DNA of 63,526 nt, filler included, from Kipferlia bialata (taxonomy: Eukaryota), in the NCBI GenBank assembly GCA_003568945.1. It is 4 parts of 3 records of this genome, joined end to end, with 100 filler letters (N's around TTAATTAATTAA, not from the genome) between each part and the next. Parts side by side here need not be neighbours in the genome. Positions count along the whole stretch, not along the records: positions 12,964 to 31,095 come from BDIP01000074.1; 3 more parts are not named here. One strand, written 5' to 3'. The position numbers were made by a program, and so were the translations under genes. The first letter of the stretch is position 1; every line of letters starts with the position of its first letter. Of this stretch, positions 1-63,526 are shown piece after piece. The notes beneath the pieces were generated by a model that saw nothing but the letters and a program-made list of their open reading frames with translations, had not been told where the DNA came from and did not search any database.

Positions 1-39
1 AACTCCTTGACCTCCTCCTCCTCCATGGTGCCAATGTGC

Positions 40-79
<40 letters not shown>

Positions 80-86
80 ATATCAG

Positions 87-2662
87 AGCTGCTTGACCTC
101 CTCCTCCTCCATGGTGCCAATGTGCACCTCAGGACAACACACCACTACCAGCCCCTGCACATAGCAGTCAGATACGACAGGTACTTCACTTACACGTGGT
201 ATCTATAATTCGTAGTATAGTATGGGTATGAGTGTATATTCTCTCTCTCTCTCTCGTTCTATATATATATATAAATATGTGTGTGTGTACCCTTACCGCA
301 GGGTCAGCATTGTCCGCTCCCTCCTCAGGGCAGGTGCCGACCCAGAGGCCACCATCGACGAGGGGGGGTGGGCATCAGTGCATCAGGTATATATATATAT
401 ATATATAGTATAGTATGGATATATATATATATATATATATATGGTGATTTATATATACTAGGGAGTCCATTGACGAGGGGGGGTGGGCATCAGTCCACCA
501 GGTATATATTACACGATTGTATCTTTCTACACGATCCTACTAACCCCTCAGGCCGCTGAGCGTGGCAACGAGGTCATCATGAAGCTCCTCCTGCACGCTG
601 GGGCAGCACCCAATGTGGGTACAAAGACTGGGTGGACACCCCTGCACAAGGTACAATATATATATATATATATATATACATATATACTCATATATACTAT
701 ATATTTGTATATATATATAGAGATGGGGGGGAAGTTGGAGTACCTACTGTGGGCACAAAGACTGGGTGGACACCACTGCACAAGGTATATACATATATAT
801 AGAGACATTTATGTATGTATAGTGTGGTAGACTGCAGTGACGATAGTGCATTAGTGATCATTATTCATGTCTTTCCACTGGCCAGATTCGCTGGTCATGC
901 ATCCATCTCTCTCTCTTCCTGTTATTAACTGTATGCACCATACTCTATGTATATACTCACCGCTAGGCCTGTCTGGCTGGCCATGCCTGCATTGTCCAAC
1001 TGCTGTGGGAGTGGGTCACAGACCACGGGGGGAGGTATGGTAGTGTATATATACTATACTATATACCCTGGGAGGTATATATACACGTTTTGTGTATATG
1101 TATATGTATATGTGTGTGTGTATATATGTTGTGCAGCTGCTGTGGGAGTGGGTCACAGACCACGGTGGAAGGTATGTCTATATAAATATAAATATAGTGT
1201 ATTACTATACATATACTAACTATAATATACTATCCGATATACTGTATACACTACAGGTATTGTATATAGGTCATGTATATATTGTGCAGCTGCTGTGGGA
1301 GTGGGTCACAGACCACGGTGGAAGGTAATGATGATGGAGATGTTATATATACATTATATGTACATTGTAAATTTCATACATTTTTCTAACTGTCAGACTC
1401 AACATCTGCCAGCGTGCCACTAGAGTCAGGGGTGGCAGACCAGTCCTACCACTCCATCTGGCAGCCAAGAGTGGCAGCACTGAGTGTACGTACATTTATA
1501 TACTATATAGATAGATAGATACAGATATATAGTACGTCTACTCTGGTTTAGTAGTGTAGTGTAGTGTACTTTCTACCCCTAGACTTGGCAGCCAAGAGTG
1601 GATCCACAGAGTGTACGTATATATACTTCACTATACTAGACCGTTCCTGACTCTGACCCTAGGTGTGAGACTGGTCCTTGCCCTGGGTGGTGGAGAGGTG
1701 GTCAACATGAGGTAGAGTTTAGTGTTACTCATATATATACTAATACTCTATTGATTTCTGTTCTTCTATAACTGGTATTTGTCTTAAACCCTAACTTGAC
1801 AGGGACAGGCTGTACTGGACCCCTCTGCACTATGCATGTGAGGGAGGGTACTCAGACATAGTCAGGTATATACAGATATGTGTATATACAGATATATAGT
1901 ACTTATGCATATATATATATATATATGCTGTACTGGACCCCTCTGCACTATGCATGTGAGGGTGGGTACTCAGACATTGTGAGGTNNNNNNNNNNNNNNN
2001 NNNNNNNNNNNNNNNNNNNNNNNNNNNNNNNNNNNNNNNNNNNNNNNNNNNNNNNNNNATATAGTACTTATGTATGTATACATATATATGTTATACTGGA
2101 CCCCTCTGCACTACGCATGTGTGGGAGGGTACTCAGACATTGTGAGGTATGGATATGTATATATATATATATAATATATATGTATAAATGTATATATAAA
2201 TGCATATGAAGACTGACACACTAGTATATTATACTCTTCTATTCTTACCCTAGACTTTAGCTGTCTGAGACTGATGCCGATTCAGATGCAGTATATATAT
2301 ATATAGATATAGATATTTATATAGATTTAGATAGATAGTATATAGTATTATAGTGTATTAAATATATATATATATATAGTATATACACACTCATACTAGA
2401 CTCCTTCTGTCTGAGACCGATGCGGACCCAGATGCAGTGGATGATGAGGGACTGACACCACTCCACAAGGTATATTTATACACATATACATATATATTTA
2501 TACACACATATGGGCATGACTATATATGTATAGTACACACACATATATATATATATAGAGAGATGTGGAGATTCAGATGCAGTGGATGACGAGGGACTGA
2601 CACCACTCCACAAGGTATGTATATACATGTGTATATATACATAGGTAATACATATATTAGAT

Positions 2663-2704
<42 letters not shown>

Positions 2705-4886
2705 GTGGATGACGAGGGACTGACACCCCTGCACAAGGTGTATCTACATATATATACGTATGTATCTATATATATAGAGAGAGATATATAGATGGATATA
2801 CAAGTACAGATGCAGTGGATGATGAGGGACTGACACCCCTGCACGAGGTATATGTATATACACACATGGGCATGACTATGTGTGTATAGCACACACACAT
2901 ATATATATAGAGAGAGAGAGATTCAGATGCAGTGGATGACGAGGGACTCACACCCCTGCACAAGGTATGTATACATATTTACTATTCTCCGAATACATGT
3001 CATATTATTGAATATCATATGTTCTATTACAAATCCGTGATGTATCTGTCTGACCCTTTCCCCTCTCACCCCCAGGCTGCCGAGACTGGCAATGTGGAGT
3101 GTGTCAGGCTCCTCATGAGACAGGTGGGTGGTCGGTTCTTCTCTCTCTCATCATCTTATGAATGATGTTACCATATATCTATCCTCGGCATTTTTGGCTT
3201 TCTATCCCTCCCTCTCTCTCTCCCTCTCTCACCCAGGGCAGAGACCTTGTCAACCCAGACGCTGAGTTCTCAGGTACAGCACCCTTAATATACATATATA
3301 CCCTTCTTCGTTATAATGGATATCTTGTTAATATTTCTTTGCAATTGTATTACTAATATGTATTTCACATCCAGGTGGCTACACCGCCATGCACTTCGCT
3401 GCCCAGAACGGATTCCTCAACGTGGTCAAGGTCCTCATCCAGGTAAGGACAGCTTGTCACACATCGAGTAGCATTAAATGTCACGCACAATTCAGCATGT
3501 TACACCTCAGGAGGGCAATGCAGACCCCAACAAGAGAGCCGTCGATGGGTGGCAGCCAATCCACGCTGCTGCTAGGTAAATCATGTAGATGAGTTGTGTT
3601 CTTTACCGCGTAGTTCTCACCCCTCTAGGTTCCAGCACCGTGGCATTGTGTCCTTCCTGACAGACTACCTGCCCCAGTCTGAGGTGTGTGTACTCATGAT
3701 ATATATATATATAAGATAGATGTATATATATGCATTGTATATATACATTTCCTGATTGATACATATATATATATACAAATGTTATACATGACAGACTACC
3801 TGCCCCAGTCAGAGGTGTGTATGTTCATATATTCATGATATATATATCAAATAGCTTCATAAAGACACTCCATACTGGTATATCTGTGTTCTATAGAAAT
3901 ATGGTACTGTATAGTTGCATTTTACCACATCCCTACGTATGTATGTAAGCATTGTCCCTCTTAATACCCTCAGGTGGCAAGGATGATGATCATTTCTCAG
4001 ACGGCATCACTCTCCAGTACATGATTTATTACACTTATCTTATGATACGGTAATCCATATTCCAATGATCCTGATCCTTATTCTAATGAGTACGTGCCTT
4101 ATTCTAATGACCCCAGTGTGGCAAGGAGGGTGATGAGTGACTTCATCGTACCTCCCTATTCTATTACTACCCCTAATGTATTCTAATGATATCGGCTGGT
4201 ATATAATTGTATATGATATCCAATGACCCCAGGGTGGCAAGGAGGGTGATGAGTACTCTGATGGGGACAGGCTATCAGACGACAGAGACGACATGTCAAT
4301 GTCAATGTCACCTAGGTATGATCCATGCTTTACTATAGCTATAGCTATAATTATATATTTGTACTACTTATGGTACTACTTATGGAGGTTGTATTATATA
4401 GATGAGGTTACATTTATCTAGCCAAGAGGGCAGACATGTCAATGTCAATGTCGCCAAGGTACTGAAGAGAATATATTGTGTTGGTATTGAAGACGTATAG
4501 ATGTATAATTATATTTATGTATCAATATACATTTACCTCCAGGTCACCCCGGGAGAGTGAGAGCAGCTACTCAGACAGCTACAGTGACAGGTACGGTCCC
4601 CCTCTCTCCCTCCCCCACTCCCTCTCTCCCTCTACACCCTTATTCTCAGCAGTCCCATGTCCTCCTCTGTGATGCCCTCTGCCTCTCTTGCCAAGGGGGA
4701 GACACCTAGGTACTATGGTTGTACTCTTATTTCTGAGTTTAGTAGTTAGACTATATGCACATTCACAGTGTGAATCACACACATATATATACATGTCTAA
4801 GGATACTTCTGCCTCCCTTGCCAAGGGGGAGACGCCTAGGTACTATGTTTGTACTTTATTAGCAGAGTAGAGTCTGTGAGACTATA

Positions 4887-4925
<39 letters not shown>

Positions 4926-5247
4926 GGCTTGTGGAGACCTCCCTTGCCAAAGGGGAGACACCTAGGTACGGTCATTGTACCGTAGCAAATATACATGTTG
5001 CATGGCACGTATACCCTAGCTTCGTTCACTGTTTGGGTGATATATACTATTAGTCATTCCTATTGTAAGTTACTAGCCTATAGTATGATGCAATATTGGT
5101 ATATATGGCATCTGGTAGAGCATATGTGGTTCATACATGATAGGCTTACCCTTGTATACTATCAATATATATATACTCATTATACCCTCACCCTAGGGGT
5201 CCTCGCTCTGAGGGTGGGGAGGGCATTGGCCCAGCAGACATTCAGTA

Positions 5248-5248
<1 letters not shown>
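87..5248 (+). CDS. Ankyrin-repeat protein, multi-exon, 5'-truncated by the window edge
   Basis: Phase-compatible GT-AG exons encode serial ankyrin motifs: LLLHGANVHLRTTHHYQPLHIAV, LLRAGADPEA, GAAPNVGTKTGWTPLHKAC, YWTPLHYACEGG, DAVDDEGLTPLHKAAETGNVECVRLLM, GYTAMHFAAQNGFLNVVKVLI, DGWQPIHAAAR. A Ser/Asp-rich tail follows; stop TAA at 5246-5248. Confidence 0.92.
461..4970 (+). repeat. Intronic 'echo' copies (25-60 bp) of adjacent exon ends including their splice sites, embedded in (TA)n/(GA)n tracts
   Basis: Copies start at about 468, 748, 1128, 1281, 1583, 1926, 2091, 2254, 2569, 2699, 2808, 2920, 3789, 3974, 4116, 4433, 4807 and 4938. Each matches the flanking exon. Confidence 0.9.
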
Positions 5249-5295
<47 letters not shown>

Positions 5296-6462
5296 GGCAG
5301 AAGTGACATTCTAGACGCTGAGAGATCCTGAATCTTCTGGCAATCAGTTGGCAGTTTTCACTATATTCACTAGCGGTGTATAGACGATTGTCTATTTCAA
5401 TAGATTTGCACAACAACTGAGGTGATGTGTCTCTCTCGCCATCAGTGTTCTCTACCATTCTTCCCCTCCCTTAGTAGTGCAAGCATATTCACTAATGACA
5501 ATGATATAACGACGTCAGAATAGATACACATACTGTAAACTTAGTAGACCTTAGTGCACAAATACTACGGTATCTGTGTTCCTTGTTGAGTATACAGTAT
5601 ACCTTACAGTGCGCACCATAGAATACCTCTCACTCTACTAAGTGCCAATAGTAGTCACTCTACACCTGAATAGTCTCACAGTATTTGACTTTGTGTCTGT
5701 GTAGTTGGTGGTAAATGCACGAACAAAGGCACTTGCACAGAGAGAGACGTCTGTTAGGGAGGTATCGTGCCAGGTATGTGTGACTCTGTTGCCTCACAGT
5801 GGCTTCAAACTGTTCTACTACTACAACTTTAGTCCACGTACGAGATTCAAGATCTCAACCGAGCTCTCTCACAACTAGGTTGAGTCCATGTGCCATGCTT
5901 GCTATGATGGTAGTCTACATCACTATGACAATGCTACAGACTATACTGGTGGTATATGAAACCCTCAGACGCATATGGCATTACCAAGAGAGAAAAGCAT
6001 ATGCTATGACCACACCTGTGTGTCTGTTGCCTATCCACATCCTGTTGTGCATGGTACTGCTTCTGAAGCAGAGTGTTCCAGACCCGGTAGTAGTTGCCCT
6101 TGCAAACATGCTAGAGGGACATAGGGTTAAAGTCTTTAACTTAAAGATGTCATGGAAGCTGAGGTAACTCCTCATCAACTACATGTGTTCTGTATATGAG
6201 TTGTCTTACTGCCAGCGATGTCCCATGCACTTGAGAGACCACTCTGATATATTCCGACTTCTGCAGTGGCTCTACGGTGGCCACAACAGTGACGACGCAC
6301 CACTTTCGTCTTTGCAGGTCAATACTCTATCCCATATATACAACAATTTACAATTCAATCTAGTTAAAACAATTTACACATTGAGATAGTTGTCTTGTGT
6401 TTGGTACAATTTCATCTTTGGACTATCCCACTCCAGATATTGAGAGCACTCTTCCCAACAGG

Positions 6463-9400
6463 GTTGAGGGCCTACGATCAAGTACCACACGATTTTGACA
6501 TTGTTGTGTTGCCTCGCATATCGGTCTTCAGCAAGGTACTAAGATTGACATACTATATATAAATATACATTCTATTAGAAGTATACAAGGTCAACCATTC
6601 CCCAGTAGTCAATTATTAGTGTCATAGATACACCCCACCGATTCATAATGAAGAATCGAGTAGGACGTAGACTAGAGTCACAGACCAGGTGCATTGCAAA
6701 TATGTGTATCTACATGCTCCAACAACAGGCACTCTGGGATTTAACTTCTTGTGCACCAACGTTAGTCCTTCCGCTGCTCTACAGCCACGTTATTAGCCCA
6801 CACAGAATGCAAAGGACTAAGTACGTTGTATGTGTATATAGTCTCTGACGGTACTCTAGAATTCGAAAACATTCAATTCACTAGGCCTAACATTAGGAAG
6901 TGGTATAGAGAAGCCGGCAAGAGACATACAGGACGCTATCTGAAGAAGGTGCCCTACATTGTTCCGCTTGGACACAATCTGGCAGTCTATAGTGCAGCAG
7001 GTACCATGCAGATGTTACAAGCAAAGCGGCTCGGTTAAAGACTGTCATGTTACCTGACTCATGTAGACTCTTTTAAGACTTAAATTTATGTAGTCTCCTA
7101 ACTCAGGGGAACTCTATCAGTTGCTGGCTCAGATGACAGAAGACACACGACAACAGAGGTACAGTAAAACACAATCCTATACCATATTCCAGAATATACA
7201 GTCTGTGCCTGAGCCATATGAATGGTGATAGACATACCGCTAATTCTCCAGTTTGCATGATGCATTGATGCTCTGTCGGTACCATCTGGTGTCTCAGAGG
7301 ATCTTGGATCGTTCCTGCCACACTATTCCCTATTCTCCAGAGGTATGGAAATGAACGTGTGTCTTGCCATTTTCTGCATTATCATACTGCAGCATGCATA
7401 TTTGCCAATGACACAAAAATTTCTGACTGAAGGACGTAGATGATAGTCGGTGGCTGCCAGTATCCCAGTGCTTCTACAAGTCAGACATGCTCCCTGCATA
7501 CAAAGTGCCCAGTGTTCCATACACTCCACCACAACCAATCAATACACTGAGGTATTCACACAATTTGTCAGAGTCACAATTGAAATCACTCTCATGAATA
7601 TGTGTGCATACACTAGATGCTGACCCCACAGATGGCCTGCCCCATGGGCCCCTTCTGTATCAAGGCTAGTTAGGTGCTTCCAGGTAGGAGTACTAATATA
7701 TATAACACAAATATTGTATATACTAAAAATATAGTGTATAATAATGGTATCGGTAGACACTTCGGTACATATACACACACTAGTTACATCTATAACGCAC
7801 ACATAGCAATCCAACCAATCGGACTGTGGTTAATGTGTCATAGTTCGTGTTCTAGTATTATGATAATGATACAGATAATGATGCTCTGATTCACTTGCTA
7901 ATCCTTATGCCCCATATGTGCAGTTCCCCCAACGGATGTGTATCGTTGTCACAGACTCATGGTTCCGGCTTCTCTTTCTGGGGAACTATGAGGTTTGTCT
8001 AGTGTATAATCATTCAATATCTCTGCATTATTCATTTAGCGTCATTCTTCTGTGTTGTTCTGAATGTTCGCTGATCTCAGCCCCATGGGCCCTGGTTGCG
8101 CCATGTTGACATGATGCTGCCAGATGTCAGGACATACCTCATGAAGAATCAGGTTCCACTACTGAATATCATGAGAAACAGTATGTATTCCAGTATCTCG
8201 TGGGTTCTATCATTTGAACAGGCCTAACATGAGAACCAGTATCTGACCCGATAGCAAGTCATGCAACTGCCGTCCGTACCGTTCCAGAACTCTGCAGTGG
8301 CGGCATTGACTGTTCAAATACACAACAAACAGGTATGTTTTGGCGTCACCAATACTAGTCACTGGAAATGGTTTCCACGTAAGTACAGTAGTACTCACTC
8401 CTTCAGTTTCCCTTCCACTTCGGATGGATGCTCTATGTCGAAACACGGGCTCCAGACAGACGGCCCCTTACGGTAATGCATCACAGTACTTACACCTCAG
8501 TATATGTATACAGGGGCCCACATGTTGCACTACATCACTTACTGTCTCCAGTAGCACTGTTTCTATACTTGAATTCCAATTCCAGAACCGTGGAGTGTGT
8601 ACCATATTCTGGCATCGACAGCATATGAAGGTGTTACGCAGAAGTAGAAAACGGCAGAGGTACCACCACCGAGTTCCTCATGGCTATGTTTGATTTCTCT
8701 GTGACAATATGACATCCAGGCTGGATGATCCAGCCTAGGTGTATCTCGTAATCAGCAGTCTATCAAGGATACTATCTGTTTGATTACTAAGACAAGCATA
8801 GAAGAGGACGGTTACTTCTCCCTCCTGCCGCTTGTCAGGACACACCCACAGTGGATACCGACAATGCCGACTGGTGTGTTTAGAGCCAATTCACATACTG
8901 TCTCTAAGGTGAGGAAGTAGTGGCATTGCATGAAGAGACTACTTTGAACGTAACGCACAATTTGGTGTACATTCTTACCTCAAGGCCAGTGTTAAGGACT
9001 TCCTGTACATGTATCGTCGGGACATAGGTGACCCACGGACCAGGTGAGAATGGATAATCATACTATGTTAGTATGGTATAGCAGTTTGAATAGTGAATCA
9101 CTTGAAAGTATGCGACACCTGTTTCATCGAAAACGAGTCGAAAGAACTATAAAGAACAACTCATTTCTAGGGAGTCCTTGAACCAGTTTGTGTCCGACAC
9201 AGAGTTTGATACAAGACTGTTAGACCTCAAGGTAGGAGACCTTGTAACTCTTGTCATCATTATTATCCTATAAGGATCACTATGTACATACGAGAGGATC
9301 AGCATAATTGAATTCTTATCCCAGAGTCACGGGCGAGGCATAGAGACTGCCTTGCTATTCGTCTACCAAACACTCGGGTATGTACGATTAACAGGGTTGA

Positions 9401-11304
9401 TTTAACACCTAGGTCCTCTTATTATAAGAGTATTTGCAATCACTGAGTGAAAGAGTACAACGCTATGGTATATGTTACATATACCGTATATGTACCGGTT
9501 CTATCTGACATATCCAGGTTTGAAGCTTGCAATGTCAGTCCAAAGATATTGGGACGATACATCTTGACACTAAAGGTGACTTTGTCTCTAGTATCCCTTC
9601 TTCTGCTAGTCGAGAAGTTACGTACTCTTTAGCCATTGAAGAGTTGCATACTCACTCGTAGAATATAGCATAGCGTTCTTTGACAGCAGGGATTGAACTC
9701 TAACGTAATTGGTGCGGAGAATGCACTTGCAGTGCTCCATAAGACCTACCACCTTGTATCGTCCTTGAGAGCTAGTACAGGGGGACTCCGATACATGAGT
9801 GTACACATGGTATGGAAAACTCTTGATCGCACGTCAATGCTCACGTGCGACTCTGTATTAATACTAGGCACTCGCAGCTGTGCTCATCGCTGTGTCGACA
9901 TGCATTGTCCCAGGTAGGTGAAAGTAGAATCAGGGCCACATATATATATTCCGTAAGTATATTATATTTACATGTCGTGTAGCTATCTGGTGGAACAACA
10001 GCAGTCTACTCCAACTGATTACAGGTGTGTCACAGGGTTTGAAGGACGAAGTATTGGGGATACTCCATCACTCACCTCCGAAGGCGTCGCATGTCAGCGG
10101 GTAAGAATCCATACATTCCTTGTTGTCATTAAGTGTCTGTTCATGAATGACTGTCAGGATGTGTTGGTGTGTGTTATTGCACGAGAGTCACATTCCTGAT
10201 ACGTACACTTCTCTCTCTCCCATTCTCTCCCATTAGACTCTCATTGAAGAATCACACTAACTGTGGCCAAAGAGAGCGGTCTACTAGAAGGACTGCCTAT
10301 GGGAATGTGTTCTTTGCTGAGGAGACTTCAACGCAACACAAATGTGCCAGAAATTCTCTCCTTGACAATTGAGGTGAAGATAGTCGTAATACTCATATTT
10401 ATACTAAGTATACTCTACTCTGTATTCTGCAACCGATTTTCTGTTGAGTAGTCATAGACTATGACTCATAGTCATTCAACTTCATGTGAATTATGAAGTA
10501 GCGATTCATTGATTCTCTGGGATTTCTCAATTTTACCCAGGTCGGCATGTTCTGTGACTGGTACGAGTCACTGTCTGAGTCAGAGCGCCAAGAGGCCATG
10601 GAGCTAGCAAGACCAATGGTATGTACATTGCGCTACTGGTCTAAAAAAGTAATTACACTTAATGATGTATTTGGAAACCCAAACTCTATCATAGTTTAGA
10701 GTTTATAGTATAGTTATATTCCCACCATCAGGTAGAAGAAGTACTTCCAAGTGTCCTTACAAGTCCTGACTGTCCAACAGCCACATGTCAGTCTCTATTA
10801 CTACGGGGTATAGTGGCCCTCACCAGTGTACATAACAGAAGGAGGTGAGTGCATTAAACGTTGTATTACGTTAAGATAACGTCGATAACCACTCTCCTCT
10901 TACTACTATAATACCAGTCTACTATTGAAAAGGATTCCTCCTATCCTTATCAGATACCTAGTGTACTCATATCAGTATATACCCTTTACGGTAGTCACTA
11001 GGTAGCTCTCTCTCTCACTACAGCACTCTTGGGAACAACAGGTGTCAAGGGACGTTTGACACACGTAGCGTTAGGTTCAACGGCACAGGAGAGAGGAGTG
11101 CCGTGAAGGTATAGCTTCTAGCCACACTCACATAGTACACCTCTGTCTCTCTCTCTCTCTTTACGATCTGACCTATAGCAATGCCATGTGTTCATTAGCA
11201 CATGTGTTGTTCCCCTTGTGAGGGCTCTTATCCGACTGGCTAAGTTGTTGCAACTGAGGAGCTTTGAGTCGGTGTTGGAGAAGATGCTGCAGAGCGTGCA
11301 GTAG
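6463..11304 (+). pseudogene. Large multi-exon gene of unknown family with many in-frame stops but conserved exon phases; probably starts further upstream near 5700
   Basis: Consecutive AG/GT-bounded exons (6463, 6606, 6729, 7107, 7193, 7393, 8222, 8720-9043, 9171, 9325, 9413, 9518, 9610, 9869, 10541, 10732, 10954, 11023, 11180) join in phase. In-frame stops include 6606, 6742, 6763, 7266, 7409, 7424, 8225, 8252, 8736, 9444, 9521 and 9630. The last exons (10541-11304) are open. Confidence 0.6.
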
Positions 11305-11615
11305 TCGAGAGTGCATGTGGGTTCACTTTGCATCCATATGTTTGCCAGACACTGATAATTCAATAGAGGTAAATAGTAGTTACATGCCTGTGAGACACTG
11401 CTGTCAAAGGTTCTGTCTCTATATAAATACATACACTTCAATACTATATTCCCACAAAACATCATTATCTATTCGTACACAATCTCCACTAGAGGCAGAG
11501 GCCTCTCGAAACATATAATTACTCCATATCCTTCTCTTCAATGCAAATACAGTCCCCAATGAGACACTCATCAGGTATGGGCGATGGGTCAGGATCTCTC
11601 TGTCTCTACATGTAT

Positions 11616-12468
11616 TCACTTGATATCAGCCTCATCTAGGCATATGCAGTCACCAATTAAGCACTCATTGGGTATGGGTGAGGGATCAGGATCAGCATCC
11701 TCGTCATCAGTGCTCTCTCTCTCTCGCTCCGCCTCTCTCTCTGATGGTGTATCCACTCCCTCTCTCTTAGATGTTACTTCAGTAACATCCACTCTCTTTT
11801 GATCTTGCGTCCTACTCTGGTGGGCGGCCAGCTGTTTCTGGGGGTGAGTGACGTCGTGTGTATTAGAAACACTGCAAAGTGTAACGGAAGGTGGGATATA
11901 CTACATCGCACATATATACTATATTATATTGGCACAGTGAGGAACAACTGTAGTAGAGTAGAGTGCGTGATAATGAACACAGTGTATTCTGAAACTGCCT
12001 GAGTACTGGTAAGGCGAAGAGCAGGGTACATACACTGAGATTGGGCGAGAGTGAGCAACATAAATATATACACTTATATATAGAGTTATATACTACCTGT
12101 ATGAATGCTGGCATGGTGAAGACCAGGGTGCATACATAGAAGACCTTCCAGCCAGTTGTATCAGCCTGACAGTAACGGGTGGATAAGTGAGAGTATATAG
12201 TACAATGTGAAAAGTGTGAGATAGTGTATAGGAGGAAACATATATACCGACGTTTCTGGGAGTGCGATCGGTCTGGTATTACGGGGGTACTGAGGGGGGG
12301 GGGGGAGGAAGAAGACATGCAGAAACAAACAGCACTAGCTATGTTGATTATATGCGTATATATATATATATCTAAATGTATCAATGTATATGACTAATGC
12401 TTCTTAGCGCTAGGTATACTGGAAATATGGACAGAATACAGATGTAAGGAAGATTGTATTCAGAGAGA

Positions 12469-12500
<32 letters not shown>

Positions 12501-12560
12501 TACCTGTCTCTTGAAGACTAGACCCGTGAATGCCCACATGGCACCTCCAAACCCAAGTAC
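11616..12560 (-). CDS. 3' part of a probable membrane protein, unknown family, truncated by a gap
   Basis: Four in-phase exons: VLGFGGAMWAFTGLVFKRQ / YPRNTRPIALPETS / ADTTGWKVFYVCTLVFTMPAFIQ / acidic tail ending in TGA. Confidence 0.4.
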
Positions 12561-12863
12561 CTGAGAATGAGGGCGTAAATATGTATATATTTATGGAGAG
12601 AGGGAGAGAGAGGGGGGGGAGTTGTAAGCAAGGTGATGGACCTGACAGGATTACTATGGAGCAAAAGGCATATATCCCACAGCGAAGAGACAGAGGTGTT
12701 AGGAAGGATGAACAATACTGTGAGTGGAAAGGCACTATCCATACATAGAAACCCACACACATGGATATGAATGCATGTCTAGAATCATACATATTAATGA
12801 TGTATACGCGGGAGCAGCGGGGGGGGGGGGGGGGGGGGGACCAAAAAAAAAAAACCCAAAAAG

Positions 12864-12963
12864 NNNNNNNNNNNNNNNNNNNNNNNNNNNNNNNNNNNNN
12901 NNNNNNNTTAATTAATTAANNNNNNNNNNNNNNNNNNNNNNNNNNNNNNNNNNNNNNNNNNNN
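12864..12963. other. Assembly gap with artificial TTAATTAATTAA linker
   Basis: 100-nt N block with a central six-frame-stop linker; the same structure occurs three times in the window. Confidence 0.95.
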
Positions 12964-13045
12964 AACAACCCCCCCCCCCCCCCCCCCTTCCCCCCCCCCC
13001 CCCCCCCCCCCCCCCTCTGTATTCCTATAATCGTCCTCACCTCAG

Positions 13046-14748
13046 GTTGAGTCCATTCTGGGTGACGTTGCCTCCCCCTCTCGCCTTGTCCTCAGGTGTC
13101 TGGTGTCACTGGAGAGGCACTGTGGGTCAGCACTGACTAGACAGGTGTGTTAGTACATAATACCTCTCTGGTATCTGTACTAGTCTAACAGGATATATGG
13201 TGTCTGGTGGGGGTGTGTCCTCCTCAACTTATCACTCACCCAGGCCATTCTAGACAGCAATGTCCCCACTGCTGTGATTGCTAGGTGGACACGGCCACGG
13301 ACATCAGAGGGTGGGTATCGAACCTATAGTTGCAGTCTACTTATATACTCTCTCTTTGTCTCTCTGTCTCTCTGTCTCTCTCTATATACTTATAGGTGGA
13401 CACGGCCACGGACATCAGAGGGTGAGAGGGTGACTCTTCAACTGTCTGTATATGCAGTGATGGACCTCTAAGAACCTTCTGTCTGCATTCTGCTACACAC
13501 ACTCTCTCTCTCTCTCTACCTCTTACCCTAGCCATCTGTACCCAGTGTGTCAAGGCCCTGCTAGCCCTTGTGTCCAACCCAACTGGTGCAGCACATACAC
13601 TGACACACTGCCCAGAGATAGTGGAGGGGGTGAGGCGGGTGTTAGAGACTGAGAGGTGAGAGATATGAATGTCTGTTTCCCAAGCATATACTCTCTTGAC
13701 TATTGGCGTGTACTCCTCTCTGATAGTATTCGGTATATAGGGGATACCTTTCTTACCATCAGGGACAGACTCCTGTGCTGGGGTGTCCTGGAGGCCCTCT
13801 GCGGTGTATGCACCTCTGATGAGTATGGTCCCCTAGCAGTAGGACCCTTGGTACAGTGGGTGTTACCCATGGCTGTCACCCACATGCACGGTACTCTATC
13901 CTCAGACACCCCATACGACCCATCCCTCCTCTCCCTCCCCCTGGCCACATGCAGACACCTCATCTCTCTCTCCCTCGCTGCCAGGGCCGCTGCAGTCGAT
14001 GTGAGTGTGGAGGTTGTGGAGACGCAGAGAGAGAGTGCCGACACTGACCTGTACGGGGTGTGTCAGAGTATACTGACCTCATACATGGAGTATGAGTGTG
14101 ACGAGGGTGTGGTCTGCGCGGCGTGTGAGATTGTGACTGAGCTTCTCTCCCTCTCCCGCACAGCAGCAGCCTCTCTCTCTCTCTCCCTGGTGCGCCCTGC
14201 TCTCTCTCTCTCTGGCACTCTCTCCCCTGCTGTCCGAAGAGCAGGGTACGACCTGCTTGCAGTTGTCCTTCTGGACTCCCGTGCATGCCGTGCCTCTCTC
14301 TCCGAGGCCATGTGCGGCAGTGTCCAACCAGGGGCAGATGCACTGGCCCTTGTCAAGAGGCAGGCCGCAGACTATGTACCGGGTATAGGTGGGGTGGCAC
14401 AGGCACTGCTGTCTGGGGTCAGGGAGGCCAAGACAGAGGAGGGCCTGTTTGCGGCATTACCCTCTGAGGTTGGTGTATCCAATGCATGCCCCCCTCCTAC
14501 CCACCATGACCCTGTGATGGATGCTGACCTGGCAGAGGCAGAGGCATACAGGTATATATATTGTATATATATATACATATATTAATATGTACATATATAC
14601 ATGTAATACACTGTTACTGTTACAGACCTGGCAGAGGCAGAGGCATACAGGTATATACATAGTATATATACTGACACTGATACTGGAAGTCATAACTGAT
14701 GACAGACTATGGGAGGCACGCATGATGCATGGTATGGGTGGTCAGTGA
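13046..14748 (+). CDS. Helical ARM/HEAT-like hypothetical protein, 5'-truncated by a gap
   Basis: In-phase exons, including a long GC-rich exon (about 13763-14551) with Leu/Ala-rich amphipathic helices (VCAACEIVTELL, VRRAGYDLLAVVLL). Final exon RLWEARMMHGMGGQ*. Confidence 0.55.
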
Positions 14749-14934
14749 GAGAGAGACTATGACTGGGTAGTATGGTGGTCATGGTCGTTTGTAATACAAT
14801 ATGTATGCAGTACAGTTCAATATTATGTGTTTGTGTCGTATGTGTGCGTTTGGAATAGACATGTCAAATGTCCCATTTGCAGAGTTTCAATGATTGTCAG
14901 AATGCAAACTGGTCCATTGATACACCCATGCCAT

Positions 14935-16222
14935 CTATATCTCGCTGAGGGAGCACGACTCTGGTGCGTCTGTGAATATGACCAGGAAGTGGCCATTGGC
15001 AAAGGACCCAGGGGACACTATGGAGGTCGTGTTCTCACAGGACGTGTCCTCGGGTGGGTAGTTGATCTTGCGCTGGAACTGGGGCAGTGCGTCTGCAAGG
15101 ACCACCACGTGTGGCAAGGGGTAGAGCGACATGGCGTGGTGGTACTGCCCCACCACTGCCCGACACCGAGGGGGCAAGGGGTTGAGAGTGGCCTGGGAGA
15201 GGAGGGTGTTGCAGAGGAGCTCTGCTGTCCCCTGGGCCTCGTCCTCATCTACCTCCATACCGGTGTCCTCAGGGGATGTAGATGCACCCCCTACCCTGGC
15301 ACCGGGTGTGTGCGGGTCCATGATGATGTGGCGCCTCAGGGATGCTAGGGTGTGGTCCCTGTGTATCACAATCTCCCTGTGCAGCACTCTCAGTCTGCAT
15401 GGGTTGTGGGCCATGGTGCACCTGGCTAGGACCTGACAATGAGTACATATAGTGTACATATAGTATATGATGATCTGGCAAGGACCTAAGTGTCAGGATC
15501 ACTCTCAGTGTATAACATTTGACTATATATGTATATGTCCATACCTCCTTGAGCATGTCGGTACTGACAGCAGGGGGCAGGGGTCCACGGGGCAGCACAT
15601 CACCTAGGGTAAGACATTGTAGGGACTATACACACTATATGATATGGAGCTATAGAGTATAGAGTATTTACTATATAGTATACATGCAACAATACATACT
15701 ATATACTATATACTATGTATACTGACCTGATAGGGTGGCGTCATCGGGGCCAGGTACAAACACAACGTGGCTGCTGTTGGAGATGTCCACAAACCTGGGG
15801 TAAGAGAGAGACAGGAACATTTCTTAGCTATACGATGTGGATAGGCAAGCCACCAAGTGAAAGCCACTTTCTGTGCTAACACATTCTATATATACATACA
15901 TTCTAGATACCTACTGAAGAGTCCCGCCAGCCATGTAAATGCCTCCTTGTACTCCCCCAGTCTCAGCCACACGGGGGAGGTGGAGGGGGAGAGGTAGTTG
16001 CCACAGAGGACTAGCACAGTGGGGATCATGGGGGCATCAACCAGCCTGCGAGATGAGAAAGAGAGACAGGAAATAGGAAATGAGAGGGTATAGTCTATAT
16101 ATTACCTGTCAAAGAGGCTCTCGAGTCTCTCCCTCCCTGCCTGTGTGTCCAGGACAACGTCACTCAGTACAAAGGTGGTGGTGTCGCTAAAGGAGTTAAC
16201 ACCTGGGGTTAGAAGTATGCAG

Positions 16223-16255
<33 letters not shown>

Positions 16256-17562
16256 TAGAGAGAGAGAGAAAGAGCTGAAGGAGTTAACACCTGGGATTAG
16301 AAGAATTGAAGTATATCACAATCTATATACATACAGACACATCTACTTGCCTAGATCTGTGATGTCTGTCAGGTGTGCCGATGTGACTGGGTCATTGAGT
16401 ATTCATATATATACACATATATATATTTACATGTGTATGGAACTCAGCATATATATAGTATATATACATACCCAGGTCTGTGATGTCTGTCAGGTGTGCC
16501 GATGTGACTGGGTCCGACAGACCCCCAAAGGAGTCGATGATGCCCTCCTTCATGACATGGGCACGGCCTGGCACTCTAGGAGTAAGATATGTGTATATAT
16601 GAAAATATATACATATATGTAATAGTAGTATACAAAGTAGGAAGGTTGAATGATGCCCTCCTTCACGACATGGGCACGGCCACCCTGGTGATATATACTA
16701 TACACTGTATACATCTGCATAGAAGTATAGTAGATGAACAATCTGCCCACCTTGGCTCCGTTGGCGGTAGGGCAATGTACTTTGCCAGGAACACCGTGCT
16801 GTTGTGCACTAAGGTACCCTGCACCAGCACCACACTGCCCTCCACCACATACCCGTCACTCATGAGCTGTGCATCTGTGATGTCAGCCCTCAGTGATGCA
16901 TTGGGGGTCTCCAGCATACACGTCAGCCTGTCAACACCGCCTATATCCTCTCTCTCCACCCCAGAGACAACTGCCAGCACACACACTGCGCCCCCGTCAC
17001 TCACGATGGACTCGATCTCTGTCAGAGGGGGTAGGGCCTGACCCCTCACCACAGGGTATATGGCCGGGTTGAACTGGCACCACGAGGCAAAGACGGGGTC
17101 CCTGGCATGGCACTCGTAGATGGTGCGGATCAGACCCAGCCTGGGGGTTAGAGGTTACATAGAGTGAAGGGGATAGGGAATATATAGTGTATGGATGAAG
17201 ATGGTGCGGATCAGACCCAGCCTATGGGGGGAGGGGAGGGAGAGGAAGGAGATAGCACTCAAAGAGAAGGGGAGTAATACCATGCTTCCCATATAGTACC
17301 CATTACCTCTCTGCCAGTGAGTGCAGACTGGAGTTGAGGTCACTGACCATGCAGCCCCTGCCACCATCGGCTGTCTTGGGGGTCTTCCTAGTGTCAGTAT
17401 CAGTATGTGTATATAATATATAATCAGTATCAGTATCAGTAGAGTATAGAGTATCATCACTACCAGTAAGAATTTGTATCAGTATATATGTGTCAGTAGT
17501 ATCAGTATCTACCTGTTGGCCACACCCCTCCGGCTGGCCTCGCTCACAAGCCGCGGCATGTC
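14935..17562 (-). CDS. POLE2: DNA polymerase epsilon subunit B (Dpb2/POLE2); 5' end uncertain
   Basis: Family motifs appear in order: GYVVEGSVVLVQG, ALPPTE, FVLSDVVLD, PTVLVLCGNY, VFVPGPDD, LPRGPLP, NPCRL..REIVIHR, TLLSQATLNPLP..SLYPLPHVVVLAD, SPGSF. Confidence 0.92.
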
Positions 17563-17674
17563 CTAGGGTAAGGACTTCTGCAGAAGACAGAATTATATAT
17601 ATACTAATACTTGTGAAGAGACAGTTGGGGGGGGGGGGGGGGGGGGGGGGGAAAAGAAAAAAGGGGAGGGGGGG

Positions 17675-17711
<37 letters not shown>

Positions 17712-18801
17712 TAGAGACTGTGAGACACACCGTGACACCGGACTAACACAGGAATACATAGTATGTGGATACATAATACAGGGTACGTGATACTACCGAT
17801 AGAGTCAGCTGACCAAGTATACGACACTACCTGGCACATAGTCACAGAACAGACTCTCTGCTAGGGTGGAGGGTATCCCAGGCACCGGAGAGTTCTGCCA
17901 GACATTGTCGAAGGAGGCTCCTGGGAGGTGAGGGTGTATACAGACAGTGAACCGTCCTTAATCAATACAATCGCTACTACCGTGTGTCTTGGATAGTCAT
18001 GTGCTTCTCCCACCATATCCAACACCAATCCAGCTCAACATGTAAATGGATACACATACTATATCTACCTCCTGTGTCTGTGTCATGGCTCAGAAACAGT
18101 ACATGCTGCAGCAGAGGGTAGAGGTCCTGGCTGACGCTCATTGTGTATACGCCTCAGCCACTCACGACACACAGCACTCAGAGACTGGCAGGCACCCAGG
18201 CACTACAAGAAGAGATAAGCTGCTATATGACACCTCACCAGCACTCTCAGAAGCTACCGTGGGCTGGAACCAGCGTGGTAGAGGAGACAGTAACTGAGTG
18301 AGACTCTGAATCAAAAAAGAGGTCAGGGGTGTAGGACCTTAGTTTCGATATTGACCATTAAGCACACTAATTATGAAAGCCTAGATCTACTCCTTCACAA
18401 CATGACCCTGTCTCACCATAGACCACCGTCCTCGGGCAAATTCAACTGATACCCTTCACCTGGTCTCGAGATGGGATAAATGACTCTGTCATGTTATTGT
18501 GGACCACTTGTCTTTCTGGACCCGAACATCGTGGTGTGACACGTATGTCAGTTCGGTCTTGCAGGGAAGACTTCAGACATATAGTAATGTTCAAAGCCTG
18601 TTATCCACGTATAAATACGAGAAAATGGTTCCTACTGTATATATATTCCTTGTTCGTCCTGTGTCGCATACATTCCCACACCAAAGATATTGGCACGATG
18701 CATCACATTCTCTCTCTAGTCCTCTATTATTCACGTGGTCCCCTTTGACCATGAGGATCTGGAACGTACATGGTTGATGCCTGGACCGGGTCCCGCTCGT
18801 C

Positions 18802-21800
18802 TCATAGCCCAGTAAAGAAGCCCCCGTGCACATCCATCATGTGCCCATAGACTGGCCCTTGTTCATCTGATACGAACCCACAGACGAAGCACCAGTGCTT
18901 ACCACAGTGGCAGGTGATGTGGTTGCAGTCCTCAGGGTGGTCCTCGTCCTTCATCACGGCCACTCCGCAGTGGGGACAGGTCCGCCTGAATCTGGACAGG
19001 ATGCGGAACCTGTTCAACTCCTGGTCGAGTTCAGCAACAGCATGGTCGGCACTACGGTCACCGGTACCCACGGTGATGCCCTAGAGTCAGAGATGGCAGA
19101 TGGCAGGTAGATATTGGTAGTGATGGAAATACTACGTACAGCGTGGTCAAATGAATCCCTGAATGCCATTTCAAGGTTGTCTAGGCAGCAGGATGGAATT
19201 GATATGGACGCAGTACATAGATGGGCCGTTGGGAGGCCGAGCCGAGCATCGGTGACATCGAGCTCGAGGGTGATGGGCTGAGGAGGGAGGATGGGGGAGC
19301 CACAGCCAAACACTAGTAGCCGTCTTAGCAGGGTGATGTCCTCCCTCTCCATCTGCTCCCTGACAAACGCGGTGAAGTTAGTCAGAAGCTGCTGGCTCTC
19401 CACACGGAAGCATGCACCGTACTCATCAGCTGTGAAGGCTCCAAAGCCTAGGGAGAGTGTAAGGAACTGTTCCAGTGACAGGGCCTCGACACGGGTTTCC
19501 CACTCTGGGTGGAGGGAGTTGAATCCCTTCCGCATCTCTACTACTGCCTCTAGGAGCAGGCGCACATACCCGGCCTCAAACTCCCTGGCAAACTCTGTCT
19601 TGTTGTCTTCGGAGAGCACCTTGTCAGATGAACAGCCAGGGATGTCGGAGAATGGCAGCTGCGTGAGAAGATGTCAAAGGATGCTGTACATACACATCAC
19701 AATAGACTGACCTCTACTGGGTTCTCAAGGAGTCTGAGCAGTGTCCTCCGCTGCTGGGGGAATGTGGCAGCAAAGAGGTGGGACACTAGGGCCTTGTCGT
19801 GCAGGATCTTGTTTGGGTTGGCCTAGGGGTAGCGAGTTAGCAGTGGGCAAAGAGAATTTGACATTGGATTGGTGTCAGATGTATATATGTATTCACCTGT
19901 AGTCCTGCCATCACCAGCTTGCCGAACATGCCACGCTCTATGGGGCTCTCGGACATCTGGAAGGCTAGAAAGCGACCCAGACAGGCATATGGCACTGTGA
20001 ATGCAGCCAGAGTCTCGGTGTCACCAGCCTCTCGGGCTTCCTGGGGTGAACACGTGATGAAGTATCTCTTGGAAGGAGTAGTACTGTTACCTGCATTAGG
20101 ATACATGCACTGACGGAGGGCCCCAGTGGGAATGTAGTATCCCCGAGAGGCTCGAAGAGTGCAATGGTCTCTGTGCCTACTGTGATAGGTCTAGACAGGT
20201 CTGCGAGAAGGGACCTCAGAGGAGTGTTGTCTGCATCATCCTGGTTGGGCAGCACCAGCTGAGCGTAGCCCTCCATGCTGGGCTGGGGTGGAAGAGCAAA
20301 GTGCACTGTCAGAGACTCGACTGAGCACTCGACGATAGGGGCATTGTCCTTGAGTGCCTCAAGTGCTAGGGTGAGGGACGACGTTCATGGCTCTTGTAAC
20401 TAGAACATAACTACTCCTAGACTAGTTATAATGTGTTACCACCTGTCCACTGATGTTCCAGTATGGCTGTGTACTTCTGGGCGGCAGAGGCCGAGACAGA
20501 AGGCGAAGATAGTACAGGAGAGAAGAGTCCTCTGTTGAGGAGATGATAGGCCCCGACCCGGCCAGACTTGGGACCGAAGCATGTCTGAGTAAGTAGTAAT
20601 TCCAAACCGCAGGCTTTAGGACGTAGTGTCAATTGGTGTATATACTACAAATATACGAATGCAGTGCACACCTTGATCATGTCAATCTCGACGCTGGAGA
20701 GATCTGCTGTGGCGAACTCGGGTACTGGATATATGACGAGGGTGGGGGTGAATAGCCAGACAACAACCTAGTTGGTGAGTAGTCGCAATCCAGTCATTCA
20801 TTAGGAAGGTCCTAGAGTGGCATTTGGCTCATACCTTGCCCATGGAGTATACGTCAGACAGATGGCAGAAGTGCATGTTCGGGCCTATTGAGTGCTCCAT
20901 GTCGATGAAGCCTATCGTGCCAGCACCCTGAGGTGTTGGAGAGACAGGCCAATAACGGTCATTAGCAAGGTTTACTAAGTGGCTGCACCCACCTCTCTCT
21001 GTGTCTGCCTGACCGTAGCAATATAGTCTTCCTCGCTCTTGGATATGTCAAAGTCTGTCAGGGCCACTCCTGGATGATGAGAAGAGAGTTGGGCAGGATT
21101 GAGCCAACAAAGGTCCTCACCTGTGACAGTCCCGTCCTCCTCATGGTTGACCAGTATGTTCTGAGGCTTGATGTCCCTGTGTAAAATGTGGCAGGACTCG
21201 AGGGCAACCATTGCCTCGATGACCTGGAGTAAATGACATACATAGTAATCAGATCGGTGTTAGGCTTGCTTCCACATTACCAGTTGATACTTCGACTCCC
21301 AGAATCCTTTATCACACGCACCTCGTGCATGATGTGCCTCTTCACTGCTGTGGTGGGCGGGAACCTCTCCACAAACTGTGCCAGGTCACACGAGTACCTG
21401 GAGGTAAATGTATACGTACATGGATGAGACGCTTGCACTGCAGGGCATGCACAAGGTCCCACCTCTCCAGGATGATGTAGCAAGTGTTGTCCTCCACCAA
21501 GAACCCATGGCACCGGACCACGTTGGGGGTATGCACACGGCTGAAGACTGCCAACTCTCTACTGACACTGCAGAGCTGGCTGTGGTTCCTGAGAGTGAGG
21601 GGGAGAAGTAGATACTGAGCTCGTGATGGGACCTCAAAAAACTGGACCAGTATACTATACTGGTAGTACCACCTCATGTCGTATGCCTTCAGAATGACGG
21701 GCACATGGGAGTCTGGGTGGATCCCTGGCGTGAAGGGATTAACTGTAAAGAGGCGAAGAGGAAAGGTACCTGAGAGCAGAGTGATCCTTGGGGATGTGTG

Positions 21801-24460
21801 GAACTCTGCAGCCTGGAACTGGGTGACACTCCTGTCGCAGAAGAGGGACACATAGGCTGAGAGGGCGGTGTTGTCCAGAGGGTGTGTAAGTGGGAGAGTC
21901 TTCAGAACATCTGGCTATGAGACTATTCATCTGCTGCCGGAGCAGTATTGACATATATATAATCAAATATTTATAGCATATACGATCTATAGCATACATG
22001 ATGTATACTATTTGGAGGGAACCCACCTGCCGCAGCTGGAAATGACCTGTAACGCTGTAGTCTCTCAATTTTGGCTCGTCTCTCAGCGTGAGCCGCAGAG
22101 CTTGTTGCGATCTCCTGGTCTAGCTAGGGTGAGGATCACACAAACTTGGACAAGAAGACCTACTTAGGGTACTGTTGCCACTAAAGAATCAAGCCAATGA
22201 CCCGTTACCTGCCCAATGCTGTCCCGAATTGAGGCCATGTCAGCCTCTGGTACTCTGCGCCTGCTGAGACGGCTCTTGAGCTCATCTCTAGTGTAATGAT
22301 AGTGAGAGAGGTTACTATACTGTCAGGAACGATGTAAATGGTGCTCTCTCTCAGGATTGGGCTTCGTACTGAGTATCCTTTAGGATAGCATACCTCTTGT
22401 CCAGCAGTTCCTCGTGACTCTGAATAGGAACTGGAGGGTGGTTCTCCAGCCAAGAGACAAGGTCATGGATGTCCTAGAAGTGAGAACACCAGAGAGATAC
22501 CATTCCACCTACAGTGCACCCACATATAGTATCGTCGTAATACGTATATTTCGGCTAACACTTCACCTTCTGGTCCTTGGCCAGCAGGGACAGGTTGAGA
22601 AGGGTGCGCTGGGCCTCTCTCTCAAGCTTCTCACAGTCCGATACATCAGGAGGAGTCAGGTCCTTGATGGCGTTCACACACGCATCAACCTGAAGTTGGA
22701 TATATATGTGGTGTTACGGTGTGTATTGATAGTACTGGCGATTTCTTTACTGCCCTCGCTCACCTTTGCCGCCAGGGAGATGAGAATCGTGGCTGCCTTA
22801 AAGACGCTTGCCACCTCAGTGTTGTATTCCTGGGCCTAGAAGTAAGATATCCTTGTACCCACTACTCTAAAGAGAGACAAAGGGGTGACCTGAAAGAACT
22901 TGGCCATGTCTGTGAGAGAGAGATGGGAGGGGTCCATGGGAAGGGGGACAAGTCGGATCTCCTTCAGTCCTGCTATAAGGGCTCCTGCAGTACGCACTAG
23001 TTTCATACTCCTCTCAGGGTCCAGGATGCGTCCCTTGTAGTATAGGAGGGCTGTCGTGAATTCTTCTACAATGGCCAGGAGACTCGTGTGGAGGGCGGCA
23101 CAGTTACTCTCCTTGAGGGTGGGGAAAGGGGGTCTGGCTAAGAACTCTTTGAGCTCACCCAGCGCCGCACACATACGAAGGGCATGAGGCGTGAATGCAA
23201 AGAGGTAGTTCACCGTGGGTCCCACTTGAGATGGATCGAAGGCAGTGATGTTGGACTTGGGTGAGTTGAAGGATATATGTGTGTGTGCACATGGGCGGTC
23301 GTTGCGGCACATATGCATTGATGATAGCGACTTCACTATAACTCTATACTATAGAGTCTATACCCCACTCTGAATACCTTGAGTGTCGCCAGTGCAGACA
23401 GCTGATTGGCTGAGAATGCGTCAAAACGGGTGTCAACGGCGCTTGATAGTGCCTCGAGCCGAGACACTCTGGCAGTGATGGCCTTCGCCTGGTCTTCTAG
23501 GGCCGTCGCGGCAAGATGCTCATTAGACAGGCCAACATGGAGAGATCGCACATGATCAGACAGAGCCCTGCCCAGCGCTAAGGCTCCTTGAGGCGTCTCC
23601 TCCATCATCTCTAGCAGACGCAGGGCCCTGGCCAGAGGGGAGAGCCTCAAGGTCTGCTGTATGAGGTCATGGACGGGAGTCCTCACCAGGGTCACGTTCA
23701 TCTGAACGTCAGTCTAGATATGTTCTCATGCTCAAAACGGTGATGCACTCTACTGACATTATATATATCTAACATTATACTGATACTATATATGATACAT
23801 AGTTTCACATTCAAAGAGAGGCATTAATGGTAGTATTAACAAGTAACTATTTCAGGATATTGTATTCAGAAGTACAATGCAATGATCACATATTGCAGCC
23901 CTTACCTGCATCAACCTCGGTGAGCGAAGAATAGCTACAACCAGGGGTCTTCCGACTGAGTCTGGTAAGGGGGAGGAGTGGATATGGAGCTGGAGTGGGT
24001 CGAGAAAACAAATACCTATATATCGTGAATACTGCAAGCTGATACCGTGGTGAGGTTCAGCATGTGGGGCAGGTTCTTCGCGAGGTCCTCGATGGCCTCG
24101 CCGTCGAAGCAGGCCATTCCAGTATCCAGCTCTACCAGCCAGTCCATCCGCCCCAGCATGAATGCGAAGCACTTCCCAGACATACCGGTGAAGTCGTGGG
24201 ACTCGATGAACTGAAGTCAAGGATGATCAGAAACGTAAGGGACATAAGATACTCCTGTTACATGGGGCCTGTATGACTTCTAGGTACGTTATTGTCATTA
24301 AGTTAATGACTCATTAACCCTAGCAGCGTACCTTGAGAGTCGTAATTCTTTCTCTGGACACACGTATCAGCTCTGTTAGCCAAGATCCAGATTGTCCAAC
24401 ACTCGCCATCATGTTACGGAAACCTTCGATATGAGGGGCCTCAAGTGAGTCACGCTCCAT
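18802..24460 (-). CDS. Multidomain protein: helical N-terminus + protein kinase + HECT domain + C-terminal RBR-type Rcat/RING2 domain
   Basis: Kinase motifs: VILK, RELAVF, HRDIKPQNILV, TDFDISK, GTIGFIDME, SDVYS. HECT motifs: LFEP..RYFI, LGRFLA, RRLLVFGCGSPILP, LPTAHLC. A phase-0 intron joins this to RTCPHCGVAVMKDEDHPEDCNHITCHCGKHWCFVC. Stop at 18802; putative ATG at 24460. Confidence 0.8.
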
Positions 24461-24571
24461 CTTTTGGTAGAGAGGCCGAGAACCATCCTGCTTCGATGCA
24501 GATTGTCTCAAGATGGCATCTACAGTATCGTGTATCGCAGTAGATACCTGAGCAGTATCACACAAAAACAC

Positions 24572-24600
24572 AAAAGGGTTTAGGATGGCAAAAGGGTTCC
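24572..24600. promoter_or_regulatory. Candidate promoter motif AAAAGGGTTTAG, plus a second partial copy, in a bidirectional intergenic region
   Basis: The same motif recurs upstream of other start codons at 29535, 45591 (reverse complement) and 60893 (reverse complement). Confidence 0.45.
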
Positions 24601-24678
24601 GCGCGTCGGTACGATTCCGTGATCATTACCTTGACAAGTATCATCTCTCCATCAACCACAACGTGTATTGACCCAAAC

Positions 24679-27600
24679 ATGTGTCCCGCTGTCGCTGGCC
24701 GGAGCACAACCGCCGCACCGACTGTACTGCCAGAATCCGATGTTTTCCCCTACCCTGACCCCCTTGGAGACATTGAGGAGGAGAGTGTGTCAGACAGTGG
24801 TGCCTCAGTCACATCCATCGATGCAGAGGGCCCTACAGTCTCAAGGAGTGACCCGGGGGTGCAGAGGCTGCTGCGGGAGATGGAGGACAGGAAGATGCTG
24901 CCTCTGGAGCTGCTGCACAGGTGGGGGATGTGATTATGCCTCTACACGGTTTCTTGGTCTGCGTGACATGTGAGTGTTATGTGCGTATATCCCCACCCTG
25001 AGTCTTATATCAGCAAGTACCTTATCAAGAAGGTGTCTGACATGTATGACTTCACTGGCGTCACCCTGGGCAAGGGTGCATTCGGCGTGGTCAGACAGGC
25101 ACTGTAGAATCTACAGTGTAGATGACATGCATGTCAGATACAATAACTACGCAAGTACTAACCTTAGGTCCGCAGGAAGGTCGACGGTGCCATGTTCGCT
25201 CTCAAGGAAGTCAGCAACCTGAGACGCCGGTGCAAGAAGAACGTGAGTGTGTGTCAAGCTGATCGTGTAGTGTAACTGCTGTTGCCTATATCGCCCACTA
25301 CCATTCCACTATATTCCCTCTCTAACCCAGCCCTACTTTGCCGTGGGCCAGATCAGAGAGACTGAGATCATGAGGGAGATACAGACCCATGAGGACCCTG
25401 CCATCAGGCTCTGCCTCAGGTTGGTATTCACAGGATGTGCTGCAGTATTGGTACCCAACATAAGACTCAGTGTCTCGTGTCATATAGACAATATACAATA
25501 TCTGATATGTATAACATATACCTCCTCCCACTTCAGGCTGGAGGATGCCTTTCTGACCGTCAAGGGAGGTAACTTCTGGGCATGGAGGGGGAAGAGGCGT
25601 GTGCCCAGGCTAGAGTCTCTGTGGCTGGTCTTGGAGTGTGTGGACGGGTGTGACTTGCAGGACGTCATCGCTGCCAGGTACTATATACCACAATCGCGTA
25701 GACATGCCCTTGCCACACCCTATCAGATGTCTGATATCTAACCACTAGGAACCGCACTCTTGACAACGGGGAGAGGGTGCCTACACCTGCATACACACCC
25801 ACTGCCATGGAGGAGGTATGATTCACTGATGCAATGTGCTGATGCCATTATACACAGTATATCCATATAATGTAAAGTGCTATACGATATGATATCAGGT
25901 ACTGCTTCAGGCCAGACTAGTAGCCAAGCAGAGGAGACTCGTCCAGCTCTTGATTCAGCGCAGCGAGGGTGTCGTGAAGACAATCAGGAAGGTAACTACA
26001 CCTGAAAACTTGCCGTTTTTCCTGTCATAATACATATATTGATATATATCAGCTAACGCTAGGGCGTGAAGGTCATCGACGAGATCAAGGCTCTGGAGTT
26101 AGAGCTTGAGGTAAACCAGACACCGTCTGGTGTCCCCACCCACATCATGCTGGGACAGATGCTGGAGGTATATCGATAGACGTCTCAGTGTTGGTGGCAA
26201 GTCCCACTCTTTGCGTCTATGTCCCCAGTGGGGACTCCCCACAGTATATCCTTGGCTACTCATGTCTCACGCCAGATGCTTGAGTCCCTCACCTTCTTCC
26301 AGGGCCTGAGTGTCATGCACAGGGACCTCAAGGTGGGTGTCTATACTCATAATTCATTGGGGAACATGCCTTAGTGTTACTCTCTATACTGTAACGTAGG
26401 ACCATACGCACATGCTCACCCCTAGGGTGCCACTGTCATGGTGGACAGCACCGGCCACATCTTTATACCTACGAATAGACACATATACATACATACATGT
26501 ATATATGCATTCATATAGTCTTACCCCCAGGGTGCCAATGTCATGGTGGACAGCACCGGCCACATCAAGATCATCGACCTGGGCCTGGCCAAGCAGGTCC
26601 CCAAGACAGTGTCACAGGAGGTGCTAGACCAGGTACGTCTCTGTTACACCGCGTAACTTTTATTGTAACGTCACCTCGCTGCCATTGAGGGTATCTGTAT
26701 CTCACCTCAGCTCCACATGTCCAAGCTCAAGAACACACAGTGCGGCACACTCACCCACATGTCTCCCCAGGTATACTATGATAGCACTCACAGCTACCTT
26801 CAGGAGATCCATTGTACCATCTTCCCTATTAAAGGCCCACCATACACCAACAAGTCGATGCCACTCACTCCCAGATCAGGTCAGGTGTGTACGACACCAA
26901 GTCAGACGTGTACGCAGCTGGTGTCGTGTTCTACGAGGTGAGTCAGGCCGAGTCAGAGTCACACTATCATCTAGTACAAGTTTCTCTTGCTTGATCCTCT
27001 GTATAATGAAGAGGGTGCTTTTGTCTATCTGATACAGTAGCCGGTGTATGTATTTACCTTATTCCCAGTACCTCTGCGGCAAGCACCCCTTCATGGGTGA
27101 CGCAGACAGCATGGGCGAGTTCCAGCTCAACCAGCTACTCATGCCCCTCGTCCTACCCACAGACCAGGAGACAGGTACAACTAGCTAATATGCATAATGA
27201 TGTGTTCCCAATAGCCCAGTATTTACAATGAGTCCATCTACTAGGTGCCACTATTTACTACACGATGCCACCCACCCTACTCTTCCTGTCTCTGAGTCTC
27301 ACCCCTCAGATGGTGTGCAGGGTCTGGACCACCTGGTGTCCCTGATGCTCCAGGTACAGTGTAGTGTAGCATACACTAAGTGTATGGCTTGGGCATTGGT
27401 GATAGTATATACTCTATACTTAGAAACTGAGTACAGACGATAATAAGCACTCACACCAGAGAGACGACAATGCGCGTCCCTATGCCCACGATGCTCTGTC
27501 AATCCTAGAGGGACTGGTAGCAATCCACACTAGGTTAGTGCACACTCTACAGGGAGTGGCATCCTTACTATACTACTCACTAGTAGTGAGTCACTACCAC

Positions 27601-29271
27601 TCTCTAACGACAGACACTCCAGAAGACAAGACCACACCACTACCCTGGCCCCAGAGAGGGAGAGACAGGAGGAGAGGAGTGCCGTCAAGTGCATGCTGGA
27701 TGTCCTAGAGGAGCTCAAGCAGGTAGTTTGCACAATTACTCGATTACTTCAACAGAGCGATCCCACTGTTTGGCCCATATATCATCTGTGTATATAGTTA
27801 TAGCGACAGACTATGCCCTAACTATACTATCTCACCCAGGGCCAGCAGGCCAGGTCCAACGACACCGACCCGGACCTGCTTGCCCAGATGAGTAATGTCA
27901 GCAGCGGTAGGGACCTGGACGCCTTGCTGTCACTCGCCATAGCAGAGGGACAGCTGGTACTGAGAGAGGAGGCCAGGGGGTACAAGGAACCAGTCCCTGT
28001 GGGTCTACGCGGTGTGTACACCCAGGGACCCCTCTATGACCAGGTGCTCAAGAGAGAGTCCCCAGGGTACACGGCAACACCCCTCGAGCACCCTCACCTT
28101 GGCCCTGCAGTGATGCCCTCGTTCTCGGCCTGGCCCCCACAGTATGGAAGGCCCTTCTACCTGTACGTGACTCGCATATCATACTTTTTCCACTATATAC
28201 TGCAATTATATCGGGTGACGTGATCGTGTAACTATTACATACACACACCTTTCCTTCTGTATCTGACCCCCAGCAGGTGTGTCTCCAACAACAAGGTCCT
28301 CACGGTCAAGCACGAGCTGTTCACACCCAACCGCACCCTCGAGGACAGGGTATGTATATGTATATGTATCCGTATAAGTATAAGTATATGTATGTGCACT
28401 CGCTATCCAATATTGACCTCTCTAGTGTCAAGTCAGTCATTGTGTAGCTGGAGAGACTGGATTTACTGAGTGTGATGTGTCTGAGTAGAGGTCTCACCCC
28501 AGATGGTGTGGATGCAGTGGAAGAGGGACGTCATGCACTGGAAGGTCAGACAGCAGTTCGTGTACCATGAGGTACGGCCTTTTGTGGATAGTGTTTCTGG
28601 AGATATTTCTACATTTATGATCTCACACTCAGGACCACACCATATCCACGTGCTTCCGTGAAGGGTACGTATCGCCGAATACAGTTATTGCAGAGGATAC
28701 AAGAGTGGTCTAATGTCTCGGTGTTAGAGAGGCTACCCTTGTGATGGTGATTGCGCCTGTGTCACTCTCTCACTCACCATCCAGATTCTTCCTGACTCGG
28801 AGTGCAGGCCAGAACGGCGAGGGGGTGCGCCTTCGCCAGAGGGACATTGGCAACCAGTACCAGGTACATGCCTTATACTTCGTATCACTTACCATTGCTG
28901 CCTGACAATCGATGTGCATATACTCATCGTAGGAGTGGTCCTTCGATGGGGACACCCTAGTGTGTGCAGGGGAGAGCAAGGTGCTGGACGTCAGAGGTAT
29001 GGGCTGTGAAGTCTTATGTACAGTGTCTATTTGGTACCGCAGCTATCGTAGCTACCCCCACCCCAGCCTTTGTCCGCAGTGCCAAGGCCCCGGTCTCTCT
29101 GTGGGAGTCAGTAGGGGGAGAGAACCAGAGGTGGGTGGTGGTGATACATTTGCTTCACTTGACGAAATAACCCAACTTGGATGCAAATATACTCAGTGTC
29201 CGGAGTGCTACTACCCGTCGTGTCATCTCCAGCCTTCTTTGATCCTCAGGTGGACATGCGAGTATGTCTGA
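24679..29271 (+). CDS. NEK-like Ser/Thr protein kinase with a C-terminal ricin-B (QxW) lectin domain
   Basis: Kinase: LGKGAFGVVRQVRRKVDGAMFALK, HRDLKGANVMV, KIIDLGLAK, CGTLTHMSPQ, YDTKSDVYAAG, HPF, RP. C-terminus: NQYQEWSFDGDTLVCAGESKVLDVR..VSLWESVGGENQRW. Confidence 0.88.
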
Positions 29272-29663
29272 GTGGTTAGAAGGGTTCTTAGTAGATGAAC
29301 TACCATGACCATGCATGCGGGAGTCGTACGCTTATGAGGTTGAATGAGATCGACAGAGGATTCCTCTGAGAGGAAGGGGCTGAAGTGATCATATACAGGT
29401 GACAGTCCTGACAAAGGGAAGATTCTCTGAACCAGGGGAGTAATATATGTAGCTATGTTGTGTTACTATGGCGGGGGTGTATAGGGCGTTCATCGAAATC
29501 CTACTCGCAATGAATCAGAGCAACCAAACATCGAAAAAGGGTCTAGACAACACTGTATGTATGTATACTGTATCATCTCACTCTACGTCTACCTCTCTAC
29601 CCCATTGACAACATCTAGGGAACAATTCTAAATACTCTCGTCTCCCACTGAGATTCCGTCCAC

Positions 29664-30697
29664 ATGGCGTCCCTGGATGCGTTCTTTGCCGAGAGCCAGG
29701 TGCGCCTCCACAGTGTCTACTCCTCTGAGGTGGCATCACATGAGGTATGATAGGCTATGCACACTCATACAGATACACATACATATGAGGTACAACCTGG
29801 AAGGTTCCATCTACATCCCAGGACCACATTACTAGTGGTGCCGTCCTGGTGTTCGATGTCCCCCTGCCCTCCCTCGCCTCTAGCAAGAGAGAGAGAGAGA
29901 GAGGCAAGGGGAAGGTTGTGTCAGTAGTGATGAGGGCGTCAGACCAGGCACATATACCACTCCCTGAGGCACGGGCTAGATTCTCAGACGTCATGTCCAG
30001 GTATGTGGTGTAGTGACAGTCGTGTGACGAACCGAGTAGGAGCAGTCAGTCACCCATCCTCCACATCATAGCACTTCTTGTACACACTCTTCCCTTCCCC
30101 TTCTAACGCATCAGGCAGACTGAGTCAAGTGCAAATAAGGAGACAGCGAAGTAAGGCCTCTCAAGAAAGTCTCTTTCTCTCTCTCCCTCTCTCCCCCCCC
30201 CTCTCTCTTTCCCCCTCCCCACCCCGTCCTCTTGCTTCCCTGATGCCAAAAGACAATATGGTAGATACACTCACCCTCAGACTACAGAGGCAACTGGCAC
30301 ACCTTCAGAAACAGGCCAAGGTGGCTACAAGTAGTGCAAAGAGTAAGCCTGCAGCAAAGGTACCAAAGGCTAAGGGAGCCAAGGGTGCTGCAAGGGAAGA
30401 CACACAGAGCAAGGCATACATGGAAGCGATGCACACATACAACGATCTCAGGGTGAGGGCAGTGAACCAACGTCAAACAACGATCTATTCATAACATGCA
30501 CTGCTTGTCACATACTCCACTCACTTCAGGATCTGGCAATGCAGCTGGCAGGCAGGATAGCAGAGCAGAGAGGTATGCGTATGGCCTATACATATATAGG
30601 TAGAGGTATAGTATCAAGCCTATCTAACTGTGCCCTGACCCCAGGTGTCACAACCAAGAGTGTCTATGGGGACTTCGGAATAGACTTCTCAGAGTGA
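29664..30697 (+). CDS. SWI5: Swi5/Sae3-family homologous recombination mediator
   Basis: The spliced C-terminus YMEAMHTYNDLRDLAMQLAGRIAEQRGVTTKSVYGDFGI matches the Swi5 consensus LHxYNxxKDxxxxLxGxIAxxRGVTxxxxYxxFG. Confidence 0.85.
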
Positions 30698-31095
30698 AAC
30701 TAGTGGAGATTGTGTGTGACGCAGCGACAGTGGTTAATAACCACTGGTTATGAACATCACGAGTGGGGCAATACTATATACTCTCTGTGAGATACTTGGT
30801 GGCGGTATAACGCATAATAAATGGACATTGATACTATAGACCAACACTAAGACATTGATCAATGATTGTAGTGTATCCACAGGCCCTGTGGGCCACAGGG
30901 TGTACACCTCATGAAGTCTAGACCGTACAACAAACGGACATATCTTGCTCCTCCCTTCAGGCACAGGTCCACCTTTCCTAGCACCCATGCGCATCTTAGT
31001 GCACAACCCGGGAGGGGTTGAGCTTCTGGATGCCTCTTGCCCTGGTGACATAGCCCCTAGTGACACTGTGGCACAGTTAGTGGCCATGGTGGGGG

Positions 31096-31195
31096 NNNNN
31101 NNNNNNNNNNNNNNNNNNNNNNNNNNNNNNNNNNNNNNNTTAATTAATTAANNNNNNNNNNNNNNNNNNNNNNNNNNNNNNNNNNNNNNNNNNNN
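31096..31195. other. Assembly gap with artificial TTAATTAATTAA linker
   Basis: 100-nt N block with the central linker. Confidence 0.95.
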
Positions 31196-31249
31196 TCGTG
31201 TAGTGGTTCTCTACTTGTTGATACAACCCCCCCCCCCCCTCTCACTCAG

Positions 31250-32703
31250 GCCTATGGCGCTGTGTGAGTACTTTGCCGTGGGTATGATCATGTCCAAGAA
31301 GAACAGCCTTCTGAAGCATAGCGACATGTCAAAGTGCCTGAGGTATCCTCAGTGCAATGCATCTCTCACTGCCTGTCTCTCCTACCACTCCCATTGACAC
31401 TGCCTCTGACCCCAGGGTGTTGATGAAGGACTTCATCCCCGACGTGGACGCCCGGGCCATCTCGTCCATCCTGGAGCATGCCATATACATGTCGGGGGTG
31501 GACTGGGGCATAGGGACCCGGGTCAAGAGCACCACCCAGAAGGGAAAGGGCAAGGGTATGGGGCTGGTGTCATATGGGCTGATGGATCAAAGTGATTATC
31601 CGATATTCATTATGCTACCATGTTCTGGCCAACGACTGTGTCTCATACTAGGGCGTTTCTCGTCGCTTCTCTCCAGTGTCAGACTCAGCGTGAGGCCTCA
31701 TGAGAAGAGTGTGAGGGACGGCGGGTCTAAGGACCATGCACTCTCCGGCAGGTATGATCTGCGTCAGTCTTGTTAATGTCTCCCACCTGTTCACCCTAGG
31801 AGACTCCCCCCCTCTGAGTCAGTCAGTGACTGGTGCAGTGCCGAGATAGCAGTGCAGTGGAACATGGGCAGGTGCACGCTGGTACATACATATACTGGTA
31901 CTCTCACCGGCTCATCGGTTCCATATACACCACTCTCTCCAGTAGTAGTGGGGTTGACTGTTAATACCAGGCGTCTCCTGACTGTGGCCGACTCCCTGTC
32001 TGACATTGCCGGCTCATCCCCCGAGACCCATATCCACTTTGCCAGACTCAAGGTATGGGGGTAGTGCTGCAACACCATGTCAGTTGGTACTAGGTATTGG
32101 GAGGGGTGCGCTTTTAGATTGTTCGACCCTCACCCGTAGGAGATGGCGCTTCTGCTGCTGGGGGTCCAGCCCAGATACAGCCAGCAGCTGATCAAGACAG
32201 TGACACACACCCAGAAGGTGGCATCCTCTCTCACCCTGTCCCCGCCCTGTGTTAGCAGCACCTTGAGCCGGACTCTGTGCCCCTCCGACCAGCCCCCTGC
32301 CACCCCCTCCCCCCCTATTAATACCCAGCACGATACCCCCAGAAGAGGCCTGGTCAGCCCAATGGGGGGTGCCGGTGAGTACGACCCCTCCGACTCAGAG
32401 GCGGTGGATGTGGACACCTCCACCATCCTGGCCACCATCCTGCACATATGCAGACAGCAGCGGGTGGTGAGACAGGCCAGGGAGGAGGCAAGGGCTCTCC
32501 AGGTACACTTGTATTCAGTTGTTTGTACCTCCTCTCTCCCTGTTTCGCCTCCCCATATACATACGTATCATATCCGATCACTCATCCCTATACATACCCC
32601 TCATTCCCAGGCCAGGGTGACAGCCCTCGAGGCCCATGAGCAGGGGGTGGCAGCAGGGGGTGAGGCAGGGGGGGACCGGGAGACAGAGGTCTTCGACTGC
32701 TAG
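31250..32703 (+). CDS. C-terminal part of a TBC-domain Rab-GAP, TBC1D5-like, 5'-truncated by a gap
   Basis: LCEYFAVGMIMSKKNSLLKHSDMSKCLRVLMKDFIPDVDARAISSILEHA resembles the end of a TBC domain. The later FARLKEMALLLLG resembles the TBC1D5 C-terminal helix. Confidence 0.5.
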
Positions 32704-33321
32704 TCGAGCATGTCTCTTGTCAGGAGACAGGGTTACATTTTCAGGTCCATATTGGGTCCTGTAAGAAACAGTTTACGAGAATAGGGATTGCTGGATATAT
32801 ATTATAATCCAAGGCTTAGAGATAATTGTGTTTTGCCATCCGTAGTATGGGTGGTGTATGTGTCGATAATAGAGGAATGCTAGTTCTTTATGGGTACAAG
32901 ACAATATGTGTGCATCACATTCAACCTTAACAGGTAGGTCTATTGAATACTGTCACTTGATATGACCCTTTTGTGTTGGTCCAACACTGACACAGTGCAT
33001 ATAATCAACCCTACGACTAGCACCGTGTTGATTGATGAAATATATGTAAAAGAGCACCAAGGGAGAGTTGTTCACCTTGGAACAGGAGTATGATAGATAC
33101 CCTCTGGATTATCCAGACTGGATAAGGGTCTTATCATAAGACCCCAACCCGCATACACAATCAGTCCCTAGAAGGGTGTTCGCCTCTGGTCTACCCCAGA
33201 GCCAGCCCGACTCAGAGTGCATGTTGGGGTCTTGACGTGACCTGTGGCCCATAGACTGTAGCACAGGCTGGTTACTATCACTACTACTTGCTCGGCCAAA
33301 ATAGGTTCCTTACATCTCAAG

Positions 33322-33718
33322 CTACAGATCCCGTATGCACCTCTCCAAGGCATCCATCTCATGCCCCAAGGATACCAATGCACTGCCTCCGGCTGCAACT
33401 GGAGTGAGAGGCTATGTGGTATGGTTAAACCGAAGTAGTTAAGTAGTGAATGTCTCTAAACACACACAGAGCGCTGTACCTGTGCTGTTTATCGTTGCTG
33501 CTCCATGCAGTATGGTCTGGTGGGCCTGAGTCAGCGGTGTGATATACATGACATGAATCGACAACAGTGCTTGTCAAACTCTGGACAACAAAGAGAGTAG
33601 AGAGTCGCACCAAGTGAATGATGAATACCTTGGCAATATATGGCATCTCAGCAGCAGCCTCCTCAATCACATTGGGGGTGGAGGTCAAGCGCTCATGACC
33701 ACTACTTCTTCCGCTCAT
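33322..33718 (-). CDS. Three-exon 70-aa microprotein, unknown function
   Basis: MSGRSSGHERLTSTPNVIEEAAAEMPYIAK|AHQTILHGAATINST|VAAGGSALVSLGHEMDALERCIRDL*. Both introns are GT-AG with a branch motif (ctgactcag, ctcactccag) and compatible phases. Confidence 0.55.
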
Positions 33719-33922
33719 CCTCTTCTTTGTAGAGAGGATTCTGGCAGTGTCACTGATAGTTTCGACTCGAGAAACACCATTTGTGAGGGTTTAGCACAGG
33801 TCCTCACTGATGCTTTCTCATCCAACAGCTGCCTCATTGAGCTGTCTCTGTGTTTGCAAGTCTTTTTGGGGAAGTTCTAGCCTCAGTCGCACTTGGGTAC
33901 CAGTGTGGTCTCAGCGCTTGTG

Positions 33923-36900
33923 ATGCAGTCAACCACAGACGAGCATGGGGTGACCCACATATCTATCAACGACTTTGAAGAGGTAACTATGTACTATCTA
34001 TATGTCCATGGTTACCAGTGATAGGTGTAATGGGTGACATTGAGTGCCTTAGGCTGTCATTCATACATGGTATTGCCCCCCCCCCCTTCATATATACCTC
34101 TGTCCATCTGTGTGTCTCTGTGGCCCCCTGACACCTAGGTCACCATCACCCCGGTAGGGGCAGGGCAGGAGGTGGGGCGGAGCTGCATTGTCATCAGGTG
34201 TAGGGGCAAGAGTGTCATGCTCGACTGCGGAGTGCATCCAGGCAAGTGTTGCCATCCATCCATCTATATACGTAATGGCCTGTGCAATGTACCTGTGTAT
34301 TGAATGCAGTGGGAGCCCCCCTGCCCTCCCTCACCCTCAGGCATGAGCGGCATGTCGTCCCTGCCCTTCCTGGACATGGCTGACCCCGAGACTATCGATG
34401 TCTGCCTGGTGACACACTTCCACAGTGAGTGATGCATCTCTCCCCTCTGTGGCTCATTGTTCACTGGTACATACCCCCACCTCTCACCCCAGTGGACCAC
34501 TGTGGCGCCGTCCCATACCTGGCTGCCAAGACCGGGTTCTCAGGTATTGTGATTTGTGGGACAGCAGTTTTGACTATGTACAGTATATCCATATTTCCTG
34601 TCAATACACGCAGTACTGGTACCTTTTCTACTATTATTCTTGCCTGTTGGGCCTAATATCCAGGTCCCATTTACATGACGTACCCTACCGCTGCTGTCTT
34701 TGACCGCGTAATTACAGACTACCTTAGGTATTGTTCTGTCTTCCTCCATTATGCAAGCCCTACTTTCTCTCATTTATGGATTTACGGTGGTACTTTGTCC
34801 TTCCGTAATCACTCAGTTCCACTACCATACATATATACGTACTCATGTTTGACTATGCCTTCCCTTATGCTAGGGTCTCTAGGGGCAGGGGGGCAGAGGA
34901 GGGAGTGGCAGCGCTGTACGACCAAGAGGGACTGGACACCACAATGGCCAGAATCAGAAGGTACTGGGGATCAGTCCCTCTTGGGTAGACATGAGTGGTT
35001 CATAGTCATTGAGTCTCCAAGTGTCAAGATGAGCCAACGTCAGGTTACACTTCCACCAGCAGGAAGAGTTCAATGGGATTAGAATCACCCCATACCCAGC
35101 AGGTATGGCAGGAGTGCTGTGTTGGGAGGTCCTATTCTTCATGACCGTATCTCTTTTGCCTCTTTCCCTCCATACCCCTTTACTCAGGCCATGTCATCGG
35201 TGCCTGTCAGTTCCTGGTGGAGATTGAGGGTATATCTGTGCTGTACTCGGGTGACTTCAGCACGGCACACGACAGGTGGGCACAGTATCAGCATGTATAT
35301 TCGGACCATACATCGTGCAATGGCGCTACTAGAGAGACATGTAGATATTACTGTTGATAATGTCTGACTGTATTATTCGATAATATCAATGTGCTGACTG
35401 CCAGACATCTGGAGCCAGCCGAGGTCCCCGACAAGAGGCCGGACATATTCCTGGTGGAGAGCACAGTACGTCTGTGTCAATACGCCAGTACACTATACCA
35501 TGGTGAGTGGTACACGTAGGCCATCATTACTCACCCCAGTACGGCATTCAGTGTCACATCCCCACGGCAGAGAGGGAGAAGAAGCTGCTGAGGGACATCA
35601 CCGATGCCCTGAAGAAGGGAGGCAAGGTATGTACCGCAGCAGTGAGTATACACATTTGATTATAGATTGTCAATCGCTTGTTCCAATCAGTGACGCTTCA
35701 ATGCAGTGAAAGAGTCCGTTGCGTTCCCCCTCGAGTGCGTCTCTCTGTTCTGCCCCATTCTCCCCACCCCAGGTGCTGCTGCCAGTCTTTGCCCTGGGTC
35801 GGTCCCAGGAGATAGCACTGATTCTGGAGGTGGGTGTCTGTTATGGTTGGATATCTGTTATGGTTGGGAGAGCCCATTACAGTATGCTGGTTCCGTTGGT
35901 ACCTATATTTTGATACCATGATAAATGCTCTGGGATGCGGGAGTTATGAAGGAGAAAGAGTAGAATTTCTAACCCCAGGAGGCATGGGAGAGACACGAGT
36001 ACCTGAGGAACTACAAGTGAGTCTACATGTATGAATATGAATGAGTCTTGCTGTATGCGGAAGTACGCTATAATGGAGTCAATCATTACGGGTATACTGA
36101 GGGTGTTTGGGGACATGCCAGAGAAGCTAAAAGCAGGATATTCTTCGCCAGCAGCATGTTCCGGCACTCCCTGCCCATCTACCGCACATACCCAGCACTC
36201 ATGAACCCAAAAGTCAAGGTCTTGGATACAGACACATATATTCACACTCTCTTGCATTCTAGTCACTTAATGTCGTATATGCATGTGTATCATTATACGT
36301 ATTTGTATATATATTCATTTTGTGGCATGTCTCTTCGGTTGTGATGCCCACTGAGTGACAGGCTGCCTTCACACGTGGTGAGAACCCGTTTGATCTCAAG
36401 CACGTGCAGGTTGTCACAAGGTGAGGGACTGTCATGCTCAGCCCTTCTATCACCACCCTCCCCCTCATCCCTAGGCCTGAAGAGATCGACACCTCCAGCC
36501 CGTGTGTGGTGCTAGCAGCCCCAGGTCAGGCGCTGTGACTGTTGTATGGTTATTCCTCAGCATTGTGTGTTCTTTCAATATATGATTGAGTCACACCATC
36601 TGCCACTGCCACTGCCACTGACCCCTCAGGCATGATCCAGTCCGGCCTGTCCCGCAAGCTGTTGGAGCAGTGGGCCTCGGGAGAGGCCAACAAGTGTGTG
36701 TTCACAGGATACACAGTGAAGGGTGAGTAGAATAATGACATAACTTGTATCAAGAACTTTGAACGCGAAGTGGTCTGGATCGGTGTAGAGTAGTGGTCAA
36801 GAGATGCGACTGTCTGTGTACTCCCATCCCTCCTGTCGCACCCTGCCCCCCACCCCCCCCACCCCAGGCACCCTAGGCCATGAGATCCTGTCCCGCCCAG

Positions 36901-39900
36901 ACCGCATCACAACCTCGGCAGGTATAAATATATATATACATGCATACATATACACACACATATATATATGCACCTCTAGCTGGTGTGTTCGCATATATGT
37001 TGAAGTATCCATTGTTTGTGTTTTGGATATTGATCCACCCCTCGTGACACTGTGTGGCGTAGGTTCTATATTGTTATGTATTATATATATGCTGTGACCC
37101 CCAGGCACCAAGATCCCCTTCAAGATGGACGTGTCCATGGTCTCCTTCTCAGCCCACTCAGACCTCGACCAGACAGAGCACTTCATCAGAAAGCTGGCCC
37201 CATGTACGTTGCTCATATATTGGTGCATATAGCATTTGTCAATGATTATCTGACGTATGTAGTACGTCAGGGATGAGTGGTGGTTTGCCCGTCAGTGCTC
37301 TCTCCCATGTTATCCACCCCCATCCCCTCCCTTACCCAGCGTACGTGGTTCTGATCCATGGAGAAATGACTAAGATGAAGCAGCTAGCAGACCGCCTCGT
37401 GTCAGACTTTGCCAAGGGTGTGTATGTGTATATATATGTGTATACAGTGATGTATAGCGATGTAGTGTTTTGTGTTGTGAGTCTAGAGACCTCCTCTCTG
37501 TGTCTGATTCGATCAGGCACCATCCTGGAGAGAGAGAGAGAGACCGCCAAGGAGGAGGGCCACGAGATGGACAAGGTGGACGAGGAGAACCTGACACGGC
37601 TGTTGAGTCTCAAGGTGGACACCATAGGTGGGTGCAGCGATAGTAGGGTACATATGATACTCGTGCGTTTCGACCTCACCCTCCAGGGAATGGCAACACC
37701 CTGGCATTCAAGTTCCCAGTTAGGCCCAATGCAACACTGCTGGGTATGCAATGTGTCATATTCACTCTGACTGTGGCGCTGAAATAGTCTCACTCTTGTT
37801 ATCATTCCATATTGTTCTCCCACCCGTACTGTGTCCATCCCATCCCAACACCAGGCACCCTGGCAGTGGACAACGAGAGGGGGAGAGAGGCCCTAAAGCG
37901 GCAACACTCTCAGGCGCTGATTGAGGGGGAGGGCCAGATTGAGAGGGAGAGGGAGAGACCTGCCGTGGGTGGGGGCAGCAGCACGTACTCTCTACAGTCT
38001 GAGGAGAGAGACATAGTGATGAGAGCTCCTGGGGATGTGGGGGACGAGGAGAGAGAGAGAGAGAAGGAGAGGGCCAGGGCCGCGGCCTCTATCCAGGCCC
38101 AGAAGGACGGGGGGGCCGTGGCAGAGGGATCATGTAAGTGTTGCAGTGCTCGACTATAGAGAGTCTTTCAGGCTGCTCAATACACCACTTGCAGATGAAT
38201 ACTCATTCTTCGCGTGTAAACAGTTTCGACACCTGCTGTTTCCTACCTATCACCCTATCTATATATTGTGTTACTATTGTGGTCTGTCTCTGTATGTGAT
38301 CCTATGTCCTGACACCGATCCTGACGCCAGATATGGACCAGGCCATAGCAGAGGCTGTGGAGTCATACGAAAGAGTGCTCTTTGTGCAGTCTGCCGAGAA
38401 CAAGCTCTCTGTGCTTAAGCCTGCAGATGTGAAGGTACCTCATACTGATACTTATCTCATGTCTGGGTTAGGTCCACTTTGTTCACTTTGGTTCATGTAT
38501 ACTATCTCGCTGTAAATCGTGCATCTCTTCGTATTGACATAGTATGAGTTGTCTTTCAGTCTCCTCTTACCTCGCAGCGCCTCTACCCCTCTGTACCCAT
38601 AGCCACTCTGGCTGGTGAGATCACGGTGCCCCTGGGCATTGAGGACCCCTACACCACATACCGGTACATTGCACAGGCGGTGGGAGGTGGGTATGCCATG
38701 GTTGGGTCCAGGAGGTGTCTCATGTCTGTTGCATGTCCGTTGCATGTCTCTGACCCCCAGGGACAGAGCAGGACGAGATGCTGGCCGAGATCACGGTCCC
38801 CTCCCTCAGTATTGTGGTCAGCCTGCTCGATAGTAGGTACTCATGTCGTGGTTGCATACTGATTTGTTTCTATATACTCAAAGTCTGGATACACCCGTGG
38901 GACTGGATCTCTCTTTGCTGTATTATCATCCTGTATATACCCTGATAGTATTACCCTCATGGCCTCATGCCCTCATGCCAGGGGAAGCACCCTCAGCAGA
39001 GCTGCCCTTCCAGCAATATCAAAGGTATGGCTCCTGTCTTCTAATTGCCGGTAGCAATGTGTTTGTGTGATATATTTCGGTGTTTCAAGGTGCATTGTGC
39101 CTCTACTGTCAGTGGTATGTGTGTGATTTGCACCAGGGCCCCAGTTTCTCATCACCCCAGGCCCTCTCGTCTAGAAGTGGATCCAAGAAGGCTCAGAGAG
39201 AGGGAGAGTCAAGAGAGGAGGATGGATACAAGGCCAAGATCCAATGGAACCCTGGTATGGGATTGATACAGTCATTTCATTTTATCCTTGACTCATAATC
39301 TGATTCTGAATGTCTTGTGTCTATTCTCTCTCTCCCCCCACTTCTTACCCCCCAGGTGACCAGGTGTCTGACTCTGTGGCCCTATTCATGGCCCTGACCC
39401 AGCTGGAACCAGGTACTGCTCCATCTGTAGTGGTAGTATCCGTGTGTACTGGGTGTATACATGACCCTACGTATACGATGTTGTGTCCCGTCACTGCCTA
39501 TATATATGTATATATATCTACCTATAGCTATTTGTATCTGACGCTATTTATATCTGACGTGTCAGGGTACAAGGTGGTGGGGGACGGGCCCTCTGGGGAG
39601 AGTGCCGCGAGGGTGGCCTCTGATGCAGACACAGACGCCGGCGAGGGAGATGCCTTTGACGCGGTGGTGGAGACCCTCAGAACAAGGTGCGCCAGGCTTC
39701 TGTAGTATCACATACTCTACGTATATATGTATTATGTATTGGTAGTACCCATACCCATAGGCCGCTCATGGCAGGTGGGGCCCTGATGCTGTGCGTGTTG
39801 GCCAGGTGTCTGTGGCAGAGGTGGAGGGAGGGGATGTGCACACCGCTCTAGAGCTGAGGGAGGGCCCTTCGGTCAAGACTGAGGGTGAGGCTGATGTCAA

Positions 39901-40240
39901 GGCTGAGACTGACGTTAAGATGGAGGGAGAGGAGGAGGAGGAGGGAGAGAAGCCCACAGACACAGACACAGACACTGCGACTGCCACCGTTGTGACAGTC
40001 AGAGAGGGACCGCTGACAGCATCTATTTGCAAGGAGGTATGAATTCCGTTGTATTGGAAAACTCTTTACTGCCTTCATTGTATAAGTGTACTCTGTAGTA
40101 TTCTACAGTGAATCAACCTACTCTCACCTCAATTATCGTTGTAACGTCAGGGCCTATCAGTGAGATGTGCCGATCCAGAGCTCCGCCTGCTACTCGAACA
40201 GATTATGACCACCGTCACCAGCGTGTATATGCCCATATGA
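33923..40240 (+). CDS. CPSF3: Cleavage and polyadenylation specificity factor 73 kDa endonuclease (MBL/beta-CASP)
   Basis: [94 protein letters not shown] and QSGLSR favour CPSF73 over INTS11. Confidence 0.93.
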
Positions 40241-40404
40241 GTGTCTCTCTGTACATCCACGAATATGCTCAATAGATGAAGGGTCGTGATTGAAGTGCTT
40301 GAGTCGTGGAATAAATAAGCGGGATGTCTCTATTGAAAGTCATAGTAAAATGTACTGAACTATCTCAACACTGAAGGACTCATACTATTACTTATATACC
40401 ACAC

Positions 40405-43400
40405 TCAGAGGAAGGAAGAGGATATGATGGTCTTCTTGCCCCTCTTCTTCCCCTTGCCCCCCTTCGAAACTGGCATGAGGCTATCCTGTGTGGGTTTCCT
40501 CACCTCCACCCCAGTGGGAGGTCCATCTACGCCTGGGATGAGGGGATCAGGGGGGTGAATGTGGAATTGTGCTGTCTCGAGCACTTCTATAATTATACAG
40601 TTCTGTCGGGATAGTGAAGAACAGAGTGTAAACACATGCCATGGGCACATAGTATAAGGTATACAGACCCATGCACATACCGATATGGGGCTTGACTACT
40701 GGGGCCTTGGGGGGGGGGGCCTCGACCTTCTTGGCCTCAATGGCAACGGCGGTGAAGGTGGCTCCGCTGGGGGCATCCCTCCCCCACCCCTGCTTGGCTA
40801 GAGAGGCCTCCCTCGACCTCTTCTGCTGCTTCCTCTCCTTCTGACTAGGCCTGCTGGAGTACACTGCAGACTGCCTGGATGACCTCTCTCTCTCTCTCTC
40901 TCTCTCCCTCTGTTGCTGCTCCTCACTCTTGAACTCCACAGACGGTAGACTGTTGAAACAGGCAGCCACGTCTCTCTGTACACTGGTGGTCTGGGGCTTC
41001 GCCTTCCAACTCTGCCATCAGACACCATGCCAGCTAGATATAGATGTGATAACCTGTATTTACAAGAATAGGTACGTATACACCCATCACTCCTTCTTAT
41101 CATATGTGCATACATGCACCCACCTTCTGAGGGGCCGGGGCTGTGCGCACCACCCCCATGTGCCGCCTCTGCTGTATCTGCAGGGCCCTCTTCTTGGTGC
41201 CCCTCTTCGCAGTCACCTCCATGGCAGTGAAGCCTGACGCCCTAGAAGAGCCCCAGTCCTGGGTGGGTCATTGAGAGAGAGAGAGATATCGATGTTTGTC
41301 ATATACCTGGTTGACAGGTGCCTCTGCATGGGAGGGCGCACCACCCCAGGTATTAGTGGGGGCGGAGGAGGCGGAGGCAGACTGAGACACAGCACCAGAG
41401 GACCCGGCACGCTGGATACCTGGACTCAGTGACAGAGGCAACCAATGCACATACTAATGTATCATTATGACGTGGGATACAAGTATCTGTATGAGTACAT
41501 GTGTTCACCCACCGGGGAAGTGCTGCTTGGGTATCACGGGGGCCGGGGCTGCCTTGGGGTTCTTCATCAGAGTGCCTGTCCTCTGGGCCTGGGCCTCCAC
41601 GCTCTTGTCACCTAGATATCAGTATCAGTATCATATAAGTATGAGGGGTAGGGAGGGGGGGAGGGGGTCACAAACATGGATGCACACATAAGTCAAACAC
41701 CACTACTCCAGGACAAGGTGCCATGACATGTCCCATGATATATGTCCCTGGCCATCAATGATAGGTACTGTTGTATAAGTACCATACCCTTGAGCCGCTC
41801 TCTGTGCAGGTCCCTGGCCGAGGCCCTCTCCTTCTCGGACACCAGACTCGCAGGGCCCTTGTCCTTCCCCTTCTCTTGCCGCCGGGCCTCCCGCTCCCGC
41901 TCCACGTCGTCCTCGTCCTGGTACCACCACCCGTTCTTACCCACCACAGGGCGCTTGCTCTTCTTCTGATCACGGAGCTCTGTGTCCATACCCGTCAGCC
42001 TGAGCTCCCTCTTCTCCTGCTTGCCTAAGGGGTCAGGGTCACAGTTGGGGGCAGAATACTACAGTGTTCACTGAATGATATATATGAGACGAGGGAACAC
42101 AGCACTACAAACACATATAACACAAAGCACCCATCCTCAGCCAATATCGAATCCTAGACCGTCATAGTGTCACTACTACACAGGGACCGACACTAATCCA
42201 CACCTAGTCTGTCCCCATATATATATATATATATATACATCCACACATATATCCACACCTAGTCTGTCCCCATATATATAACTGTGGATATATACATACA
42301 TATATCCACCTAGTCTGTCTCCGTGGGCTGAGAGCAGGTGTCCAATCTGCCCTATCTGGGTAGAGAAAGCAATCAGAGCTGGGGTCAGTGGACACGCTGT
42401 AAGTGCATCTGAACACTCCCACAACTTACACCGGTAGAAGTACATATCCAACCGCATTCCCAGATGCATTCAACCTGTAGCACGCCCCCTACCTGCCATA
42501 GTCCATGCAGCAGTCTCAGTATATGCATATATGGTATCTACCTATGATACTGATATATACATATAAATACATACTGACATACTGCCTGCCCCATAGTCCA
42601 TGCGGCAGTATCAGTATATGGTAGCATATATGGTATCTGTCTATGATTCTTACACATTTACATACATATACACTGATATATATACCACCTGCCCCGTCGT
42701 CCATGTGGCAGTAGGGGCACACGTAGTGGCTCTGCAGCAGATGGGCAGACCAGGCCTCGGTGTCTCGGAAGAACACCCTGTCGTGGCCTGGAGTCAGTAA
42801 GTATTTAAAGGACAAAGAGACACATGTACAAAACACACCTCACACAACGTGTCACAAACCCGATTTATGTATGACAGTACATATATATAATATGTACATA
42901 TATATAATGAGTGACACGGTCAGAAATCGTACCTAGGGCCCTGCAAATCTCGCACTTCACATGACTCTCGTTGAGGTGCATAATGAGGGCGTTGTCATCA
43001 AAGAACCACCTAGAACAGAGTCTGGGTAAGGGAGACTTCAATGACACAACGGAAGTATATGTAGCAATGGCATGCGGCACCACTACTGAGAACTGATGAC
43101 ACATCCAAAGACTAGGTGGACGAAATACAATCAGTAGCATCGTGGGTAGAGTATCACCTGCAGAAGGAGTGGCCGTGGAAGTGGGTAATCTTCTCATTCG
43201 ACAGACCTGCTATCAGAAGAGACTGATAGATAGTAGTGAGGGAATACAAACCCTCATACACACTATATACCAATACATATACCCACAGACCACATGATGC
43301 GTACCCTCCTTCTTGTGCCTCCTGAGCTCACTGGTCGTCATCAAAGGCAGCTCGGACACAAACGCAAACCGGGCCTTGATGCACACATCACAGTAGCTCT

Positions 43401-44521
43401 TGCCTGTGTCAATATAAGTAGTCAGAGACTGAGGACACCCATAATGAACACAGGACAACAGCGTGTACTAGTAATAGTATAATGGTGTAATAACTATAAA
43501 GACGCTGAACCTGAAGCCAATATCGGCAGGATAGAGTCAATAGCTATAGGAAACATGAAGGCAGGCTAGGTCGACTGGTGGGTACTGTGAATACGAAGAC
43601 ATATACAACGATATACTGGATCAAGAGGAGTGGACAGACTGAGAGATTCTGATGCTGGTGGGGAGCGATGCTTTGACTCAGCCTATGAGGTAGTACTAGG
43701 CCCAATACCGGCATACCGTGGACACTGATACTCCCATCCCATATAGAGACACACACATATATACACCACTGTCATACCGTGGGACTTGACATGTCTCTGC
43801 AGCTGGGGCAAGGTATCACAGTTCTGATTGCACACTGGGCATATGAAACCTAAGAGTCCATGAACCTGATAATTAGATCAAAGGCAGATATAGGCCTCGT
43901 AGTCTATGAGGGAAACTGATACCAATGACACTTCAATAACACTCCAAGACTCAGTGTGACCAGTATCAGTACCTTATCCTCCGCAGACTCGTGAATCCAC
44001 ACACCCTGACAGTGGGGCACAACAACACTTTCCCTGGAATGGTCAATGGTACATATATATAGCCGATGGGTGAACGTATAGATACCAATAGAGACTAGGA
44101 GAGCCACACATGTCAAGGAACAGAAGATCAGGAATAGATAGACGCAGAGACCAGTGCTGCAAGTATATGACTCACACCTCAACAGACCAGCAAACGATGG
44201 GATAGGATTGGGCAGGGGGAAGGGTAGAATGATGACTGATGGGCTATCAATCTGACACTCTGGGCACAGAGTGTCGGAGCGGAATCGCCGTTGCTTCACA
44301 CAGCAAGAATCACACAGGTGGTAGTGACCGCACTCATGCAAGGAGCACAGGTCATTCCCTGAGTGACTAATTACTATGTGTGTCGTATACATACATCTAC
44401 ACACTAGCTATATATGGAGAAGTGTGTACGTGACCACGTGGTCCACTCACTATACCATAGACAACTCACCATCTCCATCTTGTAAGTCATCGAAGCAGAT
44501 GACACATTGGTGATCTGCCAT
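40405..44521 (-). CDS. ZNF598: RING/C2H2 E3 ligase of the ZNF598/Hel2 family (ribosome quality control)
   Basis: N-terminal RING: CVICFD..CGHYHLCDSC..CPEC. Then C2H2 fingers: CPVC, YCDVCIKARFAFVSE..LRRHKKEG, FFDDNALIMHLNESHVKCEIC, HLLQSHYVCPYC. Low-complexity tail ends KGGKGKKRGKKTIISSSFL*. Confidence 0.82.
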
Positions 44522-45772
44522 TGATGATTAGGACCAGGCCAAGAGAGCACTGAGTCAGGGCCTACACAGGGTTTTTGATGCCCACTTATGTAAAGGGTAT
44601 AGCTAGGGGTTGTGTAGACTCAACTCGATGCTGGACATCAAAACTAAAGGCCGTATGGAGGACACATATGAATGTTCAGGCCAGAATCCTAATGATTGAT
44701 TGCCACAGTAGTAGAGAGTACCGAGATCACACATATGTACATAGTTCATATAGATACTTGAATATCTTTACGTACAGAATCTACGAAATCCATTATGACT
44801 TGCGACTCGCTAAAGTACATCCATTTCAGATGGATTCAGTCAGTGTACGTACAGACATTGTCATACTTTTGAAGGACGGTAGTGTAACACTATATACTAT
44901 ATGAACCTCGTGTGAATAGTGCCCATGCCTATCTTCTGCGCATCTACACTAAAGATTGAACGTCTGTGACAACAGTAGGGCCCTGAATCAATCCAACTCA
45001 ATCCAATTCAATCCAATTCAGATCTCGGCCTCTAAGTGCGTGTCGTGCACGTGGAGCACTATATCACCTGTGTACTACACACAGACCGTCATCCCTCTTT
45101 CTAATCGGTCATACTAGTATATATAGTAGTAGCAGAAATACATGTGGGACTAGCAACATCTGGGAGTAATGATTCTGCTACCATATTATGGTATAGAATC
45201 GGTACGAGGAGCCAAGAGCTGTCCAGTTCTGGCCAGATTCCATTTCTTCCGGTATATAGCGCCGTTTCCGAACGGATAGCTTCCATCATCGTATCTCCCC
45301 TATTCGTATGCAATCGCAGTATTTGTGACATATATGGAACTGGGGGCTCTATACACAAGTTTAGCAATATCAGTAGGTGCAAGACACTCACATACTACTA
45401 CGCATTGGTATATGCTTCAGATCGCTCACACAGTACTCAAATAGTGTCATACTGTGGTCCATGATCATATGCCTTCCGCATAGACAAATATAATCGTTAA
45501 GGTTCTCTGATACCAGTCTCTTCGTTCTTTAACTAGGTAGCGTGTCCACTATAGAGTATAGAGACCTGACTGACCGTAGATATTTGCTAGTTAAACCCTT
45601 TTCTGTAATCCAGATTTAGATTTTTGCTACTCTCTTCACTCTCTCACCATACACTATACTCAACTTTGTAACACGTTCCCTACCCAGCTGTTGTGGGGGG
45701 ACGGGTGTGGAGAACCAAACACACGCTGCTATCGTAGCCGATTATCCTAGTCATCCTTGTGAATCGACGGGG

Positions 45773-48700
45773 ATGGAGGGGGTCCCTCAGGGTAAAGACA
45801 TAGCTGATGCCGTATATGCCACTTCTCCACGGCTGCTGGATCTTGGTGGTGCCCTCTCCACCCGCAGAGACACGGTGTTGAGTACTGTGCATGCTTTCCG
45901 TGATGCTGCGAGTGCCCTTTCGTTCCCCAGGTGGAATGCATATGTGGAAGACAATGGGTTGAGAGAAGACCTGGAATGCCTCTTCTTCAAGGTAATACCG
46001 GTTGTGTGAAGTCTATTCACAGTGAAGTTGAGCGTTCTGAGCAGTTACAGCAGTCCCATCGAGTTCTCTGGTGTTATATGACTTCTCGTCCCTTCAATCC
46101 CCACCCAAGAGTAACGTCCACCTATATGCCCCCATAGTCACTGGGAACACTGAGTCTCCATCGTTGCGTGAGACCGAAACAGACGACCCTCTGTATACCA
46201 CGCTACTGGCCTTGATCAGTCAACGCGTCGGGGGCTTTGGTTCCACTCCCAGTGTGGTACCTGTCCAGGTGATGGAGACCCTCTACCTGATGCTGCGTGG
46301 ACGGATCAGCGAGGTGTCGCCTAGTTGCCATGGCTCATCGGGGGATATGGAGGGGAGGGAGTGTCCTGGAGTTGGATCCTCTACCCCTGGTAGTGTGGGT
46401 GACTTTGGGCTGGCTCTGCTGCTACACGAGATGGACCTTGTGCTGGCCGGTGTCCCTGTCGCACAGTGTCTGCTCTTGGCCTCTTCTGCCGTGGTGCCTA
46501 ATGCTGATGCATCGTCCGAGTATTCCAGCCACCACTCTCGGTTGATACACGAGCTTCTGTCAATTGAGGACCTTCTGCGTGGGAAAGGAGTGCCGGTGCC
46601 CCAGGTATGTATGTGAGGCTATGTGTATGTATATGAGTAGACGTTGATACTGTACTGATGGAGGTGTATACTCTCCATTCTCTTCTACACCTGCTGCTCG
46701 TGCCTCCTTGCGTCTACAATACCTGTGACATCTCACCCCAGCACCTATCGTCCCAGGCCATCGCCTCTTCCATGGGCCGGGCCCTGTACTCATACTCCGC
46801 AGACATGTCACACCTGTCGTCAGATGGGAAACCCAGGCAGGGCTCCTCTCCCGTGGGGCAGGTCTCTGCAGTGGCTGCCCTCCTCGCCTCTCTTCGGCCC
46901 GACCTGCACCCTCTCTTCTTGGGGGGATATACCGCGGCCTATCTCGCAGCTCTTCCTGCCAGAACCTCTGTGTCCGGCACTATCTCTCCCGGTCCCCTCT
47001 CTCTCTCTCCTGTCTCACCCCTTCTCCCCCTGGTGTCAGGTACAACCCCTGTATATGTCAGTATCGCTGTCAGGATCAGGGGTGTGTACATATGGAGTGT
47101 AATGGTACTGACACTGACACTGACCCAGGTATGACCCCACAGGCCAGGGTGGCCGGTGCCCTCCGAGTCCTCAGGACCCCAGGGGTCTTTGCCGCTGTTC
47201 GGGGTGTGTCACGTGCCTATGTCGGACAGGTGGCCGCGCTGGTGTCCGATGTGTTGCAGGGTCTGGAGGGCAGCGCTCTGCTGCATGTTATCAAGGGTAT
47301 GTATCAAGGGTATATATATATCAAGGGTATAGGTAGATACCGGTTCTGTGTTGGAATTCTAGCTCTGATACTGCAACTCTGCCCCCCCCCCCCCCTCTCC
47401 TGTTAATCCTGTCCTCCCACAGCATGTGCCTGTGCCTCATCTATGTCTTTGTATGTGTCTATGTCTATGCCTATGCCTTTGTGTCTTCCCCTGGGTCTGC
47501 CATATATATTAATTATATTCACCCTTCATGATGTATGCATACCCTCACTATGAGTATCTCTCTCTTCTACTGGTCCCTTCCACGGATACTGATACTACCA
47601 CTGACACTAGGCAGCGTCTCGGCGTCTCTGATGGAGGTCACCATCCTGACAGAGTGTCTGTGCCAGGTCACATCCAATGCCACCTCCAATGCCACATCTG
47701 CCTCTGGCGGTGTGTCAGGCTCTATCTCGGTCGATGCCGATAGCGTCCTATCCGTCTTGGAAGGTAGAGCCTAGTGTAGAGTCTAGTGTCGCGAGTTTGA
47801 TACTCTGGTATATTATACTCGTGACCTGACATCTGTTTGACATGGGTCTTCAAATATTTCATACATCACATATGATACGTGTGTATATACATATGTCTTC
47901 ATATTTGTATCTCCCATTCCAGGCCTCCTTCCACTGTTTAGGGGACGACGCTACTCGTACGTGTCCTCCTGTGATGCGTATAGTGCCAAGATGCTCTCGG
48001 GGGTGGCCTTGTGCTGCAGCAGGTGTGTGTATGGAGACTCTCTATCAATGCCTGAGTATATCATTGCCAAAGAGTAGATATGCTGGTTGTATAGTGGTCA
48101 ATAGAGTGTCAGCTCTCTGACGAGTTCCCCTATATATATGGTATATACATATGTATTGGTCAATGTACAGTGTATATGGATCCCTCTCTGACCCTTAGGC
48201 TCCTCCGCCATCCCTCGTGCCGTGTGGTAACTCCGATGGAGACTAGGGTGCTCAGGTATCTATAGGTCAATGTATTTATAGATGTACTAATATATGAATT
48301 CATAATAGTACATTGGCGGTGGTAGGGGTGGTGGAAAGTATATACACCAGATTTATGCAGATATATCAGTATTATGGCCTGTAATTGTGAACCACTGTCA
48401 TGTACTTTCCCACTTCTTGACGGACTCCGACGCTCTTGTGTTGACAGTGTCGCTATAGAGAGAGTAGAGTGACTCTTGACTATTGAGTGATACTGTACCC
48501 TTTGGGTGTGTGTGGATATGTCACTCTCCTCTATCTCTGACCCTCACCCCAGCCTCTCTACCTCCCTCAACAGGGGTCTGTTCCATTTGCTAGGGTCGTC
48601 GGACCCAGTGCTCCTAGGTATATATAGTGTGTGGAGTGCAGAGATGATGTATTGTTTGTGTAATCATAGGAGTATTTGTCTCTTCCCATACTTGTGGCAC

Positions 48701-51700
48701 CATGCTCACCCATACTCACCCATGCTCACTGACCACAGGGGCTGGCCAGCTGATAGGGGAGTGTCTGGTGGGACCCCTCAGCGGCATAGAGATGCCCCTG
48801 GTCAGGGCAGGTAGAGGGGTCTGCGGTATATATTATGGACATTTAGCAGAGATTTGAAGTATATTGGATCTATATATACTAGTATTTACATTCATCAGAG
48901 GTTTGCATATGGGTTGCGCCCTCTCTCTGACTGTTAGGCGCCGGCAACCGGTTCCCCCCCACCCAGTCGTCTCTGTCAGCTGTGCAGGAGGCAAGGCAGG
49001 AGGCGGAGGGGGCCTCAGAGGCTGTGGGCCCCGCCCTGTCACTGTCGGTACGGTCTGTGGAGATGCCAAGGTGGGGATGCCATCATACGTCCATGTGTCT
49101 CTAGTAGACATCTATATATAGTGTATCGATTGAGTACACGTGTACTATAGCTCTTATGGCTCTCAGCCTGTGTGTTTCAGGTCCTCCTTCTGTCTGGGTG
49201 TGTCTGCCTACCTCAGCCTGTCTCTCCCTGAGGCCCTGTGTGTGGTGGATGATCACACAGTCATGGCCCCACACACACACACACAAACAGACACAGACAC
49301 AGACGCAGACCCACACACAGACACAGACCCAGACCCAGACACAGACACAGATGCAGACGCAGACTCAGTCGGTTGTGTGTCCCTCCCCTGTCTGCCTACA
49401 GTACAGCTGTGGCAGGCCCACCTCTCCCGCCTCCCCCTCCTCCAGTCCCACCACCCCTTGTCCATGCTGCTCTCTCTCCCCGAGTGCTGCCCCCCCTTCG
49501 TGTCCACCCCCTACCCCTCCCTCGGCCCCAGCATACAGACCACCCCTGACGCACCTGATGCTGAGGCTGATGCTGATGTCCCCAGTGAACAACAGTCTGG
49601 GTCTAGTGGGTCTGGGTCTCAGGGGTCTCAGGCACCTAGACCTAAGGGGTCCACTGTCGCGGCCCTGGACCCCGTCCTCCCCACCTCTCTCCCCATCCTG
49701 CCCCTGTGTGATGGGGGGGGGTGTCCAGAGGCCATGCCCTACGGGGACCCAGACGACTTCTCAGACCTCGCAGGTGGGTGGATTAGTATCGATATTAGTC
49801 GCAGAAATATATACCGATACTAGTCAGACCTCGCAGGTTGATTAGGGTATGCTGCAAGTACCATGTATATATATATGTATGTATATATATATTGACATGG
49901 AAGTCAATGGGCACCCACAGTGTGTGGTGTGTCATATGATACTAAGACTCCTATATGTATTGTGTTTTCATTACCCTAATCCTGCTCATTCCAGAGATTC
50001 CCCCTCCCACCGACCTCCGTGACGCCCTGAGGCTCTTGAGGGCTAACCCCGACCTGGGTGCCCCGGCTAGACAGGTGGGTGGCACACTATACAGTGCCTA
50101 CTTCGACATGGAGAGAGTTGTATTAACAATATTGGTGTCAGTGTGTGACTATCGATAGAACTGGCTTGAGCGCTCAACACTGTGATATTGTGTATAGAAT
50201 GTCATCTCAATTCTCATATGTGTCAGAGATCTATCTGTATACCTACCTGGACCCCCCCTGACCCAGGCCCAGCTTGTTACCCTTGCCGCTCTCCCCAGAC
50301 TCATTGTGGGGTGTGTGGGTCCAAAGGCCAACAAGTATCTCGATGTCAACGGCAGAGCGTTTGTGGACTCCCTCCTCCGGTTCGACAATCGGTACGGCCA
50401 TGCATATTATTCTGTTATTGTAGTCACAATGGATGTGTGCTGGTTATTCTATTCTATCATGTACTCACTCAAGGTTCGCCGTCTCCGGTGTAAAACAGCG
50501 TCTGACTGCGTCTCTGTCTGCCTGCTGTCTCACCAAGCCACTCTCCATCGGGTGCTATGCATGTGCCCAGATATGCACCTCAGAGCAGCTCACAGACTAC
50601 CAGCGGTGAGGCACTGCTGTACAGTCACATATATATATATATATACTATATATATACTGGACCATTGTAGCCATGTATCTCACTCTCAGCATATTTGGGG
50701 AGTATATGTGTCTTCAACTACAGTATAGTATACTGCGTATTCATATGTTAGGCTTACCCTATATATATGCGTGTGTATGCTATCGGGTGTCCACTTCCCC
50801 CTCTCTATTGCCCTCTGACTCCAGGCTGCTGTGTGCCGATGCGGCCTGTGACGCAGTGCAGCAGATGAGGGCGGGCAGGGAGGGAGGGCACGCAGAGGCC
50901 CTGATAGGAGGTATCGGGGTGTATCAGTATCATAGACACCCATAAGAGCTATCGAGAGTGACAACCACTCAGATACGGGCCTGTTTCCATACGTATCCTC
51001 CCAGTCTCACCCCCTAGGCCGTGCCACGTGTGTGCCTGTGCTGCTGTTGTGGGCAGGACACGCAGCCGGGTTTGTGGGCACAGCCAGGGGTAGCGACACT
51101 GGCAGTGCCAAGGCTATAGGCCAGGGGGGGTCAGGCACCCTAGGCCTGGGGCCAGGCGATGCTCTGGGTCTGGGTGGAGACCCCACCCGCACTCTGTTCT
51201 CGACCCGACCCACCGTGGTCAGAGGCGTGACCAAGGTTGGTATCATATGTTCCCCATGTAGGCCATTTCCATTGTATCTATAGTGACATACCGTCTACTG
51301 TCTATGAAATCCCTTCCGGCTGTCTTCGGTGTGTCTGACTCTTCAGCTGGTGCTGTCTGTTGTCGAGACCTGTGTCGCCCTTGACAGAAGTGTCCAGAAG
51401 GCATGCACCCTTGGGATGCGCCTCTGTCTGAGGCTCAGTTCCCTAGGTATAGGCCTGGACCTCTCTGGGCCTGGCTGGGGTGCCCTGTCCTCGGCACCCC
51501 CTGGCCCCCCCAGGCCTCTGACCCAGGAGGTGCTGCAGCTGATGGGGTACTGTCTCGAGGCAGGCCTCAGACACGACACAATGCCCTACCTCGCCACCCT
51601 GGCTGCCCTAGGTGAGTGCCTCTCTCACCCATATATAGACATATGAAAGTATAGATATGTCTATTTATATATATGCATTGATGGGTACTTCTGATGGGTG

Positions 51701-52295
51701 TCTCAGATGGGAGGTCACAGATGGGATGTCTCAGATGTGTATCCGCAGTCTCTCACCCCTAGGTCGGCAGGAGGGTGTGTCGCTGGGTAGCGTTAGCGCC
51801 CTGTACCCCCCCGAACTCTCAGGGCTGCTAGAGTCTGATACTGGTACTGGTCCTGTATCTGACAGGGAAGGGTCAGAGGAAGTGGGATCTGCCCCTACCC
51901 CCGGGCTATTCGATGTGTCCTTCAACCCCTCAGTGTCGGTACCCATCGTGCTGGGGGCAGAGGCCCAGGGGCGGGTGGCTGAGACTGGGCCCGAGGCTGC
52001 CCTACCCTATGTGCAGTTTGACACCCAGGCTGCAGCGGTGCAGACTGAGATCGAGAGGGTATCTGACGGGATGGACGTGCTGCTGCTGCTGACCAGTGCC
52101 ATCTCGGCCTGTGCCTCTGGCCACCCCTCTACCCCCACTAGACACACTGCGACTGGGGTGCTGCATGTCCTGAGGGGCATGGCAGGCGACGTCAGCAGGA
52201 GTGTGCTGGGGGACGAGATGGGGACCATGCTGGACACTCTGCTCACCCAGGGTGGGGGGGCACTGGCCAGCCTGGAGGGGTCGAACCACCTCTAG
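45773..52295 (+). CDS. TELO2: Telomere length regulation protein TEL2/TELO2 (TTT co-chaperone); start uncertain
   Basis: GLFHLLGSSDPVLLGAGQLIGECL, MPYGDPDD, PPTDLRDALRLL..LAALPRLI..LLRFDNRFAVSGVKQRLTASL..KP..QLTDYQRLLCADA follow the order and spacing of the Tel2 conserved blocks. Confidence 0.75.
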
Positions 52296-53039
52296 TGGTT
52301 CACTAGCTGGGAGAGTCCGGGGGAAGAGACCATTGGATGCAATACTATTCCGTCTGTTCGATACTAGTGTTCTGTGGTCCCCTCCTAGGGACCTGTTCTC
52401 TGACTGAATAGGTGTGACTATGTCTTGTGACCAATATTCGTATTGTTTTGCTGATGATATTTTCAGTAACCTATCATTTAGGATGAATCAGTCGGACATT
52501 TGCGTTACGATCATTCCCATTATTCAATCTCTTCTATTAGTATATGCTCCTTCATAGTCACATGTGTGAATAGATCAGCGTCCCTCTCTATAACAAACAA
52601 CAAGTCGAGAGCGATGGTACAGACTCGGTCGTCCCGAAGGGTTGGCGAAAAACTACACACAATATGTGGGTTCCCAATGGGAACTCTTCCCATAACACGA
52701 GATAACTGCCTCATGTAGTATATCCAACTTACACAGTGTAGGATTGGTGTGACCCTTATGTGTTTTTTGTTCCAGTCTTGACAGGTGCCAGTGGCACTTC
52801 TCTTGAGTTCTTCCTGCAACCCAGTGTCGCTACCGTGCGTATTACGCCCCATTCAGAGACCATTTCTGTCCCCATAAGTGGGTTGGCCTGCTAAAGGTAT
52901 TCAGATTCGTATATAGAGAGAATTGTCTCATCAGCCTTGATGGTACCATGTCCTAGTCTGGTATTGGGTGTGTGCTTCCCCCAAGGGGTGAGAGTATGAC
53001 TTAGTGTGGACTAAGCATAGGGTCAGACCTGCTGTGAGA

Positions 53040-55506
53040 ATGACAATGACAATGACAATGACAATGACACGCCCTGAGGACAGAGACGATGAGGAGGTGC
53101 GGAGTGGGTATATAATGTGGTGACTCTCTCTCTCTCTCCCCCCCCCCCCCCCCCCTTCCCACGCACACACACTGGATTCTATAAATGTGTATCTCATATA
53201 TTCCCTGGCTCATGATAGGCCGATGATGAGCCCGTGATGATATTCTCCAACCCCCCTGTGTGGTTCCATCGGTTCAGTGACTATGTGCCGGAGGAGGAGA
53301 GGGGGCAAGGTCAGAGGGGGTAGTTATGTATGCTTATGTACACATATATGTATGGTCTGAGAGGACAGCAGCGGTGGGGACGTGACATGAAGGGACGTGA
53401 CATACATATATATATACTTGTAGGCTGTCGTCTATACAGTGTGGAGTCTGACCCCAGACTACAGCTGTGATGCCTACTCCCACTTCCACATGCCCCCTCC
53501 CCCCGTGGAGGACGGGCAGGACTACGTGTCATTCGGGGCAGTCATCACAGCGGGGCAGGTACTCTATGCTTATTGTGCAGTAGGATGACAGTCGAGTAAG
53601 ATAGTACGATGTATGTAATGCTTTGGGGTCTGTATGTCTGAAGACCTCTATCGATAGTAGTCAGTGCTGATACCAGATTGTCGAACCCCTGCAGGATGCC
53701 GATATTAGACCTCCAGGTATGTTAGGCTCCCACCCTTTCAGATTGGGGTGTGGATATGGGACGGAACAAGTGTTCTGTGGGTGTGTCATACATTCTTCGT
53801 CCCAGCTCATATATATGCCTATGTATGTACATTCCTGTACATATGTGTGTGTGACCCCCAGATACCATGCCTGCCCTCCGATCCCACCTGCATCTGCTGT
53901 TCGACAGCCTCATAGGTATCAGATACAATGTTATATGTGTGTATATATAGTTATGTATATATGTCATGTGTCATATGTACAGCATGTGTATGTGTGTGTG
54001 TGTGAATGTAACCCACCGAACACTGTATGTGACCTCTATACCTAATGTGTACATATGTATGCATGTACTCAATCTTAACGAGCCGAGGTGTCTCTGTGAT
54101 ACCATCATATGATATATGATATATGATATACAAGTAATGGTGACCTCTCTCATCCCTAGGCCGATGTCTCCAGGCCTGTGACGATCTGGTCAAGTACCCA
54201 GCCAGGTATATCGACAACTGTATATTGTAAATATTGATTAGTTTATATATATGTGTGTGTATTCATACGTCTGAGTAGACATGTACTGATGGCGCCATCT
54301 CTCTCTCTCTGCTGTCTGTGTCAGTATTAGTATATGTCCCACTCTCCATGTGTGTCTGACCCATATCCATATCTTATCCCTAGGTTCCAGGAGTCTGTCC
54401 CCCTGGATCAGAAGGCCAATGTCAATGCAGTCAAGGTGTATACATGTGTATATATGTATATGTATATAGTTTTATATGTATATGCATATATGTGTATATA
54501 TGTCAATGTCAATGCAGCCAAGGTGTGCCCATATGCCACAGTGTTATTATATATAATATATTGTATATTTTATATTTCATATTATATATTTTATATCCAG
54601 GTATATATCTAGGTTATCCTGCCCATACCTTTCCCCCCTTCTCCTCTTCGATTCTGAGTATACTCTCAGTACCCCCTACCATACCCTGTATCTAACCATA
54701 CCCTGTATCTAACCATACCCTATATCTAACCATACCCTATATCTAACCCTAGGACCTTATGGCACTCCATGATGGTATCATGGCGGCCCTCAATCCATTG
54801 CGGTGGGTGGAATATGCATATATAGTGGATATTGTTACTATTTACACATTCATTACCCATGATATGAGGCAGAGCCATTTTTCTGTCATCGTGATTGTGC
54901 GATTGTGTTTCTCCTTGCATCTTGTCAATTCCCCTTAGGAATATATCTATCTAATGTTATTGCCCTCTCAATCCCTGCTCATGGACGTATCACCTCCCCT
55001 CACCCCCAGCGTGCCCCAGGCCCAGGCCGAGATCACCCAGGTCAGTGTCGGTATACATGTATATATACTGATGACCCATACTCATGTACATACACTCATC
55101 ATCCAGGTTATGCTGCAGGAGGCACAGCGCCGGAGAGCACTCGTGGAGGTAGGAGGGATCTGACACTAGATGTGTTTTGTGTGTACATATACAGTGGAAC
55201 TATGTTATAGATATGGTTGGGGCCCGCATTCATACCGCACTCTCTTAAACATATTAGTCTAGTATGTGTGTATCAATGGGTTAGAGTAAACATGTGTTGC
55301 TCTGTAAGGTGATCTGAACTGCCATACATATTCTGTGTTTGTATCAGTGTCTGATCAGTCAACCATTGTTACATTGATAGTCATTGATGTCAGGAGTTGA
55401 GGGAACAGCGTTTGTCTGGTGAGAGACGCATGGACTGGGGTATCTCCCCCTCTGTACCAGCATCAGTGACACCTATGGGGAGTGCTGATACAGAGGCAGC
55501 GTCTAA
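53040..55506 (+). CDS. MED7: Mediator subunit 7, divergent
   Basis: FSNPPVWFHRF..MPPPP..YVSFG, LFDSLIG..DDLVKYP, KDLMALH..LNPLRVPQAQAEITQVMLQEAQRRR match the Med7 pattern (PPxY..PPxP..YxMFG..NExRPHQARE). Confidence 0.75.
54685..54750. repeat. Intronic tandem repeat of about 16 bp (accataccctgtatcta-like, about 4 copies) just upstream of an acceptor
   Basis: Direct repeats are visible, each carrying a ctaac branch-like motif. Confidence 0.7.
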
Positions 55507-55950
55507 ATCCGTTGAGTGACATGCTGTATACATGATATAGACTGACAGGGTTATGGTCATTTCACCTTTGAGTGTATGTGATGGTCAATTTATATGTGGA
55601 TACGGGGTCGTATTTCTATGGTATTCACTTACTTGACTCATAAGTTTTGACTCATGAGTTAAGTGAGTACAGTGGACACTTCATAGGTCCATGGGAATAC
55701 ATGTGTGACTCTGTGCCCTCAGTATTGGAAAATATGTGGACCTTACATTGGTACGATATGTCTGTATGTGCATTGTGGCCAAAGAGAATATCAACACAGT
55801 ATCATCATAGAGTAAATATATATAGTATACATCCACTACTACACAAAGGATCCATTTACTAACACTCAACACATAAAACACTAAACCGAACTCTTGCTCT
55901 CACTGAGCCACTGTCCATCAACAGTACAGTGACGCATGTCTGTCTCATGC

Positions 55951-58900
55951 CTATCTCATGAAGTGGCGCTCCCTCTTCTTGGCAATGGCCTCGCGAAGCC
56001 TCCTGCCCTCGGCAGCAGTCCTCTCTGACTCCTAGGGGTAAGACACACGAGATACACACACTAGACATAGGAATCAGTACCGGAGCGAGACATGTATCAG
56101 AGAATATGACGTGTGCAATGCATTACACACAGAGAGAGGATATCTGACAAAGACACATATATACATAAAATAGTAAATACTGAAACACCAACACATATAC
56201 ATACCCATCATCAACCATACAAGTATATCTACCATCTAGAACACCACCATAACCCTACGCAGTATAGATATACACCAGCACACTTGCATCTATGTCCACC
56301 CGTACCGATGCCATTCTGCCCGTGGCCCTGCCTGTGCGGGAGGGGGTCTGACCGATCCTGGCACTTAGCATACATGATATGGGATACATGAGAACAAGCA
56401 CTGCAACATATGTATGTATGTATGGGGGATAGGATACTGGACATATATATATCTAGAGCACTCGAGTCAATAGTGTCAGCAGCAGAAACACAGACATGTA
56501 TCACTAGCATAGACACACAGACATGAGCATAGACAGCAGTCACACCAGCAATGCCCTACCTGGAGGTGCGTGTGGTCTTGGGTGTGGGCTGGGGGACCCT
56601 CTTGGACATGGGGGTGCTGTCAAGACGGGAGGCTGGGGGTTGGCAGGGTGCGATGGGATGAGGACAAGGATATGGATATGGCAAGGGTTAAGGACACGGG
56701 GGTACTGTCAACACTCTGTCAAAGAATCAATCAATACCTATTCGTATGTTTACATATACATACACTTGACATTATCTGTCTGACATATACAACTGTTCGT
56801 AGGATATACTGCCACTAACCTGGTCTCTTGGTGGCTCTGGAGGTGCCCGGGGCTGCCCTTCTGGTACGGGGGGTGGGGGCAGGGGCACCTGGCAGTGAGA
56901 CGGAGATCTATATAATGACACATGACCCAGTGACATGACGCATAGGACTCCTTCCCATACTCATTCACTACTACTGAACTCAACAAACAAATACTGTAGT
57001 GTGGAGTGCTGCCTAGAGAGGTGTGAGTCGTGGCCCTACCTGCGGTGGGGCTCTGCATGCTCATCTTGACCTTGCTGGCCTGACCTAGGGGTAAGGTGGT
57101 AAAATAGTAAGGTAGTAAGGTGGTAGGGTAGTAAGGTAGTAAGGGGGGAGGCAATATCGGTAGTTATGGTATGCATCTGTACGTACCCTGCTGCCTGCCG
57201 GTGCCCTTGGGGGCACGCACAGAGGCACGCACAGACCTCTTGGCAGTGCCCACTGGGGTGAGGTGGTGACAAGGAGGTCCGTGTACAATATGGGTATAAG
57301 TATACATATATATAAATATATATAAATAGATTAACAAAGGCCAGGCGTGTACCCATGTGCCCATATATATAAATGTCCCTATTTATATATATATCCACTG
57401 TGCATATATACCTGCCCTGGCACTGTCCTGGGCTGTCCTAGGCCTGGAGGGGGTGCCTGCGTTGGCCCTCATGGTCTGGGCCAGGTTGCCGGTGGACTTG
57501 GAGCCGAATGGGATGCTGGGGTCAGATCGATTGATTGATTGATTGATTAATTGATTGATTGATTGATAGACTCAGCAGTGGCACACGTGTGTGAGACAGC
57601 ATCTATGCATGTACCTGCCCCTGGCGTTGGGGTCCTTGGTGGCACTGGGGGGGACGGTGGCGGCCCTGGTCTTGGAGGGCCCACTCCTCTCCTGGACATC
57701 AACACACATCTCTACATGTATATATACATATATACATATATATATGTCACAAGAGGAGGGGATAGAGATGCTCTGAGAGTGGGAGACACCACACCCTCTT
57801 CGAGTATTCAGTAGCACTACACCCTACACCAGCCTGCATACCTTGGCCAGCCTCTGCTGGTACTTGGCCCTCAGGTGGTCGTTGCTGGATATTAGGGTGT
57901 GCACGGCCTCCTTGAGGTCCCTGCCCTCGTAGGGGAACTGGCCCCCGACAGTCGACTGGGGTGGGGGGGACACTGAATAGTGATGACACAATTACAATGC
58001 ATGCAGTATCGCAGGTATCAAGGTGTTGCCTGCCAGTGCCGCAGGTGTGCATACCTCTATAGACTGAAGGACTGCACAAACAGCAGTAGAAGTAGTGTGC
58101 AGCTATACACACCATATATGGATGTATCCATATCACACACCTCATCAAAGTCCGTGGCCTCGTCGTCTGTGGACTGAGGGGCATCAGCATTGACGTCTGT
58201 CTCCTGGGCGTGAGGGGGCATTTACACAACACCTCAGGACCTAGTATACAGGCATGGCGCATGGCATACAGTCGTACCTCATCATCCACCTCTGTCTCCT
58301 CGCCGTCCATATCCACATCCCCACTGTCCTCGGAGGGGAGAGGCCTGCCACTGTAGAATAGGTCGTCCAGGCCTGTGCCGGGCACCTTGCCTACACGGTC
58401 AGAGGGGGTATGGGAAGGGGCAGCAGTAGGGGAACGGGTATATACTATATATATGTGTGTATATTGACTGGAGGACAGGCAGATATACGTAGTCTCGGCT
58501 GCTCCACTGTAACAGCCCTGTCCATATGCGATATGGGACAGATACAGTACCGTACCGTGTGGTGCCCTCTCCCAGGCCTCCAGCCTGGCATACAGCATGG
58601 CAGCCACCCTGGGGTGAGGGAGAGGCACGACTATTGCTGATACTACTCCTGATACTACTCCGTCAACCAGGTCCTATAGAATACAGAGTGCGATGATACA
58701 GTACTCTCAATGTCACCAGTACTCACTAAATATTTATATATATATCTACACAAATCAGAGACTGACTCATAATCACACTACATATATATATAGACCAGCC
58801 AGATATATACATATATCTATACATCTATCTCCACTTACTTTGGGACAGTCTCCTTGGCCACTCTGCCTAGTCTGGTCTCCTCCTGACAATCAATCAATCA

Positions 58901-59728
58901 ATCAATTAATCAAATAGAAGTAATAGTTGAGCCAGGGAATATCAATCAACCAACCAATCAATGACATCAAGAGAGGGAAGCCAATAGATGGCGATTGACA
59001 GAGTAATAGTCGGTTGATGTTTCACTGTATCATAACATGTCCCACGTGGATGTACCTTCAGCCTCTGGGCAGCGCCCTTCTTCTTCGACTGGAACCTGTT
59101 CTGGTCCGAGGTGATCTCTATGTACCTCTTCATCTCCTCGAGGGCATGGTCATACCTGAGGGGTGGGGGGCTCGGATGGGTGAGGGTACCCTCAGATGGG
59201 TGATACTGATACTGATACTGATACTGATCTAAGTGAGTGGCGAGACCTCCCCATGCCTCTCCTCCCTCAATATGCATATGCTTACTATTCATACCTCTCT
59301 ACCAGCTGGATGATGCTGTGCCTCTCTGTCCAGGCATCCTCGAGGTGCTTGCGGTATATCTGGGTGAGACCACTGACGCATAGAGACAGGTGCCAAAGGT
59401 AGGGGGAGACAGACAAAGGGAGAAGGCTCCACACTAAATCGGTCCCTTGGCATAGTGTAGAGTGCAGGGTGTACCTTTGTGACCTCCAGCAGCCTCACGT
59501 AGTCCACCTTGACACCCCCGTTGGTCTCGTCACACAGCTGGTACGACCTGGCAGGTAAGGGGGAGACACATGGAGGTGGTATCTATAGGTGAGTGCGTGG
59601 GGGTACATGGGGGTACCAACACCACTCACTTGAAGACCTCGCACTCAGCCGTGGGCATGTGCAGCCTGCCCCACATCTGGGCAATGTCGTTCCTCAGCGT
59701 CTCCAGGAGCTGGGTGGCCATGACCTTC
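55951..59728 (-). CDS. Microtubule cross-linker of the MAP65/Ase1/PRC1 family, 5' part interrupted by a gap
   Basis: LRNDIAQMWGRL, IIQLVERYDHALEEMKRYIEITSDQNRFQSKKKGAAQRLKEETRLGR..PK..LYARLEAWE, followed by a basic Pro/Ser/Thr-rich tail; stop at 55951. Confidence 0.75.
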
Positions 59729-59778
59729 CTGACAGTGAGGGGGGGGGGGGGGGGGCATCCGGGGGGGAGGGGCGCAAA

Positions 59779-59878
59779 NNNNNNNNNNNNNNNNNNNNNN
59801 NNNNNNNNNNNNNNNNNNNNNNTTAATTAATTAANNNNNNNNNNNNNNNNNNNNNNNNNNNNNNNNNNNNNNNNNNNN
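59779..59878. other. Assembly gap with artificial TTAATTAATTAA linker
   Basis: 100-nt N block with the central linker. Confidence 0.95.
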
Positions 59879-60291
59879 AACAACAACAACCCCAAACGGT
59901 GTCTTTCGACACCCACTGATTATTGAATGGCGGGGTGGTTGTGTTCCGATTCGTGGGTAGTAAACGAATACTTATAAGGACACCAAGCCTTCATCCATGT
60001 TTGTCGGTGTAGTTGTAACTCTTAGACCACAAGGGGGGGGGGGGGGGGGGGGGCGGCGGGGGGAAAAAAAAAAAAAAAAAAAAAAGGGAGGGGGGGGGGG
60101 GGGGGGGGGGGGAGGGTATAGAAACCAAACCCATAGCTGTTAGACGATATATGATGGGGAGGTATCTAGGGGGGGTCAATACCCTATATATATGACAGGA
60201 AGTCAGGGCAGATGATAGATGATCCACAGAGATTCCAGAAGAAAGAATAGCGGTGTGCAATAGACAACTTGGTACTGCCAAACACCCTCAC

Positions 60292-60848
60292 CTCTTGAGG
60301 TCCCTTGATGTGGATGCCATGATGTCTGCAACCTCATGGGCCTGGGGGTGAGGGGGGGATACTGCACAGATAGACACAGGAGGGGTAGAACAGGGTAAGA
60401 CAGAGAGAGAGACCAATCCTGTGCACCTTTGGCATGACTGCATCATCTCCAAAGAAAGACTCAGAGAGACGGGCGGGGTCTCTGCTCCTCACAGCAGCAA
60501 TAACCCTATGGTCAGATAGATATGATTTCGGTACCGGTACCGGTATCGAAATGTATCATTGCTGCATAATTCCACTCTACCTGCTGATCTGGGCATCCAC
60601 AGCGGGCAGGGACTCGGGAACATCCTCCTCTTCGGTGTGAGAGGACTCCTGCCGTGAGACCAGGATAAGGTGGGTTAGTGATATACAAAGCGAATCAATC
60701 CTACTGAACCGTATCTGGGGCGGGTAGCCCGGGGGAGGCAGTATAGCAACTATTGACATACCTCGTCCCTGGCGGGAGGCCGCCGGTACTGTTGTCTACC
60801 CTGGAAACCCATACTACGTGTGGGTGTACGATAGAGCCTTGGCATCAT
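60292..60848 (-). CDS. First exons of a minus-strand gene, possibly the 5' end of the MAP65-like gene across the gap
   Basis: MMPRLYRTPTRSMGFQGRQQYRRPPARDE / ESSHTEEEDVPESLPAVDAQIS / RVIAAVRSRDPARLSESFFGDDAVMPK / AHEVADIMASTSRDLKR with canonical splice sites. Confidence 0.5.
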
Positions 60849-60980
60849 TATTAGCATGATGAACCTTTTTGTCAATGAGGGTGTAGGTACATCTAGACCC
60901 TTTTATGAAAATATGAAAAACCTAGTTGCCAGCCTGGAGTCCAGGATACTGCTTCTTCTCACGGTACCAAGACAAAAGAA

Positions 60981-62510
60981 ATGTTTGAGGCACACCTGGA
61001 GCAGGCTTCCACGCTGAAGAAGGTATTTCATCTATTCGTCATTTTCTGGATATGTGGGATGCATACCTGACCTTCCAGATGATCGAGGCTGTGAAGGGCC
61101 TGGTTAACCACGTGAACATCAACTGCAACGAGCAGGGCATGTCCATCCAGGCTATTGACACTAGCCACGTTGCTCTTGTCTACCTCAAGCGTACGTTGCT
61201 GTGTTATTGACTCTTTTGCAAAACCCGCTCAATCCTACTCACTCTAGTCCGTACCGAGGGATTCGCTCTCTACAACTGCGAGAAGAGCATCAGCCTTGGA
61301 ATCAGCATGGATCACCTTTCCAAGATCCTCAAGTCTGCTGCTAACAACGATACCGTTATCATCAGGTATTGGTGAAACAGTCATTCATGGCCTCGCTGTC
61401 TCTTTACATTTGTCCAGTTTCCGGGACGGTTATATGACGTTTCTGATGTATATTTAGTTACCATTCCACCTCTGCATCCATGTATGTGTATATATTTGGT
61501 AGTAGTGAGTGCAATGGGTGACGCTCATTTGTGCCGTTTCCCTCTTCCGCCACACTATTCACATTTCAATGTCACTGTCTTTCCTCTGCCACATCTCACC
61601 CCTAGGGCCGAGGACGAGAAGGACTCCCTGCACATCATCTTCCAGCCACAGGACGAGAAGAGGGTGTCCACCTTTGAGCTCAAGCTGCTCGACATCGACA
61701 TCCCCCAGCTAGTCATCCCCGTCACTGAGGTAGGGCATGCCGGGACAGGGCTAGTGGGCAGCACACGACTACATGTTGTGTCATGAGTCTCATTGATTCT
61801 GCTTCCTTATTACCAATATATTTTTCACTCATGTATATACATGTCCACCTCTCTGACCCCAGTTCACTGCCAATGTCACCATTGCCTCTGGTGAGTTCCA
61901 GCGTATCTGCAGGGACCTCAACGCCCTGGGTGAGAACGTGTCTCTGTCCGCCAACAAGGAGGGAATGCGCTTCAGCGTTGATGGCGAGACCGCCTCCGGC
62001 TCTGTGCTCCTCCAGGTAGGACCCTCTCTCTCTGCTTCCCTCTCTCTCTACCTTGTTAACCCCAGCCCACCGACAACGTGTCTGACGAGGAGAGCGGCGC
62101 CAACACTGTGGTGCAGATCAAGACCCCCGTGGAGCAGTCCTTCCCCCTGCGCTACATGCTGTCCTTCGCCAAGGTATGGGGACATATAGTATATGTCAAT
62201 CTCATACCCCTAAGACCCCCCCCCCCCTTCCCTCACCCCTAGGCCACCCCCATCTCCGACATTGTCACCTTCGAGATGGCTGATGACATCCCCCTTGCCG
62301 TCACATACCCCATCGAGGGCCAGGGCTTTGTCAAGTACTTCCTTGCCCCCAAGATCGATGGAGGCTCCGACGACGAGGGAGACGAGGATGAGGTGGGTTC
62401 TGGTGGTGTATACCCTTCACCCTTTGTATTTATATATGTGTGTGTATATGCCGGCTCCACCACCCCCTCACCCCCAGGGCGATGACGAGGGCGACTCCAT
62501 GGAGGACTAA
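60981..62510 (+). CDS. PCNA: Proliferating cell nuclear antigen
   Basis: [73 protein letters not shown]. Confidence 0.98.
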
Positions 62511-62951
62511 GTGCCCTGTCGCACCCGAGGGGTAGCAGGGTCTCCTGACGTCTTTAGTTGGGATGACCCCTGTCCCTTCGTTGTTAACTGGCCTCTGGGA
62601 TATTGAGTGTTGTATCAGTGTCTGTGGCATGTGCGTTTCTTTGTAGATATCCTTAGTGAACTAGCTGGGGAGTCGAATCATGCTTAATAATAGACTTGAG
62701 CTTGTACCAATTCATCAGGTGTTGGTGTTCTATCATGAGTGGTCTGTTCTTAACGTTGTGAGTCAGTCTGGAAGAGTATATATTGGCACGTCCTTGGGCG
62801 GCGCTGCTTTGCTCTCTTTTCAAGCAGAGAATGGAAACCCACACCCTTTCGGCACAAACAAAAACATGCACCCAGTAATGGGCTCACTGTCCCTTCTTCT
62901 GAGGCTCCTGACTCAGTGTCAGTCCCCACCCCAGTTACCGGCAGTCCTAGC

Positions 62952-63442
62952 ATGAGTGACAACCCCAACCTGCTCTACAGCGAGACTGAGGGCGAGTCCT
63001 CAGTCGAGGAGGTGGGCAATGGACTCTGTGTGGAGTCACTACCACTCTTGTATATGTAGCTATATCCGCATCCTCTCACGCTCAGGTACCCGAGCACTCA
63101 GAGGATGAGGTGAAGGGAGGTATGAGCATCTGGCTATATATGTGGATTGGATCGTAGCGTTAGTCTCTGTCCCTCTCACTCAAGGCCCCAAGGCACCCCC
63201 CCGGCGGCAGAGGCAGTTTGGGGCCAGAGATGCAGAGCCCAAGGCACCCCCCAGGCCCAAGGTAGCAGTTACAGTGTTTGGGTACCTGTCAGGGATAGAT
63301 AGTCAAGTGCCACTGTGTCACTGACCCCAGAAGGCTGAGGATGAGGCCCCCCTAGAGATTGTGTCCCACCTGCAGAGGAATGGGCCTGTCAAGTCGGAGT
63401 TCGAGGCAGACGAGATGAACACAGATATCAACTTCCTGTCAG
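62952..63442 (+). CDS. 5' exons of an unidentified gene with an acidic, low-complexity N-terminus; truncated by the window end
   Basis: MSDNPNLLYSETEGESSVEE / VPEHSEDEVKG / GPKAPPRRQRQF.. / KAEDEAPLEIVSHLQR.. joined in phase. Confidence 0.55.
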
Positions 63443-63468
63443 GTAGGGGCACCCTGCACACCTTATTC

Positions 63469-63512
<44 letters not shown>

Positions 63513-63526
63513 ACCCCCCTCTCCCC

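Follow-up and report, generated by a model that had tools for sequence, protein, structure and literature searches.

A kinase-HECT-Rcat fusion family in Kipferlia bialata joins the catalytic domains of two ubiquitin ligase classes in one polypeptide

A pan-eukaryote survey concluded that HECT domains never undergo C-terminal shuffling and sit last in the protein (PMC4327156). In a study of Rsp5, mutating F806 affects ligation specifically and spares the thioester, deletion of the last residue impairs ligation, C-terminal tags hinder activity, and HECT C-lobes make no use of Ile44 of ubiquitin (PMC3738095); what they engage is its Ile36 patch (PMC13196369). HECTD3, whose catalytic loop is a variant one, remains capable of auto-ubiquitination when its last four residues are removed (PMC13018541), so that loss of the tail need not stop HECT ligation. 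Kinase-HECT fusions have already been described, namely the GL-Bikonta proteins of Naegleria and Ectocarpus, in a HECT survey whose text also reports the HECT of G2E3 as non-functional and contains no occurrence of IBR or RBR (PMC3673628). In RBR ligases, RING1 is only the E2 dock, RING2 barely contacts the E2, and Ile44 of the donor ubiquitin is bound via the helix preceding RING2 (bioRxiv 2022.10.11.511834). Two-cysteine relays have a precedent in MYCBP2 and have been proposed for LUBAC (PMC9527308).

KIPB_000611 (P0001), a deposited 1198-aa protein of the free-living protist Kipferlia bialata, matches letter for letter the minus strand (24183-18802) of the window, the whole 63,526-nt stretch of DNA that was analysed. 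Exact spliced mapping yields 23 exons and 22 GT-AG introns (median 74 nt, range 45–204), and the domain order is a helical region, a kinase, a HECT domain, a linker helix and an RNF216/parkin-type Rcat. The original prediction had read a kinase-HECT-Rcat fusion from this DNA, and the fusion is confirmed: the three domains lie on the minus strand within one spliced frame and are recognized by Pfam even on single exons (HECT 25.0 bits, cut-off 23.9; IBR/Rcat 28.6, cut-off 24.3; Pkinase 31.7, cut-off 31.7). The motifs PTAHLC, CPHC, DCNHITCHC, WCFVC and DFD are all present as claimed. The start had been put at an ATG at 21930, which falls in intron 22026-21911; the gene reaches at least 24183, with its true start ∼ 2.2 kb upstream of 21930 and ∼ 455 further N-terminal residues (38% of the protein). 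Within the window, tblastn gave no match beyond this gene, and Pfam found no ubiquitin gene among the 75 other ORFs. The architecture, the family and the residue conservation described below are observed directly, and the folds are those of predicted models. The features are as follows.

18802..24183, minus strand: whole gene, KIPB_000611
24184..24460, minus strand: possible extra 5' coding exon
23906..24183, minus strand: N-terminal residues 1–74
22027..23701, minus strand: long alpha-helical region, residues 75–455
20498..21881, minus strand: protein kinase domain, residues 465–738
19075..20491, minus strand: divergent HECT (N-lobe and C-lobe), residues about 741–1108
19215..19217, minus strand: HECT active-site Cys1081 (in PTAHLC)
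19081..19139, minus strand: phase-0 intron between the HECT and Rcat exons
19075..19077, minus strand: Ile1108, at the presumed position of the HECT '-4 Phe'
19003..19050, minus strand: predicted linker helix, ending in ELNRFR
18826..18978, minus strand: Rcat/RING2, residues 1141–1191
18919..18927, minus strand: Rcat catalytic Cys1158-Asn-His1160

KIPB_000611 is one of 20 related K. bialata gene models, a family that the original prediction had not noticed; 10 of them are complete, and the HECT-Rcat architecture recurs in all 10 complete members. Their N-termini vary. Residues 1–74 of KIPB_000611 have low pLDDT, gave no match in the Pfam scan and, on inspection, may be a degenerate leucine-rich repeat; the corresponding position holds LRR or Kelch in paralogs, and these variable N-termini probably sense signals or select targets. 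The region that follows is common to the paralogs (mean pairwise identity 27% over residues 183–460) and is nearly all helix in the predicted model. The kinase domain (Pfam Pkinase E 1.6e-21; VIA Z 24.5, rmsd 2.6, 245 aligned) had been described as atypical, with DFD for DFG and no clear Gly-rich loop. The motif table agrees: GxGxxG is absent in every family member covering that region, and DFD is found in 9 and DFG in 3 of 13 family kinases. Every catalytic residue is nonetheless kept (K514, E530, H601-R-D603, K605, N608 and D626-F-D). As P0006 retains both E3 cysteines alongside a dead kinase, kinase control of a ubiquitin relay cannot be obligatory; the kinase probably tunes ligase activity.

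Like the HECT ligases NEDD4/Rsp5, E6AP, UBR5 and HUWE1/Tom1, KIPB_000611 has a bilobed HECT fold and an LP-x-A-H-x-C active-site loop; unlike them, it shows 11–17% identity, lacks the '-4 Phe' and continues past the HECT into a second catalytic domain. Pfam detects HECT in 8/8 members of the family profile A2 at E ≤ 0.1 (best 2.9e-10), with scores near or below the cut-off in most family members. Every Foldseek match listed for this region is a HECT, as are ranks 1–16 in VIA (Z 8.8–14.8, covering the N-lobe and the start of the C-lobe), including Tom1 (Z 14.8, rmsd 6.9, 263 aligned) and E6AP (Z 12.9, rmsd 4.4, 210 aligned). The C-lobe was unfolded in the first model and is folded in the full predicted model (16-row), with HECT topology at pLDDT 63–91. 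The HECT exon gave no PDB match with phmmer at E ≤ 10, and profile A2 retrieved only RBR chains from the PDB (34/34); the HECT identity therefore rests on Pfam and the fold searches. The active-site Cys is present in 13 of the 15 members covering the position. The two residues preceding it vary among complete members, where the canonical His is found in 7/10 and Thr in 0/10, and full conservation is seen in 18 of 101 C-lobe columns. Ile1108, equated with the '-4 Phe' from its spacing and the preceding Gly, lies 27 residues past the Cys, compared with 29 in Rsp5 (C777/F806); this site has Phe in 0/15 members, being Ile or Val, and Cys in one. It is followed by 90 residues in KIPB_000611 and by 79–90 across the 10 complete members, so the HECT is not C-terminal. 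Loss of the Phe at Cys+1 (0/15) was set aside as evidence, because HECT catalytic loops vary (PMC13018541).

The C-terminal domain resembles RBR ligases (RNF216, parkin, ARIH1/HHARI, HOIP and protist DEAH-helicase RBRs) in having a pre-RING2 helix followed by an Rcat with a catalytic Cys-x-His/Arg, and Pfam and structure searches support it as they do the HECT. It aligns with RING2 of parkin, ARIH1 and RNF216, including the catalytic Cys, and is closest to RNF216 (VIA Z 5.0–5.2; at Z 5.0, rmsd 2.4 with 56 aligned), whose C-N-R motif is shared by four family members. Its zinc sites are C1141/C1144/C1163/C1165 and C1170/C1173/H1186/H1191. The second is thus Cys-Cys-His-His, which corrects the earlier motif description and is shared with protist helicase-RBRs (P0021, P0133) and fungal RBRs. 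Among 14 members with an Rcat-like segment, the catalytic, non-zinc Cys-Asn is kept in 13, P0012 alone lacking the Cys; in these 13 the next position is either His (9) or Arg (4). The linker helix (residues 1117–1128 in the model) aligns to the pre-RING2 segment of parkin and appears to correspond to the helix that RBR ligases have between IBR and RING2, with putative ubiquitin binding. Where RBRs have RING1 and IBR, KIPB_000611 has the HECT. That neither would be found had been part of the original prediction, and this holds: Pfam reports no RING and a single IBR-type stretch, a RING-like pattern occurs in 0/17 family proteins, and cysteine density upstream of the Rcat never exceeds 4 Cys per 50 aa.

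KIPB_000611 resembles MYCBP2 and the proposed HOIP-HOIL-1 relay of LUBAC in having two catalytic Cys in series, which in KIPB_000611 may form a relay. MYCBP2 has a RING with a tandem-cysteine zinc domain and no HECT, whereas KIPB_000611 has no RING; LUBAC consists of two complete RBRs on separate chains, without a HECT. The class IV HECTs, as presented in PMC3673628, include highly divergent domains (G2E3) and the GL-Bikonta kinase-HECT proteins. In Atlas, ranks 2 and 3 go to G2E3 clusters (score 0.75, a lead rather than a phylogenetic placement); the fingers of G2E3 are N-terminal and RING/PHD-like, whereas that of KIPB_000611 is a C-terminal Rcat.

So far, the HECT-Rcat fusion is known from one species. 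There was none outside K. bialata among the 150 listed of 2947 matches in 1.84 billion representatives, nor among 7996 candidates when profile A2 was compared with a 5.8-billion set (211–791 aa). For A2, 0 of 111 pattern matches in viral contigs and 0 of 98 in metagenome contigs were confirmed, searches that intron-rich genes would escape. A literature search, with supplement file 1 of PMC3673628 (possible architectures) outside it, did not find the fusion. The family is a conserved, expanded exception to the HECT-last rule, in which the added partner itself serves another E3 class as catalytic domain. This raises the questions of whether a RING1-bound E2 is the only carrier from which an Rcat can take ubiquitin, and whether a thioester can be relayed between distinct E3 folds, so far proposed only for LUBAC.

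Our leading reading, held tentatively, is a two-cysteine relay ligase in which ubiquitin would move from the E2 to HECT Cys1081 and on to Rcat Cys1158, from where the Rcat would ligate it to the target. The HECT N-lobe would replace the missing RING1 as E2 dock. The HECT would form a thioester and yet, with the '-4 Phe' and the free C-terminus gone, be a poor ligase; as it would grip ubiquitin by the Ile36 patch, Ile44 would stay free for the retained pre-Rcat helix. HECT~Ub would then play the part of E2~Ub in RBR transthiolation, and the Rcat would discharge the ubiquitin, with His1160 as the base. The family would also show HECT loading naturally uncoupled from HECT ligation. Somewhat more tentatively still, it may represent transthiolating E3s of a new class, the 'HECT-Rcat relay', with the HECT as ubiquitin carrier replacing RING1-IBR in an E1-E2-HECT-Rcat cascade of four thioesters, and with lineage-expanded sensor-kinase-ligases bearing swappable LRR/Kelch heads.

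Of the two mechanisms originally offered, E2 recruitment by the HECT N-lobe for an orphan Rcat and a relay between the two cysteines, the evidence leans to the second: both cysteines are invariant (10/10 complete members), their spacing is fixed (73 residues in 8/10, 76 or 77 in the remaining pair), the HECT has lost its ligation-specific tail, and the putative ubiquitin-binding helix is retained. Mean identity is highest in the Rcat (62%), followed by the C-lobe (55%), the linker (53%) and the N-lobe (48%), the linker being as conserved as the C-lobe, and in P0012 the HECT Cys and the Rcat Cys are lost jointly; the matching linker conservation and this joint loss favour the relay. Cysteine invariance is in itself weak evidence, because C711 and C844 are equally invariant in 10/10 (of 15 Cys-rich columns, 3 show no variation). 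Against the relay stand the pTM of 0.37 and low-confidence linker of the full model, the incomplete conservation of the His before the HECT Cys and of the Rcat His, the absence of the canonical Thr, the auto-ubiquitination of tail-deleted HECTD3, the 208-aa fragment P0015, which has the Rcat Cys and no HECT Cys, and the place of G2E3, with its reportedly non-functional HECT, among the nearest Atlas leads.

The least unlikely of the alternatives is that the HECT merely substitutes for RING1, its N-lobe holding E2~Ub while the Rcat loads straight from the E2 and the HECT Cys is structural or vestigial. This would suit the docking role of RING1 in RBRs, the conserved hydrophobic residues of the N-lobe small subdomain (F913, F917, P918, L924, F936, F960, Y964), the degenerate HECT catalytic loop and the precedent of G2E3, where functional zinc fingers accompany a dead HECT (PMC3673628). 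It leaves unaccounted for an invariant C1081 and a C-lobe as conserved as the N-lobe, yet dispensable under that model. Slightly less likely again are parallel catalysts, with both cysteines charged by the E2 and each ligating, for example the HECT priming and the Rcat extending or branching (K63-like, as RNF216). Against them, the Rcat lacks its own RING1, and all members have lost the '-4 Phe' and free C-terminus; the tolerance of HECTD3 for tail deletion and the RNF216-like Rcat, with C-N-R in four members, point the other way. It is improbable that the Rcat is non-catalytic (ubiquitin-binding, substrate-binding or an inhibitory cap), or that one E3 module or both lack activity in what is mainly a signalling kinase: the degenerate members P0012 and P0015, the Arg in 4/13 and the marginal Pfam HECT scores would fit, but the Cys-Asn is kept in 13/14, the Rcat is the most conserved region and RNF216 is an active ligase despite an Arg at the site equivalent to His1160.

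The predicted phase-0 intron between HECT and Rcat (59 nt, gtacgtag..ctgactctag) is there, one nucleotide from where it had been placed (19140-19082 claimed, 19139-19081 mapped). An annotation artefact, with HECT and Rcat as separate genes or this intron retained, is largely excluded and very improbable: the junction in the KIPB_000611 copy rests on the gene model and P0002 is annotated without an Rcat, but 10 paralogs share the junction sequence, no Met precedes the first zinc pair in the last exon, retention would cause a frameshift and a stop after 41 codons with no HECT-like end, the annotated tail of P0002 is readable in the +1 frame as the beginning of an Rcat, and in contig X2/7 (run X2), which stems from a paralog, 1634 nt separate the kinase and Rcat words, as expected for P0003 without introns (1592+42), the RNA status of that run being a guess and the same joint being given also for DNA run X1. 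Run X2 has no contig over KIPB_000611 itself and no RNA set was listed for that gene, which speaks neither for nor against its expression or the splice at 19139-19081. At the gene's opposite end, the reading frame suggests that coding may extend 5' by one exon absent from the deposited model, from an ATG at 24460 through an in-frame phase-0 GT-AG intron of 121 nt (24331-24211).

A search with the HECT exon retrieved a deposited K. bialata protein, KIPB_000611 (P0001, 1198 aa), whose intron-rich gene carries 22 GT-AG introns of 45–204 nt. Features were located in the window as follows:

24183–18802, minus strand: KIPB_000611 gene (residue-for-residue spliced mapping)
19139–19081, minus strand: phase 0 intron between HECT and Rcat
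14938–15492, minus strand: DNA polymerase alpha/epsilon subunit B family gene (Pfam E = 3.8e-15)
61376–62186, plus strand: PCNA gene (Pfam E = 2.8e-12)

The last two genes are unrelated to the fusion. Long poly-C/poly-G tracts at 17628–17710 probably lie within an intron of the downstream gene.

The exact mapping of P0001 places kinase, HECT and Rcat (RING2, the catalytic zinc finger of RBR ligases) in one spliced frame, as had been proposed. Pfam matches all three, and the single-exon scores of HECT (25.0 bits; cut-off 23.9) and IBR/Rcat (28.6 bits; cut-off 24.3) exceed their thresholds, bearing out the two E3 assignments, with Pkinase at its cut-off (31.7 and 31.7 bits). The HECT–Rcat intron is indeed in phase 0 but lies at 19139–19081, not at about 19140–19082; if retained, it would shift the frame, and the protein would stop 41 codons on with nothing resembling a HECT tail. 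In the last exon, no Met precedes the first zinc pair. The original prediction was wrong in starting the gene at 21930, which is intronic; about 455 further residues are encoded upstream, and perhaps an extra exon from 24460.

The AlphaFold2 model of P0001 (16 rows, mean pLDDT 76) has a pTM of 0.37 and therefore informs on domain folds, not on their arrangement. From N- to C-terminus it has an extended helical region followed by the kinase, the two-lobed HECT, a helix spanning 1117–1128 and the zinc domain. The kinase matches eukaryotic protein kinases by structure (Z 24.5, rmsd 2.6, 245 aligned residues, many ties) and keeps K514, E530, D603, K605, N608 and D626; it is atypical, as first noted, in having DFD instead of DFG and no Gly loop. 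DFD is also present in active Mnk kinases. For the C-terminal 444 residues, all matches listed by Foldseek were HECT domains, and in the VIA structure search of 48,161 chains HECTs took ranks 1–16 (Z 8.8–14.8), followed by RNF216 over the zinc domain (Z 5.2 and 5.0). By sequence, this domain, together with the helix before it, aligns with RING2 rather than IBR in parkin, ARIH1 and RNF216, the catalytic cysteines falling in the same column. The predicted absence of RING1 and IBR held: neither Pfam nor a RING-like pattern check found them in P0001.

Sequence searches yielded a family of 20 K. bialata gene models (P0001–P0018, P0022 and P0074) reaching 3325 aa, 10 of them complete for N-lobe, C-lobe and Rcat. 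Their N-termini vary (LRR in P0010; Kelch in P0006, P0011 and P0018), and a sensing or defence role, suggested by the expansion and these variable repeat heads alone, is speculation. P0006 has a dead kinase yet retains the HECT Cys and the Rcat Cys; in P0012 these two cysteines and the second zinc site are gone; and P0015 is a fragment carrying the Rcat Cys only. P0002 (KIPB_007035), annotated without Rcat, is probably a mis-spliced model: in the +1 frame its last six residues are compatible with x-R/K-R-T-C, the start of Rcat, and a contig of DNA run X1 closely matching the HECT exon has an Rcat too. P0018 (Kelch and partial HECT N-lobe) and P0016 (C-lobe and Rcat), annotated under consecutive locus tags (KIPB_000236/000237), each on a contig of length 44397, as two genes without a kinase, are a split or kinase-less member. 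Since a tree of 12 members falls into two main groups (support 100/100 and 81/84), the fusion likely predates the family expansion.

In a 5176-nt contig of run X2, the kinase and Rcat words are separated by 1634 nt, compared with 1592 nt in the spliced P0001 gene; P0003 and P0004 exceed P0001 by 14 residues in this interval, giving an expected 1634 nt, and the 12-letter loose end of the contig reads ELH, matching the Rcat of P0003. Because the RNA origin of X2 is only a guess and DNA run X1 is also listed with this joint, the contig shows a fusion of intron-free length in a paralog, not expression. A DNA contig of run X1, with these words 1489 nt apart (less than the P0001 spliced distance), is a paralog with an internal deletion.

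All 10 complete members keep the HECT Cys and the Rcat Cys; in eight of them the two are separated by 73 residues, and the linker matches the C-lobe in conservation. The site that by its distance from the Cys (27 residues, versus 29 in Rsp5) corresponds to the HECT −4 Phe holds Phe in none of 15 members and is followed by 79–90 residues; in Rsp5 this Phe is described as ligation-specific, the C-terminus also aiding ligation (PMC3738095). RBR RING2 is described as making little contact with E2 and gripping Ile44 of the donor ubiquitin via the preceding helix (bioRxiv 10.1101/2022.10.11.511834; for the catalytic triad, see PMC3940038 and PMC3772753), and HECT C-lobes as holding ubiquitin at Ile36 (PMC13196369), so that HECT~Ub could present ubiquitin to Rcat in the manner of E2~Ub. 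Ubiquitin would then be relayed from one cysteine to the other, a mechanism to which we tentatively give slightly less than an even chance. C1091 (window about 19187), 10 residues past the HECT Cys and kept in 9/10 complete and 12/15 overall members, may have a structural part or mediate the relay.

Against a relay, cysteines are generally conserved in the family (C711 and C844 are invariant too), the HECT loop is degenerate, HECTD3 is reported to function without its last four residues (PMC13018541) and the G2E3 HECT to be non-functional (PMC3673628). A HECT serving as E2 dock only is unlikely, HECT and Rcat acting as parallel catalysts somewhat more so, and a non-catalytic module improbable. 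An artefact is scarcely credible; the fusion is real and conserved.

KIPB_000611 is predicted to work like a transthiolating E3 and falls outside three known classes: unlike canonical HECTs, its HECT is not C-terminal and lacks the −4 Phe; unlike RBRs, it has no RING1 or IBR; and unlike RING-Cys-relay ligases, it has no RING. Relays are described for MYCBP2 and proposed for LUBAC (PMC9527308), and kinase–HECT fusions for Naegleria and Ectocarpus (PMC3673628); IBR does not occur in the text of the latter paper or two of its supplement files. C-terminal shuffling of HECTs is stated to occur in no eukaryote (PMC4327156). A full-text literature search, covering non-subscription papers, found no description of a HECT–Rcat fusion or this family. 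The kinase–HECT–Rcat fusion is apparently undescribed; that it represents a new relay class is somewhat less likely than not.

A HECT–Rcat HMM gave 2947 matches (E ≤ 0.001) among 1.84 billion representatives. Among the best 150, K. bialata accounts for all 13 at E ≤ 1e-30 plus three more; the other 134 align with the Rcat end only (profile positions 306 or later). Pfam detected HECT in none of 69 of these, including all 67 of at least 350 aa, a weak test given that 51 of the 69 were scanned at E ≤ 1e-5, where a HECT as divergent as that of P0001 (E = 1.8e-4) would escape. The family has so far been recorded in one species. The listed relatives include helicase-RBRs of Mastigella and Willaertia, fungal RBRs and VWA-RING-Rcat proteins, which share a Cys-Cys-His-His second zinc site with the K. 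bialata Rcat; a RING-like pattern was found in 42 of 53 with at least 300 upstream residues and by eye in several of the other 11.

Many proteins of 900–1100 aa from sources including fungal and possibly viral ones (P0029, P0039, P0056, P0059, P0086, P0114, P0130, P0139 and P0149) combine an N-terminal VWA with a C-terminal Cys-Cys-His-His Rcat and form a large family of reduced RBRs. P0138 (759 aa), whose Rcat follows a long charged coiled coil, the 220 residues before it containing neither RING nor IBR, is a possible further orphan Rcat. The rank-1 cluster in the Atlas search, a lead only (score 0.77), comprises viral 1441-aa proteins (Nucleocytoviricota for one member) with 2C_adapt at 63% and HECT at 43%.
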